From Microgenomates group bacterium RBG_16_45_19 (GTDB taxonomy: Bacteria; Patescibacteriota; Microgenomatia; UBA1400; RBG-16-45-19), in the NCBI GenBank assembly GCA_001803415.1, contig MHDC01000023.1, positions 1 through 58,122 on the forward strand: a stretch of DNA of 58,122 nucleotides, written 5' to 3'. The translations under genes and the position numbers were made by a program. Numbering within the stretch: position 1 is the first letter of the stretch; every line of letters begins with the position of its first letter. Shown here in pieces: positions 1 through 58,122 of the stretch. The notes under the pieces are model-generated. The model saw only the letters and a program-made list of their open reading frames with translations, had not been told where the DNA came from and did no database searches.

Positions 1-422
1 CAATACAGGTCTTGGGAACATTTAAATTTGCTCATAGTGGGGCAGTAATTTGTAACACTATGAGTCTACATTAAGTAATCCAGGTGCGAAACTCGTGATT
101 ACCTCGCATTTTAAGCATTTGATATAGCCGCGGGCGGTTAGACAGACCTTCCGTTTACCACAGAAAACACACTTCCTACCCAGCCAAAAAGATGTCAGAC
201 GTTTTTGATAGCGAATATTGATCATAACCATCAAGCTAATTTTAGCGTTGATTGGTTACGAAATCATCTAATTACCAAGATTATTTATGGTTAACTTTGA
301 GTCCAGGGTGGGAACGTCTCGGTAATCTCAGGGCAAACCAAGTTGATAAATCGTCTCCCACTTAGTTTACGAGATCGGGGTGGAAATGAGATTGATGATA
401 TCCCGAGGTGTCTTGATCACTG

Positions 423-435
423 CACCCCCGGGGTG
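423..435. repeat. Dispersed palindrome CACCCC-C-GGGGTG (copy 1)
   Basis: Read directly; near-identical copies at 26556-26569, 54889-54903 and 54912-54928. Confidence 0.7.
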
Positions 436-487
436 AAGGTTCCATTTTCAGCTAGCGCTCGGTCAAAAGGTATGTAATACTCGACTT

Positions 488-1819
488 ATGGATGATGAGG
501 TTCCACAACCATCTGAGGGGACTAGAATTAAATCACTAGGATCGCTGCTACGAAAAGGGGGTGAGGGAACTCAGCCAGAATCTGGACAGACCGGGCTGAG
601 TGAGGATACACCTGCTGAAGGTAAACAAGAAGCAGAGATTTTAAAGAGACCTTTAGCTGAGACGCTTCGTGTCTGTCTGGAACAGGTAACCAAAATCGAT
701 GATAGAGCAGAGAATTCCCATTTCCGAAATGGTGCACAGCTATTTGAAGAATATATACAGGCTCAGGCTGATATTCAGAGGGGTAATTATGAATCGGGTA
801 AACAAATACCTTCGGCTCAGATACAAAAGCGCAAGGGACAAGTTACTAATTTTCAATCATATTTAAATGATGGTCTTGAACACTTGTGGGCGGAAACTGA
901 TCATTTGAAACCCATGGACGAGACAGAATTACAGGATTTACCAAAAGAAGAACAACAGCAATTGGTGGCGGCTTATAAGGCTAGCCAAAAGAGCTTCGTT
1001 GAGGGGGTGACTCAAGCCACGGGAGTGTTGTTTGAGGCCATTGACGGCCAAGATTGGCAGACGGCAGCCCGGGTATTTGAAGCTATACCAATTCTTAAGG
1101 AGGCAGCTTATGCTGGGGCGGTGGTTGAGAGTTTAAGATCAGTCAGCTCAGCTGATTTAGTTAAAGCCCAACCATTAATTGAGTGTTTGCTGTATATTCC
1201 GAGACTTAGACGTGAACTTGAAGCTTTCCAAATACAACCTACCCAACGTGAGATATTACATGAACTTTATGGATTGAGTGTCGGTGATAATTATTGGGAT
1301 CAGATCATCATATCAAATCGTTTGGACGGTGATAAGGTGACCGCTTGGGCAATTACCAAATGGCTAGGCCACCTGGATGAACCACTAAGTCAAAATAATC
1401 AGTTGGTGCAAGAAGTTTATGATCAATCGATAACGGAGCAAGCATGTGTCAATCACTTAGGTCCGATTCGCTTCTTACTTGGTATTCTGGGTCATCCCCA
1501 GATTCAGATGCTTCTTACGGAAGAACAAAGATTGGAGCTTCGGGCGGCGGCGGTACAAACGGCGGTTGAGCTTTATCAGTATCAATACCCTCAAGAGAAT
1601 CCCTATCGCGATAGCTTTTATCAATTACGCCGACCCTTGGTAGCCCAGCTACTGTCTCATGCACTAGGTGCGATTACGGCCGTTCAAGCCTATGAAAATC
1701 TCCAGACACCAATTGCAAAAATTGCAAAAGAATTGATTAATACAGCTTTATCCAGACAAGATCAAGGGCTGATTCAGGATTTGGATAATCTAGACCAGCA
1801 AAAGGCAGGAAATGGATAA
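488..1819 (+). CDS. Hypothetical protein, 443 aa, predicted soluble and helical
   Basis: Long uninterrupted ORF with a low-complexity acidic N-terminus; no family motif recognised. Confidence 0.7.
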   Translation: MDDEVPQPSEGTRIKSLGSLLRKGGEGTQPESGQTGLSEDTPAEGKQEAEILKRPLAETLRVCLEQVTKIDDRAENSHFRNGAQLFEEYIQAQADIQRGNYESGKQIPSAQIQKRKGQVTNFQSYLNDGLEHLWAETDHLKPMDETELQDLPKEEQQQLVAAYKASQKSFVEGVTQATGVLFEAIDGQDWQTAARVFEAIPILKEAAYAGAVVESLRSVSSADLVKAQPLIECLLYIPRLRRELEAFQIQPTQREILHELYGLSVGDNYWDQIIISNRLDGDKVTAWAITKWLGHLDEPLSQNNQLVQEVYDQSITEQACVNHLGPIRFLLGILGHPQIQMLLTEEQRLELRAAAVQTAVELYQYQYPQENPYRDSFYQLRRPLVAQLLSHALGAITAVQAYENLQTPIAKIAKELINTALSRQDQGLIQDLDNLDQQKAGNG

Positions 1820-1856
1820 ATAACAACCGGCCTTGAATGTATTCTTTGGGAAAACA

Positions 1857-3227
1857 TTATTTGGCACTGACGATGGCAAGTAAGACTTGGATTTGGCCGT
1901 CTTGGGGGACAAAAGCGCCAATCATATCACGTCCGGCTGAGGTAGTAGCGGTAAACAAGCAGGTTTTGGGGGATTGGGGATCAAACTGGATTTGGCTGGA
2001 ATGCAGTTTACCCTGGGGATCTGGCTCGGAGGCGGTGGCGGTGCAAGTACCAGCTTGAAGATCGTAAGTAAAGCGCTTGGGAATATATTCGGCTGGAGCG
2101 AGCAAGCCGTCATAACTGACAGTGGTAATAAAGCCATCCTGTTCGACCCAGACAACAACACCAGTGCGTTCCTGACTTTCATAGGCTACTAAATCCGATC
2201 CTGGTAAAAGCATATTATATTGGGTGAGAAATTCAAGGATTTGAGCTTTAAAGACGGGAAAATTCGCTTTAACTGGCTCATTGGCGATTTGTTCACTGAG
2301 AACATGGTTACCGGGAAGGTAGTGGTAAGCTTGAGCAATTTCGTCCCAAGCTTGCCAGCGAAGTTGCTCCGTGGATTGAGTGGGGGTGGTTTCAGCTGTA
2401 GGAGGTAGAGAAGTGCTTGTCGGTGGTGGTAAGGTCGGTGTGGACGGCAGCCATTCCGGAGTATAAGTTTCGGAAATCGGGATCGGTTCTTTGGCCAAAG
2501 GTAGAGTAGGTTTGGTAAATATGCGGCTTGCTAAAGCGGCAGCAGTTACTAGGCCAGGAATCATAATAGCGGCTGTAGTCTTGAGTTTCTGGGTTCGACG
2601 ATAGGTTTCGAAGGCAGATAGAGCTTGGCGGTGAAGCTGGCTACCGTCAATGTTTGCCTGATATAAAGGATTATCAGGAGTTTTAGCCCAGGTATTTAAG
2701 TGGTTGATTAATTGCTGGTGTTGTTTGGGAGTGAGTTGGATTTGGTCTAGATGTCTGCCAAGAGCGATAAAAGAGGCTTTGTCGTTTACGTTAACAGCGC
2801 GGATTAAAAAAGGTTCCAAGCCTGGATAAGGATTGATCAAATTTTCCGCTAGTAAAAAACCAGATTTGGGATAAATCCGGCGCAAGTCGGCAAAGGAAGA
2901 TTGGTTTGGTCCTGGTGGTTGGTAGAGAAGTCGGGCCAAATGATGAATTTGGACTGCCGAAATCGGCGCCTCTTGAGGCCAGTAGGCTTCAGTTTCAAGA
3001 AGAGGCCGTTGATATAATTGGAGTTGGTTTCTAAAGGAAACAGTAGTCTCCTCTGGATCTCCGGGTACATACAATAACTGATCAAGAATTCTAAGGTTGA
3101 TGTTTGGTTTGAGTAAACTGGATCGAGTTTCTTCAGGAAACAGATTGAATAAATTAACCAGATTAGAAGTAATTTCTGGGGTAAGAGGTATTTCGGTGGA
3201 CGCTGGGGAAAGAGAAGTCTCGTTCAT
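1857..3227 (-). CDS. Hypothetical single-pass membrane protein with Pro/Thr linker
   Basis: 456-aa ORF; hydrophobic stretch AAIMIPGLVTAAALA followed by PSTPTLPPPTSTSLPP linker. Confidence 0.7.
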   Translation of the reverse strand: MNETSLSPASTEIPLTPEITSNLVNLFNLFPEETRSSLLKPNINLRILDQLLYVPGDPEETTVSFRNQLQLYQRPLLETEAYWPQEAPISAVQIHHLARLLYQPPGPNQSSFADLRRIYPKSGFLLAENLINPYPGLEPFLIRAVNVNDKASFIALGRHLDQIQLTPKQHQQLINHLNTWAKTPDNPLYQANIDGSQLHRQALSAFETYRRTQKLKTTAAIMIPGLVTAAALASRIFTKPTLPLAKEPIPISETYTPEWLPSTPTLPPPTSTSLPPTAETTPTQSTEQLRWQAWDEIAQAYHYLPGNHVLSEQIANEPVKANFPVFKAQILEFLTQYNMLLPGSDLVAYESQERTGVVVWVEQDGFITTVSYDGLLAPAEYIPKRFTYDLQAGTCTATASEPDPQGKLHSSQIQFDPQSPKTCLFTATTSAGRDMIGAFVPQDGQIQVLLAIVSAK

Positions 3228-3231
3228 ATGA

Positions 3232-4575
3232 CTATTGCGGGGAGAGGGTTAAGAGGGCGGTGGCGTTGGGGGCGAGGGGGAGTGAGTGAGAGAGGGTAGC
3301 ACCGGTGGTGGCCAGGAGGGTATTTGAGGGCAAGCGGCCTAAGAATTCGGTAGTCAGGTGGTAGGCACCGGGAGTAAGGTGAGTAAATTGAATCGGTACG
3401 GTTTCGGTGTTTTTGCCATCGGGATCATAGTTAGTCACCAGCAGTTGGATAGCACCGGCGGCATCTTTAGCAGCCAGGGCTTTAACGTAAGTGCCAAAAC
3501 CGGAAACGTCGAGGCGTTCAGGCCCTAAGCGATTTAATAAACGCAGAGCCTGATAACGGGGCTTCTCCCGACTGCCAAAATCTTGATGGGTCAGTAGACC
3601 CCAGCGGCCCCAAAACTCTTGGCCGGCCGGGTCTTTGCCGTCTTGAATTTCAAAGACAAAGGCATGTTTGATGGCCGGGGTGACCAGGCTCATAGTGGCA
3701 ACGGTGTGAGCGGCAGCCACCTCGGTGTCATAAAAAGGATGATTCTCACTGGTTAAACCCCATTCACTGATGATTGGTTCAACGGTGGAAAAATACTGGG
3801 GATAGGCTTGGAGAAACTTATAGAACTTGACCAGATCGTCGAAAAATTCGGCCGGTTTAGCCGAATACTGATGCCAGGAGTAAAAATCGAGGCGGAGCTG
3901 GTTTTGAGCGGCATGATTGAAAAAACGAGATAACCAGTTGTCATAAAGAGCGGAAGTGGCCGGACCGCCAAAGCGAAATGGTTGGACGTTTTTGGCGGCG
4001 GCGGCACCGCGGGCGGCATAAAGATAGAGGGTTAAGTAGTCTTTGTCGCCGTAGGTTTTCCACCGGCCGAATAAATCGGGCTCATTCCAAACTTCGTAAT
4101 AGACGTCGGTCAAATTCAAGCCGCTAGTGCCACTGACATGCTCGATGGTGGCTTGGACCAGAGCTTGCCAAGCAGACCAAGACTGAGGGATACCGGTGAT
4201 ATCGCCATTAGCCAGGGTGGGCGGCAGGTAAGACAGGGAGAGAAAGGGTTTAGCCCCCGCCACGGTGATTTGATTAAGCAAAGCGTCCAATTTTGACCAA
4301 TCGTATTGGAGCGTACCGGCGTCAGTCCGGGTCATCGGTTCATAAAAATCATAGATATGGTCCAGGCGGATGTATTCGGGTTGGAGGGCTTGAAGTTTAG
4401 GCAATACCGGAGTGAATTGATAGGCGGGCGCCTCGCCGCCTTGAGCTAGAGACCGCCAGGGACGAACCAGGGGCCCGGGGCTGGTTTGGGTGTCGATCAC
4501 CAAAGCGGCCGGAACCGAGCGAGCCAGACCTAAAAAATTCTGAACGGTATCCAGATGGAGACGCAAACTAATCAA
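3232..4575 (-). CDS. Glycoside hydrolase family 39-like protein (clan GH-A); true start probably further upstream
   Basis: YIRLDH, EVWNEPD acid/base motif, FGGPA, SWHQY, ISEWG nucleophile motif. Confidence 0.85.
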   Translation of the reverse strand: MISLRLHLDTVQNFLGLARSVPAALVIDTQTSPGPLVRPWRSLAQGGEAPAYQFTPVLPKLQALQPEYIRLDHIYDFYEPMTRTDAGTLQYDWSKLDALLNQITVAGAKPFLSLSYLPPTLANGDITGIPQSWSAWQALVQATIEHVSGTSGLNLTDVYYEVWNEPDLFGRWKTYGDKDYLTLYLYAARGAAAAKNVQPFRFGGPATSALYDNWLSRFFNHAAQNQLRLDFYSWHQYSAKPAEFFDDLVKFYKFLQAYPQYFSTVEPIISEWGLTSENHPFYDTEVAAAHTVATMSLVTPAIKHAFVFEIQDGKDPAGQEFWGRWGLLTHQDFGSREKPRYQALRLLNRLGPERLDVSGFGTYVKALAAKDAAGAIQLLVTNYDPDGKNTETVPIQFTHLTPGAYHLTTEFLGRLPSNTLLATTGATLSHSLPLAPNATALLTLSPQ

Positions 4576-4673
4576 GCAAAACAGAAGAAATAAGGAAACC
4601 AGGCTTTTTCGAAGATAGTGGGTTTTTAGCTTTTGTCTGGTTATAGTTTAACCCTATCACATCAAGCCTCCAC

Positions 4674-4702
4674 TTGACATTAGTTAGCAGTCTTGGTAAT
4701 CT
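4674..4702 (+). promoter_or_regulatory. Sigma70-type promoter of the hrcA operon
   Basis: TTGACA (4674-4679), 17 bp spacer, TAATCT (4697-4702) preceded by TG; SD AAGGAG at 4728-4733. Confidence 0.75.
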
Positions 4703-4710
4703 GCTGCTAA
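4684..4710. promoter_or_regulatory. CIRCE-like HrcA operator
   Basis: TTAGCAGTC-N9-TGCTGCTAA versus consensus TTAGCACTC-N9-GAGTGCTAA; same 27-bp geometry, overlaps the -10, directly upstream of hrcA. Confidence 0.85.
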
Positions 4711-4739
4711 CAAGCAACTGCCATATAAAGGAGTGACTT

Positions 4740-5462
4740 ATGACGGACTTGACCGACAGGCAAGTGCAAATCTTGAGGGCGGTAGTGGAAGAATACATGC
4801 AGACCGCCGAACCGGTGGGGTCGGAAACCTTAGACCGGAAATATAACCTGGGAGTATCACCGGCGACCATCAGAAATGAGATGGCCTATTTAGTTGACCT
4901 AGGGTACCTCAAGCAACCACACACTTCAGCCGGGCGAATACCCTCAGCAACGGCGATCCGTTTGTACATCGACGAAATGATGAAGGAGCGGAGCTTAACG
5001 GTGGCGGAAGAAGTCTCCGCCAAGGAGAAAGTCTGGGAAAAACGGGAAGTATTGGGAGATGTGTTAAGGGCGGTGACATATGAATTAGCCAGACGAACCG
5101 GTTCGATTGGGGTAGCGGTGACCGATGAGTTAAAAGTTTACCATGCCGGTTATGCCCATGTCTTAGATTTACCGGAATTTTACGATATCGATGTGACTAA
5201 GTCGGTCTTATCGATGTTGGACGAAGCCCAACAGTTATTAGATCTATTCCGCCGGGCGCACGATGACCGGGAAATCCATGTCTTGCTCGGAGATGATTTT
5301 GGCAATCAATTTTTAGAGCCGGTGGGGGTGGTTTACACTGACTTCCAGACTAGTCATCACCGCGGTTCGGTGGGAGTAATCGGGTCGGCCAGGTTAGATT
5401 ACCCGTACGTGGTACCGCTGGTGAGACATTTCGGGCAATTGATTCGGGAATTTTCGGCTTAA
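4740..5462 (+). CDS. hrcA: Heat-inducible transcription repressor HrcA (short form)
   Basis: LTDRQVQILRAVVEEY, EPVGSETL, VSPATIRNEM, QPHTSAGRIPS, GVIGSARLDY; first gene before grpE-dnaK-dnaJ. Confidence 0.95.
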   Translation: MTDLTDRQVQILRAVVEEYMQTAEPVGSETLDRKYNLGVSPATIRNEMAYLVDLGYLKQPHTSAGRIPSATAIRLYIDEMMKERSLTVAEEVSAKEKVWEKREVLGDVLRAVTYELARRTGSIGVAVTDELKVYHAGYAHVLDLPEFYDIDVTKSVLSMLDEAQQLLDLFRRAHDDREIHVLLGDDFGNQFLEPVGVVYTDFQTSHHRGSVGVIGSARLDYPYVVPLVRHFGQLIREFSA

Positions 5463-5492
5463 AGGGTTATGATTAATGAGGGAGTGGCTGAT

Positions 5493-5930
5493 ATGGCTAA
5501 AAAAACTAGTAAAGTAAAAACCAAAAGTGACCAACAAGATCTAAAAGCCATGGAAGATAAATGGCAAAGAGCCTTGGCCGATTACCAAAATCTAACCAAG
5601 CGGGTCGAACAACAGCAAGCCATGTATATTAAATTGGCTAGCCTGTCATTAGTCAAACGACTGATCGAAGTGGTGGATCATTTTGAGCGAGCCTTAAGCC
5701 ACCTCCAAGATCCGGGCGTCAAGATGATCTACGACGAATTGAAACGGGTTTTAAGCGATGAAGGCCTAACGGAAGTAGAAGTGATGGGTAAAACTTTTGA
5801 TCCGAGTCTGATGGAATGTACCGAAAAAGTGGCGGGTGAAGCCAACAGGGTGATACGGGTGGACCAAAAAGGTTATCAACTAAACGGTATTTTGATCCGG
5901 CCAGCTAAAGTGGCGGTCGGAGTTAAATAA
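5493..5930 (+). CDS. grpE: Nucleotide exchange factor GrpE
   Basis: RALADYQNLTKR, FDPSLME, GYQLNGILIRPAKVAV; start moved to ATG 5493 because GAGGGAG lies upstream. Confidence 0.93.
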   Translation: MAKKTSKVKTKSDQQDLKAMEDKWQRALADYQNLTKRVEQQQAMYIKLASLSLVKRLIEVVDHFERALSHLQDPGVKMIYDELKRVLSDEGLTEVEVMGKTFDPSLMECTEKVAGEANRVIRVDQKGYQLNGILIRPAKVAVGVK

Positions 5931-5942
5931 AGGAGAAAACCT

Positions 5943-7877
5943 ATGAGTAAAATCATTGGCATTGACTTAGGGACGACTAACAGCGCCGTGGCGGTAATGG
6001 AGGGGGGGACGCCAAAGGTAATCCCCACCGCTGAAGGCCGGAATTTAATCCCCTCGGTAGTGGAACCCGAGAAAAACCTGGTCGGTGACGTGGCCAAGCG
6101 GCAAATGATTTTGAATCCGGAAAACACGATTTACTCGATTAAACGCTTAATGGGTCGACGCTTCGGTGATACCCAAGTGAAAAAGACTGAAGAAATGGTG
6201 TCTTATAAAATTAAGGCCGGTAAAGATAACCTGGCGGCGGTTGAAGTCGGCGGAAAATTGTATACACCGCAGGAAATTTCGGCCAAAATCTTACAAAAAG
6301 CCAAAGCTGATGCCGAAGCTTACTTAGGTGAAAAAGTGGATCGGGCGGTGATTACGGTACCAGCCTATTTTGACGATTCCCAACGACAAGCGACCAAGCA
6401 AGCCGGGGAAATTGCCGGTTTAACCGTCGAGCGGATCATTAATGAACCAACCGCCGCGTCCTTAGCTTACGGCTTGGACAAAAAAGGCAGCAAAACCATT
6501 GCCGTTTATGATTTGGGCGGCGGCACCTTTGATATCTCGATCCTGGAAATTGGCGAGGGGGTGTTTGAAGTCAAATCGACTAACGGCGACACTTTCCTCG
6601 GGGGTGACGATTTCGACGCCCGGGTGATCGACTATATTACCCAAGAGTTTAAAAAAGAGCACGGGATTGATTTAAAGGCTGACAAGCAAGCGCTGCAGCG
6701 GATCAAGGACAGCGCCGAAAAAGCCAAAATTGAACTGTCATCGAGCCAAGAAACGGAAATTAACCAGCCGTTTATCACACAAAGCAAGGACGGGCAACCG
6801 CTGCATCTGACGATGAAGCTAACTCGAGCCAAACTGGAAGAATTGGTCGACGATTTAATTGAACAGACAATGAAGCCGGTGAAGTTGGCCCTAAAGGATG
6901 CCAAAAAGGAACCTAAAGATATCAATGAGGTCGTCCTGGTTGGGGGTCAAACCCGAATGCCTAAAATTCAGAAAATGGTCAAGGCCTACTTTGGCAAAGA
7001 ACCGCATAAAGGGGTCAATCCGGATGAGGTGGTGGCCGTGGGCGCCGCCATTCAGGGTGGAGTTTTGACCGGAGACGTCAAGGATATTTTGCTTTTGGAC
7101 GTTACCCCCTTAACTTTGGGGGTCGAAACTTTGGGCGGAGTGAGGACGCCGGTGATTGACCGCAATACGACCGTACCGACCAGCAAAGCCCAAGTCTTCT
7201 CCACCGCCTCGGATAATCAACCGCAAGTCGAGATTAACATTTTACAAGGTGAACGGGATATGGCCAACGATAACAAAACGCTGGGGCGGTTTATTTTGGA
7301 TGGTATTCCGCCGGCACCCAGGGGTTTGCCGCAAATCGAGGTCACCTTTGACATAGATGCCAACGGAATCCTGAAAGTGACAGCCAAAGATAAGGGCACC
7401 AATAAAGAACAGCACATCACCATACAAAACGCCACCAATTTGTCCGACGATGAAGTGGAAAAGATGAGGGCGGATGCCGAGAAACACGCCGAAGAAGATA
7501 AGAAAAAGAAAGAATTGGCCGAAGCCCGGAATCGAGCCTCACAAGCAGCTTTTGAAGTGGAAAAACAACTCAAGGAGCACGGGGATAAATTGGAAGCAGC
7601 TGATCGGGAAAAAATTGAAGCGGAAGTGAAACAGTTAAAAGAACTGTCGACTAAAGACGAAGCTTCAGCCGAAGACTTAAACAAAGCCACGGAAGCCACC
7701 CTGACCGCGTCCCAGAAACTGGGAGAGATAATCTATAAAAAGGCCTCCACCGACGCTGAGGCAAGCTCAGCCAAGGCGGACAAGCAAGAGGAGTCGGAGA
7801 ATAAAGGAACTGAAGAACAGAAAAAGAAGAAGGATAAAAAGGCTGATGCAGAAGAGGGACAAGTAGTGGACGAGTAG
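5943..7877 (+). CDS. dnaK: Chaperone DnaK (Hsp70)
   Basis: [51 protein letters not shown]. Confidence 0.99.
7746..7780 (+). repeat. REP-like hairpin within the dnaK C-terminal tail
   Basis: TCCACC-GAC-GCTGAG-GCAAG-CTCAGC-CAA-GGCGGA; shares GGCAAGCTCAG with the element at 21262-21272. Confidence 0.4.
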
Positions 7878-7883
7878 GGATGA

Positions 7884-8762
7884 ATGACGACGAAGCGGGA
7901 CTATTACGATATTTTAGGTGTCTCTAAGTCGGCGTCAGCGGCGGAAATCAAAGCGGCTTACCGCAAGATGGCCTTGCAGTATCATCCCGATCGCAACAAA
8001 GAAGCGGGAGCGGAAGAACGGTTTAAGGAAATCAACGAGGCCTATCAAGTCTTGGCTGATCCCCAGAAAAAACAAACTTATGATCAGTTCGGTCACGCCG
8101 CGTTTGACCCGAGATCAGGTTTTCCGGGAGGCGGCGGCGGTCGAACTTATCGCCAAGGACCGTTTACCTACACCTATTATTCCGGAGGGAGCCCGTTTGG
8201 TGGAGGTGGTGGGCAAAACTCTGGCTTTGATTTTTCGGATCCGTTTGAAATTTTTGAACAGTTTTTTGGCGGGGCCTCACCTTTTGGCCGAACTTATCGC
8301 TCCAAACCCCATTACTCGCTTGATATTGCGTTAAGGGAAGCGGTGAAGGGGATAGATCGGACCATTATCCATCAGGGGCGAGAATATACGGTCAAGATCC
8401 CGGCCGGTGCCGGCGACGGTACCCGGATTCGCTTCCAAGATTTTGACGTCTCGGTCAACGTTAAGCCGGACGACCAGTTTAAACGGGACGGGGATGATTT
8501 ATTTATCGATGCGGCGGTACCGTTGTCGACGGCGGTGTTGGGTGGAGTCATCAACGTGCCGACAATGGATGGGGAAGTGAGGTTAAAAGTGAGACCGGGG
8601 ACCCAGTCACAGGCAATGATCCGCCTGAGAGGTCGGGGGGTACCACATCTACGGGGCATGGGTAAAGGTGATTTATACATCCGGCTAGTGGTGACTATCC
8701 CGGAAAATCTGAGTCGGGAACAAAAACGCCTCTTTATAAACTTAAAAGAAACCGGTGAGTGA
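7884..8762 (+). CDS. dnaJ: DnaJ-family co-chaperone lacking the Zn-finger region
   Basis: DYYDILGV, J-domain HPD motif, G/F-rich linker, C-terminal GDLYIRLVV; no CxxCxGxG repeats. Confidence 0.92.
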
Positions 8763-8777
8763 TGATAAGATTAGAGC

Positions 8778-9812
8778 ATGATCTATCGCAAACCACGGTT
8801 GGATGAAGAAGCCGCGTATGATCGGTTGGTGAAACACCCGCTGCAAAGCCGGGCTTGGGGTAATTTTAGAGAAAATAACGGGGTAAGCTTAGAGCGATTG
8901 ATCGGATTTGAAGGCAACCGGATGATTAATCAAATGCAAGTGACTTTCCACCCGATCCCCAAACTGCCGTATATGATCGGTTATTATCCGAAAGGAAGCT
9001 GGCCGGACGAGAGTGCCCTGCAAGCGTTAAAGGAAATCGGCAAAAGAGAGAAGGCCATATTCGTCAAGCTCGAACCGGATGTGTCGGTACCACCTTACCA
9101 AGAGACCGATTTAAACCAATTGCAGGAATTCCTGTTAAAGCACGGCTGCCGTAGCGGCCGACCGCTGTTTACGCCCTACAGCTTTATCATTGATTTGACC
9201 AAAAGTGAAGATGAGTTAATCGTCGAGATGAAAGCGAAAACGCGCTACAACGTTAAAGTAGCGATGAAACACGGAGTCCAAGTGGTCGAAGACAGCAGTG
9301 ATCAGGGGTTTAATGAATATCTGGAGTTATTGTCGTTGACGACGAAACGACAGAAATTTTTTGCCCACACCCAGCAATATCAGCGACAGATGTGGCAACA
9401 CATGAAGGGAGCGGGCATGGCTCATTTGCTCAAAGCCACCTATCAGGGGGAAACTATGGTGGTCTGGGTTCTGTTTAAATTGGGTCAGCGACTGTTTTAC
9501 CCCTATGGGGCCTCAAGCCGGAAACACCGGGAAGTGATGGCTTCTAACCTGCTGATGTGGGAAGCAATGCGCTGGGGTAAAAAAAGCGGCTGTACCAGTT
9601 TTGATTTGTGGGGGTCTTTGGGTCCCCAGGCCGATCCCAAAGATCCGTGGTACGGTTTCCATAAGTTTAAAGAGGGCTACGGCGGGATTTTAGCCAAGTT
9701 TGTGGGTTCGTATGACTTGGTGATAGATGCCAAGCTTTATAAACTGTTCCGGATTGGGGACCGGTGGCGATGGCAATGGCTGCGGTTTAAAAGCAAATTA
9801 TGGCGGAATTGA
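8778..9812 (+). CDS. FemAB/FemX-family peptidoglycan interpeptide-bridge ligase
   Basis: HPLQSRAW, KTRYNVKVA, YPYGASS, LLMWEAM, FDLWG, FKEGYGG. Confidence 0.85.
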   Translation: MIYRKPRLDEEAAYDRLVKHPLQSRAWGNFRENNGVSLERLIGFEGNRMINQMQVTFHPIPKLPYMIGYYPKGSWPDESALQALKEIGKREKAIFVKLEPDVSVPPYQETDLNQLQEFLLKHGCRSGRPLFTPYSFIIDLTKSEDELIVEMKAKTRYNVKVAMKHGVQVVEDSSDQGFNEYLELLSLTTKRQKFFAHTQQYQRQMWQHMKGAGMAHLLKATYQGETMVVWVLFKLGQRLFYPYGASSRKHREVMASNLLMWEAMRWGKKSGCTSFDLWGSLGPQADPKDPWYGFHKFKEGYGGILAKFVGSYDLVIDAKLYKLFRIGDRWRWQWLRFKSKLWRN

Positions 9813-10720
9813 GACAGTCTTCTAATCACGCGGCGTACATGCGGTTGATTGGCTGGACGGTAGAAGAAAAGAATGGGTTAAAAGCCTATGCTCGGAAATT
9901 ACCGCTGCTGCCAGTGGGGGTAATAAAGATTCAGCGGGTGCCTGTCAAACAATTAAATCGCGAATGGATCGAAGGATTGGTTAAAAAACACCGGGCGGTA
10001 GCTTGTCATATAGAGATAGATGAGAGGGTAAGAGCGGGAGTGAACCAAGCTAGTCCAACAACCGAGTTCGCCAAAAGACTTGAACCGGTAATCAAGACCA
10101 TGAAAGCGTGGGGATATAAACCGGAAAAACTGGGGATGTTGGCGTCCAAAACCCAAGTGATCGACTTAAAGCTAAGTCAGGCTAAGCTCTTAAAACAAAT
10201 GAAAAGTAAAACCCGTTATAACTTGGGTTTAGCCCAAAGACGGGGACTAACCGCGAGAGTAGTAAATGGACAGGAATTATTAGTCAATGAGGGTTGGCTG
10301 GTGGATTTTTTGAAACTAATCCGCGATAATTACCGACGGGTGAATTTCTGGGGAGGGACTGAAAGTTGGCTTAAGGCTCACTTAAAAGCGTTTGGGAAAG
10401 AGGCTTACCTGGTGATGGTCGATGGCGAAGACCAGTTGGTGGCAGCGGCCTTATTTATGACCGCCGACGGGATTAGTTATTATTCACATAACGGATCGAC
10501 GGCGGTTGGCCGACGATTGATGGGGCCAACTTTGGCGGTCTGGACGGGCATGGTGGAAGCCAAACGGCGCCGGTTGCAGACTTTGGATTTTGATGGCGTT
10601 TATGACGAACGTTTTCCGGTGAAACGGTGGCTAGGGTATACCCGGTTTAAAGCTGGCTTTGGCGGCGACTATGTCTGGTACCCCCCAGCCTTGGTCAAAT
10701 GGCTCCCCGGTATCTTTTAG
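9800..10720 (+). CDS. Second FemAB/FemX-family ligase
   Basis: KTRYNLGLA, LDFDG, FKAGFGG; overlaps the upstream paralog by 13 nt. Confidence 0.8.
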   Translation: MAELRQSSNHAAYMRLIGWTVEEKNGLKAYARKLPLLPVGVIKIQRVPVKQLNREWIEGLVKKHRAVACHIEIDERVRAGVNQASPTTEFAKRLEPVIKTMKAWGYKPEKLGMLASKTQVIDLKLSQAKLLKQMKSKTRYNLGLAQRRGLTARVVNGQELLVNEGWLVDFLKLIRDNYRRVNFWGGTESWLKAHLKAFGKEAYLVMVDGEDQLVAAALFMTADGISYYSHNGSTAVGRRLMGPTLAVWTGMVEAKRRRLQTLDFDGVYDERFPVKRWLGYTRFKAGFGGDYVWYPPALVKWLPGIF

Positions 10721-10721
10721 C

Positions 10722-10749
10722 TTGACAGAGAAGAGCAAACTGGCATAAT
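10722..10749 (+). promoter_or_regulatory. Sigma70-type promoter for the ABC operon
   Basis: TTGACA (10722-10727), 16 bp, TG-n-CATAAT (-10 at 10744-10749), 9 nt before ATG 10759. Confidence 0.6.
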
Positions 10750-10758
10750 GGTTTAGTT

Positions 10759-11673
10759 ATGATTCGGCTTAATAAGATTGGCAAGAAGTTTGGTCAAATC
10801 ACGGCGGTGGCAGAGGTAAGTTTAGCCATTGAACGGGGAGAAATTGTGGGTTTACTCGGGCCGAACGGGGCCGGAAAGACCACCACTTTGAGAGTGATCG
10901 CCGGGGTTTTGCCTCCGTCTAAAGGTCAAGTGACCATTGACGGTAAGAATTTTTTTGATAATGAGCAAGAGTTGAAAGCGCGCATTGGTTATCTACCGGA
11001 GAACAATCCGCTGTACGATGAATTGACCGTCGAGGAGCATTTACGCTTTTTTGCCAGCTTGAAGGGTTTGAAAGGCCAAGAACGAGCCGAGGCTTTAGCC
11101 TTTGCGGTCAAAAAAACGGGGATTGCCGAAGTTTATTATCGAGTGATCGGTGAGTTATCGAAAGGCTACCGGCAACGGGTCGGCCTGGCCCAAGCCATTT
11201 TGAGCCGACCGGATATCCTGTTACTGGACGAACCGACGGAAGGTTTGGACCCGAACCAACGCCGCGACATTCAACACTTATTGACCAATTTAGGCCGGGA
11301 GCGAACGGTCATCGTCAGCTCCCACGTGTTAAGTGAGATAAACAAACTAGCCAACCGGATGGTAATTATCTCTCAAGGAAAAGTGGTCGGTGACGACACC
11401 CCAGCCAATTTGACCAAAGCCAAAAGCGGCCAACAGCGAGTCGAGGTAGAAATGGTGGGGACTGACGTCAAGACAGCCCTTGAAGCTTTAGCTAAGGGGA
11501 TCAAGGTCAGCAAAACCGGCACCAATCGGTATCAAGTGGATATGGCCGGAGGGAAAGATATCCGGCCGGAGATTTTCCGTTTGGCCGTGAAGAAAAAGTG
11601 GCTATTACTAACGATGAAGCAAAGCGAACGTCAATTGGAAGACGTCTTTGCCGAATTGACGGAGATGGAGTAA
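10759..11673 (+). CDS. ABC transporter ATP-binding protein (GldA-like)
   Basis: Walker A GPNGAGKT, signature LSKGYRQR, Walker B LLLDEPT, SSH switch. Confidence 0.95.
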   Translation: MIRLNKIGKKFGQITAVAEVSLAIERGEIVGLLGPNGAGKTTTLRVIAGVLPPSKGQVTIDGKNFFDNEQELKARIGYLPENNPLYDELTVEEHLRFFASLKGLKGQERAEALAFAVKKTGIAEVYYRVIGELSKGYRQRVGLAQAILSRPDILLLDEPTEGLDPNQRRDIQHLLTNLGRERTVIVSSHVLSEINKLANRMVIISQGKVVGDDTPANLTKAKSGQQRVEVEMVGTDVKTALEALAKGIKVSKTGTNRYQVDMAGGKDIRPEIFRLAVKKKWLLLTMKQSERQLEDVFAELTEME

Positions 11674-11680
11674 AGCCTTT

Positions 11681-13897
11681 ATGAAAGGCAAATTTGGGAC
11701 ACTGGCTAAAAAAGAGTTAATGACTTACATCAATGCGCCGCTGGCCTATTTGATTCTGGTGCCGTTTACCCTGATTGCCAGTTTCCTGTTCTTTAGATCG
11801 GCCTTGATGTTGGGTGATGCCAACCTGAGGCCGTTTATCGAACTGTTGCCCTGGTTCTTGGTGGTGATTGCCCCGGCACTGGCGATGCGGGTCTTTAGCG
11901 ACGAACAGCGGAAACAGACGATCGAACTTCTTTTTGCCCACCCGGTTTCCGAATGGACGGTAGTGTTAGCCAAATTCACCGGTTTATTAATGTTTTTTGT
12001 CATTTTCCTGTTATCGACAATTGCCTTACCGATCACCTTAATTTTCTTCGGTAAACCGGATGCCGGTTTAATGATGAGTCAATACTTGGGAGCGTTAGCC
12101 ATCGGAGCGGCCTTTTTGGCTATCGGGATGGCGACTTCGGCTTATATTGCCTCGGCAGTGGGGGCATTTTTGGTTGGGGCAGCCATCAGTTTCGGCTTGA
12201 TCCTGTTGGGCTTGAATTTTGTGGTCTTAATGGTACCGGGATTGGCCGGCCGAGTCTTAGCAGAAATGACCATCTTGCCGCATTTAACCAACATCAGTCG
12301 AGGAGTGTTGGATTTGAGAGACCTGATCTATTTTGCCACCATCACTGGGGTGGCGTTGGCAGCGACGGTCTTAAAATTAGCTGAGCGGAAAGTAGCGGAG
12401 AAACCGGCCGAAAGAGTCAAGCTGTTGGTGACCATGGGCTTGATTCTGGCAGTGGGAGTAGCCAGCAATGTAGTGATGTACGATTATCCCATCCGTTTAG
12501 ATTTAACCGCGAATCAACAATTCAGTCTTAGCCAGGGCAGTAAAACCTTACTCAGAGAGTTGCCCGACCGAGTGACAGTTACTTTATACACCTCACCGAA
12601 TTTACCGGGGCCGATGCAAGCGACGTTAAAAGAAACGAGTGATCGCTTGAAAGATTTCAGCCGCTTGAGCAACCGCTTGATCGTTAAAACAGTCGTAGTC
12701 GATCCAGCCGGGGAAACCGCTCAAGAAGCTAGACAGCAAGGCATCAGGGAAGTGCAATTTAACCAAATCGGCAGCAGCAGTTTTGCGGTGCAAACCGGCT
12801 TTTTGGGTTTAAGTTTGCAATATGGGGACAAGCAGGAAGTCATCGATTTTATTGACGACGCCGGCGGGTTGGAATACCAGTTGAGCCGATTGATTCTAAA
12901 ACTAACCCGAGAGACTCAGACAAAAGTGGGTCTGTTCATGAACACCAGCGACTTTGACTACACCCAAGTTAACCAATTTTTAAGCAACCAATACGAAGTA
13001 GTGACTTTAGCGGAGGCGACGACCGATAAGGATTTGGTGGATTTGAACAGTGTGGTGGTGATTGACGACGGCAGTGAATCGACCAGCACGGCCGCGGCCA
13101 TGATTAAAAGTTACTTCTTAAATGGCGGCAATGGCGTGGTTTTGGCTAATGGCGTGAATATCGACCAACAAAGTTTAGCGGGCACGAAAAGCACGTCAGA
13201 ATTTTTAACCTTATTAAGTGATTGGGGAGTCAGCATCAATCAAGATCTAACTTATGACTTACAGCTGAATGAAGCGATTGCTCTGGGCCAAGGAGCGACC
13301 CGTTATATTCTCCCCTACCCCTTTTGGATCCGAGCCTTGGTTAACGGGGACAATGTGCCATGGCGGAGTGCCGTTAATTCGGCAGTCTTAGGCTGGCCCA
13401 GTTCGTTAACTTTAGGCCAAAAAGACGGGGTGACTCTAAAGCCACTCTTGGCCACCAGTACCGCGGCCAATCAACTGACCGAAGATTTCACCATCGCGCC
13501 CGACCAGGTAAAATCACTGCCGCCGCCATCAGGGCAAGCTTATACTTTAGCGGCGTTGGTGGAAAAAGGTGAGCAGCGGCTCGGGGTAGTGGGGAATACG
13601 ACCTTGGCCAACGACAACTTTTTAGAAAACAGCCGGGAGAATGGAGTGTTTGTGGCCAACTTGATTGACTGGGCCACGGCTGACCCGATTCTGTTAGCCA
13701 TCCCGCAAAAGAGCGGAGGGCGAACGGTGTTTACCTTCACCAGCCCGACACAAGTACAGTTGGTGCAATACCTAAATATTTTAGTACCGCCGGTAATTGT
13801 CATGATCTTGGGCTTTTGGTGGTTGAACCGCCGCAAGCGTTTGAGTTTAAGAGTTTATCACCTAGACAATGAGGTCAAGGGTAAGGCAAAATCATGA
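11681..13897 (+). CDS. ABC-2 permease (GldF-like) fused to a GldG-like periplasmic domain
   Basis: Multi-TM N-terminus with KTIELLFAHP and VLAKF; then RLDLTANQQFSLSQGS and LEYQLSRLI, plus a C-terminal TM. Confidence 0.85.
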   Translation: MKGKFGTLAKKELMTYINAPLAYLILVPFTLIASFLFFRSALMLGDANLRPFIELLPWFLVVIAPALAMRVFSDEQRKQTIELLFAHPVSEWTVVLAKFTGLLMFFVIFLLSTIALPITLIFFGKPDAGLMMSQYLGALAIGAAFLAIGMATSAYIASAVGAFLVGAAISFGLILLGLNFVVLMVPGLAGRVLAEMTILPHLTNISRGVLDLRDLIYFATITGVALAATVLKLAERKVAEKPAERVKLLVTMGLILAVGVASNVVMYDYPIRLDLTANQQFSLSQGSKTLLRELPDRVTVTLYTSPNLPGPMQATLKETSDRLKDFSRLSNRLIVKTVVVDPAGETAQEARQQGIREVQFNQIGSSSFAVQTGFLGLSLQYGDKQEVIDFIDDAGGLEYQLSRLILKLTRETQTKVGLFMNTSDFDYTQVNQFLSNQYEVVTLAEATTDKDLVDLNSVVVIDDGSESTSTAAAMIKSYFLNGGNGVVLANGVNIDQQSLAGTKSTSEFLTLLSDWGVSINQDLTYDLQLNEAIALGQGATRYILPYPFWIRALVNGDNVPWRSAVNSAVLGWPSSLTLGQKDGVTLKPLLATSTAANQLTEDFTIAPDQVKSLPPPSGQAYTLAALVEKGEQRLGVVGNTTLANDNFLENSRENGVFVANLIDWATADPILLAIPQKSGGRTVFTFTSPTQVQLVQYLNILVPPVIVMILGFWWLNRRKRLSLRVYHLDNEVKGKAKS

Positions 13898-14817
13898 AAG
13901 GGAATAAGGTCATCGCCAGCCTGCTGTTGGTATTGTTTGTGATGATCGGCTTTCTGGTGATCAGGGAATACACCAAACCGGTGGACGTAAGCCTGACGGC
14001 TTTTAAGCAATTGAGCCAAAACTGGGCTAAGGAGAGCGTGAACCAGGTTAATCTGGCTACGGGTGCAGAGACAGTCACTTTAAACAAAACCGGGACGGAC
14101 TGGAGAATCGGTGAGTACGCCGCCGACAGCCAAAGCGTCAATGACTTAATCACTCAACTCCTGGAACCCGAAAAAGTGGAGTTGATCGCCGAGACCAACG
14201 CCAGACACCAAGATTTGGGAGTGGATGAAGCCCAGGCAGTAGCCGTAACCCTGACGGCCGGGGAGCAAAGCTTAACTTTTTTAATCGGCAAGCCGCTGGC
14301 TGAGGGTTACTATGTCCGAGGCGCTAAGAATGATAGCGTTTATTTAATTAATAACTTACCTGTTAAAAGTACCCAGGCAACCCAAAATGATTGGGTGGAT
14401 AAGGTTGTCAGCCGCGTTGATGAAGCTCAGATTAAGAAGCTGACGATCACCCAAGGCGGTGGCGCCAAGCTGAGTTTACTGTTTAGCGGGGGCGATTGGT
14501 TTAAAGAAGGCAGCGAACAAGCGTTGGATCGCGAACCCCTAGCCCCCCTCTTAAATGCTTTAGCGGCGTTAACGGCTCAAGGTTTGGTAGCGGACGACAC
14601 CAAGGTCACGGCCAAACTGAGTCGGACGATCACTATCGAGACCGACAGCGGGACCAAGGAATTGACTTTCTACCCGGTAGATAAAGAGACCTATGCCGTC
14701 CAGAGCAATGAACGACCGGGTAAATATAGTTTAAGTCAAGGTCTGTATGAGACGCTGTCATTGGCCGAGGCCGACTTGAAGCCAAAGCCGGCGACAAGTG
14801 TAACTAGTGCGCCTTAA
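13894..14817 (+). CDS. DUF4340-like exported accessory protein of the GldAFG-type module
   Basis: N-terminal anchor; WRIGEYAAD, FLIGK, YYVR; overlaps the permease stop. Confidence 0.7.
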   Translation: MKGNKVIASLLLVLFVMIGFLVIREYTKPVDVSLTAFKQLSQNWAKESVNQVNLATGAETVTLNKTGTDWRIGEYAADSQSVNDLITQLLEPEKVELIAETNARHQDLGVDEAQAVAVTLTAGEQSLTFLIGKPLAEGYYVRGAKNDSVYLINNLPVKSTQATQNDWVDKVVSRVDEAQIKKLTITQGGGAKLSLLFSGGDWFKEGSEQALDREPLAPLLNALAALTAQGLVADDTKVTAKLSRTITIETDSGTKELTFYPVDKETYAVQSNERPGKYSLSQGLYETLSLAEADLKPKPATSVTSAP

Positions 14818-14841
14818 AGATCAAGTATAATTCTCACTAGG

Positions 14842-15885
14842 ATGAAAACGTGGCAGAGATTGAAGCAAGAGCCTGGATTGTGGCCGCAGTACCGGTTACG
14901 GGAACAGGTCCTGGAGACCATCAGGCAATTTTTCAAACAACGAGGGTTTCATGAAGTGCAAACACCGCTGTTGCTGCCGATTCCCGGAGCCGAACCGAAT
15001 TTAGAAGTGTTTGAAACAGAGTTACGGACCGCGACCGGGAAGAAACGCCGAGCTTTTTTAGCCATGAGCCCTGAATATGCCATTAAAAAACTGCTGGCGG
15101 CCGGAGGGGGTAATTGTTTTGAAATTACCCGGTCATTTAGAAATGAGGAGGAAGTGGCGGTGGGGCACTCCGCTGAGTTTACGATTTTAGAGTGGTACCA
15201 CACCGGAGTTGATTACCTAACCATCATGGAAACTGCGGAAGCGTTAATCACGACAGTGATTAAGCTAAGACAACCGAATTTAAAGGCATGGCAATATCAG
15301 GGCAAATACTATGACTTAACCTGTCCATGGCCACGGTATACCGTCGCTTCGGTCTTTGATAAATATGCCGGGATCGCAATCGAGACGTTGGTCTCGGAGT
15401 CGGAGCTGGTGGAGGCTACGGCTAAAAAAGGTTATCAAGTGGAGAAGCAGACCACTTGGGAGCAGGCTTTCTACCAAATTTATTTTAATGAAGTCGAACC
15501 GAAACTTAAGGCTTTATCACGGCCGTATTTTTTGGTTGATTACCCGGTCCAGCAAGCGGCTTTGGCCCGGAAAAAAGCCGATGACCCCCGCTCGGCCGAG
15601 CGCTTCGAAGTCTTTGTAGCCGGAGTGGAGCTGGGCAACTGTTTTTCGGAACTGACCGATTGGCAAGAACAAGCACAGCGGTTTAAGGCAGATCTAAAAC
15701 AGCGGCAGCATGCCGGTAAAACCCTTTACCCCATGGATGTGGATTTGATTGAAGCCTTAAAAAGCGGCTTGCCGGAAACGGCCGGGATGGCTGTGGGCGT
15801 AGACCGGTTGATCATGCTAGCCGGGGACTTGCCGACCGTCGCCGAAACCTTATTCTTTCCCACCAAAGAGCTGTTTGACCTTTAA
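14842..15885 (+). CDS. epmA: EF-P lysine aminoacylase (class II LysRS paralog)
   Basis: FHEVQTP, SPEYAIKKLLA, FRNEE, EFTILEWY, ERFE...ELGNCFSEL, GVDRLIM; no anticodon domain; next to efp. Confidence 0.92.
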   Translation: MKTWQRLKQEPGLWPQYRLREQVLETIRQFFKQRGFHEVQTPLLLPIPGAEPNLEVFETELRTATGKKRRAFLAMSPEYAIKKLLAAGGGNCFEITRSFRNEEEVAVGHSAEFTILEWYHTGVDYLTIMETAEALITTVIKLRQPNLKAWQYQGKYYDLTCPWPRYTVASVFDKYAGIAIETLVSESELVEATAKKGYQVEKQTTWEQAFYQIYFNEVEPKLKALSRPYFLVDYPVQQAALARKKADDPRSAERFEVFVAGVELGNCFSELTDWQEQAQRFKADLKQRQHAGKTLYPMDVDLIEALKSGLPETAGMAVGVDRLIMLAGDLPTVAETLFFPTKELFDL

Positions 15886-15912
15886 GTTGAGGCAGAGGTA
15901 GAATACCGCGGT

Positions 15913-16479
15913 ATGGCTCAAATCAAGGCCGGCAATATTGCTAAGGGCATGTTTATTATTTATAAACAGGCGCCCCACCAGGTGATGAAAACGGAATTCA
16001 TGAATCCCGGGAAAGGGTCGGCGATCATGCGGACCAAATTGAAAAACGTGGCCACGGGGACGGTCAGCGAGTTTACTTTTAAGACCAATGAATTTGTGGA
16101 AGAAGCGGAAGTGGACAAGTCGGAACGGCAGTTTTTATACCAGGATGGCGGGGACTTTGTCTTTATGGATCCGAGAAATTACGAGCAGGTGAGTGTCCCG
16201 GGGCGATTACTCGCCGGTAAAGAGAAACTGCTAACCACCAATTTGGCCGCCATCATCTTGATTTTGGATGATCAACCGATCGGCGTCAGACTACCGCCGA
16301 ATGTGGTTTTAAAAGTGATTGAAGCCCATGAGGCCGTGGCCGGCAACCGGATCAACGCCCCCAAAAAACCGGTAATCATGGAAACGGGTTTAGAGATCCA
16401 AGCCCCCCTATTTATCAAGACGGGTGATAAATTAAGCATTGATACCGACACGGGTGAGTATTTGGCCCGAGTGAATTAA
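15913..16479 (+). CDS. efp: Elongation factor P
   Basis: PGKG loop, FLYQDG, FMDPRNYEQ, ETGLEIQAPLFIKTGD, TGEYLAR. Confidence 0.97.
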   Translation: MAQIKAGNIAKGMFIIYKQAPHQVMKTEFMNPGKGSAIMRTKLKNVATGTVSEFTFKTNEFVEEAEVDKSERQFLYQDGGDFVFMDPRNYEQVSVPGRLLAGKEKLLTTNLAAIILILDDQPIGVRLPPNVVLKVIEAHEAVAGNRINAPKKPVIMETGLEIQAPLFIKTGDKLSIDTDTGEYLARVN

Positions 16480-16504
16480 GGTTTCTCCTTTAGAATAGAA
16501 GCAT

Positions 16505-17659
16505 ATGAGCGTGGCGAGAAATATTAAACTACTGGCGTGGCACAACTTTTTTACCGATTTCAAGTTGTATGCGCCGGTAGCCATCTTGTATTTTGCCCAA
16601 GTCTCCGGGTCTTACGCTTTGGGGATGAGCGTGTTCTCGTTGGCCATGCTGACGCAAGCGGTATTAGAAATACCCACCGGCGTCTTTTCCGACTTGATTG
16701 GGAGGAAGCGGACAGTAATCTGCGGGTCAGCGGCGATAACTTTGGGTACCATCAGTTACGCGATTGGGGGTAATTACGGATGGTTGATGGTGGGGGCATG
16801 TTTAGAAGGAATATCCAGAGCGTTTTATAGCGGCAATAACGACGCCCTGTTGCACGACACGGTGACGGAGATAGGACAGAGCGAAACTTACGCGGAAAAG
16901 CTGGGGAAATTGAGCTCACTGTTCCAAGTGGCCGCGGCCGGAGCGGCCATTTTGGGGAGCGTTATCGCCAACTGGTCGTTTACCTGGGTGATGTGGCTAT
17001 CGGTCTTGCCGCAAGCGGCTTGCCTGGTGATCAGCTTAAACCTAATTGAACCGCAGCGCCGGAATGAGGAGACGAGCCAACCGTACCGGCACATCCGGGA
17101 AGCGGTCAAGTTATTCTTCAAAAATTCCCGACTGAGATCGTTAAGTCTCGCTAACATGCTGGGAGCGAGTGCGGGCGAGGCCATATTTCAATTTAACGCT
17201 ACCTTTATCGCCACGCTCTGGCCGATTTGGGCGATTGGGGTGGCTAAATCGTTATCAAATGCCGGAGCGGCCATTAGCTTTTACACCGCCGGGCGGATGA
17301 TTAAGCGCTTTAAGGCTTTGCCGATTATGATTGGCGCCAGAATATATGGCCGAGTGGTGTCGCTGATAGCCTACGGCCTACCGACAATCATCTCCCCCAT
17401 TCTCCTGGCTTCACACTCTTTGCTCTTTGGAACGATTACCGTGGCCGACAGCCAATTGAAACAAAAAGAGTATACCCAGAAACAACGAGCGACCATGGCT
17501 TCCCTTGATTCCTTGCTGGTTAGTTTAGCGGTGGCGGTGATGACGGTATTAATCGGCTGGCTGGCGGATTTAACTTCACCGGCTCGAGCATTGATTTACA
17601 TGCAAGGGTTTCAATTGATTCCCATCCTGATTTACTGGCGGTTATGGCGGAAACGGTAA
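16505..17659 (+). CDS. MFS transporter
   Basis: About 12 hydrophobic segments; motif A EIPTGVFSDLIGRK; QRATMAS. Confidence 0.9.
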   Translation: MSVARNIKLLAWHNFFTDFKLYAPVAILYFAQVSGSYALGMSVFSLAMLTQAVLEIPTGVFSDLIGRKRTVICGSAAITLGTISYAIGGNYGWLMVGACLEGISRAFYSGNNDALLHDTVTEIGQSETYAEKLGKLSSLFQVAAAGAAILGSVIANWSFTWVMWLSVLPQAACLVISLNLIEPQRRNEETSQPYRHIREAVKLFFKNSRLRSLSLANMLGASAGEAIFQFNATFIATLWPIWAIGVAKSLSNAGAAISFYTAGRMIKRFKALPIMIGARIYGRVVSLIAYGLPTIISPILLASHSLLFGTITVADSQLKQKEYTQKQRATMASLDSLLVSLAVAVMTVLIGWLADLTSPARALIYMQGFQLIPILIYWRLWRKR

Positions 17660-17698
17660 AACTTGATACAATGCGGGTAGATTAGTAGAGGAGAGGGG

Positions 17699-17959
17699 GT
17701 GAGGGTCATGGCAGATGAAGGTAAAAAAGCCGGCGTGGTGACCCACTATTACACTCACTTGAGTGTGGGGACGGTAAAGCTGGAAGCGGCCGTGAAGAAA
17801 GGCGATAAGCTCAAATTTAAAGGCGCGACCACCGACTTTGAGCAAACCCTGGATGACATGCAACTGAATCATCAGTTTGTGGACCAAGCCGATGCCGGTC
17901 AAGAAATCGGAATTAAAGTCAAAGACAAAGTCCGGGACGGGGACGTGATGTTTCTCTAG
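17699..17959 (+). CDS. Small beta-barrel protein (EF-Tu domain II / peptidase U32 C-terminal-like)
   Basis: GVVTHYYTHLSVG, LKKGD-like VKKGD, GQEIGIKV, KVRDGD. Confidence 0.7.
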   Translation: MRVMADEGKKAGVVTHYYTHLSVGTVKLEAAVKKGDKLKFKGATTDFEQTLDDMQLNHQFVDQADAGQEIGIKVKDKVRDGDVMFL

Positions 17960-17981
17960 TCCTAGTTAATAAATCTGCCTG

Positions 17982-18236
17982 ATGAAAGCAAAAAGTGAGG
18001 GGGGTATGTCGTGGTTTTATCGGTCGGGGAAAGAGGTAGCCTTTGCTGGAGGTGAGTTAAATACTCGGAATTCCACGGATTGGTGGGCGCTGGCGCTACA
18101 TGATAGAGTTGAGACTCTGTTTAATTTGGCAAACGAGTTAGGACAACAAGGGCGTATCGAAGAAGCTCATCAGGCAGAGGTAGATGCACTAGAACTTTCC
18201 AGAGAATTGTCTAAGTTAACTCTAGGGAGGTTTTAG
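17982..18236 (+). CDS. Hypothetical protein, 84 aa
   Basis: ORF fills the space after the preceding gene; amphipathic helices; no family recognised. Confidence 0.45.
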   Translation: MKAKSEGGMSWFYRSGKEVAFAGGELNTRNSTDWWALALHDRVETLFNLANELGQQGRIEEAHQAEVDALELSRELSKLTLGRF

Positions 18237-18244
18237 TGACGAGA

Positions 18245-18267
18245 TTACGAGATCCAGGATCTCGTAA
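18245..18267. repeat. Perfect 11-bp-arm palindrome
   Basis: TTACGAGATCC-A-GGATCTCGTAA. Confidence 0.9.
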
Positions 18268-18358
18268 CCAATTCTTGTTGGGTGTTTGTCTCGGTGAGTA
18301 ATATTAATATTTCCGGGTGAGCGTCTTCAGAATAATCGTTTAAAAAACTGTAAGTCAT
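18245..18358 (-). pseudogene. ltaE: 5' remnant of low-specificity L-threonine aldolase (37 codons)
   Basis: Own translation MTYSFLNDYSEDAHPEILILLTETNTQQELVTRSWIS* matches the SFxNDYSEGAHPxIL N-terminus of this family; starts 12 nt after the HAD gene stop. Confidence 0.75.
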
Positions 18359-18370
18359 AATCTGATGATA

Positions 18371-19252
18371 TTATAGTTGGAAGTAATCAAAAATGTGTAA
18401 GACGCCGTTATCATCAACAGATTTACCAATACAGTAGCGATCTCTTTCCTTGGTCTTAATCAAAGCTTTTAATTCGGCTGAGGCATTGCCCATGGCCCCG
18501 GCAAAGGCACAATTTTCGATAAATTGCCAATCGCTGGTGCTGTCACCGATGCCTAACATATGACTCGGAATAATATTTAAACTATGGGCAATTTCTTGAG
18601 CGGCTTCTTTTTTGGAGATATGTTTGGTGGTGATAATCCCAAATTGACGAGGTAGGGCAATGGGATGAATACCCCAACTAAGAGTTAAATAATCCGTGTA
18701 CTTTGAAAATACTTGGTTTATCTTTTCTTTACCGGCTTTATTGGGAGCAATGGGCATGATTTTGACAACTTCGAGTTGATGTGATGTCTGGCTTAATGAG
18801 TCAGCGAATATAGGTGGCTGTTGCAGAATGTGGGTGTGGATAGTGGTGGTATCATTTTGCTGAGAGGTTTGGAGATAGTAATTATCCGGAGTATAAAACT
18901 CAGTATATATTCCCTCTTCTATAAAACGCTTGAGAATTTTGGTGGCAATATCTTTCCCAATAACGTGCTTTTTGACGATTTGTTGATTGATGGAGTCAAT
19001 CAAAACCGCGCCGCCGTCGGTGATATGAGGATTAGTTAAGTGTGAAGTATTGATAATATCCTTAATAGCGTAGTGGGGTTTGGCAGTACACAGGCTGATA
19101 TGAACACCGTTTTTCTTGATGTTTTTAAGCCTTAAAAGAACATCGGGATGGGGATGGGGTGAGTTGTAACCAATTTTCTCACCAACAATGACGCCGTCGA
19201 CATCAAGAATAAGGAGCCGGATTTGATTTGGATTATAATTTTTCCTGGGCAT
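18371..19252 (-). CDS. HAD-superfamily hydrolase, Cof/IIB-like
   Basis: LLILDVDGV, LCTAK, ISKKEA, GIGDSTSD, AMGNA. Confidence 0.88.
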   Translation of the reverse strand: MPRKNYNPNQIRLLILDVDGVIVGEKIGYNSPHPHPDVLLRLKNIKKNGVHISLCTAKPHYAIKDIINTSHLTNPHITDGGAVLIDSINQQIVKKHVIGKDIATKILKRFIEEGIYTEFYTPDNYYLQTSQQNDTTTIHTHILQQPPIFADSLSQTSHQLEVVKIMPIAPNKAGKEKINQVFSKYTDYLTLSWGIHPIALPRQFGIITTKHISKKEAAQEIAHSLNIIPSHMLGIGDSTSDWQFIENCAFAGAMGNASAELKALIKTKERDRYCIGKSVDDNGVLHIFDYFQL

Positions 19253-19283
19253 AAAAGAGAGTTTCGGGGTGTTGGAAGTTTAC

Positions 19284-19898
19284 TTAGAATTTTGACTCAA
19301 TTCTGGTTTTGCAGAGTTCTAATAGCAGCGGAAATTGGGTGAAGCCGGAATCGGTATTAAAGTGACCACCAGTTTTGGTGACTATTATCTGGCTACCAAG
19401 CTTTTCGGCAAAAATCCTGGGAAATTCTTCTTTGACGTAGGGATCGTCTTGAGCATAGATTATATAGGATATAGGTAGGTGGGTTTTCAAACTCTCCCAA
19501 TCGAAATTGTCTTGATAAAAGGTTTGATTAGCTAAGTCAATTTGCCAGTCACAGCCAAGCTTTGATAGAAATGGAGCCACAAAGATGCCAGATTCATAAG
19601 AAATATTATATTCGTTGGTGGTATGAAGAAAGAACAGTGGCGATAAGGAATGGCCGACGGCAATAGTTGGTTGAGATTTGATTCGAGGGACTAACGGTTT
19701 AAAAGTAGACAACCAGTGATTTAAAGTTTGGTTTGCTGTCGGAGTATTCGGACCATTGGCCGTGACTACATCCCAGTCATCGACGGGAAAGTGCGGGACA
19801 ATGACTTTTTGGCCAAGTGATTCAAGTTCGTTATTAAGCCAGAGAAACCAATTGGCTTTAGGGGAACCGAACGAGCCGTGGATGATGAGGAATTGCAT
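19284..19898 (-). CDS. Alpha/beta hydrolase, YdeN/RBBP9 family
   Basis: IIHGSFG, NWFLWL, GHSLS nucleophile elbow, DDPYV, GGHFN. Confidence 0.88.
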   Translation of the reverse strand: MQFLIIHGSFGSPKANWFLWLNNELESLGQKVIVPHFPVDDWDVVTANGPNTPTANQTLNHWLSTFKPLVPRIKSQPTIAVGHSLSPLFFLHTTNEYNISYESGIFVAPFLSKLGCDWQIDLANQTFYQDNFDWESLKTHLPISYIIYAQDDPYVKEEFPRIFAEKLGSQIIVTKTGGHFNTDSGFTQFPLLLELCKTRIESKF

Positions 19899-19963
19899 GG
19901 AGTTATTTTAGCACCCGGGAACGGAGGCGGGGGGGAAAGTGGGTTCACGGGTCGAGGGAGAAA

Positions 19964-21175
19964 TTAAATCAGGCGAGCTTTACGAGCGGCAAGATAAACC
20001 GATTTCTCGGTCAGGACGATGGCCCCCAAGCCCCACAGGAGAGCAGCCAGCATGATGATGGGGCCGACGACCACTATGATGGATAAGACGTAATAGAGAC
20101 TTAAACCGATGGCCAGAGTTAAACCGCGGCCGGCCATGCGACCCAAGCGATGGACAAAGCGGGCGCCAAGCCAGTAACTGAAAATAATCCGACTGAAATA
20201 GAGAGCCACGCCGTAAACGACAAAGAGAAGGACGGAGAGCGGGAGGCCGACAAGGGTGACTAAGAGAAAGATAGCTAGGGCGGGCGCGGCCACCAGGCTC
20301 AAAAAGCCCACGCCTAAAGTTCGCCAGGGATGGTTTTCGATGGTGGTGATGGCGTTATAAGTATAGTTGGGGAAGAAATGAACCAAGAGGAAGCCGACGA
20401 TTAAACTGGCAAAAAAGCTGATCCAGAAGAGGGCGGAAAAGAGTTTAGCCAGAGCTTGGTTGAGACTCTCTTTTAAGGCCGTTAGCGTCATTAGGTCTTG
20501 AAAGGGGGTCGGCTGAGTTTTGGGGTCAGGTTTAAAAGCAACCCGGGTTAAAATCCCGGCGACGGTGGCTTCACCAGCAATCAAAGCCACTTGATCGCTC
20601 CGGTAGGTTAAATCACCCCGAAGAACAGCTTTGGGAGTTAAAGTCAGTTGACCAACGGCGACGTCGCTGTCGCCTTCGACGGTAGAGGTGATCATGAGGT
20701 TGCCGACACCGGCTTTAAGGTCACCGGGGACGGTGGCGTTAATCACCAGGTTACCCCCAGCAGCAACCAAATTACCACCCAACTGGGCGTCAGCGGTAAT
20801 TTCCAGATTACCACCAGCGAGCGTTAAATTCTGGCCGACGATGCCGCTAACGGTCACTTGACCACCGGCCACGCGTACGTCCTGACCGACTTGGCCGGAG
20901 AGGTTAATGGTGCCGCCGACAGCTAAGATGTCGCCGTCAACTTGGCCATCAACAAAAATTTGGCCGGCAGCAGCGTAAAGATCACCGGTAATGGTACCGG
21001 AAATGATGACGCTATCGCCGGTGGCAAAGAAATCACCCGTATGAGTTTCGTTGGCGGCTAAAGTGACAATTTTCGGTGGCTTGACTGAAGATATGGGTTC
21101 AAGGTCTTTAGCGAAGACTGAGGTGACGAACAAGGGTAGAAACAAAATGGAGACTACTATAGCAATCTTTTTCAT
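19964..21175 (-). CDS. Bactofilin-like beta-helix protein with C-terminal multi-TM domain
   Basis: Signal peptide; repeated G-x-(I/V)-x-G-D units; several C-terminal hydrophobic helices. Confidence 0.75.
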   Translation of the reverse strand: MKKIAIVVSILFLPLFVTSVFAKDLEPISSVKPPKIVTLAANETHTGDFFATGDSVIISGTITGDLYAAAGQIFVDGQVDGDILAVGGTINLSGQVGQDVRVAGGQVTVSGIVGQNLTLAGGNLEITADAQLGGNLVAAGGNLVINATVPGDLKAGVGNLMITSTVEGDSDVAVGQLTLTPKAVLRGDLTYRSDQVALIAGEATVAGILTRVAFKPDPKTQPTPFQDLMTLTALKESLNQALAKLFSALFWISFFASLIVGFLLVHFFPNYTYNAITTIENHPWRTLGVGFLSLVAAPALAIFLLVTLVGLPLSVLLFVVYGVALYFSRIIFSYWLGARFVHRLGRMAGRGLTLAIGLSLYYVLSIIVVVGPIIMLAALLWGLGAIVLTEKSVYLAARKARLI

Positions 21176-21183
21176 TAGTTATA

Positions 21184-21212
21184 GTTTTAGCAACGTTAGC
21201 CGTTTTTGTCAA
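21184..21212 (-). promoter_or_regulatory. Sigma70-type promoter of the bactofilin-like gene
   Basis: On the minus strand TTGACA, 17 bp, TG-n-TAAAAC; 8 nt before the ATG. Confidence 0.6.
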
Positions 21213-21230
21213 TATATAGGTGGGGTAAAG

Positions 21231-21278
21231 CTTACTTCAGCTTGGCGAAGGGGTACCCTTCGGCAAGCTCAGGGCAAG
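21231..21278. repeat. Head-to-head pair of about 23-bp REP-like elements
   Basis: CTTACTTCAGCTTGGCGAAGGG-GTA-CCCTTCGGCAAGCTCAGGGCAAG; perfect CGAAGGG/CCCTTCG core plus AGCTTG/CAAGCT; abuts the helicase stop codon. Confidence 0.7.
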
Positions 21279-24107
21279 TTATTTTAATTTTGCGTAGGGG
21301 CAGAGGCGGTTATATTCACAATAGCGACAAGTGTGGGGAGAGGGTTTGGAGGGAAAGGTTGAGGTTTTGAGATGGTTGATTTGATCAATCAGGTTAGTTT
21401 TAGCTTTGGCCAGTTGAGCGGCGGTGCGGTGGGTGTCCAACTTCAGCCCGTCGGCCTCTAAGAAATAAAGACTTAAAGTTTGGGCTTTGATACCCAGCGC
21501 GCTTTGGGCGGCTAAAGCGTAGACGGTCAGTTGTTGGTCTTTATCGGCGGCGGCTTGATCTTTGGGGGTACCGGTTTTGTAATCAACAATAGTAAAAGCG
21601 CCGGTTTGATTTTTTTCCAGGCGGTCAATTTTACCAATTAAAGTGACGCCGGCCAGTTTGAGTTGGAACGGTTGTTCGAGCATCACTGGCTGACCCAAGA
21701 GGGTGGTGAAGCGGTTAAAGTAGCGGCTCAGGGCTCGTTTGCCGGCGATAAAACGTTCCTGTTTTTGGGCCTCGGATTCATAGCCTTCTTCCTGCCAGTT
21801 AGCCCGGTAAAGAGAGAGCAACTTGGCTTTAGTTAACTTCAGGCCGCGCATTTCCTGAGTGTGAAAGTCATAGAGAGTCCGGTGAATGGTCCGGCCAAAG
21901 GAGAGAGAATGATGAGGTCGGGCGGGAATTTGCAATAGATAACGGTACTTAAATTTTAGGGGACAGACCTTAAAAGTATCCAGTTTGGAATAAGAAACGG
22001 ACTTAATCTCAAAGCGACCGCCAGTCAGAGTCTGCCGGAGTGGCGGCGGGGCAACCGGAGCTAAAGGCAAGAGCGATGAGTCGGAGGCAACAGCGGTAAT
22101 CGGTAAACCGGTCTCTTTGATGAAGCCGCTGAGACGATGGCGACGGGTGCCGCCTAAGTCTTCAGCGGCCGTGAGATAGAGATGAGTCTTGGCTCGGGTC
22201 AGAGCCACATAAAAGAGGCGGCGTTCCTCTTGGAGATGGATATCACCTTGAGGTAAAGTGGCTTTAATCAAAGCCTCCGGAACCGCGATGGGATCCGACC
22301 GGTCGGTGGCCGGGAAGCGACCGGCAATTAAAGAACCGACAAAAACCACGGGAAATTCCAAGCCTTTGGCGGCGTGGACGGTCATTAAGGCAATGGTGTC
22401 GATGTCTTCAATTTGAGCCTGCCCCGGATCTTCGCCGGCGGTCAACCATAAGACCAAGGTTTGTAAAAAACTTAAAACGGAGCGGTCGGGGGAAATAGTT
22501 TCAAAGCGCTTTAACTGGTCAAAAAAGAGGTTGAGGTTTTTGATTTTCAGATGGTGGTCAAGAGTTTCTTCAGCTAAGTATTGATTGAGGTAACCGGTGT
22601 CTAAGACGAATTGGTAAAGCAGTTTGGTAACCGGCACAGTCGCCGCCAGAGTTTGGTAATGAGTCACAGCTTTAACCAGCCGGCCGGCCGAAGCCACCTG
22701 ACTTTGTTTTAGTTGAGACCAGAGACTGGTGCCGGTGAGTTTAGCTTGGGATAAAAGACGAAAGACTAAAGCCGGAGGCAAGGCAAACAAGGGCATTTGA
22801 GTGACGGCAAAAAGCGAGAGGTTGTCCAAAGGGTCGGTAATGACTTGAAGAAAATGCAAGAGGTTTTTGATTTCATCTTGGTCAAAGAGGCCGCGGTTAC
22901 TGACTAATTGATAGGGTAAACCCAAGGCACGAAAGGTAGCGGCATATGCTTCCAGCTGATGGTTGCTCCGGCACAGGATGGCGATGTCTTGATAATTAAG
23001 GTTGGCTTGGGCGACTAAGCGGACAATTTCTTGGGCAGTCCAGTTAATTTCGGCGTCGAGGGTAGCGAAGCTTAAGGCTTTGACACCCCCGGGGGGAGAG
23101 GAGATAGAGGTGAGTTTTTTACTCAGACCTAATTTGGCTTCCAGGCGTTCGGGGTTATTATGAACAATCACCCGATAGGCAAGGTCTAAGATTGCTTGAG
23201 TGGAGCGATAATTTTTAGTGAGGACAATTTCCCGGGCCTTGGGGTAGACGTCTTTAAACTCCAAAATATTGGCGATCGAGGTACCGCGGAAGCGATAGAT
23301 GGATTGATCGTCATCGGCCACGACGGTAAGTTGAGGCTGAGCCGCCGGGGGAGCGAGTAACTTGATCAGTTCAAATTGGGCGTAGTTGGTGTCTTGGAAT
23401 TCATCAACCAAGACGGCTTGGAAGTGGTGTTGATATTTGAGGCGCAAATTGGGGCGGTGACGTAAGAGTCTGAGGGTATAAAGAATCAGATCACCAAAAT
23501 CCATAACCGAATGCTCACGTTTCAATTGACCGTAAACGGTATAGGCCGAGTAGAGTTCTTGGAGGCGATCGAGATCCGCTTGACTGGCGGCGGTGGTTGA
23601 GGCGTGAGACAGTTGGGTGATCAGGGTTTTAAATTCGACCGGTTGGACGTCTTCGTCGGCTAAGCGGGAGAAAAATTTGATTAAGGCCGAAATGAACTTA
23701 TCGGGATTGCCTAAAGGCCGGTAATATTTAAGCTTGAGATCAACTAAATGCTCTTTAAGAAACAACCATTGATCGGTGACCGTTAAAATTTTAAAGCTGG
23801 GATTTAGACCAATTTCCAGGCCGTCAGTTTGGAGCAGGCGGCTGGCCAGGGCGTGAAAAGTACCTAAGTAGGGTTCCTGGTAGCCTAAGGGCATAACTTC
23901 ATCCAACCGACCAAGCATTTCGTCAGCGGCTTTCTGGGTATAAGTGGCGACAAACAACCGCTGGGGATTAACTCGATGCGTCTGGATGAGTGATTTAACC
24001 CGCTCAGTGATGACGGTGGTCTTGCCGGTACCAGCCCCGGCCACGATTAAGAGCGGCCCAGCCTGATAATAGACAGCCTGAGACTGAGCGGAATTAAGCT
24101 TCATCAC
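21279..24107 (-). CDS. UvrD/PcrA-like SF1 helicase fused to a C-terminal RecB-family PD-(D/E)xK nuclease with four Cys
   Basis: AGAGTGKT, DEFQD, NYRS, TVHAAKGLEF, EERRLFYVALTRA; nuclease GKIDRLE...IVDYKTG; Cys in KVCP and CRYC...LCP. Confidence 0.92.
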   Translation of the reverse strand: MMKLNSAQSQAVYYQAGPLLIVAGAGTGKTTVITERVKSLIQTHRVNPQRLFVATYTQKAADEMLGRLDEVMPLGYQEPYLGTFHALASRLLQTDGLEIGLNPSFKILTVTDQWLFLKEHLVDLKLKYYRPLGNPDKFISALIKFFSRLADEDVQPVEFKTLITQLSHASTTAASQADLDRLQELYSAYTVYGQLKREHSVMDFGDLILYTLRLLRHRPNLRLKYQHHFQAVLVDEFQDTNYAQFELIKLLAPPAAQPQLTVVADDDQSIYRFRGTSIANILEFKDVYPKAREIVLTKNYRSTQAILDLAYRVIVHNNPERLEAKLGLSKKLTSISSPPGGVKALSFATLDAEINWTAQEIVRLVAQANLNYQDIAILCRSNHQLEAYAATFRALGLPYQLVSNRGLFDQDEIKNLLHFLQVITDPLDNLSLFAVTQMPLFALPPALVFRLLSQAKLTGTSLWSQLKQSQVASAGRLVKAVTHYQTLAATVPVTKLLYQFVLDTGYLNQYLAEETLDHHLKIKNLNLFFDQLKRFETISPDRSVLSFLQTLVLWLTAGEDPGQAQIEDIDTIALMTVHAAKGLEFPVVFVGSLIAGRFPATDRSDPIAVPEALIKATLPQGDIHLQEERRLFYVALTRAKTHLYLTAAEDLGGTRRHRLSGFIKETGLPITAVASDSSLLPLAPVAPPPLRQTLTGGRFEIKSVSYSKLDTFKVCPLKFKYRYLLQIPARPHHSLSFGRTIHRTLYDFHTQEMRGLKLTKAKLLSLYRANWQEEGYESEAQKQERFIAGKRALSRYFNRFTTLLGQPVMLEQPFQLKLAGVTLIGKIDRLEKNQTGAFTIVDYKTGTPKDQAAADKDQQLTVYALAAQSALGIKAQTLSLYFLEADGLKLDTHRTAAQLAKAKTNLIDQINHLKTSTFPSKPSPHTCRYCEYNRLCPYAKLK
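23084..23096. repeat. Degenerate copy of the CACCCCCGGGGGTG palindrome inside the helicase gene
   Basis: CACCCCCGGGGGG, encoding SPPGGV in the variable inter-domain loop. Confidence 0.35.
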
Positions 24108-24639
24108 ACTTTAAATACATTAAGACGGCGTCGAGAGATTGATCTCGGTACTTAATCCCGCCGGGCAAGCGGCCATATTCAACGAAACCGAGTTGGCGGT
24201 AAAAACGAAGGGCGACTTGGTTATTGGCAAAGACTTCTAAAGTAATTAAGGTTGAGTGCATTTTGGTTTGAGCTTCATGAATCACCCAGCGAGCCAGTTG
24301 GCCACCCAAACCATCCTGGCGGTAAGGTTTGAGCAGGGAGATGCCAAAAGCACCGACGTGCAGCTTGCGGCGACCTTGGACGGTAACTTGGCAAGAACCG
24401 ATTAACCGGTCGTCTTGGAAGGCTAAATAGTGAACTTGCCAGTTGGCGGCCATTTTTTTAAGACACGAGGCCAAGTAGTCGGTTTCTTCAGCCAAGGTCA
24501 CCGGCAAATCAGGATTTAACAGGATAAAGGTATCCTCTGAACCCAGGTCACGGGCATAGTGGTACAAGATATTGACATCACCAGCTTGGGGTGGGCGCAA
24601 GTTGATTAACCGGCCGGATTTGGTAGTTAAAGTCACCAT
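24094..24639 (-). CDS. GNAT acetyltransferase (RimJ/RimL-like)
   Basis: FGISLLKPYRQDGLG, LEVFANNQVA, FYRQLGF. Confidence 0.88.
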   Translation of the reverse strand: MVTLTTKSGRLINLRPPQAGDVNILYHYARDLGSEDTFILLNPDLPVTLAEETDYLASCLKKMAANWQVHYLAFQDDRLIGSCQVTVQGRRKLHVGAFGISLLKPYRQDGLGGQLARWVIHEAQTKMHSTLITLEVFANNQVALRFYRQLGFVEYGRLPGGIKYRDQSLDAVLMYLKCDEA

Positions 24640-24646
24640 AGAGATT

Positions 24647-25666
24647 TTAAGGCAAAGCTTCTTTTTGAACGCCCAGACTTAAGGCTTGAGTGTCGTCGAT
24701 TTTACCCTGGAGGCGGTTAAAGTCGCTGGTCACCGCCGTCATATTATGGTAAGCGTTGGTCAGGTGACGGCTTAAGGTATCCAGTTTGGTATTAAAGACA
24801 GCAGCGTCTTTTTGAATGGCTTGAAGATTACGGAGAATGACTTGGGCTTCTTGGGCAATGCGTTGGCCTTCAAAAGAAACCAGGATGGTGCGGAGAAAAG
24901 CATAAAAAGTCGAGGGGGAAACGGGTAGAACCCGAGATTTTTGGGCATAAGCAGAGAGGTCGGCGAGGTGGGCGGTAATTTCGTAATAAAGCGTTTCGGA
25001 AGGGACGTACATCAGAGCAAAATCGACAGTTTTTTCGGCGGGGTTGATATATTTGTCGGCAATAGCCCGAATGTGTTTTCTGACATCATTAATAAAGACT
25101 TTTTGATGGTCGGCTTGATCTTTTTTGGTTTCACTTTGGTTCATTTTAATGAAGTTTTCCATGGGGAATTTACTGTCAATGGGGATTAAACCCGCTTGAG
25201 TTTTGATGACGGCATCGACAATGTCACCAGAACGAAACCGATATTGGAGAGAAAAGGTCGCTTGAGGCATGACTTGGGCCAGCAAATCGGCCAAGACTTG
25301 TTCACCCAGGTTACCCCGCAACTTGGGCGAATTGAGGAAAGCTTGTAAGTCTTTCATGGACCGGCCGATTTCGGTGAATTTGCCGGTTTCCTGCTTTAAT
25401 TCACCAATGACTTTGGCGGCCGAATCGAGGCGTTGATTAAGCTCGGTATAACTTTTCTGTAAGGTATCGGTGACGTTTTTATCGGAAGTTTGAAGAGTGC
25501 GAGTTAACTCAGTTTGCAGGCTTTTAAGGTCGCCTTGAGTGCTTTTTAACCAGGCGGTGAGGGTTGGATTTTCCTGAGGCCGAGACAGCTGTTGATGCAG
25601 ATACCAGATAACTAGTGCAAAACCAGCTAAAAAAAGCAAACCGAGAACGATAAACTCACTGGGCAT
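24647..25666 (-). CDS. rmuC: DNA recombination protein RmuC
   Basis: N-terminal TM and coiled coil; RGNLGEQVL, IPIDSKFP, DFALMYVPSE, VSPSTF. Confidence 0.92.
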   Translation of the reverse strand: MPSEFIVLGLLFLAGFALVIWYLHQQLSRPQENPTLTAWLKSTQGDLKSLQTELTRTLQTSDKNVTDTLQKSYTELNQRLDSAAKVIGELKQETGKFTEIGRSMKDLQAFLNSPKLRGNLGEQVLADLLAQVMPQATFSLQYRFRSGDIVDAVIKTQAGLIPIDSKFPMENFIKMNQSETKKDQADHQKVFINDVRKHIRAIADKYINPAEKTVDFALMYVPSETLYYEITAHLADLSAYAQKSRVLPVSPSTFYAFLRTILVSFEGQRIAQEAQVILRNLQAIQKDAAVFNTKLDTLSRHLTNAYHNMTAVTSDFNRLQGKIDDTQALSLGVQKEALP

Positions 25667-25708
25667 AATTGGCCCTAGTATACCTTATTGTTAGGATACA
25701 ATAAGAGA

Positions 25709-26116
25709 ATGCGTCGTCGTCGTCGTCGATATCCGAGACCAGCCGGCTCTTGGTCGAGGGGGATTTTACTAGCCCTGACTTTGGGTTGGTGGCTGATTCT
25801 GATCGGCTTAATCTTGTTAACCGAACCGGTCCGGCTGCGCGACGTTATATTTACCGGTTTATATTTCCCCTTCCTACTGTTGTTATTTTTAGCGTTGAGC
25901 GGCACTTTAATTTTAATTCGGCAGCGTTTTTGGCCGAGTCTGATTTGGACGGCGGCGGTCAGTTTGTTTTTGATCTTAAGATTATATGGTTGGGGCAATA
26001 TCATTAACCTGGCCATGATCGCCAGCTGCCTGATAATTTTAGAAGTTTATTGGCGCCAGACAGAGAAAACAAAGAGGCAGGCGGTCACGGCACCGCCGGA
26101 GTTGAAAATAAATTGA
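25709..26116 (+). CDS. Hypothetical 4-TM membrane protein
   Basis: Arg-rich N-terminus then four hydrophobic segments; ATG 25709 lies 6 nt after TACAAT. Confidence 0.65.
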   Translation: MRRRRRRYPRPAGSWSRGILLALTLGWWLILIGLILLTEPVRLRDVIFTGLYFPFLLLLFLALSGTLILIRQRFWPSLIWTAAVSLFLILRLYGWGNIINLAMIASCLIILEVYWRQTEKTKRQAVTAPPELKIN

Positions 26117-26141
26117 CAGGTCGGGGGGATTATGCCATATT
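26113..26141 (+). promoter_or_regulatory. Sigma70-type promoter of the TrpR-like gene
   Basis: TTGACA (26113-26118), 17 bp, TG-n-CATATT (26136-26141). Confidence 0.65.
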
Positions 26142-26177
26142 GGTGTCAGTTTAATTAATCAGATTAGGTTGAGGTCT

Positions 26178-26546
26178 ATGCAGGTGTCGAAAAAGAAAAT
26201 GAACCGGACGATAGAAAAACAGGTCTATGCTATTTTTTACCAAATGATCGCCGATTTAAAAACACCAGCAGAAGTCAAAGCCGTTTTCACCGATTTGTTT
26301 TCAACAACCGAGCGGCAGGTAATAGCCAAGCGGGTAGCGATCGCCCTATTTTTGGATAAAGGGAGAAGCTATGAAAACATTAAACAAACGTTAAAAGTGT
26401 CTTCGGCGACGATTGCCAGCGTTCAAGATACTTTAGCCAATCCGGGGATGCAAATTACCATCAATAAAATTAAAGCCGAGGAATGGGCCGGGGCCTGGGC
26501 GGGAAAAATCAGTTCGCTGGTGGGGAAGATAATGCCCAAAAAATGA
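26178..26546 (+). CDS. TrpR/YerC/YecD-family HTH protein
   Basis: DLFSTTERQVIAKRVAIA, SYENIKQTLKVSSATIA; GAGG before ATG 26178. Confidence 0.85.
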   Translation: MQVSKKKMNRTIEKQVYAIFYQMIADLKTPAEVKAVFTDLFSTTERQVIAKRVAIALFLDKGRSYENIKQTLKVSSATIASVQDTLANPGMQITINKIKAEEWAGAWAGKISSLVGKIMPKK

Positions 26547-26555
26547 GAGCAGTTT

Positions 26556-26569
26556 CACCCCCGGGGGTG
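26556..26569. repeat. Perfect 14-bp palindrome CACCCCCGGGGGTG (copy 2)
   Basis: Intergenic, between the TrpR-like stop and metG. Confidence 0.85.
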
Positions 26570-26588
26570 GATGCGATAGAATACAGGA

Positions 26589-28028
26589 GTGAAGAACAAG
26601 TTTTTTATCACCGCGGCAATTCCTTACGTGAACGCCAAACCGCATATCGGTCACGCTTTGGAATTTGTCCAAACCGACGTCTTGAAACGCTACCACCGGC
26701 TGTTGGGTGAAGCGGTTTTGAGCTTGTCGGGAGGAGACGAAAACGCCCTAAAAAACGTCCAGGCGGCGGAGGCAGCCGGCAAACCAATCCAAGAATTTGT
26801 GGATACAAATACGGAGTCTTTTAGGCAGCTAGCGGTGGCGTTGAAGACCGAGTTTGAGGTATGGCAAAAAGGGAGCAGCGACCAACATCATCGGGCAAGC
26901 CAAGAGTTGTGGCGACGGTGTCGGGAAAAGGGAGACATTTACAAACAGAATTATACCGGTTTGTACTGTGTTGGTTGCGAAGCCTTTTACGCGCCGGACG
27001 AGTTAAACGAGCAGGGAGAATGCCGTGAGCACCCGGGTAAAAAGCTGGAGGCGGTAACCGAGGAAAACTACTTCTTTAAATTATCCAACTACCAAAAGCA
27101 GCTAGAGGACATCATCCAACGGAATGAACTGGAGATTATACCCCAAACCCGGAAGAATGAGGTTTTAGCTTGGGTGAAAAAAGGGCTGAAAGATATCAGT
27201 ATCTCGCGGACGAACGAGCGAGCCAAAAATTGGGGGGTACCGGTACCTGATGACCCGACGCAAAGGATCTATGTTTGGTTTGATGCCTTGAATATTTACC
27301 AGTCGGGCATTGGCTTCGGCTGGGATGAAGCCCAATACGCTAAGTGGTGGCCGGCCGATCTACAGGTGATTGGTAAGGGCATTATCCGCTTCCATGCGGT
27401 TTATTGGCCAGCGTTTTTGCTTTCGGCTGGATTGCCGCTGCCGAAAAAAATCTTGGTTCACGAATACTTTACCGTCAATGGTCAGAAGATGAGCAAAACA
27501 TTAGGCAACGTTTATGATCCGTTGCCTTTACTGCAAAAACATGGAGCTGACCCGCTGCGCTACTATTGCCTAGCTAAAATCTCGCCCTTTGCCGACGGGG
27601 ATTTTAGCGAAGAGAAGTTTAATCAAGCTTATAACTCGGATTTGGCTAACAGTTTGGGGAACACAGTATCCAGGGTAGCTAAATTGTGCCAGCAATCCGG
27701 ATTGGAGTTTGCGGCGGATAAACCACCAGGATTGAGGAGTCAGGTTAAGGACCAACTCACAGCTTACCGGTTTGATTACGCCCTGGAAGAAATCTGGAAG
27801 ACGATTAAGACCGTGGAACAGACAGTTGAGGCCAAAAAAGTTTGGGCTTTAACGGGAACTGAGTTAAATGTGGCTTTAACCGAGTTGGTGGCGCATCTCA
27901 GACAAGTTGGTTTTGAATTACAGCCGTTTTTGCCGGAAACGTCGGAAAAAATCCTAGCAATATTCAAGGGGCCTCAGATCGTGGCACCAGAGCCGTTATT
28001 CCCCCGGATTGAGGAGAGTAGCGATTGA
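26589..28028 (+). CDS. metG: Methionine--tRNA ligase (short form)
   Basis: PYVNAKPHIGH, YCVGCE Zn knuckle, YVWFDAL, KMSKT. Confidence 0.97.
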   Translation: MKNKFFITAAIPYVNAKPHIGHALEFVQTDVLKRYHRLLGEAVLSLSGGDENALKNVQAAEAAGKPIQEFVDTNTESFRQLAVALKTEFEVWQKGSSDQHHRASQELWRRCREKGDIYKQNYTGLYCVGCEAFYAPDELNEQGECREHPGKKLEAVTEENYFFKLSNYQKQLEDIIQRNELEIIPQTRKNEVLAWVKKGLKDISISRTNERAKNWGVPVPDDPTQRIYVWFDALNIYQSGIGFGWDEAQYAKWWPADLQVIGKGIIRFHAVYWPAFLLSAGLPLPKKILVHEYFTVNGQKMSKTLGNVYDPLPLLQKHGADPLRYYCLAKISPFADGDFSEEKFNQAYNSDLANSLGNTVSRVAKLCQQSGLEFAADKPPGLRSQVKDQLTAYRFDYALEEIWKTIKTVEQTVEAKKVWALTGTELNVALTELVAHLRQVGFELQPFLPETSEKILAIFKGPQIVAPEPLFPRIEESSD

Positions 28029-29156
28029 AGCGATAGCAGCCCAAGTATTAGGATCTTCGTCGCCAAGACGCCAAAAGACAAAGCGAGTGATGCCGAGGGC
28101 TCGAGCTTGGTTGATCTGACCAAGCGTGCTGGTGGCGTCTTCAAACCAGAGCATGTGGGGAATAGAGTCAACAAGATAGTGACCAATGAGGGCGTTTGAC
28201 TGGGGATCTCGGGTGGTCGTACCTTGATGGAGCATGAGCCGCTGTTGAGCCATGACATAGGTGATTGATTCACCATTTGCGTCTTGCGGCCAATCATAGC
28301 CATAGAGTGGCAACCCGAGGACAAGCTTATGTTTCGGGATTTGAGTTAGGGCATAGGTGATAACTCGATCGAGTTGGTCGGTTGGAGTAACCGGTCCGGG
28401 TGAACTACCGGCATAGTGAAAATCATACGCCATAATACGGATTTGGTCAGCTATTTGACCGAGGGTGGCGTAATCGTGACTCAAGGCAAACTCCCACTCA
28501 TTCGGTGAACCAGTGCGGGCATGGACGGCGATAGATAGGTGGAGATTGACTTGATGAAGCTTATCAGAAAGAAGGGTAAGAAATTGGGTGTAGTTACCGG
28601 CGTATTCTCTGGGGATGTTTTCAAAGTCTAAATCAAAGCCTGCGTAGTCGGCAGCCGAGGCTTCGGCTAATAAAAAATCAATGGCGGGGGTAAAATTGTC
28701 CGGATTAGATAAAAAGGTACTGACTCTAAGGCTATCAAGGTCATTACCGACGGTGGGGAGAATTAGGAGACCGCTATTAGTCGCCAAATGGTAGATGGGC
28801 TGAGGTTGGGTATCGGCAAAGGGTTGGATTTGGCCAGTGTCATTAAGGTGATACCAAGAAGGAGAGATAGTGGTGAGATACGCTTGAGCTGACCCGAGCG
28901 AGGTAAGCACAGCCACTTGGTCCCACCAGGGTAACCAAGCCATCAATTCAATTGGGGGTGACGGGGTCGGAGTGGGAGATGGAATCGGTGATGAAATCGG
29001 AGTCTGGGTACCCGGGTCAAAACGATTGGCAGCAAACCATGAAGCCAGTAAGTGGCGCAAAGACTGCATTCTAAAACCGGTGATAAGAGCGATCATAAAG
29101 CAGAGTCCTAAAGTGATCCAAGTCAGACGGGAAAGGCTGCGAGTCGAGGCGTTCAT
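27996..29156 (-). CDS. Membrane-anchored glycoside hydrolase family 18
   Basis: N-terminal TM and Pro/Thr linker; catalytic DLDFE; MAYDFH, LGLPLYGYDW, FWRLGDE. Confidence 0.9.
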   Translation of the reverse strand: MNASTRSLSRLTWITLGLCFMIALITGFRMQSLRHLLASWFAANRFDPGTQTPISSPIPSPTPTPSPPIELMAWLPWWDQVAVLTSLGSAQAYLTTISPSWYHLNDTGQIQPFADTQPQPIYHLATNSGLLILPTVGNDLDSLRVSTFLSNPDNFTPAIDFLLAEASAADYAGFDLDFENIPREYAGNYTQFLTLLSDKLHQVNLHLSIAVHARTGSPNEWEFALSHDYATLGQIADQIRIMAYDFHYAGSSPGPVTPTDQLDRVITYALTQIPKHKLVLGLPLYGYDWPQDANGESITYVMAQQRLMLHQGTTTRDPQSNALIGHYLVDSIPHMLWFEDATSTLGQINQARALGITRFVFWRLGDEDPNTWAAIASIATLLNPGE

Positions 29157-29290
29157 GATGGAGAATGGCCGATATGATGGTGAATATAATGTTCAAGTTT
29201 TTTCAGGGTATCACTAATCTTGAGCACCAGAAGAACTAGCAAGTGAATCACGAGTGATAGACTGTTGACGGTATAGAGTGGCTGAGCCAT
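29153..29290 (-). CDS. Unlisted 45-aa small membrane protein
   Basis: MAQPLYTVNSLSLVIHLLVLLVLKISDTLKKLEHYIHHHIGHSPS*; starts 9 nt after the GT2 stop; ATGA overlap with the GH18 start. Confidence 0.65.
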   Translation of the reverse strand: MAQPLYTVNSLSLVIHLLVLLVLKISDTLKKLEHYIHHHIGHSPS

Positions 29291-29299
29291 AGCTTAATT

Positions 29300-30367
29300 T
29301 TATATTAATTGATACCGACGCGGTGAGAACCAGCCGAAAGCAGGTTGTTGATCAAACATAACTTTGAAAAAGCATTTGATAAAAATGAGGCTACTGAGAG
29401 TCCGTAAGAGATAAAAATGGCCAAGATAAATAATCATTCGTTTAACCCGACGCCGAATAGAAGTGTAGATAAGGGTGGGTAGAATGAAAAAGCAGATATC
29501 AATAGCCAGCGGAATTATAAACAGACGAATATCGATGGAAAATGAAAGAGGTAACAAGACGATGAGACAAAGATAGAGAAAGCCACTAAAGAGGGCTTCG
29601 GTGGCAAGGAGAGCGATCTCAAAATCAAGCATTTGACCTTCCCAAGGAAGGTTATGTTTACAGATATTCTGCCACAAACCGGTATACCAGCGGTCAACCT
29701 GATGGATAAAGTCGATTAAGGTCGACGGATCTTGAGTAATGACTTCAGCTTGACTAATAAAACCAATTTTACCCAAGTGACGGCGGTGGATAGTAAAAGT
29801 TAGATCCATGTCCTCAGCCAGCGAGTGGGTGGGAAATTTAAACTGACGAAAGACTGATGAGCGGTAGACGGTAGCGCAACCCGGTGATACCACGATCCCC
29901 CCTAAGATCGATTGGGCGGCTTTATGGATGGTTTGGCCGATCTCGTACTCCCACATCCGATAGGCAGTGATCCAGTTCTTTTGGTAAGCGACCACTCGAC
30001 CGTTGGCACAGGCGAAGTTTTGGTGAATATCCTGATCGAAAAATGCTAGGATGGCCGGAAAGAAGTTGGGGGAGATGGTAGTGTCGGCATCCAGCGGCAT
30101 GATATAGGGATACTTTTGAAGCAAGCGCCATCTTTTTATGGCAGTGTTGATGGCTGCGCCTTTGCCCATATTTTTGGCATGGGAAATCACATGGGGAACG
30201 AGTTTTTGGGCGATACTGGCGGTGCCATCAGATGAGCCGTCATCGACAACATAGATTTGGTGGCGGGGAAGATAGTGAAGTAATTGTTTAATAGTGGTGT
30301 GAATGATAGCCGCTTCGTTGTGGGCGGGAATTATGACAGCGATGGGATTTCGGAGACGATTTGCCAT
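29300..30367 (-). CDS. Processive GT2 polysaccharide synthase (PgaC/IcaA-like)
   Basis: PAHNE, DDGS, DADT, LAED, QVDRW (QxxRW), C-terminal TMs. Confidence 0.9.
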   Translation of the reverse strand: MANRLRNPIAVIIPAHNEAAIIHTTIKQLLHYLPRHQIYVVDDGSSDGTASIAQKLVPHVISHAKNMGKGAAINTAIKRWRLLQKYPYIMPLDADTTISPNFFPAILAFFDQDIHQNFACANGRVVAYQKNWITAYRMWEYEIGQTIHKAAQSILGGIVVSPGCATVYRSSVFRQFKFPTHSLAEDMDLTFTIHRRHLGKIGFISQAEVITQDPSTLIDFIHQVDRWYTGLWQNICKHNLPWEGQMLDFEIALLATEALFSGFLYLCLIVLLPLSFSIDIRLFIIPLAIDICFFILPTLIYTSIRRRVKRMIIYLGHFYLLRTLSSLIFIKCFFKVMFDQQPAFGWFSPRRYQLI

Positions 30368-30370
30368 AGG

Positions 30371-31234
30371 TTATCGAGGCAGAAGATTGATAACTTGTGA
30401 AGGGTTGACGACAGGTAGGCCGGCTTGGGTAACTTGTTGGATAACAACTTCAAATTTTTTCGGATCAAGACTGTATTCGCCGCCAGTCGTATCGAGCTGA
30501 TGGAACATGAGAATCAACCACAGCTTTTCGGTTTGAGCTTGATCTAACCAAAGTTGCACTTGATCTAAAGAAACATGGTCATGAAGAGTGAAGGCATGAA
30601 TGGTGTAGGGATCATTAATGGGAATGGGATTAAGGCCGCCGGTGGCATCACGCATCGAGATATAGTTGTCTTTGACAAGTTTGATAAGTTCGGGAGTGGT
30701 TTTACCGCAAGGAACAACATAGATGTCAGGTCTGATCCCTTGAGCCATTAAGTCTTGCTGTGAACCAATGATCTCGGGCGTCAAAATCTCTGGGGCGAAA
30801 GTGTCTCGGTCACAATTGTGGGTGCGACTGTGGGCAGTAATCTCCCAGTTATAGACGTGAAATAAGCGTTTGACCTGACCCCAAGACATATAGGCCTCAT
30901 AGCCAATCAGGTCAGTCGGAATGGAGATGGCGGCTGTATAGCCATATTTGTTCAACAAGGGGGCAGCCAGCGTATATTGAGTTAACCACCCGTCATCAAA
31001 CCAGAACGTCACTAGGCCGGTTTGGTTCCAGATAAAATCTGATTTGGCTGGGAGGGCAGGAGGTTGGTCTTTAGAAATGGCTAAGACTTGAGCTGTTTTC
31101 TGACTCTCATGTTCCAGCCAGACCGGTTGGGCCGCTATCCCCAAGAGGTAACTGGCAGAAAACCAGATTAATAGGGCGGGAATGATCAACCACTGCAGCA
31201 TTTCCGGATGGAAAGAACGCTGGCTTGGGCTCAT
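30371..31234 (-). CDS. Membrane-anchored CE4 polysaccharide deacetylase
   Basis: WFDDG, HSRTH metal motif, LMFH. Confidence 0.88.
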   Translation of the reverse strand: MSPSQRSFHPEMLQWLIIPALLIWFSASYLLGIAAQPVWLEHESQKTAQVLAISKDQPPALPAKSDFIWNQTGLVTFWFDDGWLTQYTLAAPLLNKYGYTAAISIPTDLIGYEAYMSWGQVKRLFHVYNWEITAHSRTHNCDRDTFAPEILTPEIIGSQQDLMAQGIRPDIYVVPCGKTTPELIKLVKDNYISMRDATGGLNPIPINDPYTIHAFTLHDHVSLDQVQLWLDQAQTEKLWLILMFHQLDTTGGEYSLDPKKFEVVIQQVTQAGLPVVNPSQVINLLPR

Positions 31235-32709
31235 AAGTACTCCCGTTTATAGACGATAAAGGCATAGTCCTGATAGACCGGTTGGTAGGTATTATCCCGA
31301 CTTGATTCGACTATCTGTTGGACTTGTTGGTTCGAGTCATTGACTTGATCGATATTTTTGTAGAGCAGGATGTAGTTAAAATGGGCATCCTTGACGGCTT
31401 GGCTATAGGCTTCAGCTCCCTCATGACCTTGATACTCAAACCAGTCAAAAGTGGTTGTTTGCAAAGGATGGTTGAGACTATAAGTGGCGAGCATTGAGGC
31501 GGGACCAGCTGCACTTAAAACGTAATCGCCGGTTTTAATGACGGTTTGAAGATAAGTACTCACCCCAGTGGTATTTTCCCAGGTTTGCCCATAATCAAAG
31601 CCCCAGGCGGCGGAGAGGGTCAGGGTGGGAATAATGATGATAAAAACAAAGACCAGAATAGCAGGCTTAAAATGGGAATTTGGGGAATCAATTAAGTAAG
31701 CCAAGCCAATACCGACTAAAATAGAGACAAAAGCGTGGGTAAAATAGAGATGCTTGTCGAAGGTAGCCAAACGATGGGCGGCGGCGTGGAGGCCAATAAT
31801 CCAGACAGCGGCCAGGGTAATTGCCGCCCAGACATAGACTCGTTTAAAGTAAAGTAAGAGGAGGGTGCCGATAAGCCATAAGGGAGTAAGCACCAGAAGA
31901 TACTGACTGACACTGCCGATGATCTCGGGGTAGGAGGCGATTTCAGTATCGCGGTGAGTGGAGAAATAGACCAGCAAACCGGGGATTTGGAAAATAAGGT
32001 AGATAAGTCCAATAACACTAAGCGGTAAGAGATAATAACGCCAAAAATAGAAGCGGTGGCGGAGAGGGGATTTAAAGAGAGCATGATAGCAAGCCAAAGC
32101 AATCAAGAATGGGGCATACCCCAGGATGATGACTTTCATAAAAATGGCCAGCATTAACGAGACTAATGAAAGAAAATACCATTTCCCTAGGAAAGCTTGA
32201 GTGTGAATGGCTTTAATCAAAGCATAGAAACTAAGAAAGAAAAAGTAGAAGGCGGGCATATCATAGGTGGCCAGCCGACTGACCAGCAGCGACAGGCCAG
32301 AAAAACCAAAGACAAATAGGGTAGCTAGCCGAGTAGTATAAGCGATCCGAGGGGGGACTAATTCGGCGGCAATTGCAGCAACAGTGATTACGGAGGCCAA
32401 GCCGAAGATGACGTTTAGCAAGCGGGAGCCAACAATCCCGAAGCTAGTATAGGCCAAGGCAGTCAGCGGTGGATAAGTATATAAACTGCCGGCCATCCAG
32501 TTGCCAGCCCCGTATGAGGTCCAATCCCATTGGAAGAGACCAAGCTTACCCAAAACGATATAGATGGCTTCATCGGTAAGAGGCGAGTTGTAATTAAGAT
32601 TACAAAGGTAAACGGCGCTGAGTAGGCCAATGAGGAAAATATAAATAAGGTCACTGGAAAACCACTGAGTCCAAATTCGTTTCCACTGTAACTCATATCT
32701 CATAGGCAA
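31231..32709 (-). CDS. GT-C fold (PMT/ArnT-like) membrane glycosyltransferase
   Basis: First-loop TDEAIY motif, YPPL, many TMs, soluble C-terminal domain. Confidence 0.78.
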   Translation of the reverse strand: MPMRYELQWKRIWTQWFSSDLIYIFLIGLLSAVYLCNLNYNSPLTDEAIYIVLGKLGLFQWDWTSYGAGNWMAGSLYTYPPLTALAYTSFGIVGSRLLNVIFGLASVITVAAIAAELVPPRIAYTTRLATLFVFGFSGLSLLVSRLATYDMPAFYFFFLSFYALIKAIHTQAFLGKWYFLSLVSLMLAIFMKVIILGYAPFLIALACYHALFKSPLRHRFYFWRYYLLPLSVIGLIYLIFQIPGLLVYFSTHRDTEIASYPEIIGSVSQYLLVLTPLWLIGTLLLLYFKRVYVWAAITLAAVWIIGLHAAAHRLATFDKHLYFTHAFVSILVGIGLAYLIDSPNSHFKPAILVFVFIIIIPTLTLSAAWGFDYGQTWENTTGVSTYLQTVIKTGDYVLSAAGPASMLATYSLNHPLQTTTFDWFEYQGHEGAEAYSQAVKDAHFNYILLYKNIDQVNDSNQQVQQIVESSRDNTYQPVYQDYAFIVYKREYL

Positions 32710-32866
32710 GCCTGAGAGTCATAAAATGATAGATGATGGGCAGGAGGAAATAAAATTGGGCTTCGGACAGCTGACAGATGTAAAAGAGTCCGACACCACA
32801 ACCTTATTTAGGATCACTTTATCACGAAAAAAGGGCTTAGAGAAAGAGACACTTTCCAAATGGACA

Positions 32867-33496
32867 TTAGTAAATTAAATTATTTTCACCTCTCAAGAAA
32901 CGCCGGGCTAAAAGGGCGATTTTGAAGTGGTAGTTATCCCAATTATAGGGGATGAGGTCCGGTGTGACTTTGATGATAGTTTTGTGGCCAGAATTGGAGA
33001 TGGTGGGGGCGGAGAAGGGTTTATGGCGGGTGTGCATTTTGATGAGATAGTCGATCGGGCAGAGACAGAGAGCATGGACTTCTTGAGGATCCAGAACGAA
33101 TTGATCCAGGCGGCGGTTGTCTTCAACCAGGTGAATGTCGACCACGGTATAGCGCATCAAGTCTTGTTGATCCCGGCCGAAAAAGAGTTTACGACCCAGA
33201 TAGGTAAGGGTTTTAGGATTATAATGAATACCTAATTCTTCTTTGACCTCACGCAAACCGTCAAGTCTGTGTTCACCGGCTAAATAATAGCCGCCAACGG
33301 TAACGTCCAAAAGCAAGGGACCCCAGGAAGAATTGGGGCTGCGTTGCTGATAAATCAGGGCGGGTACGGGTTGTCGCTGAACGATCCAGAGGTGAAATAC
33401 GCCTAGCCAAACCTGGGCTTTGATGGCTTGAGTTTTGGACAAGACTTGCCCCGTAGGGGCGAAAGCCGGAGGAGCGAGAATAGCCACTTTTTCCAT
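32867..33496 (-). CDS. NUDIX hydrolase (IDI type-1-like architecture)
   Basis: FHLWI, QQRS, LDVTVGG, GE...REVKEELG. Confidence 0.8.
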   Translation of the reverse strand: MEKVAILAPPAFAPTGQVLSKTQAIKAQVWLGVFHLWIVQRQPVPALIYQQRSPNSSWGPLLLDVTVGGYYLAGEHRLDGLREVKEELGIHYNPKTLTYLGRKLFFGRDQQDLMRYTVVDIHLVEDNRRLDQFVLDPQEVHALCLCPIDYLIKMHTRHKPFSAPTISNSGHKTIIKVTPDLIPYNWDNYHFKIALLARRFLRGENNLIY

Positions 33497-33519
33497 TATC
33501 CGGATTATATAATAGGCAG

Positions 33520-34350
33520 ATGATCGATACCCATTGCCACTTGAACTTTGCCGCTTTTAAGGATGATTGGCGGGAAGTGGCCGACCGGGCAGTGGCGGCC
33601 GGAGTCGAGAAAATGATCGTGGTGGGAGCCGATTTGGACTCAAGCCGGCGGGCGGTGGAACTAGCCCAAGCCCACCCGGCACTATATGCAGCCGTGGGAA
33701 TACACCCACACCATGCGAGACAGTTACAAGCTACAGGTAACAAGTTACAAGAACTAATCGCAGAAATTGCAGAATTAACAAAGCAGCCGAGGGTGGTGGC
33801 CATCGGGGAAATCGGGATAGATAATCACGTATACCAAGTTACAAGATACAAGATACAAGATACCAGTTTAGAATCACAGGAACGACAAGAAATTCAAAAA
33901 CAGTTATTCGCTGAACAGCTAAAGCTGGCAGTGGATTTAGGGAAACCGGTGATTTTACACAGCCGGGAGGCGAAAGAAGAAGTACTCCAAATAATTTCAA
34001 ATTTAAAATTTAACATTTTTAATTCGCGAGGAGGAGTATTCCATTGTTTTGGGGGATCGAAAAAGTATGCCCAAAGGATTGTTGAAGCCGGATTTTATTT
34101 GGGCTTTGACGGGGACGTGACTTACGTGCCGGACCGGTTGGCGGTGGCTGCCACAGTACCGTTAGACAGGCTACTTTTGGAAACCGATAGTCCTTATCTA
34201 ACGCCGGTACCTTACCGGGGTGGACGCAACCAACCGGCTAACTTACCGCTAATCGCCCAAATTCAAGCCGAGGTAAGAAACCTGAATCCGGCAGTCCTGA
34301 CTCAAGCGACGAGTGACAATGCCCAGCGATTATTTAATTTCGTGGGATAA
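33520..34350 (+). CDS. tatD: TatD-family DNase with repeat-derived loop insertions
   Basis: IDTHCHL, GIHPH, AIGEIG, ILHSR, VFHCF, LLETDSPY. Confidence 0.95.
   Translation: MIDTHCHLNFAAFKDDWREVADRAVAAGVEKMIVVGADLDSSRRAVELAQAHPALYAAVGIHPHHARQLQATGNKLQELIAEIAELTKQPRVVAIGEIGIDNHVYQVTRYKIQDTSLESQERQEIQKQLFAEQLKLAVDLGKPVILHSREAKEEVLQIISNLKFNIFNSRGGVFHCFGGSKKYAQRIVEAGFYLGFDGDVTYVPDRLAVAATVPLDRLLLETDSPYLTPVPYRGGRNQPANLPLIAQIQAEVRNLNPAVLTQATSDNAQRLFNFVG
33721..33755 (+). repeat. Heptamer tandem array 1 in tatD (consensus AAGTTAC)
   Basis: cagttac aagctac aggtaac aagttac aagaact. Confidence 0.75.
33835..33869 (+). repeat. Heptamer tandem array 2 in tatD (CAAGATA)
   Basis: caagtta caagata caagata caagata ccagttt. 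Confidence 0.85.
33996..34023 (+). repeat. Heptamer tandem array 3 in tatD
   Basis: ttcaaat ttaaaat ttaacat ttttaat. Confidence 0.6.
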
Positions 34351-34357
34351 TAGGAGT

Positions 34358-35860
34358 ATGAAGGAATCGAGAACGGCTGCCTGGGTCAGGCGGCACCCGG
34401 TGAAAAGCCAGCGCCTCTTGGAGATTCTGCCGGGGGCTTTTTCCTGGTTTCTGATCATTTTCCCCTTGTGGGGATCATTTGTAGTACCAACACTGGTGGC
34501 GTATTACATCATTACCTTTAACGTTTATTGGTTGTACCGGTCGCTGACGATGGCGGCTTTGGCGATATTTGCCCATTTTCGCTTACAAGCGTCACAAAAA
34601 TACGATTGGGTGGGTGACCTAACCTTATTTCCCGATTGGGAAAAAGTGCACCATATCGTGATTATCCCTACATATAAAGAACCATTGAAAACCTTGGAGC
34701 GGACGCTAGAGGCTTTAGGCCGACAAAGCTTTCCGACGGAGCGACTGGCGATTATGGTGTCGTTTGAAGTCCGGGAAGGTGAAGCCGCCAAAGCCAAAGC
34801 CGAAGAGTTGAAACGGACTTATGGCCAAAAGTTTGGCCATTTTTGGACGACGTTTCACCCGGATATCGCCGGTGAGGTTAAAGGTAAGTCGGCCAATGTC
34901 CGCTGGGGAGCGATTGAGGCGAAGAAAAAATTAGTGGACGAAGCCCACATCCCGATGGAATACATCACCATTACCAGCGAAGACGCCGACGCAGTGATGC
35001 ACCCTAATTATTTTGCGGCCTTGGCTTACTATTTCTTAGACAACCCCAAACGCTATGAACGAATCTGGCAGGCGGGGATCATGTTTTACAACAACATTTG
35101 GGAAGTACCGTCACCAGTCAGGGTCCTGGCCTCGATTTTTTCGGTAACTCAGCTTTACGTCTTAATGCGGCCGGACTCGCTAATGAATTTTTCCAGCTAC
35201 TCCACCAGTTTGAAACTAGCCGACACGATTGGGTATTGGGACACCGATGTCATTCCGGAAGATTACCGCTTCTTTTTTAAAGCTTACTTTGCCACCGGCG
35301 GGGCGATCGAAGTGGAACCGATATTTCTACCAATCTATAACGATGCTGCCCAAGCCCAAGGATTCTGGCGGACCATGGTGAATCAGTACGAACAAATCAA
35401 ACGCTGGGCTTGGGGAGTCTCGGATGATGCGTATATCATTAAGCAGTGGTTGCTCTCACCCAGTCTGCCCTTCTGGGATAAGAGTTTAAGAGTCTTCCAC
35501 GTTTTGGAGGCGCATTTCTTATGGCCGGTCAACTGGTTCGCTATCACTTTAGGAGCCATCTTACCGCCCCTCTTAAATCAGGAGTTTGCCCAAACAGTCT
35601 TGGGTAAAACCCTACCCCAACTATCAAGCGCCATTTTAACGATGTCCCTGGTCAGTTTGGTGGTTATATTTGTTATTGATGCCATTAACCGACCGCCGCG
35701 GCCAAAACATGTATCAATTATTAAACGACTGGCGCAGCCGTTTGAATTTGCTTTAATGCCGATCGTGGGATTTTTCTTTTCCGCCCTACCCGGCATAGAC
35801 GCCCACACGCGCTTGATGCTGGGGCGCTATATTGAATATCGGGTGACGGAAAAGGTTTAA
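34358..35860 (+). CDS. Multi-TM processive GT2-family glycosyltransferase
   Basis: IIPTYKE, KGKSAN, DAD, VIPED, QIKRW; AGGAG before ATG 34358. Confidence 0.85.
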   Translation: MKESRTAAWVRRHPVKSQRLLEILPGAFSWFLIIFPLWGSFVVPTLVAYYIITFNVYWLYRSLTMAALAIFAHFRLQASQKYDWVGDLTLFPDWEKVHHIVIIPTYKEPLKTLERTLEALGRQSFPTERLAIMVSFEVREGEAAKAKAEELKRTYGQKFGHFWTTFHPDIAGEVKGKSANVRWGAIEAKKKLVDEAHIPMEYITITSEDADAVMHPNYFAALAYYFLDNPKRYERIWQAGIMFYNNIWEVPSPVRVLASIFSVTQLYVLMRPDSLMNFSSYSTSLKLADTIGYWDTDVIPEDYRFFFKAYFATGGAIEVEPIFLPIYNDAAQAQGFWRTMVNQYEQIKRWAWGVSDDAYIIKQWLLSPSLPFWDKSLRVFHVLEAHFLWPVNWFAITLGAILPPLLNQEFAQTVLGKTLPQLSSAILTMSLVSLVVIFVIDAINRPPRPKHVSIIKRLAQPFEFALMPIVGFFFSALPGIDAHTRLMLGRYIEYRVTEKV

Positions 35861-35874
35861 GATAAAGACAGGAT

Positions 35875-36231
35875 ATGAGGATACTACTAAGAATCAGGGG
35901 GTTAAGCCAACCAACGATCCGGTGGGGGTTGGGTCTCGGCCTGGTATTAATTGGGTGTCAGGGGTTGGTGTTGGTGGTGTGGGGGCTAAAACTACCACCG
36001 GAAATCCCGCTCTACTATTCCATGCCTCAAGGTGAACAGCAATTAGCCGAGAAGGGTTGGCTTTTGATCAGCCTCGGTTTAAGCCTGTTGGCTTTGGTTA
36101 CCAACTTGGTAATTATCGGTTTATCAGGCCAACTGGTGAAAGTGTTTCCGGAGATAGTGACATGGCTGACGACGGTATGTATCTTGCTGTTAACCTTAAC
36201 CCTGGTACATAGCGTGATGCTGGCTTTATGA
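35875..36231 (+). CDS. Small 3-TM membrane protein (DUF1648-like)
   Basis: LPPEIPLYYS motif between TMs; overlaps the next start codon. Confidence 0.6.
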   Translation: MRILLRIRGLSQPTIRWGLGLGLVLIGCQGLVLVVWGLKLPPEIPLYYSMPQGEQQLAEKGWLLISLGLSLLALVTNLVIIGLSGQLVKVFPEIVTWLTTVCILLLTLTLVHSVMLAL

Positions 36232-37337
36232 ATGAGTCACTCTTAGAGTTATGGCAGTGGATGTGGCAGCCGTTACTGGTGGCCGGAATGACGGCTGTGA
36301 CCACCGCCCCGATGGTGATCGCTTGGTACAAACGCCGCGGTTGGTTGGATGACCCAGCCACCCAGAAACAGGCTAAGGTAGTCCACACTTACCCAGTACC
36401 CAGAGGGGGTGGCTGGGTCATTTTCATCGCCTTGGTGGTGGGGACTCTATGGTTTTTGGGTATAGACAAGCATAGCTTCGGCGTGTTGTTGGGAGCTTCG
36501 ATCATCGCCGTGACCGGATTTTTCGATGACCGCTATGACCTGAACCCCTATTTAAGATTGGGATTAGGCTTTTTAGCCGCCGGAGCGGTGGTAGCGGCCG
36601 GCATCGGGATCGCCTATATCACTAATCCTTTGGGTCAAGGTGTGATCCACCTGAATTTACCGCAAATCCCCTTCTATTTAGGGGGCAAGTTGCACACAAT
36701 CTGGGTGTTAGCTGACGCCTTAGCCTTGTTATGGATCGTTTGGTGTATGAATATGATTAATTGGTCTAAAGGACTGGATGGCCAACTGCCGGGCATGGTG
36801 GTGATCGCCGCGATAGTCATCGGGGCGTTGTCGTTGAGATTTGGGGACGACGTGACTCAATGGTCAGTGATTATCTTGGCGGCGATCACAGCCGGAGCTT
36901 ACTTGGGCTTTTTACCGTGGAACATCTACCCTCAAAAAATGATGCCCGGTTATGGTGGGGGGGCACTGGCTGGTTACCTGTTAGCGGTGTTATCAATTCT
37001 TTCCGGAGCCAAGCTGGCGACTTTAATCCTAGTCTTAGCCGTGCCAATGATCGACGCGCTGTACGTGATGGTTCGCCGCTTAAGGCGGGGTCGGTCGCCG
37101 GTATGGGGTGATCGGAGCCATTTCCACCATAAGCTGATGGAATTAGGTTGGAGTAAGCGCAAAATTGCCGGATTTTACTGGCTAATGACTTTGATTTTAG
37201 GGATTGTCGCCCTGCAATTGAATACCAGGCAAAAAGCGTTTACAATCCTGTTAATGCTGCTCGGATTTGGAGCGGTACTAATATGGGTAAATTGGTTTAT
37301 AACCTCATCAAATCGGCCAGGCCGCGCCAATGGCTAA
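36228..37337 (+). CDS. WecA/TagO-type polyprenyl-phosphate HexNAc-1-phosphate transferase (MraY superfamily)
   Basis: PRGGG, GFFDD, INWSKGLDG, WNIYP, DRSHFHH. Confidence 0.9.
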   Translation: MNESLLELWQWMWQPLLVAGMTAVTTAPMVIAWYKRRGWLDDPATQKQAKVVHTYPVPRGGGWVIFIALVVGTLWFLGIDKHSFGVLLGASIIAVTGFFDDRYDLNPYLRLGLGFLAAGAVVAAGIGIAYITNPLGQGVIHLNLPQIPFYLGGKLHTIWVLADALALLWIVWCMNMINWSKGLDGQLPGMVVIAAIVIGALSLRFGDDVTQWSVIILAAITAGAYLGFLPWNIYPQKMMPGYGGGALAGYLLAVLSILSGAKLATLILVLAVPMIDALYVMVRRLRRGRSPVWGDRSHFHHKLMELGWSKRKIAGFYWLMTLILGIVALQLNTRQKAFTILLMLLGFGAVLIWVNWFITSSNRPGRANG

Positions 37338-38221
37338 AAAACGGAGCCATGTTTGCGCCGTTAGTTTTTAGCGGACTGCTGTTTGCCCCCGGTTATTTGG
37401 CTCAAGTGATGGAAGCGTTTATCCTGTTTTGTGGTTTAACGTCGGCAGTCTACCTGATCAACGACATCATGGATGTGCAGCAGGATAAAAAACATCCGTT
37501 TAAAAAGAAACGACCGATTGCGTCCGGGGACTTACCGATTCCGATGGCGATTTTTGCGGTGGTGGCGTTGTTATTCAGCGTCATGGCATTGGCCTGGTTT
37601 TTATCGTACTTTTTCTTTGCCATCTGTTTATTATACCTCTTACTGAGCCTGGCTTATTCGGGTTACTTAAAGCAAATCGCCATCATCGATTTATTGGCGA
37701 TCGCGGCCGGATTTGTGTTGCGGGTCTACGCCGGAGCGATTGTAGTCAACCTGCATATGAACGTTTGGTTTTTATTGGCGGTGGTTAGCTTGGCCTTATT
37801 TTTGGCCGTGGGCAAACGGCAGTGCGAGCGGACCTTACTCACCGGGTTGGTGGGAAACTTAACCGGCCAGCGGTCGACTTTAAGCCATTATTCAGCCCGC
37901 CTGCTGGACATCTATACAGCCTTGTTTGCCGGGGCAACCTGGCTAACTTACGCTCTGTTTGCCTTTCAGCATCAATTTGAATTTATCGAAGGGCCGGTAC
38001 CAACGCTATTATCCCGGGTGCCGCGGACGTTTATCTCGTCAAAATGGCTGATGTTTACCGTACCGTTGGTGATTTACGGAGTGATGCGCTATTTACAACT
38101 GGTTTACGAAAGAAACGAGGGTGAAAGCCCGGAACGGGTGTTACTTAACGACAAACCCATGCTAATCGCGGTGGTGATTTGGATTTTGATGGTCCTGTTT
38201 ATTCTTTACGGGATGAGGTGA
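37283..38221 (+). CDS. UbiA-family decaprenyl-phosphate phosphoribosyltransferase-like protein
   Basis: RPRQWLKN, YLINDIMD, HPFKKKRPIASG, YSGYLKQI, GKR, YGVMRY. Confidence 0.85.
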   Translation: MGKLVYNLIKSARPRQWLKNGAMFAPLVFSGLLFAPGYLAQVMEAFILFCGLTSAVYLINDIMDVQQDKKHPFKKKRPIASGDLPIPMAIFAVVALLFSVMALAWFLSYFFFAICLLYLLLSLAYSGYLKQIAIIDLLAIAAGFVLRVYAGAIVVNLHMNVWFLLAVVSLALFLAVGKRQCERTLLTGLVGNLTGQRSTLSHYSARLLDIYTALFAGATWLTYALFAFQHQFEFIEGPVPTLLSRVPRTFISSKWLMFTVPLVIYGVMRYLQLVYERNEGESPERVLLNDKPMLIAVVIWILMVLFILYGMR

Positions 38222-39148
38222 CAGTTGGTGGACTTGGCCCTTACCTTGAACAGAAGGCTGGTTAGTGGCCAGATCGATAGTGACGGCGGTTTGTTCATCA
38301 ATCCCCCAAATTAAATGGTTGACCGGGAGTAATTTTTGGAGTTTAAGATAGCGACGGCGGCCCATGAAACAATAGGAGGTATCGGTTTTCCTCCCACCTT
38401 CAGTATTATTAAGATGGGGAATGACGGTTAATTCTTTAAACAGATGGTTAAAACCATTTAAACCGGTTTGCCAGTGGAGGAGAGAACCGACTTTATAGAT
38501 TTCATAGACCGGTAAAGCAAATTTAGAGAAAGCGATGGTGGCCGCTGAAGAGAGGGACAAACTAGCTTGACCAGTTTTAAGCCGTTGAACCAAGGCGCTA
38601 TACAGCAAGGTATTTTGGAGATGATTGACAGCATAAGTCGGACTACCAGGACCAGTAAAAATGTAATCGGCGGTGTAAAGAGGCTCAATTAATTGCGGTT
38701 GATTAGCTTGGTCACGATGATTGGCAAAGATGCTGGTAACTTGGGGGTGAAAGTTGGGGAGTTTGGCTAAAAAAAAGCGGCGAATCTCCCCGTAGACAGC
38801 TCGGACATTAGGTTGAAAGCCGGCCGGGGTCGAAATTAAGACAATTTTAACCGAGGATTTGCCTAATAAAGTGAGGGCATGCTCATGTATCTGGCGGCCG
38901 ACGGAGGAAATTTCACCTGAACCAAAGAGAGTTAAGGTGGCAGTTTTAATCATCGAGGCGGCAGACTTAAGACTAGAACCAGTTGGCGTGTCTTGAATTT
39001 GATATCCTAAAGCCTCGATTTTTAGCCGGAGCCGATCAGCTTGACGGAAAGCTTTTTGCCAGCGGTAAGTTTGGCGAAGCTGAGCTAAGCGTTGAATTTC
39101 AGGCGGAAACTGGCTGACAGGAGACGTAACGTGACGACTAGACTTCAT
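38162..39148 (-). CDS. CysRS C-terminal-like domain fused to a peptidase S51/cyanophycinase-like domain
   Basis: N-terminus RQ..RWQKAFRQADRLRLKIEALGYQIQDTPTG; then GSGE, FTGPGSP, SSAA, VIPH, GIDEQTA. Confidence 0.75.
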   Translation of the reverse strand: MKSSRHVTSPVSQFPPEIQRLAQLRQTYRWQKAFRQADRLRLKIEALGYQIQDTPTGSSLKSAASMIKTATLTLFGSGEISSVGRQIHEHALTLLGKSSVKIVLISTPAGFQPNVRAVYGEIRRFFLAKLPNFHPQVTSIFANHRDQANQPQLIEPLYTADYIFTGPGSPTYAVNHLQNTLLYSALVQRLKTGQASLSLSSAATIAFSKFALPVYEIYKVGSLLHWQTGLNGFNHLFKELTVIPHLNNTEGGRKTDTSYCFMGRRRYLKLQKLLPVNHLIWGIDEQTAVTIDLATNQPSVQGKGQVHQLSPHPVKNKQDHQNPNHHRD

Positions 39149-39160
39149 GAACTACGAGGC

Positions 39161-40099
39161 TTACTCGGTCAATTTAGCGTAACGGGAGACAATCCAACCC
39201 TGTTTGCCGGACTCGAATTCAATTTTGTACCAACCGGTACCCGAGGATTCCAGGTAGGGGAACTTATCCCCAACATCAACCTGAGCCACTTCATTGTCGC
39301 CAACCTCCGGTTCAGAGCGGACCCGAAGCCAGCCAGTGCCGGTTTCGGTGATGGTAACGTAGGGTGGTTCCAACTCACCGGCGGCGGCAGCTTTTTTGGT
39401 GGGAGTCGGGGTAAGGGTCCCGGTCACTTTGGGGGTAGGTGAGGTTTTGGGAGCAGGGGTTAGTTTGGCGCCAGCGGTGGCATCTAATTGAGCCGAGGGC
39501 GTGGCTTGATCGAGGACAGCCCCTTCGGTTAATTCGGTCGCCCGGGCCAGTTGCGCGGTGGCGATCAGTTTATAGCCGTTTTTGGTTTGGGCTTTAATGG
39601 TTAATTCTTGATAGCCGGGGGCGGTTAAAGTTAAGACATGATCACCTTCGGTGACGTTTTCCAGGTGAAGGGGGCTGAAACCTTCCGGCCGACCATCAAC
39701 TTTGACAATGACGTTTTCGGGAGTGGAGGCCACATCCAATTGACCGGAGTCTTTTTGGTTGATGGCTTCCAGGGCTAAGAGATAATGCGAGGAGTCATCG
39801 CTGGTAGCCCCGAACTGGCGGGCCAAGACGGTGACGATTGAAGGGGCCAAGGTAACGTCGGTCTGCCAATCCTTAGTCGGGTCGCCGTCGACCAAGAGGC
39901 GAACAGCGTAGGTGCCTGGTTTTAATTTGTCATCGTAATAGGGAGTCTGACCGACCAGCGAGCCATCCAGATAGACACCGGCGGGAGGGGTGCTGTTGAC
40001 TTGAAGGGCTGACTGCTTTTTGGTGAGGAAAGGCAGTTGGCTGCAGCCGGCTAAGAAGAAACTGAAAAACAGGCCGATTAAGAGAAGATGGGGTTTCAT
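39161..40099 (-). CDS. Exported PEGA-domain protein with C-terminal SH3b domain
   Basis: Lipoprotein-like LAGC; two PEGA repeats (VNSTPPAGVYLDG, VASTPENVIVKVDG); WLRVRSEP...WYKI...GWI. Confidence 0.85.
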   Translation of the reverse strand: MKPHLLLIGLFFSFFLAGCSQLPFLTKKQSALQVNSTPPAGVYLDGSLVGQTPYYDDKLKPGTYAVRLLVDGDPTKDWQTDVTLAPSIVTVLARQFGATSDDSSHYLLALEAINQKDSGQLDVASTPENVIVKVDGRPEGFSPLHLENVTEGDHVLTLTAPGYQELTIKAQTKNGYKLIATAQLARATELTEGAVLDQATPSAQLDATAGAKLTPAPKTSPTPKVTGTLTPTPTKKAAAAGELEPPYVTITETGTGWLRVRSEPEVGDNEVAQVDVGDKFPYLESSGTGWYKIEFESGKQGWIVSRYAKLTE

Positions 40100-40106
40100 C
40101 GGGCAA

Positions 40107-40135
40107 ATCATAGCAGATGAAATCGGACTTGACAA
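40107..40135 (-). promoter_or_regulatory. Sigma70-type promoter of the PEGA-SH3 gene
   Basis: Minus strand TTGTCA, 17 bp, TG-n-TATGAT; 7 nt before ATG 40099. Confidence 0.65.
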
Positions 40136-40160
40136 ATAGCAGGCCAGAAACTAAGGCAGG

Positions 40161-41009
40161 TCATGACTGCCGGGCCGTTTTGGGACCCAGTAAAAAGGCA
40201 CCGACTAGACAGGGATTATCTTTAACTTGAGAGAGGGCTAGCGGTGGCGGAGTGACCAATTCTTGATATTGAGTTAGGGATTGAGAGACCCGATCGATTA
40301 AAAAAGGTCGGTTTTCGATGAGGCCACCAGAACAAGAAACCACCTCAGGGGCTAAAAAAACAATCAGATTATAGATGGCCATGGTGAGGTAGTGAGTCAC
40401 TTGATCCCAAATGCGGTGATCATCGGGGACAGTCGATAAGGGTTGATTAAGTTGGGCCTCAAGCTGGAGGCTGGAAACATAGGCAGCGGTTAAGCCCTTG
40501 ATTTGGTAGTGAGTATGAGACATACCACCGGGATGAATAATGGTCCATTCTGGCTCCAAGGGGACATCATAAAAACCAGCCTCGTCACGCCGGAGGTAAG
40601 CGCCACCCAGACCGGTGCCGATAATCAAATGGAGGAGTGAGGTTTTATCCCGGCCTAAACCATAGGTCATTTCGGCGGTGGCGGCGCAGACGGCATCGTT
40701 TTTGATAAAAATGGGCACGGAAAAGTGGGCGGCTAAATCAGTCTTAAAGTCGTGACCGAGGTAATCGGGTAAGTTAGCTTTAAGGACAGGAATCCCTGAG
40801 GAAGACAGTTTTAAGGCCAGAGAAATACCGATCTGAGTTAATGGTTGATCTTTGACAATGGCGGTGATAGCTGGCTGCAATTGATCCAGGGCAGCAGCAT
40901 ATTTTTTAGGGGTGGCGTAGGTAGCACTGGACAATTTTTTAGCCGGATCAGGTTGGGAAAAAGTGGCGACGGTGGTTTTGGAACCACCGATATCGACAGC
41001 AACGTACAT
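40161..41009 (-). CDS. ROK-family sugar kinase-like protein
   Basis: VAVDIGGSK, IKNDA, IIGTGLGGA, SGG. Confidence 0.85.
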   Translation of the reverse strand: MYVAVDIGGSKTTVATFSQPDPAKKLSSATYATPKKYAAALDQLQPAITAIVKDQPLTQIGISLALKLSSSGIPVLKANLPDYLGHDFKTDLAAHFSVPIFIKNDAVCAATAEMTYGLGRDKTSLLHLIIGTGLGGAYLRRDEAGFYDVPLEPEWTIIHPGGMSHTHYQIKGLTAAYVSSLQLEAQLNQPLSTVPDDHRIWDQVTHYLTMAIYNLIVFLAPEVVSCSGGLIENRPFLIDRVSQSLTQYQELVTPPPLALSQVKDNPCLVGAFLLGPKTARQS

Positions 41010-41035
41010 ACGAGATTAGTGTAGCACGAAGGGCT

Positions 41036-42940
41036 TTAGGGAGCGGAAAGAGTGGCGTAGAGAGCGGTAAGTTGCTGGCTCATGAGGCGGTGGATTTGAG
41101 GAGTGATGACTTTTTTAGCCAAGAGGGTATCCAGAGCACTGGTTTGGCGAGAGAGAATTAGCAACCCGGTAGTCCGTGACAGACGGTACATGGTCTCAAT
41201 TTTGTTGATCACGACCTGGAAAACGTTGTGGGCGCTCCAAGTCAGCCAACGATCACGATAAAGGGCATTGATCAGCTGCTTGAAACTGGCAAAAGTGACC
41301 GGTTGAGTCAAGTTAGTATCGCCAGCAGTTTGGTTAAAATAAGTCAGGGTATAGAGGTGAGGTAAAGTATCAGGTAGGTAGACTTCCTCTTTAAACAACT
41401 TGAAGTTTCCTTCCTGGTCATAAGCGTAAACTTCAAAGTGATACCAACCGGGTTGAGGTGCGGTTAGTTCTAGAATATAGGCACCGGCCTGAGGATATTT
41501 AACTGAGAGTGACCAGAAAGGATCAGCAACCGAGTCGGTTTCATCCAGCCGATTGGCCAAGGGGTATTCCAGGTCGAAGGTGGAGAGGGGAATGGCCTCA
41601 ACCAGATCGCTACCAGCGTGACCAGTAGTTTGATCAGCGGGATCAGTCAGACGGATTTTGAGAGCGTCGTCGGCGTGGAGGTAAAGGAAACTCAAATCGG
41701 AGTTAGTGGGGTAGTAATGGCCGACGCGAGTCAAAACTTCGGGAGGAAGGTTAAAGAGGGTTTTGGATTCATCCCAAGGATCGTTGATCGCGTATTGACG
41801 CACAGGTGACTCAGCTTCTTGACTATGAGCGACCACAAAATGAGTGTTGCTGGCTAAGCGCTGGCGGAAGATAAGCGGCTGGTGGTCAACCTCCAGGAGA
41901 TCATGGATCCGACTAGTGTTACTGGCGGCAATGACTTCGTATTCCAATTTGGGATAGCCGGGATCCAGATCGTGCAGCTGTCGGGCAATCCGGGTTAAAG
42001 CGCTCCAGTTAACGATACCGCTGCGCCACCAACCATCAGTGTTCTGGGGTAAGTTGAGCCATTGGTTGAGAGAACCGGGATTAAGATCGACTAAATTGGC
42101 GCCAAAGGGAAGTTTATCAATTCCATAATAACGCAAAACCATGACGGCGCTGGAGAGAGCACAGCCAACCTGACTAATGGTGCGGTTTAGATTGTCATAC
42201 TGGTCACCGCCCCATTGGGGATTATGTTGGCTGTAGTAAGGGACGGTTGGTAAAGGAGTTGGGGTCGGCTCCGGTTCCGAAAGGTCGTAAACCTTGATGT
42301 TGTCAAAATATACCCCTGAGGGTATTACACTACCTGCTCCAACCCGCACTCCAATACTGCCAGATAAATAAGGACTATTATTATCAACAAATTCCAGTAG
42401 CTTAGTAAAATCGCTGTCACTTTCTGTCTTAATGAAAACTGTAATTTTGTTTCCGACTAACTCGATCCTCCATCTATAAGTAACATTGTTTTGGAAATTA
42501 TATGTTGTCGTTGGCGGTGAATTTAACACACCGTAAGCTTTCCCAAGATACACACCATTTCCACTTACATGAACTTCATAAAACTTATCAAGTAAGGAAG
42601 AATTTGTATCTTTTATATAGCGAAAGGGTATATTTTTATCTGCTCCTGAAACTGCGACCATATCTAATTCATACGCGTAGTCTGACCAATTCTCTGAACC
42701 GCTCACGGAATTCCCAGTTTGTCCTACTTGATTAACAATCATTCCATATGCGTTATTTACAATTGCCCAATTCCCGGTTGTATCTGCCCCATTGAAATGT
42801 CTTGGAGTCCACACATTATCGAAGCCATTATCAAAATCTTCTGAATACAATTCATCACCGTAAGCTGCGTATGCTATAGAATTACTTCTTAAGAGAGCCA
42901 ATAACGTACAAGCAAATATTAGGGAAGATATTTTAAGCAT
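41036..42940 (-). CDS. Secreted protein: lectin/DUF1080-like beta-sandwich plus C39-like cysteine peptidase
   Basis: Signal peptide; WSDY...FDNIKV domain; PEPTPTP linker; YSQHNPQW, GCALSS, HFVV, INDP. Confidence 0.75.
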   Translation of the reverse strand: MLKISSLIFACTLLALLRSNSIAYAAYGDELYSEDFDNGFDNVWTPRHFNGADTTGNWAIVNNAYGMIVNQVGQTGNSVSGSENWSDYAYELDMVAVSGADKNIPFRYIKDTNSSLLDKFYEVHVSGNGVYLGKAYGVLNSPPTTTYNFQNNVTYRWRIELVGNKITVFIKTESDSDFTKLLEFVDNNSPYLSGSIGVRVGAGSVIPSGVYFDNIKVYDLSEPEPTPTPLPTVPYYSQHNPQWGGDQYDNLNRTISQVGCALSSAVMVLRYYGIDKLPFGANLVDLNPGSLNQWLNLPQNTDGWWRSGIVNWSALTRIARQLHDLDPGYPKLEYEVIAASNTSRIHDLLEVDHQPLIFRQRLASNTHFVVAHSQEAESPVRQYAINDPWDESKTLFNLPPEVLTRVGHYYPTNSDLSFLYLHADDALKIRLTDPADQTTGHAGSDLVEAIPLSTFDLEYPLANRLDETDSVADPFWSLSVKYPQAGAYILELTAPQPGWYHFEVYAYDQEGNFKLFKEEVYLPDTLPHLYTLTYFNQTAGDTNLTQPVTFASFKQLINALYRDRWLTWSAHNVFQVVINKIETMYRLSRTTGLLILSRQTSALDTLLAKKVITPQIHRLMSQQLTALYATLSAP

Positions 42941-43012
42941 AATCCCTCATATAATGATTATTGATAGTAACATGTCATCATAATCTATGCTTTGTTGTCT
43001 ATAGCGTGTTAA

Positions 43013-43678
43013 ATGCCATATATGAGTAAAAATAATAATTCACCTCTAGAATGGGATGAAATACTAACAAATGAAAACTATTTAATGGAACGTGGTGGTA
43101 TTGTTGATATACGAATTGCACAAGCAAAGAAGTGGTGGAATTATAGAAAAAAAGTGGTCAATATTGGAAGTGGTCAAGGCTTTTTAGAAGATATTTTTAG
43201 GTCAGAAATATTAAAAAACGAGGTAAATTGGACAGCCGTTGATGTTTCAGTCAAGGGTCTCAAAAGAATAAAAAGAATTCATGACAAAGTTCGTATACAA
43301 ATTGGAAACATAACACATCTACAATTTCTTCCAAACCAGTTCGACTTAATATACTGCATGGAAGTTTTAGAACATTTAAACAAAAAGTCTGTGGCACTGG
43401 CTTATAAAGAATTAAATAGAATTGCTACACCGAAAGCTATCTATGTTATATCAGTTCCCGTATATGAGCCGCGCTCGCTAAAGAACCACCCTGTAGGACA
43501 TAATAGGAAATATACACCTGAAATTGTTAAGGATGAATTAGAGGAAAATGGATTTAAAATAATAGAATCAAAGTACTTTTACGCTTTTAGGAAATTAAAC
43601 TCAATTAAAACAATAATATGTCTTAATTATCATCTCCGAAGGCCTAATGTTGTAATGTTTTTATGTCAAAAATCCTAA
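43013..43678 (+). CDS. Class I SAM-dependent methyltransferase (AT-rich)
   Basis: NIGSGQG, FDLIYCMEVLEHL, ISVP, HNRKYT. Confidence 0.85.
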   Translation: MPYMSKNNNSPLEWDEILTNENYLMERGGIVDIRIAQAKKWWNYRKKVVNIGSGQGFLEDIFRSEILKNEVNWTAVDVSVKGLKRIKRIHDKVRIQIGNITHLQFLPNQFDLIYCMEVLEHLNKKSVALAYKELNRIATPKAIYVISVPVYEPRSLKNHPVGHNRKYTPEIVKDELEENGFKIIESKYFYAFRKLNSIKTIICLNYHLRRPNVVMFLCQKS

Positions 43679-44676
43679 TGCTTTGTCGGTGGTATGAGCC
43701 GCATATCGGGGGCGTGGAAAGACACGTTAAGGGTTTGGCGAGAGAGCTGCGTCGACGGAAGCACCAGCTGACTATCATCACCGAGCAATATCAAACAAAC
43801 CTACCGCTGGAAGCTAAGCTTGAGGGGGTGAAAGTATGGCGGATTCCCTACCCGGCTTTAAAGAGTAAACGGGGGGTCTGGCAGTGGCTAAAAGAGAGAC
43901 GGGAGTTGGTGGAAAAGGCGGACTTGGTACATATCCATGACGTTTTTTGGTGGTATGCACCAACTCGATTGAAGCTCAAGCAGAAGCCGGTATATATCAC
44001 CTTTCATGGTTATGAAGGCAGTCGGCCACCGCGCTGGCAAGCGGTGGTGCAGCGCAAAACAGCCGAGACCTGGTGCCGGGGGAGTATCTGTATCGGGGGG
44101 TTTATGAAAAAGTGGTACCTGGCTCGACCAGATATAATCCTCTACGGCGCAGCTGAAGTCAAGCCGGCACCATGGGTGAAAAGCCGATCAGCGGTGTATT
44201 TAGGCCGGTTGGATGAAGACGCAGGGATTTTGGAGTATATCAAGGCCATTCAAATAATAAAACCAGAAATCACTTTGGATGTTTACGGTGACGGTCCCCA
44301 GGCGGTGGAAGCGAGGCAAATGGTTAAACAACGGCGGTTACCGGTAGCGTTTCATGGCTGGAGCCACGAAGGAGACAAAGGGTGGCGAAAAACCCATTGG
44401 GCGATGGTGTCGCGTTATTTAGCGATCTTGGAAGCGATGCAAGCTAAAAGACTGGTGGTAGCGGTTTACAACAACCGGATAAAAAGAGATTATCTACTGT
44501 GCCACCCGCAGGCTAAAAATATGCTGATTGCCGGGGGGGCAGAGGCAATCGCCGAGCAGATGATGGCGCTAACGGCGGAGGCAGAAAGAGCCAAAATTAA
44601 CCAAGCCTATCGGTGGGCGAAAGGGCAAACTTGGTCACATTTGGCCGATAAGTATGAGCAGTTATGGAAACGATAG
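43663..44676 (+). CDS. GT4-family glycosyltransferase
   Basis: PHIGGVERHV, VHIHD, ITFHG, YLGRL, LDVYGDGP, ILEAMQ. Confidence 0.88.
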   Translation: MSKILMLCRWYEPHIGGVERHVKGLARELRRRKHQLTIITEQYQTNLPLEAKLEGVKVWRIPYPALKSKRGVWQWLKERRELVEKADLVHIHDVFWWYAPTRLKLKQKPVYITFHGYEGSRPPRWQAVVQRKTAETWCRGSICIGGFMKKWYLARPDIILYGAAEVKPAPWVKSRSAVYLGRLDEDAGILEYIKAIQIIKPEITLDVYGDGPQAVEARQMVKQRRLPVAFHGWSHEGDKGWRKTHWAMVSRYLAILEAMQAKRLVVAVYNNRIKRDYLLCHPQAKNMLIAGGAEAIAEQMMALTAEAERAKINQAYRWAKGQTWSHLADKYEQLWKR

Positions 44677-45560
44677 AGTTTTCGGTGATTACGACGGTGT
44701 TAAACGAAGCCAAGACGATTAAGGCTTTATTGGACTCTCTAGCTAAACAGACTTTAGCGCCGAAGGAAATCGTGATTACCGACGCCGGTTCGACCGACGG
44801 GACGATTACGATCATTAATCAATGGCGGGAGAGACATAAGGAGATACCGGTGAGGCTGGTGGGGGTTCCGACTGCCAACCGGTCACAAGGAAGGAATCGG
44901 GCCATCACCGAGGCGAAGCAGGAGTATCTGGCAGTGATTGATGCCGGCTGTACCGCCGAGTCCCACTGGTTGGCCAGATTGGCTAAGACCTACCAGGAAA
45001 CCGGAGCCGAAGCTGTGGCCGGCTTTTATTTAACCCGGCCGAAAAACATCTGGGAGAGAATTTTCTCCTTATATTTGGCGGTGCAACCAAAAGACTTTGA
45101 CCCCAAGACTTACCTACCCTCGTCCAGATCTTTGTCACTCACTAAAACTGCCTGGAAAAAAGCCGGGAAATATCCGGAAAAATTAAATACCTGCGAAGAT
45201 TTAGTCTTGGCTCAGCGACTGAAAGCCAAAACCAAAATGGTAGCCACGGCTAAAGCCTGCGTTTATTGGCAACTACCGCGGACCGGGAGTGAGTTTTTCA
45301 AGGCCATCGCCGGGTATGCTCAAGGGGACGTCGAGGCGCGGTACCGGCCTCACCTAATCAAAATGCTAACGGTTTACGGCCGATATTTAGTGTTTATAGT
45401 GGCTCCCTGGTTGTTTTTACTGTACTTACTCTACCCTCAGTTTAAATTTATCCGGGTGTTACCCCTGCCGGATTTATGCCTGACTTCGGTGGTGCAAATT
45501 ATGGCCGACGTAGCAGTGATGTGGGGTGGTATCAAAGGTGGTTTAAGCCAAAATAGATGA
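44664..45560 (+). CDS. GT2-family glycosyltransferase
   Basis: SVITTVLNE, DAGSTDGT, IDAG, CED, C-terminal TMs. Confidence 0.9.
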   Translation: METIEFSVITTVLNEAKTIKALLDSLAKQTLAPKEIVITDAGSTDGTITIINQWRERHKEIPVRLVGVPTANRSQGRNRAITEAKQEYLAVIDAGCTAESHWLARLAKTYQETGAEAVAGFYLTRPKNIWERIFSLYLAVQPKDFDPKTYLPSSRSLSLTKTAWKKAGKYPEKLNTCEDLVLAQRLKAKTKMVATAKACVYWQLPRTGSEFFKAIAGYAQGDVEARYRPHLIKMLTVYGRYLVFIVAPWLFLLYLLYPQFKFIRVLPLPDLCLTSVVQIMADVAVMWGGIKGGLSQNR

Positions 45561-45607
45561 ATCGATCTGCTATAGTGAGGATAATTAGTAAAATATGAGG
45601 GAGGTGT

Positions 45608-46039
45608 ATGGCAAAAGAAAAGACCACCCAAGAAACAGGCTTGATTTTGGTAATCACTTTTGGCGTTTTGTGGATGGTTAACAGTCTGGTGTTGTATTTG
45701 GCGCACCGATTATTTCCCAGCTACATTGTGCTGGGGACGGCCAATCTCCCGATGTGGTGGGCGGTGTTAGACAGCATGGCGGTGCTGGCGTTACTAAACA
45801 CATTTACCATCCCGTTTGTCCGTCAAACCGAAGCCAAACGCGGCCAGATGTTTTCGAATAAAGAGTGGATGGTTTTGTATTTGGGGCTTAATTTCGTGGG
45901 GATTTGGGTGATTGCCCGGTTGGCAGAATTTATTGGTCTGGGGATCAGTTCCTGGATGGTAGCCTTAGTTTTGGCCGTCGTCTTGGACGGAGTGCAAGGA
46001 GTGGTGATGATGCAGTTGGAGAAAGCCAGGAAGAAATAG
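45608..46039 (+). CDS. Hypothetical 4-TM membrane protein
   Basis: Strong SD GGAGGTG; four hydrophobic segments. Confidence 0.7.
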   Translation: MAKEKTTQETGLILVITFGVLWMVNSLVLYLAHRLFPSYIVLGTANLPMWWAVLDSMAVLALLNTFTIPFVRQTEAKRGQMFSNKEWMVLYLGLNFVGIWVIARLAEFIGLGISSWMVALVLAVVLDGVQGVVMMQLEKARKK

Positions 46040-46040
46040 T

Positions 46041-46090
46041 TATCTTCCAAGATCTTCTAATTTCTTCCAATATCTTCCAATATCTTCTAA
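46041..46090 (+). repeat. Five tandem 10-bp units upstream of a Fic gene
   Basis: tatcttccaa gatcttctaa tttcttccaa tatcttccaa tatcttctaa. Confidence 0.9.
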
Positions 46091-46109
46091 AATAGATTAT
46101 AACGGAGAG

Positions 46110-47084
46110 GTGAAATACCATTACCGGTTGACTGCCTCAATTTTGGAAATGATCCAGCACCTGATAATTATCCGGGAAGCGATCGGTTTGGCCGCACCGG
46201 CAGAGGCAAGAGTAACCGAGATCCGACGCAGGTCATTGTTGAAAAGTGCTTTATATTCGGCCAAGATCGAAGGTAATCCGTTGACGGAGACAAGTGTTTT
46301 GACCGATAAGTCAAAACATAAATTAGAGGTGCAACAATTACTAGCCGCGTATGAGTGGGGGTTTAAACAGACAAGACCATTGACTGTGGGAATGATCAAA
46401 GAACTACACCGGATCAGTATGGCTAATTTGGACGAAACGCCAGGAAAGTTCAGGCAAGCACAGACAGCTATTTTTAACCAAGCCGGGGTGGCGGTTTATC
46501 TACCGCCGCCGGCGATGGAAATTAAAACCCGGATGGATGAGTTGGTTAAATGGCTAGATAAAGCTGGTGACCCGGTGCCAATTAAGGCGGTGGTATCCCA
46601 CTTCTGGTTTGAAAAAATCCACCCATTCAGCGATGGTAATGGTCGAGTCGGGAGAGTGATGGTGACATATATATTACATCTGGGAAATTTAGGGTTTGGG
46701 GGAATGCTTAATTTTGAGGAAGTCTTGGCTGACAGGCGAGAGGAATACTATGCCCTCCTAAATGAGAAAGGTAAAGAGATAACTTTGTTTATAAAATTCA
46801 TGCTGGAAAGTTTGGTGAAGGCGGCCGATAAATTAATGGTGGAGTTAAAAATTAAGGGAAAGCGTGGACCGGATGCGACCCTGCTACCGAGACAAAGAGA
46901 GATTTATTGGTTGATTAAAGATCATGAGGAAGTCAGTTTTGATTTTGTCAAACGACGGTTTCTAGCCGTACCGTCGAGCACAATCCATTATGATTTGGGG
47001 CAATTAATCAAAAAGGGCTTAGTCGATAAAATGGGGCAGACCCGGGGGGTCAGGTACCGGATACGGGAGCCGAGAGGGCTTTGA
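46110..47084 (+). CDS. Fic-family protein with C-terminal winged HTH
   Basis: SAKIEGN inhibitory motif, HPFSDGNGRVGR, C-terminal DLGQLIKKGLV...GQTRGVRY. Confidence 0.92.
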   Translation: MKYHYRLTASILEMIQHLIIIREAIGLAAPAEARVTEIRRRSLLKSALYSAKIEGNPLTETSVLTDKSKHKLEVQQLLAAYEWGFKQTRPLTVGMIKELHRISMANLDETPGKFRQAQTAIFNQAGVAVYLPPPAMEIKTRMDELVKWLDKAGDPVPIKAVVSHFWFEKIHPFSDGNGRVGRVMVTYILHLGNLGFGGMLNFEEVLADRREEYYALLNEKGKEITLFIKFMLESLVKAADKLMVELKIKGKRGPDATLLPRQREIYWLIKDHEEVSFDFVKRRFLAVPSSTIHYDLGQLIKKGLVDKMGQTRGVRYRIREPRGL

Positions 47085-48291
47085 GAGCGTAGTAGAAACG
47101 GAGAGGGAGAATGAGGGAGAGGGAGATGAGCAGGGCATAGGCACTGCCTTCGGGACCCCACCAAAGGGTAAAGGGGATGGCTAAACCGACGATGAGACCG
47201 AGGCGGATCAGGTTGATGAGGCTTAAGTAATCTTGGCGTTGGCGGGAGAGATAGATGGGATCGGTAAGGGCACCCAAGACTAACAGGACACCAGCTAGGC
47301 TCAAAATGCGCATGAGAGGGACAATGGCCAGCCATTGATCGCCGAGGATGATCAGGGTAAGCGGGCGGGCGAAAAGAAAGATGACCAAGATGATAGGAAT
47401 GATCAGGCTAGTGACGGCTAGGTAATTTTGCTTGACGGCGCGGACCAAGCGTTCCCGGTCGTCGGCAAATTTGGAGTAAACGGGAAAAGCGACCTTGTTA
47501 AAAGTCTCCATGGCTTCTTCAAAAGGAATGATGGCCAAGCGGTAGGCCATTTGGTAGAAACCAAGGCTAACGGCAGGCAGTTGACGGCCAATGATAATAT
47601 CCGGGGTTTTACCAGAAAAGTAGGCAAAGACTCCGGAAACGGTCACCCATTTACCCTGATGAAGGATAGTACGGACTTGGGCGGAGCGGAAGTGGAAGCG
47701 GGGCTTGAGGCTGGGGATAATAAAGGAAAGGACGACTTCCAGGAGAGCTGAGGCGATCATGCCCCAAACTAAACTAATGGCGGAGCGGGTGGTGAGAGCA
47801 ATGATGACTGCGACCAGGGCATCGGTGACGAGCAGCCCGGAGCGAAACAGAAATTCTGATTTAAAAGCTAGATTGCGTTGAAAAGCAATGATGGCCGGGT
47901 TGATAAAACCGCGAATTAGCGGAATAAAAGCCATGAGCCAAAGAATAGAAAGGGAATCGGGGGAACGGAAAAAAACGACTACCAAAGGGGCGGTGATAAA
48001 GATCAGCAGGGCAATCAGCAGACCGCGCATAATAGAGATGACCCAAGCGGTATTGAGATATTGCTTGAGTGCATTCTGTTTGGCTTGCTGAATCAAGAAA
48101 ACATTGATGCCGGTCTCGGTGGACATTTCGAGTAAACCCAGGACAATGGTAGCCACACCAAAGACGCCGAACTGAGCCGGAGTCAAGAGACGAGCGAGGA
48201 CAGCGGTGCGGACAATGGATAAAAGGCGCATCAAAATCCGGTACGAACCGATCCATTTGAGGCCGGAAATAGCTTGCGCGCGGTAACCCAT
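47050..48291 (-). CDS. Wzx-like polysaccharide flippase (MOP superfamily)
   Basis: ARLLTPAQFG, IIIGRQL...LGFYQMAY, VAFPVYS, many TMs. Confidence 0.88.
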   Translation of the reverse strand: MGYRAQAISGLKWIGSYRILMRLLSIVRTAVLARLLTPAQFGVFGVATIVLGLLEMSTETGINVFLIQQAKQNALKQYLNTAWVISIMRGLLIALLIFITAPLVVVFFRSPDSLSILWLMAFIPLIRGFINPAIIAFQRNLAFKSEFLFRSGLLVTDALVAVIIALTTRSAISLVWGMIASALLEVVLSFIIPSLKPRFHFRSAQVRTILHQGKWVTVSGVFAYFSGKTPDIIIGRQLPAVSLGFYQMAYRLAIIPFEEAMETFNKVAFPVYSKFADDRERLVRAVKQNYLAVTSLIIPIILVIFLFARPLTLIILGDQWLAIVPLMRILSLAGVLLVLGALTDPIYLSRQRQDYLSLINLIRLGLIVGLAIPFTLWWGPEGSAYALLISLSLILPLRFYYALKALSAPVSGT

Positions 48292-48327
48292 AGCTTATAT
48301 TGTACTGGGAATTTAGGAAAAGGATAA

Positions 48328-49272
48328 TCAGGCGACGCGATGGCGGGGGCGGCCGTAGGTAAGAGCTTGGATATTGGCTACCCAGATATCGTACAGGTTG
48401 TCCAAGGCTTCTTGAGTGAACCAGCCAAAGCCTTTTAAACCGATAGCATTCTCGATGTTGGCCAAGGGAGTATTGACCAAATCTTCGCCTTCGTAAGCAT
48501 AGCCGTAGACTTTGCCTGACTTCAAAGCATTGGCCATAGCTTTTTCATTGACTAATTCACGGTCCACGGTATTAACGATGATAACGCCTAATTTCATCAT
48601 TTTTAGTTGAGGGCTGCCAATCAAATTAACGTTGTCTGGTTCGTGAGTGGTGTGCAGGGAAATGGCGTCAGATTGGCGCAAGAGTGATAATAAGCTAACC
48701 ATTCTAATACCCGATGGCTTTTTCGGTGAACGGTTAAAAGCAATCACTTTCATGCCAATTCCCTGAGCTAGTTCAGCTACCCGACTCCCAATATTACCTA
48801 AGCCAATAATGCCTAAAGTTTTACCTTTGAACTCAAAGCCCATACCTAATTGGTATTTGCCTTTTTGGGTTTGGCGGTCGGTGATCAGGATGCGTTTGGC
48901 GAGACAAAGTAAGAGCGCTAAAGTGTGTTCGGCCACCGATTCGCGGGAGTAACCTGGAATATTGCTGACAGGCAGGTGGCGGTTTTTACAGTATTTAAGG
49001 TCGATCCAGCCAAAGGAGGTGGTGGAGAGACAAACGCCTTTAAGATTGGGAAGCGAATCCATAACTTTGGTTAATTGCGGTTCAGCTTTTTCAAAGCCTC
49101 CAAAAGGATCAGGGTCGGGGGCAATGATATCGGCACCTTTAGCCATGGATAATAGTTGGGAAATGGGGAGGGATTGGCGGTTCTGGGTATAAGTAACTTG
49201 GCCCAGCTTGCCAATAGCCCGTTGTTGAGCCAATTTAAATTCTGATTTCGGCGCGTAGATAGCGATTTTCAT
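48328..49272 (-). CDS. D-2-hydroxyacid dehydrogenase-like NAD-binding protein (atypical active site)
   Basis: SVAEH, GKTLGIIGLGNIG, DAISLH, IIVNT. Confidence 0.82.
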   Translation of the reverse strand: MKIAIYAPKSEFKLAQQRAIGKLGQVTYTQNRQSLPISQLLSMAKGADIIAPDPDPFGGFEKAEPQLTKVMDSLPNLKGVCLSTTSFGWIDLKYCKNRHLPVSNIPGYSRESVAEHTLALLLCLAKRILITDRQTQKGKYQLGMGFEFKGKTLGIIGLGNIGSRVAELAQGIGMKVIAFNRSPKKPSGIRMVSLLSLLRQSDAISLHTTHEPDNVNLIGSPQLKMMKLGVIIVNTVDRELVNEKAMANALKSGKVYGYAYEGEDLVNTPLANIENAIGLKGFGWFTQEALDNLYDIWVANIQALTYGRPRHRVA

Positions 49273-49297
49273 ATATGTCCATTACTGGTAACATATA
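49272..49297. promoter_or_regulatory. Imperfect palindrome between the dehydrogenase and TrmB genes (candidate operator)
   Basis: TATATGT-CCA-TTAC-TGG-TA-ACATATA overlapping the dehydrogenase start. Confidence 0.35.
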
Positions 49298-49377
49298 ATT
49301 GATCGGTATCTTATTACCTGGTATATTAATTGTCATGGTGTTGTCCAATATGGTAGACAATGGTATAATATAGGCCT

Positions 49378-50205
49378 ATGGAAATTAGTAATTTGTTGGC
49401 CAAATTTGGCTTAAGCGAGCGGGAACAAGAAGTTTATTTGATGTTGATAAAACGAAGTTGGAGCACGGCTTTACAATTAGCGCGGGTCGGCAACGTAAAA
49501 AGGACCACCTTGTACCGAGTGTTAGAAAGCTTGGCTAAAAAAGGCTTGGTGGAGACACAAATAGATGATAAAACAACTTTCTACAATGCAGCTGATCCAA
49601 AGCAGTTTGAGTCGTTGATTATACAACAGGAATCAAGGGCAAAACATTTACGGAAAGCTTACGGTGACTTGAGCAAACACTTGAGTATTCTGACACAAGC
49701 AATTAGCAAAAAGGAAACTGCCGTTCGATTCTATCGAGGTCTGAAGGGTCTAGAGTATTTGGAGTGGAAGCGGTGCGAGCGACCCAAGATTGATATTTGT
49801 ATTTTTGATTCTGGTGATTTTTGGTTTGAATTCTTAGGCAGGGAATTTGCAGAAGCAATCCGGGCAGAAACAGTTAAACAGAAAATCCTAATTCGAGAAT
49901 TGGGCAATCCATCAACTACTTACCCGGTTGAAAAGGATGGTGCTTGTTCGTGGACTGATAATCGGGAGTATGTATTAAAGCACTATGTCCATCGATTAGT
50001 TGAAAAGAACGAATTGAATATTACTCAAGACATTTATATTGTGGGTGGCGATTTCATCCATATTCATGGTTATCGGGATAATGACATCTTTGGAGTGGAA
50101 CTAGTGAGTCGGTATTTCACGACAATGATGAAGCAACTATTCGAAACAATTTGGAACCGGGCAAAAGTGGTCGATAACTTTGGTGGAAAAAACGTTAAGA
50201 AATAA
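49378..50205 (+). CDS. TrmB-family transcriptional regulator
   Basis: GLSEREQEVYLML...RTTLYRVLESLAKKGLV, VRFYRG; TGnTATAAT 8 nt before the ATG. Confidence 0.88.
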   Translation: MEISNLLAKFGLSEREQEVYLMLIKRSWSTALQLARVGNVKRTTLYRVLESLAKKGLVETQIDDKTTFYNAADPKQFESLIIQQESRAKHLRKAYGDLSKHLSILTQAISKKETAVRFYRGLKGLEYLEWKRCERPKIDICIFDSGDFWFEFLGREFAEAIRAETVKQKILIRELGNPSTTYPVEKDGACSWTDNREYVLKHYVHRLVEKNELNITQDIYIVGGDFIHIHGYRDNDIFGVELVSRYFTTMMKQLFETIWNRAKVVDNFGGKNVKK

Positions 50206-50232
50206 TCAGGTTTATAGTTGGGCGAAACATCG

Positions 50233-50565
50233 TTAAGTCAATAATTTGGAGAGAATTTGGTGCATTGCGACAATTTCTTTGGGGGAAATGGTGCCGAGTT
50301 TTCTGATCAAGCGGCGGCTATCGATGATATAAAGATACCAACAAAGCAGGACGGAATCCTTGGCTAGAGCGGGATTAGTTTTGAGTTTAAGTTCGAAGCG
50401 ATTAGCTTTCTCCATTTGGGTGGTAAGGAGAGCAATCAACACAAAGCGAGGATTGAGTCGAGTAACAGTGCTGGTAACGATTACGGCCGGCCGGTATTTC
50501 TTGATACCGGCGCCGATGGAGGGGTGGAATTTGACTAAATAGATATCACCGTCTTGGGTTACCAT
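50233..50565 (-). CDS. PemK/MazF-family toxin
   Basis: GDIYLVKF, KYRPAVIV, ALLTT, IDSRRL...KLG; start MVTQ at 50565 overlaps the antitoxin by 20 nt. Confidence 0.88.
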   Translation of the reverse strand: MVTQDGDIYLVKFHPSIGAGIKKYRPAVIVTSTVTRLNPRFVLIALLTTQMEKANRFELKLKTNPALAKDSVLLCWYLYIIDSRRLIRKLGTISPKEIVAMHQILSKLLT

Positions 50566-50815
50566 GCTCCCGCTCCTCAAGATAATCCCAAAGAGTATCC
50601 AAACCAGCTTGCTCGCTGGATGCGATAACACCTAACCCTGGCCGATTGGTAAAACGTAATTTCGTCAGGATGGCTTCTAAGGCCAGTTGGGTGAGGAGAC
50701 GACTGCGATCAGTATCGGGGAAAAGTCGATCCAATTCCTCAACCACAAGTTTGGGCATTTTGATTTGAACCCGGCGATCGGTTTTGACCGAACCAGAAGA
50801 AAGCAGTTGTAACAT
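50546..50815 (-). CDS. Putative ribbon-helix-helix antitoxin
   Basis: RVQIKMPKLVVEELDRL...RSRLLTQLALEAI; immediately upstream of the toxin. Confidence 0.75.
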   Translation of the reverse strand: MLQLLSSGSVKTDRRVQIKMPKLVVEELDRLFPDTDRSRLLTQLALEAILTKLRFTNRPGLGVIASSEQAGLDTLWDYLEEREHGNPRR

Positions 50816-50862
50816 CTCATGGAGAGTTAAATAGTGTTCGGCTTTTCAGTATAATGATGTTT

Positions 50863-51870
50863 ATGACTAAAGGTCAGTACAGCGTCTCAGATGCGGTATT
50901 AAAAAAGCCGGATTTGTTGGAGCGAGAAGAAACAGTGCTTAGAGATATCACTAAGCGCAGTGGATTTGAAGCGGAAAAGCGGTTGGGGGACAGCCGCTAT
51001 TGGACCAGAGATTTTGCCGGGGCGGTGTTTTATCTGGGAAAGTATCAAGGCAAAGCGGCGGTGTTAAAAATTCAAGGGACCAAGCCACCGATAGCGGAGA
51101 TTGACCAGATTGAAAATTTTGCAGCCCAGAATCAAAGTCAAGTGATCCGGCCGCCAAAATTGTATGGGTACTTAAAATGGGATGAAACTAATAAATATGA
51201 AGCCTTGTTTTTAGAAGAGGTGGAAGGCAAGCCCATTGTCAGTTGCCCGACAAATGGTGAGGAGTTGAAAGAGTTTTTTGAGTTATACCAGGAGTATCGA
51301 CAAAATTGTCTGATCAAGCCGTGGCTGCCAAAACCGGAATTGACGTTGCCGGAGATCATCGAAGCTGATTTCAATAATTGGCGGCTGATTGCCAAGAAGT
51401 TATATCCAGTTCACCCTTTAAGGAAAGCCAACGACGCCGGTTTAATCGGGGTGGTGGTGGCTAAATTAAAGAATGAATATCAAGCTTACGAACCGCAGTT
51501 TATTCATGGGCATTTTTCTTACTTAGATTTGCTTAAGACCAAGAGCGGGGAAGTGATCTTATTCTCCAATTTATTTTGGAAGTACAAGGCGCCATGGTAT
51601 GACTCGGTATTCGGGCAGCACTGGTTTAGGTACCGGTTATCGTCGATTAAGGAAATCGCCCCGAAAGAAGTAGAAGCGCAAAGAGAGCTGTGGCTAAAGG
51701 AGATTTGGGCGTTGGCTCAAAATGAAGAAGATAAAAAACTGATAAACTTGGCCTTGCTCGAGCGGGCGGCGGCGGGCTTGAATTTAGATGCGTTAAGCGT
51801 AGACCCGAAAATCCCGATTACCGAATATTTAGTGGAAGCGACCAGACAGGAAGTGAAGCGACTGCTTTAG
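50863..51870 (+). CDS. Aminoglycoside-phosphotransferase/kinase-fold protein with variant catalytic motifs
   Basis: AVLKI, RPPKLY, LFLEEV, IHGHFS; ATG 50863 lies 7 nt after TATAAT. Confidence 0.7.
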   Translation: MTKGQYSVSDAVLKKPDLLEREETVLRDITKRSGFEAEKRLGDSRYWTRDFAGAVFYLGKYQGKAAVLKIQGTKPPIAEIDQIENFAAQNQSQVIRPPKLYGYLKWDETNKYEALFLEEVEGKPIVSCPTNGEELKEFFELYQEYRQNCLIKPWLPKPELTLPEIIEADFNNWRLIAKKLYPVHPLRKANDAGLIGVVVAKLKNEYQAYEPQFIHGHFSYLDLLKTKSGEVILFSNLFWKYKAPWYDSVFGQHWFRYRLSSIKEIAPKEVEAQRELWLKEIWALAQNEEDKKLINLALLERAAAGLNLDALSVDPKIPITEYLVEATRQEVKRLL

Positions 51871-51908
51871 GATGAAATTTTTCGATATCTAACCGCCCTG
51901 CCTTGGCC
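51764..51908 (+). repeat. 145-bp direct repeat, copy 1
   Basis: Manual ungapped alignment to 53020-53164 gives 18 mismatches. Confidence 0.95.
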
Positions 51909-52931
51909 CAAGCGTTCTATTTTCTTTAAATCAATTAGTTTATCGGTAACTTGATTAATTGTTGGTCGGGGAATCTCGAGTTCCTCCGAGAGCTCTTTTG
52001 GGGTCGCCTCAGTGAACTTTTTTAAATATTCCCAGACTTTAAGTTGGGAGGGCGAGAGGATTTTTTCCAGATTTTCCAAACTTAATAAATCGAGAGCGAG
52101 AGTTGATTGTTTTAATACAACATCTAAAAAGAAGTCAATCCAGGGAACAATGGTAGGCTGCTTGGTTTTAAAGGTTTTCTGACTCTTCCGTAAAGCTAAG
52201 TAATAATCCGGCTTATTATCTTCAATAATTTTTTCGTGGGAAACATATGGCATATAGCTATATCCGACTTGCAATAGCAGTAAATTGGTTAATATCCGTG
52301 ACAATCGACCATTCCCGTCTTGGAAGGGATGAATTTGCAGAAACTGAACGACAAAATGGCTAATGACTAATAGGGGATGATGGCTTTCTCCGGATAGGGC
52401 AGTTTGGGTTGCCCCGGTTAATTCGGTCATGGCAAAAGGGGTGAGATAAGCGGGGGTGGTGTCAAATAAGAGACCAACTGATTGACCGGCGGCGTTGATC
52501 ATTTGGACTTTGTTTTCTTGCTTTTTATACTCCCCTCGGTGAGCTTGGTCTTTATCGACGTATTTTAAGAGTTCCAGGTGAAAGTGTTTAATCAAGTTTT
52601 CAGAAAAGCGTAAGCTTTCCCATGAATCAATGACATTGACTAAGAGCTCGAAATAACCCCGAACTTCTTGCTGATCCCGATCAGCGAATTGTTGGATTGA
52701 GATACCACGCATGAGTTTTTGGATATCCTCATCGGATAACTTAGAGCCTTCAATGCGGGTGGATGCCCCGGTCGAGGTGATAATAACCGATTTTTTTAAC
52801 CGGCTCAAAATCTGGGGGTTGAGTTTGGCGCCGCCAACCCATTGACCCCTCAAACCATCAATTTGGGCAATTTTTTGCCAGATTGAGGCTGGGAGATTTT
52901 TAAGCAGGTGATCAAGAGAAGAAAGGTTCAT
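51867..52931 (-). CDS. Fic-family protein with C-terminal winged HTH
   Basis: STRIEG inhibitory motif, HPFQDGNGRLSR, C-terminal HTH ending GQGRAVRY. Confidence 0.93.
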   Translation of the reverse strand: MNLSSLDHLLKNLPASIWQKIAQIDGLRGQWVGGAKLNPQILSRLKKSVIITSTGASTRIEGSKLSDEDIQKLMRGISIQQFADRDQQEVRGYFELLVNVIDSWESLRFSENLIKHFHLELLKYVDKDQAHRGEYKKQENKVQMINAAGQSVGLLFDTTPAYLTPFAMTELTGATQTALSGESHHPLLVISHFVVQFLQIHPFQDGNGRLSRILTNLLLLQVGYSYMPYVSHEKIIEDNKPDYYLALRKSQKTFKTKQPTIVPWIDFFLDVVLKQSTLALDLLSLENLEKILSPSQLKVWEYLKKFTEATPKELSEELEIPRPTINQVTDKLIDLKKIERLGQGRAVRYRKISS

Positions 52932-53019
52932 GGGGGGGTTCTTATATTCTGGATATATATGATTATATAAGATTATCGATTAAGGTACAAGAGATCTTTG
53001 GGCAGGGATGACATGCGGT

Positions 53020-53164
53020 GGGCGGCGGCGGGCTTGAATTTAGATGCGTTGAGCGTAGATCCGAAAATCCCGATTACCGAATATTTAGTTGAGTCAACAC
53101 GGATGGAAGTGAAGCGACTGCTTTAGGATACAATTTTTTGGTATCTGACCGCCCGGCCTTGACC
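53020..53164 (+). repeat. 145-bp direct repeat, copy 2 (orphan 3' ends of the kinase-fold and Fic genes)
   Basis: Encodes AAAGLNLDALSVDPKIPITEYLVESTRMEVKRLL* on + and GQGRAVRYQKIVS* on -. Confidence 0.95.
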
Positions 53165-53202
53165 TGATTCGTAATTAGGCTTATGTTTGGGTTGTTTGCA
53201 AG

Positions 53203-53745
53203 TCAATAGAATAGGTGAGATAAATAACCCTTGTGGTACAAGGCCAGGAGCATTCCTAGTAACATAAAACCGGTTAATTGTTTCGCCTTTATATGCCATC
53301 TGAATTTCCCGATAAAATAGAGACATCCAATTATCAAAATCAGATGGATAATGCGGATTGCTTCAAAAGGGTAGGTATTTAGTTGGTAGATATAGCCTGG
53401 GTAAGGAATACCAGGTAAGAAACTAAAATTTCTGGCAGCCTCTATGGTTCTCCAGGTTATTAACACGGGAGATATGTGCGGGAGAATGTAGACGCTGTCA
53501 AAGATCTGGTCAAGCAGAATATGGGTTGTCTGTAGTATAAGAGCATTAAATAAGATTTCTTTTAATGGAATTGAATTATTAAGTCCGAATAGCCATCTAG
53601 CCACGAGCAAAACAAGGGTAAAAAAAAGGAATCCTAAACCGTATTGTATGGCGGCAGTGAAGATTAGAGGGAGAAAAAAATCGATGATGCCCATTAGAAT
53701 AATCATAGCTTGGCATTTGAGTATTAGACAATACACATAGAACAT
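53203..53745 (-). CDS. Hypothetical AT-rich membrane protein
   Basis: Several hydrophobic segments; composition visibly AT-richer than the flanks; start uncertain. Confidence 0.6.
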   Translation of the reverse strand: MFYVYCLILKCQAMIILMGIIDFFLPLIFTAAIQYGLGFLFFTLVLLVARWLFGLNNSIPLKEILFNALILQTTHILLDQIFDSVYILPHISPVLITWRTIEAARNFSFLPGIPYPGYIYQLNTYPFEAIRIIHLILIIGCLYFIGKFRWHIKAKQLTGFMLLGMLLALYHKGYLSHLFY

Positions 53746-53787
53746 TGACCTTGCGTAAAAGACCCGAAGGGTGGTAGAACCGTACTT

Positions 53788-54594
53788 ATGATATGGGATA
53801 ATTTGGCGATTGTGGATGTGGAGACGACCGGGGGTCGGCCACCGTTTAACCGGGTGATTGAGATTGGCGTGGTAGCGGTAGACTACGGACGGGTAAGCGG
53901 GACTTATTCGCAGTTGATTAATCCTGAGTGCTGGCTGCCGCCGGAAATTACCAGCCTCACCGGGATCACCCCGGATCAGTTAGAAAATCAGCCGACATTT
54001 CCACAACTGGTACACCGGTTATTCCCATTTTTAGACGGCCGAGTGATGGTGGCTCATAACGTCCGGTTTGATTTGAGCTTCTTGAAAGCCGAGTTTGACC
54101 GGTTGGGGTATACCTACAACCCCAAACACTGGTGCTCGGTTCGCTTATCCCGGCGGTTATTCCCTCAATACCGAAGCCACGCTTTAGACCGGATCATTGA
54201 GCGGCACGGAATTAAAGTAGCCTTAAGACATCGGGCGCTGGATGATGCCCTGGTAATTTGGGAGTTTATGCAAAAACTTGAACCTCAAGTAAAGACTGGC
54301 TTAATCGAAAAAGCCGTGGGTGAGGTGTTAAAGACACCGGCTTGGCCACCGCGATTGGCGAAAAGTACTTTGGATAAACTGCCAGCGGCACCGGGTGTCT
54401 ACATTTTTTATGACGCTGAGGGGGTGCCGGCGGCGGGGGATTTAGAATCGCAATTAATTGAAGCGCGACTGGTTAAGGAACAACAACCGATCTATAACCG
54501 GAAATTGAGAACCACCCGGGAGTTAATGGCTTTGGCTTTAGTGATGGATAGCCAAAAATATTTAAAAGCCGACAGCAGGCGGCAGAATGGCTGA
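53788..54594 (+). CDS. DEDDh 3'-5' exonuclease (Pol III epsilon-like) with a degenerate GIY-YIG tail
   Basis: VDVETTG, VAHNVRFD, HRALDDA; then LPAAPGVYIFY without the YIG half. Confidence 0.85.
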   Translation: MIWDNLAIVDVETTGGRPPFNRVIEIGVVAVDYGRVSGTYSQLINPECWLPPEITSLTGITPDQLENQPTFPQLVHRLFPFLDGRVMVAHNVRFDLSFLKAEFDRLGYTYNPKHWCSVRLSRRLFPQYRSHALDRIIERHGIKVALRHRALDDALVIWEFMQKLEPQVKTGLIEKAVGEVLKTPAWPPRLAKSTLDKLPAAPGVYIFYDAEGVPAAGDLESQLIEARLVKEQQPIYNRKLRTTRELMALALVMDSQKYLKADSRRQNG

Positions 54595-55043
54595 GGGCTC
54601 TAACCGAAGAGCAGCAGTTGTGCTAGAAATGGATGGGGTTGGAAAAAACCAAGCGGGGGTGTTTTGGCTATCATTTAGGTCAATGCCGCGGAGCTTGCGT
54701 GGGACGCGAGCCAGCGGCTAAATATAACTTGAGGGTACTCAAAGCGTTAAAGCAGAAAAAAATGTTGGATTGGCCGTTTGCCGGGGTGATTGCCATTAGG
54801 GAAGAAAATGAGGTTAACGACCGAGCGGTGACACATATTTTTGATAATTGGCAGCATTTAGGGACGATAAGCGATGAGGCGGAAATAAACACCCCCGGGG
54901 TGTGGGCGCAATTCACCCCGGGGGTGAACAAGTCTAGATTAGACCTAGATACCTATAAAATCCTGAAGCGATATTTGCAGGCAAATGTAAACAGAGTAAG
55001 GTTGGTATCAGGTGATAAAATCAAGTCATGGATTACCGATTGA
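54558..55043 (+). pseudogene. Frameshifted, nonsense-interrupted UvrC/Cho-like C-terminal part of the exonuclease gene
   Basis: Alternative frame IFKSRQQAAEWLRALTEEQQLC*KWMGLEKTKRGCFGYHLGQCRGAC; TAG at 54624-54626. Confidence 0.8.
54889..54928. repeat. Tandem pair of CACCCC-N-GGGGTG palindromes (copies 3 and 4)
   Basis: ACACCCC-C-GGGGTGT and TTCACCCC-G-GGGGTGAA, in frame as NTPGVWAQFTPGVN. Confidence 0.85.
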
Positions 55044-55927
55044 AGGTAGAGTACACCCGGACCGGGGATGAATTGAAGCTCCAGGGCATGCATTACGCGC
55101 CTAAGAAAAAGGAGGTGGGGGTGGTGTTTGTCCACGGCATGAGCGGGAATTTTGTTGAAAACGATTATGCAGACGTGATGGGTAAAACATTGGCAAAGAA
55201 TGGCATTGGTTATATCTATGGGCATAATCGGGGATATGGGCATATCAACGATATCGTCCGGGGAAAGCCAAAACCGACGGGCGACAACGAATCATCGAGG
55301 CAAGGAGCCTGGTATGAAAGCTTTAGCCACTGTCCCAAAGATATCGATGCCTGGATTAACCAGGCCGTGGCGTTAGGCTATAAAAAATTAATTGTCATCG
55401 GTCATAGTTTGGGGTGCTCGAAAGTAATTTATTGGTGGCAAAAGACGAAATGGGAAAAGAAAGTGGTGGGAGTAGGCCTAGTGTCGCCTGTGGATATGGT
55501 GGGGTCAACCATGACGCAATTTACCCCCAAAGAATTTGAGGGATTAATTGAGGAAGCCAAGGCACTAATGGCCAAAGGCAAATACACGAATCTGTTATCA
55601 AAGCCCTTTGATAATGGTTGGTATAACTTAAGCGCCAATACGTTTATGGAGGAAATGGTCTCCCACTGCCCGGCTGATGTCTTGCCCATTTACCAGCCGG
55701 AAAACAAGTTTGAGGCGCTGGCAAAAATTAAGGTACCAATATTAATGCTGTATGGCGACCATGAGCTAAATAAAGATACGGCAGTAGAAGATTTGGCACT
55801 TTTAAAGAAGAAGGCTACTAGTTCGGCCAAAGTGGAGACAAAGATAATTGCCCAAGCCAACCACAGTTATGAAGGCCAAGAAGTGAGGCTTTCAAAAACG
55901 ATTTTGAAGTGGATAAAAACTTTATGA
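55028..55927 (+). CDS. Alpha/beta hydrolase (DUF1749-like)
   Basis: VFVHG, HNRG, GHSLG elbow, YGD, ANHSY. Confidence 0.85.
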   Translation: MDYRLKVEYTRTGDELKLQGMHYAPKKKEVGVVFVHGMSGNFVENDYADVMGKTLAKNGIGYIYGHNRGYGHINDIVRGKPKPTGDNESSRQGAWYESFSHCPKDIDAWINQAVALGYKKLIVIGHSLGCSKVIYWWQKTKWEKKVVGVGLVSPVDMVGSTMTQFTPKEFEGLIEEAKALMAKGKYTNLLSKPFDNGWYNLSANTFMEEMVSHCPADVLPIYQPENKFEALAKIKVPILMLYGDHELNKDTAVEDLALLKKKATSSAKVETKIIAQANHSYEGQEVRLSKTILKWIKTL

Positions 55928-56292
55928 ATGTTGAGGTTGTATTGAAGGAACTGGGTCAAAAATTTCCGGGCGAGAAGATATTTAGGAACGATGAGAAACA
56001 GCCAACGGAAATTATTTGTGAAATTGAGCCGACAAGTGAACACCCAGAATATTCGGTGGCAGTAGCGGTAATTGATCGGTCAGCCCCCCACTTTCATCAT
56101 AAGACAGAAGAAGTTTATGAGGTGTTAAAGGGTGAGCTAGATCTTTATATTGATGGTAAACAGCTGAAACTTAAAAAGGGCGAGAAATATACGATAAAGC
56201 CAGGAATAAAGCATTGTGCCGTTGGTCAGGAAACCTGGATTAAGGTGACAGCCCGGCCGGGATGGAAAATTGAGGATCATATTTTGATATGA
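55924..56292 (+). CDS. Cupin-domain protein
   Basis: PHFHHKTEEVYEVLKG, IKPGIKH; ATGA overlap with the upstream gene. Confidence 0.85.
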   Translation: MNVEVVLKELGQKFPGEKIFRNDEKQPTEIICEIEPTSEHPEYSVAVAVIDRSAPHFHHKTEEVYEVLKGELDLYIDGKQLKLKKGEKYTIKPGIKHCAVGQETWIKVTARPGWKIEDHILI

Positions 56293-56930
56293 ATAGGCAC
56301 ACCATAAAAGCCATTTTGTTTGATTATGATGACACGCTAGTGAAGTCGAGAGAGTCGGTATGGCAGGCACATAAACAGACGGCGAAGACATACTATGATT
56401 TTGAATTGACTGATGAAATGATTGGGAGACATTGGGGTAAGCCGTACCCGGAAATGCTGGTGGGAGTATACCGGAACCTGGAACCATATGATCAAATCCA
56501 CCAAAAGTACATGGCAGTCAGAGTCAACTTTCCCATGAAGGCACATGATGAAAGTGTTGGCGTACTGAACCAACTACTGGATAATTATACGGTGGGGATT
56601 GTCACGGCTGCCAACCGGCAATTGATTGAATTGGATTTGCAGAGGTTAAATTTCCCGGTGGAGAGGATGGCTTTAATCCAAACGGCGGATGATACCACCG
56701 TACATAAACCGGACCCTAAAGTATTCGATCAGGCTTTAAAAAAACTGGCTAAAAAGCGGATTAAACCTACTGAGGTACTGTATGTGGGTGATGACTTGAG
56801 TGATTACCAAGCAGCGAGTGGTGCAGGATTGCAGTTTGTGGGAATAGTCAGGAATGGCATCAATCCGTTTGAGAATTATCAGATCAAAATAATCAACAGT
56901 TTGAAAAAGTTGGTGGAGATACATGATTAG
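56289..56930 (+). CDS. HAD-family hydrolase, subfamily IA
   Basis: FDYDDTL, IVT, HKPDP, YVGD...D; ATGA overlap. Confidence 0.9.
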   Translation: MNRHTIKAILFDYDDTLVKSRESVWQAHKQTAKTYYDFELTDEMIGRHWGKPYPEMLVGVYRNLEPYDQIHQKYMAVRVNFPMKAHDESVGVLNQLLDNYTVGIVTAANRQLIELDLQRLNFPVERMALIQTADDTTVHKPDPKVFDQALKKLAKKRIKPTEVLYVGDDLSDYQAASGAGLQFVGIVRNGINPFENYQIKIINSLKKLVEIHD

Positions 56931-57366
56931 TAAGGATTACATGAGGTTGGCAATACATGAGGCAAAGAAATCTACCCAACCTATCCGCTGTGGCTGTGTA
57001 ATCGTCAAAGGCGATCAACTTCTGGCTGCGGCGTACAATTCCCAACATGATGACTCCGATCCTACCGCTCATGCTGAAATTAAAGCCATACGCGAGGCTG
57101 GAAAGCAGCATGGCCGTGGCTCGCTTAAAAATGCTACCGTTTACTGCACTTGTGAACCTTGCGTTATGTGTTTGGCGGCCTTGAGTATTGCAGGGATTTC
57201 TAAACTATTTTACGCTGTACCTCTCAAGAAAGTATTCGAAAAAGATAATATAATCCCAATCAGCCCACAGACATTCAACCGTGCTACGCCATGGAAGTTC
57301 GATACGATCAAGACGATTCATCGTAATATGTGTTTTAAAGCGCTCTATGAAGAATCAAGTGATTAA
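56923..57366 (+). CDS. Zn-dependent nucleoside/nucleobase deaminase (CDA superfamily)
   Basis: DPTAHAE and CEPCVMC. Confidence 0.9.
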   Translation: MISKDYMRLAIHEAKKSTQPIRCGCVIVKGDQLLAAAYNSQHDDSDPTAHAEIKAIREAGKQHGRGSLKNATVYCTCEPCVMCLAALSIAGISKLFYAVPLKKVFEKDNIIPISPQTFNRATPWKFDTIKTIHRNMCFKALYEESSD

Positions 57367-57766
57367 GCTCGCCGGTTGCATTATTCAAGACCAGAATGGC
57401 AAAATACTGCTGTTGCACCGTGATAACGGTAAGCGAAAACAATGGGAAACTCCGGGGGGGAAAGTGGAACCCGGGGAATCGCCGAAGCAGACGGCGGTTC
57501 GGGAAATTTATGAGGAATTGGGGGTGAAAGTAGTGTTGATTAAGAAGGTTGGTAAGGCAGCGTTTGAAGAAAATGAGCGGCAGTTCCAGTACATTTGGTT
57601 CCAAGCGAAAATTAATGAGGGATCACCGGCTATCCAAGAACCACAGACCTTCACCGCATGCCGCTATTTTACCTGGGATGAGATTAGCTCTATGTACGAA
57701 AAACTTTCTGCCAACACCAAGAATTTAGCGCGCACTTTTCAAGATAATAATATTACGCTTACCTAA
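57347..57766 (+). CDS. NUDIX hydrolase (MutT-like)
   Basis: Full NUDIX box PGGKVEPGESPKQTAVREIYEELG. Confidence 0.92.
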   Translation: MKNQVIKLAGCIIQDQNGKILLLHRDNGKRKQWETPGGKVEPGESPKQTAVREIYEELGVKVVLIKKVGKAAFEENERQFQYIWFQAKINEGSPAIQEPQTFTACRYFTWDEISSMYEKLSANTKNLARTFQDNNITLT

Positions 57767-57772
57767 TTCCAA

Positions 57773-58060
57773 ATGACTCAAACCAAAATCCTATTAATTG
57801 GTGCCATGGATAAAGAAATCGCCGGGCTGATCGAATTTTATAAGTGCCACTTAGACTCCACGCTACATTCCCAATACCCACTATTTGTTAACGAATCTAA
57901 ATCAATTTTTGTTCTCCAAACCTATGTCGGTGATACCAATGCGGCTATCGCGACGACACTCGCTCTTAATCATTTTAATCAGGACATAATTATCAAGATT
58001 GGCTGTGTCGGCGGCAACAGTGCCGACGTAACCATTCAGGATTTAACAAAGGGGATTTGA
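57773..58060 (+). pseudogene. mtnN: Truncated MTA/SAH nucleosidase-like gene (N-terminal 95 aa only)
   Basis: IGAMDKE, VGDTNAA, IIKIGCVGG; stops right after the IxD motif, whereas the family is usually about 230 aa. Confidence 0.7.
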
Positions 58061-58086
58061 CATTCCCTCAAGATCCAGGTTAGACT
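58057..58086 (+). promoter_or_regulatory. Candidate sigma70 promoter for a downstream gene
   Basis: TTGACA (58057-58062), 18 bp, TAGACT (58081-58086). Confidence 0.45.
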
Positions 58087-58122
58087 GAATGTCCTGATGA
58101 ATCTGCCCTTAAATCAGTCTTT

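Follow-up and report, generated by a model that had tools for sequence, protein, structure and literature searches.

The window analysed here is a 58,122-nt stretch of DNA from Microgenomates group bacterium RBG_16_45_19. As described in the original prediction, positions 38162..39148 on its minus strand hold an open reading frame of 328 aa plus a stop codon, in which a CysS_C-like domain is followed by an S51-like domain. The first, which copies the alpha/beta anticodon-binding domain at the CysRS C-terminus, occupies residues 13–62 (38963..39112, minus strand), and the second, an S51 (PepE/cyanophycinase-like) fold, occupies residues 66–312 (38213..38953, minus strand), with a linker of only ~8 residues between the two domains. 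An AlphaFold model of the 328-aa protein had a pLDDT of 86.5 and a pTM of 0.80. The C-terminal tail (residues 313–328 and the stop codon; 38162..38212, minus strand) is a low-confidence, lineage-specific segment: pLDDT was below 50 at residues 316–327 of the model, the alignable homologue sequence stopped near residue 312, and the tail overlaps the 3′ end of a convergent UbiA-family gene (37283–38221). Around the gene lie a PEGA/SH3 lipoprotein, an ROK kinase, UbiA, a WecA-like GT4 and GT2s, which are envelope-glycan genes in a neighbourhood that is not conserved. Among proteins of similar length, 5921 homologues were found at E ≤ 1e-3, and the family comprised 414 clusters at 50% identity and E ≤ 1e-30. 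The family is conserved and unstudied, and no paper was found that connects S51 with either a CysRS domain or tRNA.

The CysRS C-terminal motif noted earlier at residues ~17–58 was borne out in several comparisons. Residues 8–65 were 38% identical over 58 aa to the C-terminus of the CysRS of the same genome (E=1e-11), Pfam CysS_C (PF23493) was matched by 18 of 24 aligned homologues (best 2.8e-9), and the family profile matched the last ~45 residues of five CysRS structures (best 3tqo, E=3.5e-6). With Pfam, the N-terminal half of the single protein stayed below threshold (PF23493, residues 13–55, E=0.14, 12.7 bits against a threshold of 23), whereas the homologues, the family profile and the pairwise match to the host CysRS carried the assignment. 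The NCBIfam CysRS model PRK14536 was likewise matched by the single protein below threshold (E=0.008), with residues 15–60 aligned to positions 442–487 of the 490 in the profile. The secondary structure predicted in the AlphaFold model, with helices at residues 16–30 and 34–46 and a beta hairpin at 49–54 and 57–62, follows the same helix–helix–hairpin order as the CysRS C-terminal domain (E. coli residues ~406–461; PDB 1u0b, 1li5; PF23493). In the 328-aa protein the domain comes first, whereas CysRS and the family members of Chloroflexota carry it at the C-terminus.

Residues R25, R29, F34, D38, R41, G48 and D53 map to R423, R427, W432, D436, R439, G446 and D451 of E. coli CysRS, of which R423, R427, W432, D436 and R439 contact the anticodon (PMC12684709, PMC13449415). 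In the family alignment, conservation over this contact set was 97–100% in 308–309 sequences (R25 in 306/308, R29 in 299/309, an aromatic residue at position 34 in 309/309, D38 in 309/309 and R41 in 307/309), and position 34 was always W, F or Y. Every reported E. coli contact therefore has an invariant or near-invariant counterpart, which upholds the earlier view of the N-terminal module as a predicted reader of the tRNA-Cys anticodon. Judged from its sequence, the module is an anticodon-binding domain captured from CysRS, with the residues predicted to read G34-C35-A36 still in place. Pfam gave no match to the class I catalytic domain PF01406 in the 328-aa protein or in the 24 homologues and, unlike CysRS, the fusion protein has no Rossmann catalytic domain, HIGH or KMSKS motif, or zinc site. 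Since it holds no catalytic parts of CysRS, it cannot aminoacylate, and the labels ‘cysteinyl-tRNA synthetase’ on its homologues are therefore misannotations.

The assignment of the second domain as cyanophycinase/peptidase-E-like was confirmed at the levels of family and fold. Pfam S51 (PF03575) was matched by 19 of the 24 homologues at E ≤ 0.01 (best 1.3e-8), with no match at E ≤ 10 for the 328-aa protein, and the family profile matched 6nqc at 6.9e-11. A Foldseek search with the AlphaFold model matched all solved S51 enzymes (6nqc, 3en0, 7uqw, 7uqv, 7ffp, 7c9b, 6a4r, 6a4t, 6iru and 1fy2) with E-values from 5e-14 to 2e-5 (6nqc at 5e-14, cyanophycinase at ~5e-11 and PepE at 3e-7 to 2e-5) and no non-S51 fold below 1e-3. 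Sequence similarity of the 328-aa protein to the S51 enzymes is marginal, despite the common fold. The candidate Ser (SSAA), His (VIPH) and Glu (GIDE) of the original prediction correspond to Ser201 (codon TCA, 38546..38548), His245 (CAT, 38414..38416) and Glu285 (GAA, 38294..38296), all on the minus strand, which are the predicted nucleophile, general base and third triad member and were each invariant in 324 of 324 family proteins. Ser201 aligned with the SAG serine of 6nqc in HMMER, and His245 and Glu285 with the PHFN motif and GIDE of 6nqc, respectively. In a weak hhalign alignment to PepE (Prob 16%), His245 and Glu285 corresponded to His157 and Glu192, and Ser201 was one residue off Ser120. 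The invariant motifs of the domain were FGSGE, TPAGFQPN, GPGSPTY, (A/S)SAA, LPVYEIYKVG, PHxNNxEGGxKxDTS and GIDE. The domain has an S51 serine-hydrolase fold in which the Ser201-His245-Glu285 triad is intact and ~25 further residues are invariant, and it is apparently an active hydrolase of the peptidase-E/cyanophycinase type.

The domain shares its fold and triad motifs with S51 enzymes (PepE 1fy2 and 6a4r; CphB 3en0 and 7uqw; the uncharacterised acI-B1 actinobacterial peptidase 6nqc), and its glycine-rich loop GPGSPTY takes the position of GGGNT in PepE and of GGDQ in cyanophycinase. Unlike the characterised S51 enzymes, it is joined to an anticodon-binding domain and has a private invariant set (TPAGFQPN, LPVYEIYKVG and NNxEGGxKxDTS). 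It is a divergent sister group and not a cyanophycinase or PepE equivalog. A cyanophycinase role is unlikely, given that the NCBIfam cyanophycinase model TIGR02069 scored 23.3 bits, far below its equivalog cut-off of 126.6, and that no cyanophycin synthetase was found in the genome, where the best match reached 63 bits and the cut-off is 850. Similarity to CofD/YvcK (PF01933, E=0.12; 2ppv, E=0.09) was rejected as a local motif resemblance, because it was confined to one strand-loop, ‘ADYIFxGPGS’, and was unsupported by the fold search.

Elsewhere in the genome, on another contig, cysS was confirmed to be intact, encoding a CysRS of 498 aa (283 bits) with its own C-terminal domain. The genome has one ordinary tRNA-Cys (GCA), whose acceptor stem GGCCUGG/CCAGGCC, with U73, contains no G:U pair. 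With an intact CysRS and a normal tRNA-Cys(GCA), the extra anticodon-domain copy does not stand in for a missing part, and the candidate role as a replacement for a truncated CysRS was ruled out. Mischarging of tRNA-Cys by AlaRS via an acceptor-stem G:U was also unsupported by this stem.

The two domains occur in both orders. CysS_C precedes S51 in Patescibacteria, S51 precedes CysS_C in 60 Chloroflexota and other loci, and this reversed order was seen in Chloroflexota and Desulfobacterales, sometimes with a GT2 glycosyltransferase, including S51-CysS_C-GT2 triple fusions. The GT2 of the triple fusions was considered as an orthologue of a GT2 in the window and rejected, as the similarity was generic (≤25–30% identity). 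Some long forms carried a larger CysRS piece matching E. coli residues 357–460, and S51-only relatives of the same subfamily also occur. Full-length CysRS joined to S51 was seen neither among the 120 proteins listed by a length-shifted search nor in the class sample. In a tree of the S51 domain the two orders fell into separate clades, where 46 of 52 N-terminal forms grouped in one clade with a support of 0.991 and none of the 52 lay inside the S-N clade. That the pairing was kept while the order changed speaks for a functional link and not an accident. The family was carried by ~25% of sampled Chloroflexota, by 15 of 301 genomes (5%) in the class sample and, as a full-length match, by 1 of 301 (<1%) in the phylum sample, and by none of ~20 genomes from the taxonomic order to which RBG_16_45_19 belongs. 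It is thus an accessory family with a patchy distribution, unlike a core translation factor, and a role as a core translation factor of Patescibacteria was ruled out by these counts. The reversed domain order, the GT2 fusions, the S51-only forms and the accessory distribution are new here, as are the intact CysRS, the single ordinary tRNA-Cys and the lack of a cyanophycin synthetase in the RBG_16_45_19 genome.

We then compared the gene neighbourhoods of other carriers. In two Desulfobacterales-type contigs, S51-CysS_C lay in an operon with a FemAB-like Acetyltransf_6, a GT4 and a PIG-L gene. This set of glycosyltransferase, deacetylase and acyltransferase is that of mycothiol/bacillithiol synthesis, with the GT4 likened to MshA/BshA, the PIG-L to MshB/BshB, and an acyltransferase in addition. 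Among the genes called in these ~17 kb loci, none was a CysRS-like ligase of the MshC type, BshC being outside the family search. In these two contigs the fusion gene takes the position of the cysteine-adding step, which in mycothiol and bacillithiol synthesis belongs to the cysteine ligases MshC, a CysRS paralogue, and BshC. The GT4/PIG-L operon was present in two of the five long-form contigs examined and missing from the other three. A PIG-L gene was also found near the gene in seven Caldilineaceae loci. Among Patescibacteria, Acetyltransf_6 and PIG-L genes lay side by side in 5–6 of 13 other carriers and in 0 of 16 non-carriers, a difference that is confounded by phylogeny and genome size. 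Patescibacteria had no conserved neighbourhood around the gene itself, its neighbours including a CCA-adding enzyme with NusA or the end of a ribosomal protein operon. The recurring neighbours in Chloroflexota (an NAD-epimerase, a 6PGDH-like dehydrogenase, ECF sigma/anti-sigma factors and YitT) look like lineage synteny, and a conserved gene neighbourhood was dropped as a candidate on both grounds. In the RBG_16_45_19 genome (87% complete), no PIG-L, partner-type Acetyltransf_6 or partner cluster was found, and the genome has no mycothiol/bacillithiol-like operon.

The conservation of the contact residues and of the triad shows that the two domains are genuine and are maintained by selection. 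The family probably acts on something carried by tRNA-Cys. As the main reading, to which we assign a probability of roughly one in three (0.35), the protein would be both cytoplasmic and a tRNA-Cys-directed acyl-transfer enzyme. The permuted order, the GT2 fusions, the GT4/PIG-L/FemAB-like operons and the patchiness fit biosynthetic acyl transfer better than translational proofreading. The original prediction of a tRNA-targeted hydrolase or deacylase, or of a tRNA-regulated peptidase, stands in its architecture and in its tRNA-Cys anticodon reader, but it misses the permuted order, the fusions, the operons and the accessory distribution. Since in some lineages the gene sits in operons of the GT4/PIG-L/FemAB-like kind, our preferred form of acyl transfer is one that moves the cysteinyl group of Cys-tRNA onto an amine acceptor. 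In such a reaction, the CysS_C module would dock the enzyme on tRNA-Cys and Ser201 would attack the aminoacyl ester of Cys-tRNA(Cys), which would parallel the acyl-enzyme that S51 peptidases form with an N-terminal free-amino aspartyl group. The cysteinyl-enzyme would be resolved by the amine acceptor or, failing that, by water, and the most plausible acceptors would be the precursor of a low-molecular-weight thiol or, in an envelope glycoconjugate, a de-N-acetylated amino sugar. It counts against this reading that the tRNA-dependent transferase may instead be the FemAB-like partner. The anticodon and the CCA end of a tRNA are ~75 Å apart and, with a linker of ~8 residues, it is not obvious how the enzyme could act in cis on the acceptor end. 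That end would probably come within reach only if a dimer bound the tRNA across its subunits, or if the tRNA were released and bound again. This geometry, the unconserved neighbourhood of the gene, the S51-only relatives, the absence of the partner cluster from RBG_16_45_19 and the three long-form contigs without the operon are observations that run against acyl transfer.

Among the alternatives, a free-standing proofreading or deacylating factor, in which CysS_C selects tRNA-Cys and the S51 triad hydrolyses the wrong (or sometimes the right) amino acid, is less likely and in itself rather doubtful. It follows the same domain logic as acyl transfer, S51 enzymes are hydrolases, and patchiness with forms lacking the tRNA-binding module is typical of trans-editing factors such as YbaK/ProX and AlaX. 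However, CysRS is known to need no editing, the acceptor stem of tRNA-Cys has no G:U that would invite mischarging by AlaRS, the GT2 fusions and the GT4/PIG-L/FemAB-like operons make little sense for an editing factor, and the geometry of linker and CCA end poses the same problem. The family resembles YbaK/ProXp, AlaX and D-Tyr-tRNA deacylase in the idea of a hydrolytic domain aimed at one tRNA, in its patchiness and in having variants with and without the tRNA-binding module, and it differs from these editing factors in its unrelated fold, in the predicted selection of the tRNA by its anticodon and in its association with glycosyltransferase and deacetylase genes. No Pfam or NCBIfam match to the tRNA_edit, tRNA_SAD or DTD families was found in the protein or the 24 homologues.

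Similarly doubtful is a peptidase or amidase of the S51 type whose substrate would be a small peptide or a cysteinyl/aspartyl conjugate, with CysS_C serving as a regulatory sensor of tRNA-Cys (for example, of its charging state) or reused for a non-tRNA partner. All characterised S51 members (PepE, cyanophycinase) are peptidases, S51-only relatives occur in the same subfamily, and the short linker sets the catalytic domain near the anticodon end and not the acceptor end. On the other hand, the strict conservation of the base-reading residues argues for specific recognition of GCA and not for a generic role, the cyanophycin synthetase and cyanophycinase scores (63 bits against 850 and 23 against 126.6) speak against a cyanophycin substrate, and no earlier example of an S51 peptidase under tRNA regulation is known to us.

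An enzyme that adds or removes a modification at or near positions 32–38 of the tRNA-Cys anticodon loop is improbable. The short tether would keep the S51 domain close to the loop, some relatives have a GT2 domain directly after CysS_C, and a GT2-family enzyme glycosylates queuosine-34 in animals. Against this, the retained G34-reading residues imply an unmodified G34, we know of no tRNA-Cys modification bearing an amide or ester, and both the S51-only forms and the PIG-L/GT4 operons would be left unexplained. Finally, a decaying cysS fragment joined by accident to a peptidase gene, without joint function, could draw on the databases that call homologues ‘cysteinyl-tRNA synthetase’, but it is effectively refuted by the conservation data, with hundreds of clusters holding invariant functional residues in both domains, and also by the open frame, the confident structure model, the two stable domain orders and the separate intact cysS.

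Returning to cysteinyl transfer, the proposed chemistry, in which an aminoacyl-tRNA would be the activated donor for a reaction other than translation, is like that of FemXAB/MurM, L/F-transferase, MprF, cyclodipeptide synthases and PEARL enzymes, from all of which the protein differs in fold. To our knowledge, none of the known aminoacyl-tRNA-dependent transferases uses a serine triad or is built on a peptidase fold, and they select their tRNA mainly via the acceptor arm and not the anticodon. The fusion protein is also the reverse of MshC: MshC, which works with ATP and free cysteine, retains the catalytic domain of CysRS but has lost the one for the anticodon, whereas in the fusion protein only the anticodon domain is left and a serine-hydrolase domain replaces the catalytic body of CysRS. 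The most specific form of this proposal, which we regard as tentative and in itself rather unlikely, is a new class of aminoacyl-tRNA-dependent transferase, an S51 serine-triad enzyme that would select Cys-tRNA(Cys) by its anticodon with the domain captured from CysRS, pass through a cysteinyl-serine intermediate and transfer cysteine to a de-N-acetylated amino sugar. In Chloroflexota, Desulfobacterales and some Patescibacteria, it would thereby add the cysteine in the synthesis of a low-molecular-weight thiol, or of a cysteinylated envelope glycan, that has yet to be described.

Across ~400 clusters (50% identity) and in two domain orders, the family joins an S51 triad to the exact anticodon-reading residues of CysRS, which suggests that tRNA-Cys has a use so far unrecognised. 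A cysteinyl transferase would provide an ATP-independent, tRNA-dependent route to cysteine-containing metabolites and might reveal the unknown redox thiol of Chloroflexota and relatives. With a deacylase, tRNA-Cys would gain its first dedicated editing factor. These findings also correct database entries that carry the labels ‘cysteinyl-tRNA synthetase’ or ‘cyanophycinase-like exopeptidase’.

The open reading frame at 38162–39148 (minus strand) encodes a protein of 328 aa that curated models barely reached on its own: the CysRS C-terminal anticodon-binding domain CysS_C (PF23493, Pfam) matched residues 13–55 with E = 0.14, the CysRS model PRK14536 (NCBIfam) matched residues 15–60 on profile positions 442–487 of 490 with E = 0.008, the NCBIfam cyanophycinase model gave 23 bits (cut-off 126.6), and PDB 6nqc was reached by the single sequence with E = 1e-4. 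The relatives made the domain assignment firm. A word-indexed search returned 5921 homologues of similar length, many of which were already annotated with PF23493 and/or PF03575 (S51), and among 24 aligned homologues, CysS_C was matched by 18 (best 2.8e-9) and Peptidase_S51 by 19 (best 1.3e-8). The profile built from this alignment reached 6nqc at 6.9e-11 and the final ∼45 residues of five CysRS structures (top 3tqo, 3.5e-6), and the C-terminus of the host genome's own CysRS was 38% identical to residues 8–65 (E = 1e-11). An AlphaFold model based on the homologue alignment was confident (pLDDT 86.5, pTM 0.80), with a helix-helix-hairpin at residues 16–62 followed by an alpha/beta domain, and the Foldseek matches with E < 1e-3 were S51 enzymes only: 6nqc, cyanophycinases and PepE (four organisms). 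Both parts of the original prediction, a CysRS-tail motif at the N-terminus and a cyanophycinase/peptidase-E-like second domain, were thus borne out.

In Escherichia coli CysRS, the GCA anticodon is read by R423, R427, W432, D436 and R439 (PDB 1u0b analyses; PMC12684709, PMC13449415). Numbered on the K-12 record, these residues align with window-protein residues R25, R29, F34, D38 and R41, and G446 and D451 with G48 and D53. We measured conservation in 324 distinct proteins of the family, from several phyla. R25 was kept in 306/308, R29 in 299/309, R41 in 307/309 and D38 and D53 in 309/309 each, and position 34 was W, F or Y in all 309. The proposed catalytic Ser, His and Glu (S201, H245 and E285) were invariant at 324/324 each, and ∼25 further positions of the catalytic domain were near-invariant, including E79, T107, N114, G168, S169, Y172, E216, K219, W226, N248, D256, T257 and R266. 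PepE His157 and Glu192 align with H245 and E285 by hhalign; S201 was off by one residue in this weak comparison and aligns with the SAG serine of 6nqc by HMMER. The window protein has an intact S51 triad and carries the CysRS anticodon reader with its base-contacting residues all kept.

A one-genome-per-species scan found 578 relatives; the top 80 were retained as loci and their domains mapped by purpose-built HMMs. Among these 80, CysS_C preceded S51 in Patescibacteria, window included; S51 was followed by a conserved ∼50-residue extension and CysS_C in 60 loci, mainly of Chloroflexota; and S51 stood alone in Chloroflexia, Thermomicrobia and a few Patescibacteria. Long forms of 415–420 aa in Desulfobacterales, whose CysRS-derived part extends back to E. 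coli residue 357, came from a length-shifted search and Pfam scans, as did triple fusions of S51-CysS_C with a GT2 glycosyltransferase (proteins P0146, P0155 and P0168, 578–611 aa; locus L107:8001–9746). In a tree of the S51 domain, 46 of 52 N-terminal CysS_C forms made up one clade (support 0.991), no N-terminal form lay in the clade that the C-terminal forms define together with the GT2 fusions, and 12 of the 14 triple fusions shared one clade (support 0.999). The tree separates both domain orders, which are therefore old and stable, and the domain pairing has outlasted the order change and further fusions. An exhaustive profile search (E ≤ 1e-30) divided the family into 414 clusters at 50% identity, with the window's domain order in just a handful among the best 150. 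Single examples had the pair with an extra N-terminal alpha/beta hydrolase (Abhydrolase_5; P0124, 614 aa) or a partial N-terminal TspO/MBR membrane domain (P0126, 458 aa). A second, far more divergent S51-only paralogue directly adjoins the family gene in a Roizmanbacteria genome (L020:6981–7736, minus strand), where it matches the family profile with E = 7.5e-19, and in a Desulfobacterales-type contig (L109:7281–7967, plus strand). A YbaK-type tRNA_edit gene lies ∼4 kb upstream of the GT2 triple fusion in L107.

The family gene is accessory and no core translation component. The only full-length match in 301 genomes across the Patescibacteria phylum was the window's own genome; in 301 genomes of the window's class, the family was found in 15, with carriers tending toward larger genomes, and was absent from ∼20 same-order genomes; in Chloroflexota, it was found in 50 of 201. 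We read five long-form contigs for gene context. Two had an operon of S51-CysS_C, a FemAB-like Acetyltransf_6, a GT4 glycosyltransferase and a PIG-L deacetylase, one of them also with two GFO/IDH/MocA oxidoreductases; the operon was not found in the other three, all of one syntenic lineage. A PIG-L gene also lay ∼2 kb from the family gene in seven Caldilineaceae loci. In Patescibacteria, PIG-L occurred in 12 of the 13 other carriers versus 6 of 16 same-order non-carriers, and a homologous Acetyltransf_6-PIG-L pair in a GT4/GT2 cluster in 5–6 of 13 versus 0 of 16; phylogeny and genome size confound both comparisons. The Acetyltransf_6-PIG-L pair was unlinked to the S51 gene. Its cluster ends near a peptidyl-tRNA hydrolase in Patescibacteria carriers, and between GT2 and the pair lies a conserved protein of ∼460 aa that no Pfam family matches (L111:3757–5148 and equivalents in L112–L114). 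In the host genome (87% complete), PIG-L, the partner-type Acetyltransf_6 and the partner cluster were all not found.

The protein would bind tRNA-Cys, and the triad may act on its cargo. We tentatively favour, at a probability of roughly 35%, cysteine transfer to an amine acceptor over hydrolysis (editing), given the fusions to GT2, the operons with GT4 and PIG-L, and the accessory character of the family's distribution. Against transfer, the FemAB-like partner could be the tRNA-dependent enzyme instead, and the inter-domain tether is just ∼8 residues, whereas the anticodon and the CCA end of tRNA are ∼75 Å apart; cross-subunit tRNA binding, or release and rebinding, would therefore be required. 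TyrRS binds tRNA across subunits. That the family is the first of a new class of tRNA-dependent transferases is doubtful. The same reader and triad could belong to a dedicated tRNA-Cys deacylase, which we consider unlikely. No homology of the window protein to known editing factors or known tRNA-dependent transferases was found, and no mention of an S51-CysS_C fusion was found in the literature. The window protein shares the S51 fold and triad, but as a divergent sister group and as no equivalog of PepE or cyanophycinase, and cyanophycin synthetase was not found in the host genome (87% complete); a peptidase or amidase, whether tRNA-sensing or tRNA-independent, is likewise improbable. That the kept anticodon reader serves an enzyme of the anticodon loop itself is very hard to credit. 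The window protein is a real two-domain protein under selection, and a gene remnant is next to inconceivable.

The window protein is no CysRS because the catalytic domain is absent, and a separate cysS gene is intact in the same genome, encoding 498 aa with a C-terminal domain of its own. The single tRNA-Cys(GCA) of the host is ordinary, with U73 and an all Watson-Crick acceptor stem. A PEGA/SH3 lipoprotein gene lies 12 nt ahead of the target and a UbiA-family gene is convergent with it. The target lies in an extended run of genes for envelope glycans, with GT2s, GT4s, a ROK kinase, a flippase, GH18, a CE4 deacetylase and a WecA-like transferase; this neighbourhood was not found in the other carriers examined. 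The target ends in a 16-residue tail that is atypical of the family and runs into the 3' end of the UbiA-family gene, with an overlap of 60 nt (38162–38221). Just upstream of the ROK, PEGA/SH3 and target run, 41036–42940 (minus strand) encodes a protein of 634 aa whose N-terminus resembles a signal peptide and which has no Pfam matches. Two tandem FemAB-like (Acetyltransf_6) genes at 9237–10612, of a type present in 29 of 30 sampled class genomes, probably encode aminoacyl-tRNA-dependent peptidoglycan bridge enzymes, and are unlike the higher-scoring Acetyltransf_6 subtype that other carriers pair with PIG-L. Among the 36 tRNAs that ARAGORN detected in the host genome were one tRNA-Ile(UAU) and a single CAU-anticodon tRNA, which suggests, in this 87% complete assembly, that AUA is read without lysidine.

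Follow-up and report, generated by a model that had tools for sequence, protein, structure and literature searches.

The junction at which a kinase-like gene and a predicted class II Fic gene converge is present twice in the DNA analysed here (the window, a contig of 58,122 nt from Microgenomates group bacterium RBG_16_45_19): once where the two genes meet, and once more on the far side of the Fic gene, as a displaced copy. We suggest that the locus is a recombination scar between two diverged kinase-Fic modules, produced by host (RecA-type) recombination, a reading to which we give roughly even chances; what we infer is that one of the copies is foreign, what kind of crossover took place and in which order the events followed. 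By analogy of layout, its closest counterparts are prophage e14, inserted in icd, and the orphan 3' ends found at Rhs/T6SS loci.

A repeat search of the window returned a single two-copy family, 145 nt long with a spacing of 1256, and alignment confirmed the pair that an earlier, sequence-only reading of this DNA had claimed: the two copies, R1 and R2 (Table 1), align without gaps and are identical at 127/145 positions (18 mismatches, 88%). They are the sole copies found by a genome-wide search of the 1.37-Mb genome, and the similarity ends abruptly at both edges of the repeat. As the earlier reading had it, each copy holds the 3' ends of both convergent genes, namely the last 35 codons of the kinase-like gene and the last 14 codons of the Fic gene, and between R1 and R2 lie only the Fic ORF and 88 nt upstream of it with the promoter and operator, a recombinase being absent. 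The repeat starts in the codons for ERAAAGLNLDAL, the best-conserved block of the kinase-like family; the joint between the spacer and R2 reads GCGGT followed by GGGCGGCGGCGGG (in longer form, CATGCGGT followed by GGGCGGCGGCGGG) and lies inside a GC-rich run. The first 31 nt of the repeat are the same in R1 and R2 (P=0.01), and the longest identical runs are 31, 29 and 25 nt. Bases specific to R2 include G at +31 and T at +40 of the repeat, besides the block at +70 to +84.

Table 1. Features of the kinase-Fic locus, in positions of the window.
Feature	Position	Strand	Description
Kinase-like gene	50854..51870	+	338 aa; 335 aa from the gene caller's start
R1, working junction copy	51764..51908		kinase end (to 51870) and Fic end (51867-51908), stops included, 4-nt overlap
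Class II Fic gene (predicted)	51867..52931	-	354 aa; Pfam Fic and C-terminal winged helix
Predicted Fic promoter and operator	52941..52990	-	-35 TTGTAC (52985-52990), -10 TATAAT (52962-52967)
Spacer	52994..53019		26 nt between the Fic -35 and R2; without counterpart in sister-lineage locus L031
R2, displaced non-functional copy	53020..53164		kinase 3' remnant and Fic 3' remnant
Kinase remnant of R2	53020..53126	+	35 codons plus stop; 5' part absent
Old block in R2	53090..53104		R1 partner 51834-51848; 9 mismatches in 15 nt
Fic remnant of R2	53123..53164	-	14 codons plus stop; last 25 nt exactly the outgroup sequence
Orphan membrane ORF	53203..53745	-	180 aa (163-167 aa from a later start); GC 37.6%

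The kinase-like protein is predicted to adopt an APH/CotS-type small-molecule kinase fold (AlphaFold model, pLDDT 93.6), and the best Foldseek matches of this model were YtaA, APH(4)-Ia, amicoumacin kinase and fructosamine kinase, with TM values of up to 0.65; in Pfam and PDB the protein had zero sequence matches. The canonical motif of such kinases is HGDxxxxN, unlike the HGHFSxxD that is invariant in the present protein family, with H215, H217 and D222 as invariant residues. The gene is missing from the other 7 genomes of the taxonomic family and was found in only 9/286 genomes of the order, at identities of at most 43% and never adjoining a Fic gene; an exact-protein look-up returned no further record.

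The Fic protein matches Pfam PF02661 (E=9e-14, 52.5 bits against a cut-off of 24) and also has a TrmB/MarR-type wHTH. Its catalytic motif as read from the translation, HPFQDGNGRLSR, fits HPFx[D/E]GN[G/K]R, and in the same chain an inhibitory motif, S-T-R-I-E-G within TSTGASTRIEGS at about residues 53-64, fits [S/T]xxxE[G/N], lies N-terminal to the Fic core and is kept in relatives. Judged by both motifs, the protein is a class II Fic/Fido protein, predicted to be of the protein-AMPylase type. Similarity to solved proteins is low, the nearest solved relative being 8uqu (E=2e-35 over residues 35-274), and the class II Fic-wHTH proteins SoFic, Bacteroides BT_2513 and PDB 8uqu likewise combine HPFx[D/E]GNGR with an N-terminal SxxxE[G/N] helix and a C-terminal winged helix. 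A putative palindromic operator, CTTATATAATCATATATATCCAGAATATAAG, lies at 52941-52971, and the same element, as TATAATCTTATATAGTTAAAGTATAAGA, lies upstream of at least 22/74 Fic-family members from many phyla, compared with 0/74 inside-ORF controls; the Fic gene is putatively self-regulated via its own operator.

The orphan membrane ORF sits where the body of a second Fic copy would be. It has no Pfam or NCBIfam match and no homologue in the 286 genomes of the order, and among 1.84 billion representatives only one weak relative was found (31%, E=9e-6); for this protein, too, an exact-protein look-up gave no further record. That the membrane gene was the ancestral partner of the kinase gene was considered and rejected: at another locus (L112) a kinase-type gene has a convergent DUF1761 gene, likewise with a 4-nt overlap, and the membrane protein encoded there is not homologous to that of the window.

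The differences between R1 and R2 carry a coding signature. The codon counts of the earlier reading were exact: in the kinase frame 8 codons are changed, 6 of them synonymously (L, D, V, E, T, R) and 2 by replacement (A>S, Q>M), and in the Fic frame 6, with 4 synonymous changes (G, R, V, Y) and 2 replacements (R>Q, S>V); both frames keep their stop codons, and there are zero indels. When 18 changes were placed at random in 20,000 trials, 10 or more synonymous-only codons arose in 0.6%, and the observed combination of 10 synonymous and 4 non-synonymous codons never arose. An outgroup used to polarise the changes places 5 on the R1 branch, all of them synonymous. On the R2 branch it places 3 synonymous-only and 4 replacement codons, a pattern indistinguishable from neutral decay. 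Measured against a model of one constrained and one decaying copy, the synonymous excess has P=0.018 in the window and P=0.0017 when pooled with two further loci described below (L031 and L094). The excess is real, yet weaker once polarised with the outgroup. The earlier claim that both copies had evolved in functional genes thus stands in so far as the synonymous bias speaks against neutral decay after a simple local duplication, and is weakened in so far as the R2 branch alone looks like neutral decay and the excess in the window reaches only P=0.018.

Missed by that reading was the clustering of the mismatches, 9/18 of which fall within 15 nt (repeat positions 70-84, P=2e-4). In this old block 6 consecutive codons are touched and 4 of them changed synonymously only, and the flanks differ by just 6.9%. 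Since the mismatches are clustered, the repeat is a mosaic, consistent with gene conversion or with several events. Identity between R1 and R2 (127/145) exceeds the identity of R1 (120) and of R2 (115) to the outgroup.

A sister lineage (L018, L019 and L031) has the convergent kinase-Fic pair in a syntenic position and with a 4-nt overlap. Identity to this lineage is 78.5% for the kinase, 82% for Fic and 76.5% for a neighbouring core gene; because the first two values match the third, the working pair looks vertically inherited. At L031 a kinase 3' remnant reading VEATRAEVK stands beside the Fic promoter, starting 2 nt beyond the -35, with a local alignment of 21/26 (shuffle P=0.003) and 4 synonymous vs 1 replacement codons. 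The sister lineage thus also bears a kinase remnant, so that the architecture either predates the window strain or recurs, and the proposal of one recent Campbell event is contradicted by a remnant at the same place in L031.

For the window, we favour recombination between two diverged modules. DNA from a related lineage would have paired in the most conserved kinase stretch (ERAAAGLNLDAL; 31 identical nt) and would have been inserted either by a single, Campbell-like crossover or by homology-facilitated illegitimate recombination (HFIR), with one homologous end and one illegitimate joint. The resident gene ends would have been pushed to the far side of Fic, giving R2; R2 would then be the leftover of a second kinase-Fic module, the Fic body of which was replaced by the orphan membrane ORF, and later partial gene conversion between the copies may have made the repeat a mosaic. 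In support of this, R1 and R2 are direct repeats of a shared homologous segment with an insert between them, as Campbell-type insertion requires, and a conserved anchor of the HFIR type is present upstream of the displaced part. Against it stand the lack of a donor, empty or excised allele in the collections searched, the resemblance of the R2 branch to neutral decay, and the seemingly vertical inheritance of the working pair. Taken as a whole, the interpretation of the sequence-only reading is partly supported: its structure, codon counts and unit content hold, and its case against neutral decay and for a single integration is weakened.

The scheme has known parallels. Campbell-type insertion-duplication, known chiefly as a laboratory tool or for plasmids, flanks the insert with direct repeats that correspond exactly to the shared segment, and a second crossover can reverse it; a natural, non-replicating circle of 1,256 bp and its transfer from cell to cell are hypothetical here. 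The e14 element measures about 15 kb. It supplies an alternative 3' end to icd in E. coli K-12 and leaves the 163-bp icd' as a diverged direct repeat (PMC6379469); once it is excised, icd is intact again and differs by a conservative amino-acid substitution (PMC6379469, citing Hill et al. 1989). As with e14 and phage 21, the 3' end of the target gene is repeated on both sides of the insert in the window; in contrast, e14 encodes an integrase whereas the insert here is one 1.1-kb Fic gene and no recombinase, and the window's repeat also includes the end of the cargo gene itself. In the orphan 3' ends and immunity arrays of Rhs/CDI/T6SS effector loci, a conserved stretch upstream serves as anchor for the incoming DNA, and the resident 3' end is moved downstream and survives there as a remnant (PMC5361080), and HFIR with displaced 3' ends involves no dedicated recombinase (PMC5361080, citing de Vries & Wackernagel 2002, Prudhomme 2002, and Meier & Wackernagel 2003). 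The window shares with these systems a conserved anchor, a displaced gene-end remnant and the lack of a recombinase in cis. Those loci, however, swap toxin tips together with immunity genes and can form arrays, while the window has the end of a kinase-like gene, a convergent Fic gene and one remnant, and both HFIR and natural competence are hypothetical for this organism.

We consider a local origin of the repeat unlikely. It would begin with a tandem duplication of the 1,256-bp segment (R-Fic-upstream), or with an ancestral tandem pair of kinase-Fic modules; deletions would then strip away the greater part of the second copy, the membrane ORF would replace the Fic body, and intermittent conversion from R1 would maintain the similarity of parts of R2. 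The outgroup polarisation, with an all-synonymous R1 branch (5) and 3 synonymous/4 replacement codons in R2, is what a constrained R1 and a decaying R2 would leave behind, and the orthologue is more distant from R1 and from R2 than these are from one another. The mosaic blocks fit conversion tracts, and the remnant at the same place in the sister lineage fits an ancestral tandem state; the inclusion of Fic sequence in R2 also agrees with a local origin and means that the event postdates kinase-Fic adjacency. On the other hand, the synonymous excess, both in the window and pooled, argues against a merely decaying second copy. The 4/6 consecutive codons of the old block with synonymous changes only, which include a two-step Arg codon, point to the need for a long evolution under coding constraint. 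With a local origin, moreover, deletions would have had to occur several times independently and to spare an identical piece of the junction in both lineages.

The Fic family, 60-76% identical across many phyla and with more than 540 loci in GTDB, offers a wider comparison. In another lineage (L094), a second copy of the final 25 codons of IscU lies beyond a Fic unit (7 synonymous vs 5 replacement codons), and the structure is repeated in contigs from other assemblies; this locus is an independent parallel to the window. A search for the empty site of L094 found occupied contigs only, and genus-level relatives have IscS-IscU without Fic, at 64-74% amino-acid identity, too distant to set the borders. 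Across the family, direct repeats flank Fic loci in 11/55 cases vs 18/530 shifted controls (Fisher P=2e-5) and are about 7 times commoner there; leaving out three loci that resemble arrays gives counts of 8/52 vs 14/500 (P=4e-4). At several loci the downstream repeat copy begins 0-22 nt past the Fic stop. The repeats are wholly different in sequence from locus to locus, and at some repeat-flanked loci (L043, L060 and L070) the locus's own repeat also surrounds neighbouring genes. Phage carriage of the family was rejected, a distant IMG/VR match being the only one, and the literature held nothing specific on Fic cassettes with direct repeats.

One could speculate that the Fic-wHTH family is a selfish cassette of wide distribution, made up of a single ORF with its promoter and operator (~1.1-1.6 kb) and encoding no recombinase itself, an idea that we regard as doubtful. 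In many phyla such a cassette would insert beside or within the 3' end of a host gene and leave diverged, target-derived direct repeats. The window, the sister lineage and L094 would be three instances of it, and the mechanism would be host recombination or an unrecognised cassette-linked activity.

We think it improbable that the Fic unit is a non-autonomous site-specific cassette, comparable to e14 or to a cis-mobilisable element, that would rely for its movement on a recombinase acting in trans or on an activity linked to this Fic family, with R1 and R2 as attL and attR. The anatomy is like that of e14 in icd, with an alternative gene end supplied and the old end displaced (PMC6379469), and the breadth of the family, which travels with its own operator, the excess of flanking repeats over controls and the position of the downstream copies just after the Fic stop are all compatible with it. 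A profile search for tyrosine-type recombinases (PF00589) gave no match on the window's contig or between the repeats; matches lie elsewhere in the genome (contigs C28, C8, C39, C4 and C22), with four full-length tyrosine recombinases that could act in trans. The absence of a recombinase from the unit and the contig nonetheless counts against a site-specific cassette, as does the complete difference of the repeats between loci, so that no common att site is visible. Moreover, R2 has 42 nt of Fic, which fits homologous exchange of two modules and not insertion into a naive site; no empty site or circle was seen in the assemblies; the family is virtually absent from viral contigs; and the repeats around neighbouring genes at L043, L060 and L070 are likewise unfavourable.

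The repeats could allow Fic to be lost, rarely and in a RecA-dependent way: RecA is encoded in the genome, and a crossover anywhere between them would, as the earlier reading pointed out, remove Fic with its promoter and leave the kinase ORF intact, with at most 2 amino-acid changes. There is no indication that such loss occurs or serves as a switch, and we hold it very unlikely that the locus is an actively reversible, recombinase-free cassette in which Fic is gained and lost via RecA between R1 and R2 and re-entry of a 1,256-bp circle. A Logan k=31 unitig that spans exactly from shared 31-mer to shared 31-mer fits the circle and the linear structure equally. Identical runs of only 31, 29 and 25 nt in an 88% match are a poor RecA substrate, and 12% divergence means long coexistence, or divergence, without homogenisation or loss. 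The occupied form is present in all four assemblies: no Fic-less, empty or excised allele was found in them, and every contig with the identical RNase_T neighbour carries Fic. A C-terminal query piece with the R2-type end found no kinase fragment of that type in a collection of 5.8 billion protein clusters, no donor allele (kinase or Fic with an R2-type end) turned up in any collection searched, and a degenerate 69-nt pattern covering both repeat types had zero matches in JGI metagenome contigs.

The identical path R1-Fic-R2-membrane ORF is followed, at 99.96-100% identity, in three further assemblies, one of them scaffolded and two built by megahit at k141; the source samples are the runs behind ERZ28563958 (sample label SAMN03842428), ERZ4902961 and ERZ27254738, together with SRR4030067. 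At k=141 no k-mer is common to R1 and R2, and a Logan unitig shows that in reads the sequence upstream of Fic continues into the beginning of the repeat. The genome was binned from a metagenome and has 4% contamination; both megahit contigs break off within the kinase gene (~51419 and 51452), and the remaining scaffold has an N-gap at 51389-51451, which suggests strain heterogeneity nearby; given the same path from two kinds of assembler and the Logan unitig, an assembly chimera of two co-occurring strains is highly unlikely. To judge from these contigs, the structure is a real chromosomal arrangement. Two other candidates were rejected: a transposon-type target-site duplication, as R2 holds 42 nt of the cargo Fic gene and the copies are 12% diverged with a coding bias, and an integron gene cassette, as the coding repeats have no attC-like palindrome or inverted repeat and the contig has no tyrosine recombinase.

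Although bacteria of the candidate phyla radiation have tiny genomes in which few mobile elements can be recognised, they do exchange accessory genes. If an incoming copy displaced a gene end here without a recombinase in cis, this would be direct sequence evidence for host homologous or illegitimate recombination, and such recombination would move single defence- or toxin-like genes between related lineages of this radiation. Taken alone, the locus is a probable recombination scar. If the flanking-repeat pattern of the Fic family holds at strain level, it would represent a simple mode of spread, not described before, for a self-regulated gene.

The 145-nt direct repeat that the sequence-only reading had described at this locus was recovered at the same coordinates by a repeat search of the window, as a single family with two copies: R1, the working copy of the junction between the kinase-like and Fic gene ends, and R2, the displaced copy. 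The two start 1256 nt apart and are 88% identical; a MAFFT alignment loses similarity sharply at both borders, and no third copy is present in the 1.37-Mb genome (45 contigs, 87% complete), of which the window makes up contig C23 in full. R1 and R2 differ by no indels, stop codons are intact in both frames, and the longest stretches free of mismatches measure 31 nt (at the extreme left edge), 29 nt and 25 nt. A separate codon classification gave the same counts as before, 6 synonymous against 2 replacement codons for the kinase frame and 4 against 2 for the Fic frame, and the unit does lack a recombinase, as does the rest of the contig.

Positions of features in the window and at other loci
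Feature	Sequence	Position	Strand	Basis
Kinase-like gene	window	50854-51870	+	structural model
Break or N-gap in other contigs	window	51389-51452		contig comparison
R1	window	51764-51908		repeat search
Class-II Fic gene	window	51867-52931	-	motifs in translation, domain and structure-relative searches
Conserved promoter/operator element	window	52941-52990		sequence
Predicted 37-codon ORF	window	53013-53126		
R2	window	53020-53164		repeat search
RNase_T-type exonuclease ORF and the 136-aa ORF after it	window	53788-55043		
Fic paralogue (29% identity) and full-length tyrosine recombinase	contig C8, same genome	86-1084, 2151-2630		
Kinase-like homologue	L093, unrelated Patescibacteria genome	2109-3191		31%
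Fic-family member	L093	3938-5032		
IscU gene end, two copies	L094, CAZQSS010000001.1	3731-3805, 5062-5136		

The kinase-like protein has no Pfam and no PDB sequence matches; its model (pLDDT 93.6) resembles aminoglycoside/CotS/fructosamine-type small-molecule kinases (TM up to 0.65), and because the invariant motif of the family is HGHFSxxD in place of HGDxxxxN, "kinase-like" is the furthest supported name. The Fic protein carries HPFQDGNGRLSR, an N-terminal inhibitory motif S-T-R-I-E-G and a C-terminal winged helix, and the 88 nt 5' of its gene hold a -35/-10 pair and a palindromic operator. An orphan membrane ORF (GC 37.6%) has its stop 38 nt beyond R2; it has no homologues in the order and one weak relative among 1.84 billion representatives. 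The joint of spacer and R2 makes a predicted ATG-started ORF, MRWAAAGLNLDAL...KRLL and a stop, which continues across the kinase remnant and is oriented divergently to the Fic promoter. The RNase_T-type ORF has a truncated GIY-YIG start (PGVYIFYD...) at its end, and the separate 136-aa ORF that comes next matches the C-terminal part of excinuclease Cho; the two resemble an exonuclease-Cho fusion gene that was split or lost an internal part. On another contig of the genome, a Fic paralogue lies ~1 kb from a tyrosine recombinase, at the contig end.

Placing 18 random substitutions on the repeat 20,000 times gave at least 10 synonymous-only codons in 0.6% of the trials and never the observed split of 10/4; neutral decay alone, acting on both copies, is rejected. 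The copies are closer to each other (127/145 identities) than to the sister-lineage junction used as an outgroup (120 for R1, 115 for R2). Polarised by this outgroup, the R1 branch holds 5 changes, all synonymous, and the R2 branch 3 synonymous-only and 4 replacement codons, which is the pattern expected of a constrained working copy and a decaying spare. The view that both copies were shaped within functional genes holds as to the synonymous excess over random change, but is weakened by the R2 branch and by the result for the window alone (P=0.018) against a mixed model in which one copy is constrained and the other decays (~40% synonymous expected). The mismatches are also clustered, with 9/18 within 15 nt (P=2e-4) and none in the opening 31 nt (P=0.01). 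The dense block comprises six consecutive codons, 4/6 of them synonymous-only and including a two-step Arg codon, and its flanks are 6.9% different; the block looks old and under coding constraint, the flanks young. The repeat is therefore a mosaic, suggesting gene conversion or several events.

The kinase-like gene is patchily distributed: none of the family's seven other genomes has it, and within the order it occurs in 9/286 genomes, where identity is at most 43% and none of the nine adjoins Fic. Its sole close relative is in a lineage from Logan contigs (kinase 79%, Fic 82% aa), in which the two genes are likewise convergent with a 4-nt overlap, and occupy the syntenic position, next to the corresponding polysaccharide-synthesis gene (76.5% aa) and to a Fic paralogue. 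From this synteny and neighbour identity, the working pair looks vertically inherited. In the sister lineage a 26-nt stretch, in frame VEATRAEVK, begins 2 nt past the Fic -35; it agrees with the kinase 3' end in 21/26 positions (shuffle P=0.003), differs from its own partner by 4 synonymous and 1 replacement codon, and is shorter and more diverged than R2 and without the Fic piece. Because a kinase 3' stretch lies beside the Fic -35 there too, the displaced kinase end is not peculiar to the window's strain. Its architecture either recurs or is ancestral, in which case conversion would have partly refreshed it afterwards in the lineage of the window; both options argue against a single recent Campbell event. 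L093 (1/80 loci) offers a second kinase-like/Fic neighbourhood, independent of the first, with a distant homologue of the kinase-like protein ~750 nt upstream of a Fic-family member.

The reading with the best support, at about even chances, is that the structure is a scar left when two diverged kinase-Fic modules recombined through the host machinery. The modules would have paired in the most conserved coding stretch of the kinase-like gene, the Fic unit would have entered through one crossover or through a homologous joint combined with an illegitimate one, and the resident gene ends would have been displaced and then partially converted. Of the homology-driven integration proposed earlier, recombination with a diverged copy is plausible; a circle, recency and reversibility are not supported. 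The displacement of a gene 3' end by an insert resembles e14 in icd, where the displaced icd' measures 163 bp (PMC6379469); here the displaced gene end comes with no recombinase in cis and with Fic as cargo.

A purely local duplication, or an ancestral tandem pair with deletions and conversion, is possible though clearly less probable, and is to be weighed with the mutual closeness of R1 and R2 on one side and their synonymous excess on the other. Movement of a cassette in trans by a site-specific recombinase seems unlikely. The genome encodes a RecA and, on other contigs, four tyrosine recombinases; the repeats flanking Fic at different loci have no sequence in common, so that a common attachment site is not visible. 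More doubtful still is an actively reversible cassette. No retrieved kinase or Fic homologue has an R2-type end, a C-terminal kinase query with the R2 end returned an R1-type fragment only, every contig with the identical RNase_T neighbour carries Fic, and a degenerate pattern for both repeat types had 0 matches in JGI metagenomes; excision, donor and reversibility are therefore without evidence.

The identical Fic protein is found on four further public contigs: an ERZ28563958 scaffold, ERZ4902961 and ERZ27254738 (both megahit k141), and an SRR4030067 Logan unitig (k=31). The Logan contig is bounded at each end by a copy of the shared 31-mer and shows the Fic upstream region joined to the repeat start, which fits a linear or a circular form equally. 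R1 and R2 have no common k-mer at k=141, and the assembled path therefore requires real reads over every junction. All three longer contigs have a break or N-gap inside the kinase-like gene, ~310 nt upstream of R1, which hints at strain heterogeneity and may mark where recombination at strain level had its boundary, or a dip in coverage at GGTGGTGGTGG. An assembly chimera is nevertheless highly improbable, as these three contigs from other assemblies follow the same path at 99.96-100% identity across R1, Fic, R2, the membrane ORF and 3.7 kb further.

The Fic family is very large and unusually conserved (7,995/8,000 scored candidates at E<=1e-40; 60-76% identity across Patescibacteria, Chloroflexota, Omnitrophota, Chlamydiota, Gammaproteobacteria and an archaeon), and is nearly absent from viral contigs. 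TATAATCTTATATAGTTAAAGTATAAGA or near variants lie 5' of Fic at no fewer than 22/74 loci, versus 0/74 controls inside the ORF. The conserved element, seen in many phyla (loci L032-L101), is TTGACT-17-TATAAT overlapping the palindrome TATAATCTTATATAGTT..TATAAGA; in variants both half-sites seem altered together, and the palindrome is probably a binding site of the Fic protein's own wHTH. The promoter/operator travels with the Fic gene.

Comparing 600 nt upstream with 400 nt downstream of Fic, we found flanking direct repeats at 11/55 loci versus 18/530 shifted positions at the same loci (Fisher P=2e-5), and at 8/52 versus 14/500 (P=4e-4) when L043, L060 and L070, where the same repeat also surrounds neighbouring genes, were left out. 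At several loci the downstream copy begins 0-22 nt past the Fic stop. In L043 (Nealsonbacteria), L070 (a Lake Baikal MAG, Candidatus Taenariivivens baikalensis) and L060 (Omnitrophota), copies of one repeat (45-100 nt, up to 98% identity) separate several consecutive genes, a layout that looks like an array of cassettes; the repeats may be attC-like sites or repeated promoters. The clearest flanking-repeat case is L094, where the final 25 codons and stop of an IscU (NifU_N) gene are repeated directly after Fic; the copies are 79% identical, with 7 synonymous and 5 replacement codons, one of the latter giving the displaced copy a stop. Additional contigs of other Hainich assemblies show this structure again, and eleven related genomes have IscS-IscU without Fic. 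Pooled over the window, the sister lineage and L094, the counts are 21 synonymous and 10 replacement codons (mixed model, P=0.0017). Together these results suggest that the Fic unit may have lodged repeatedly between two allelic versions of its neighbour's 3' end. The most promising leads are the enrichment of flanking repeats across the family and the operator that travels with the gene.
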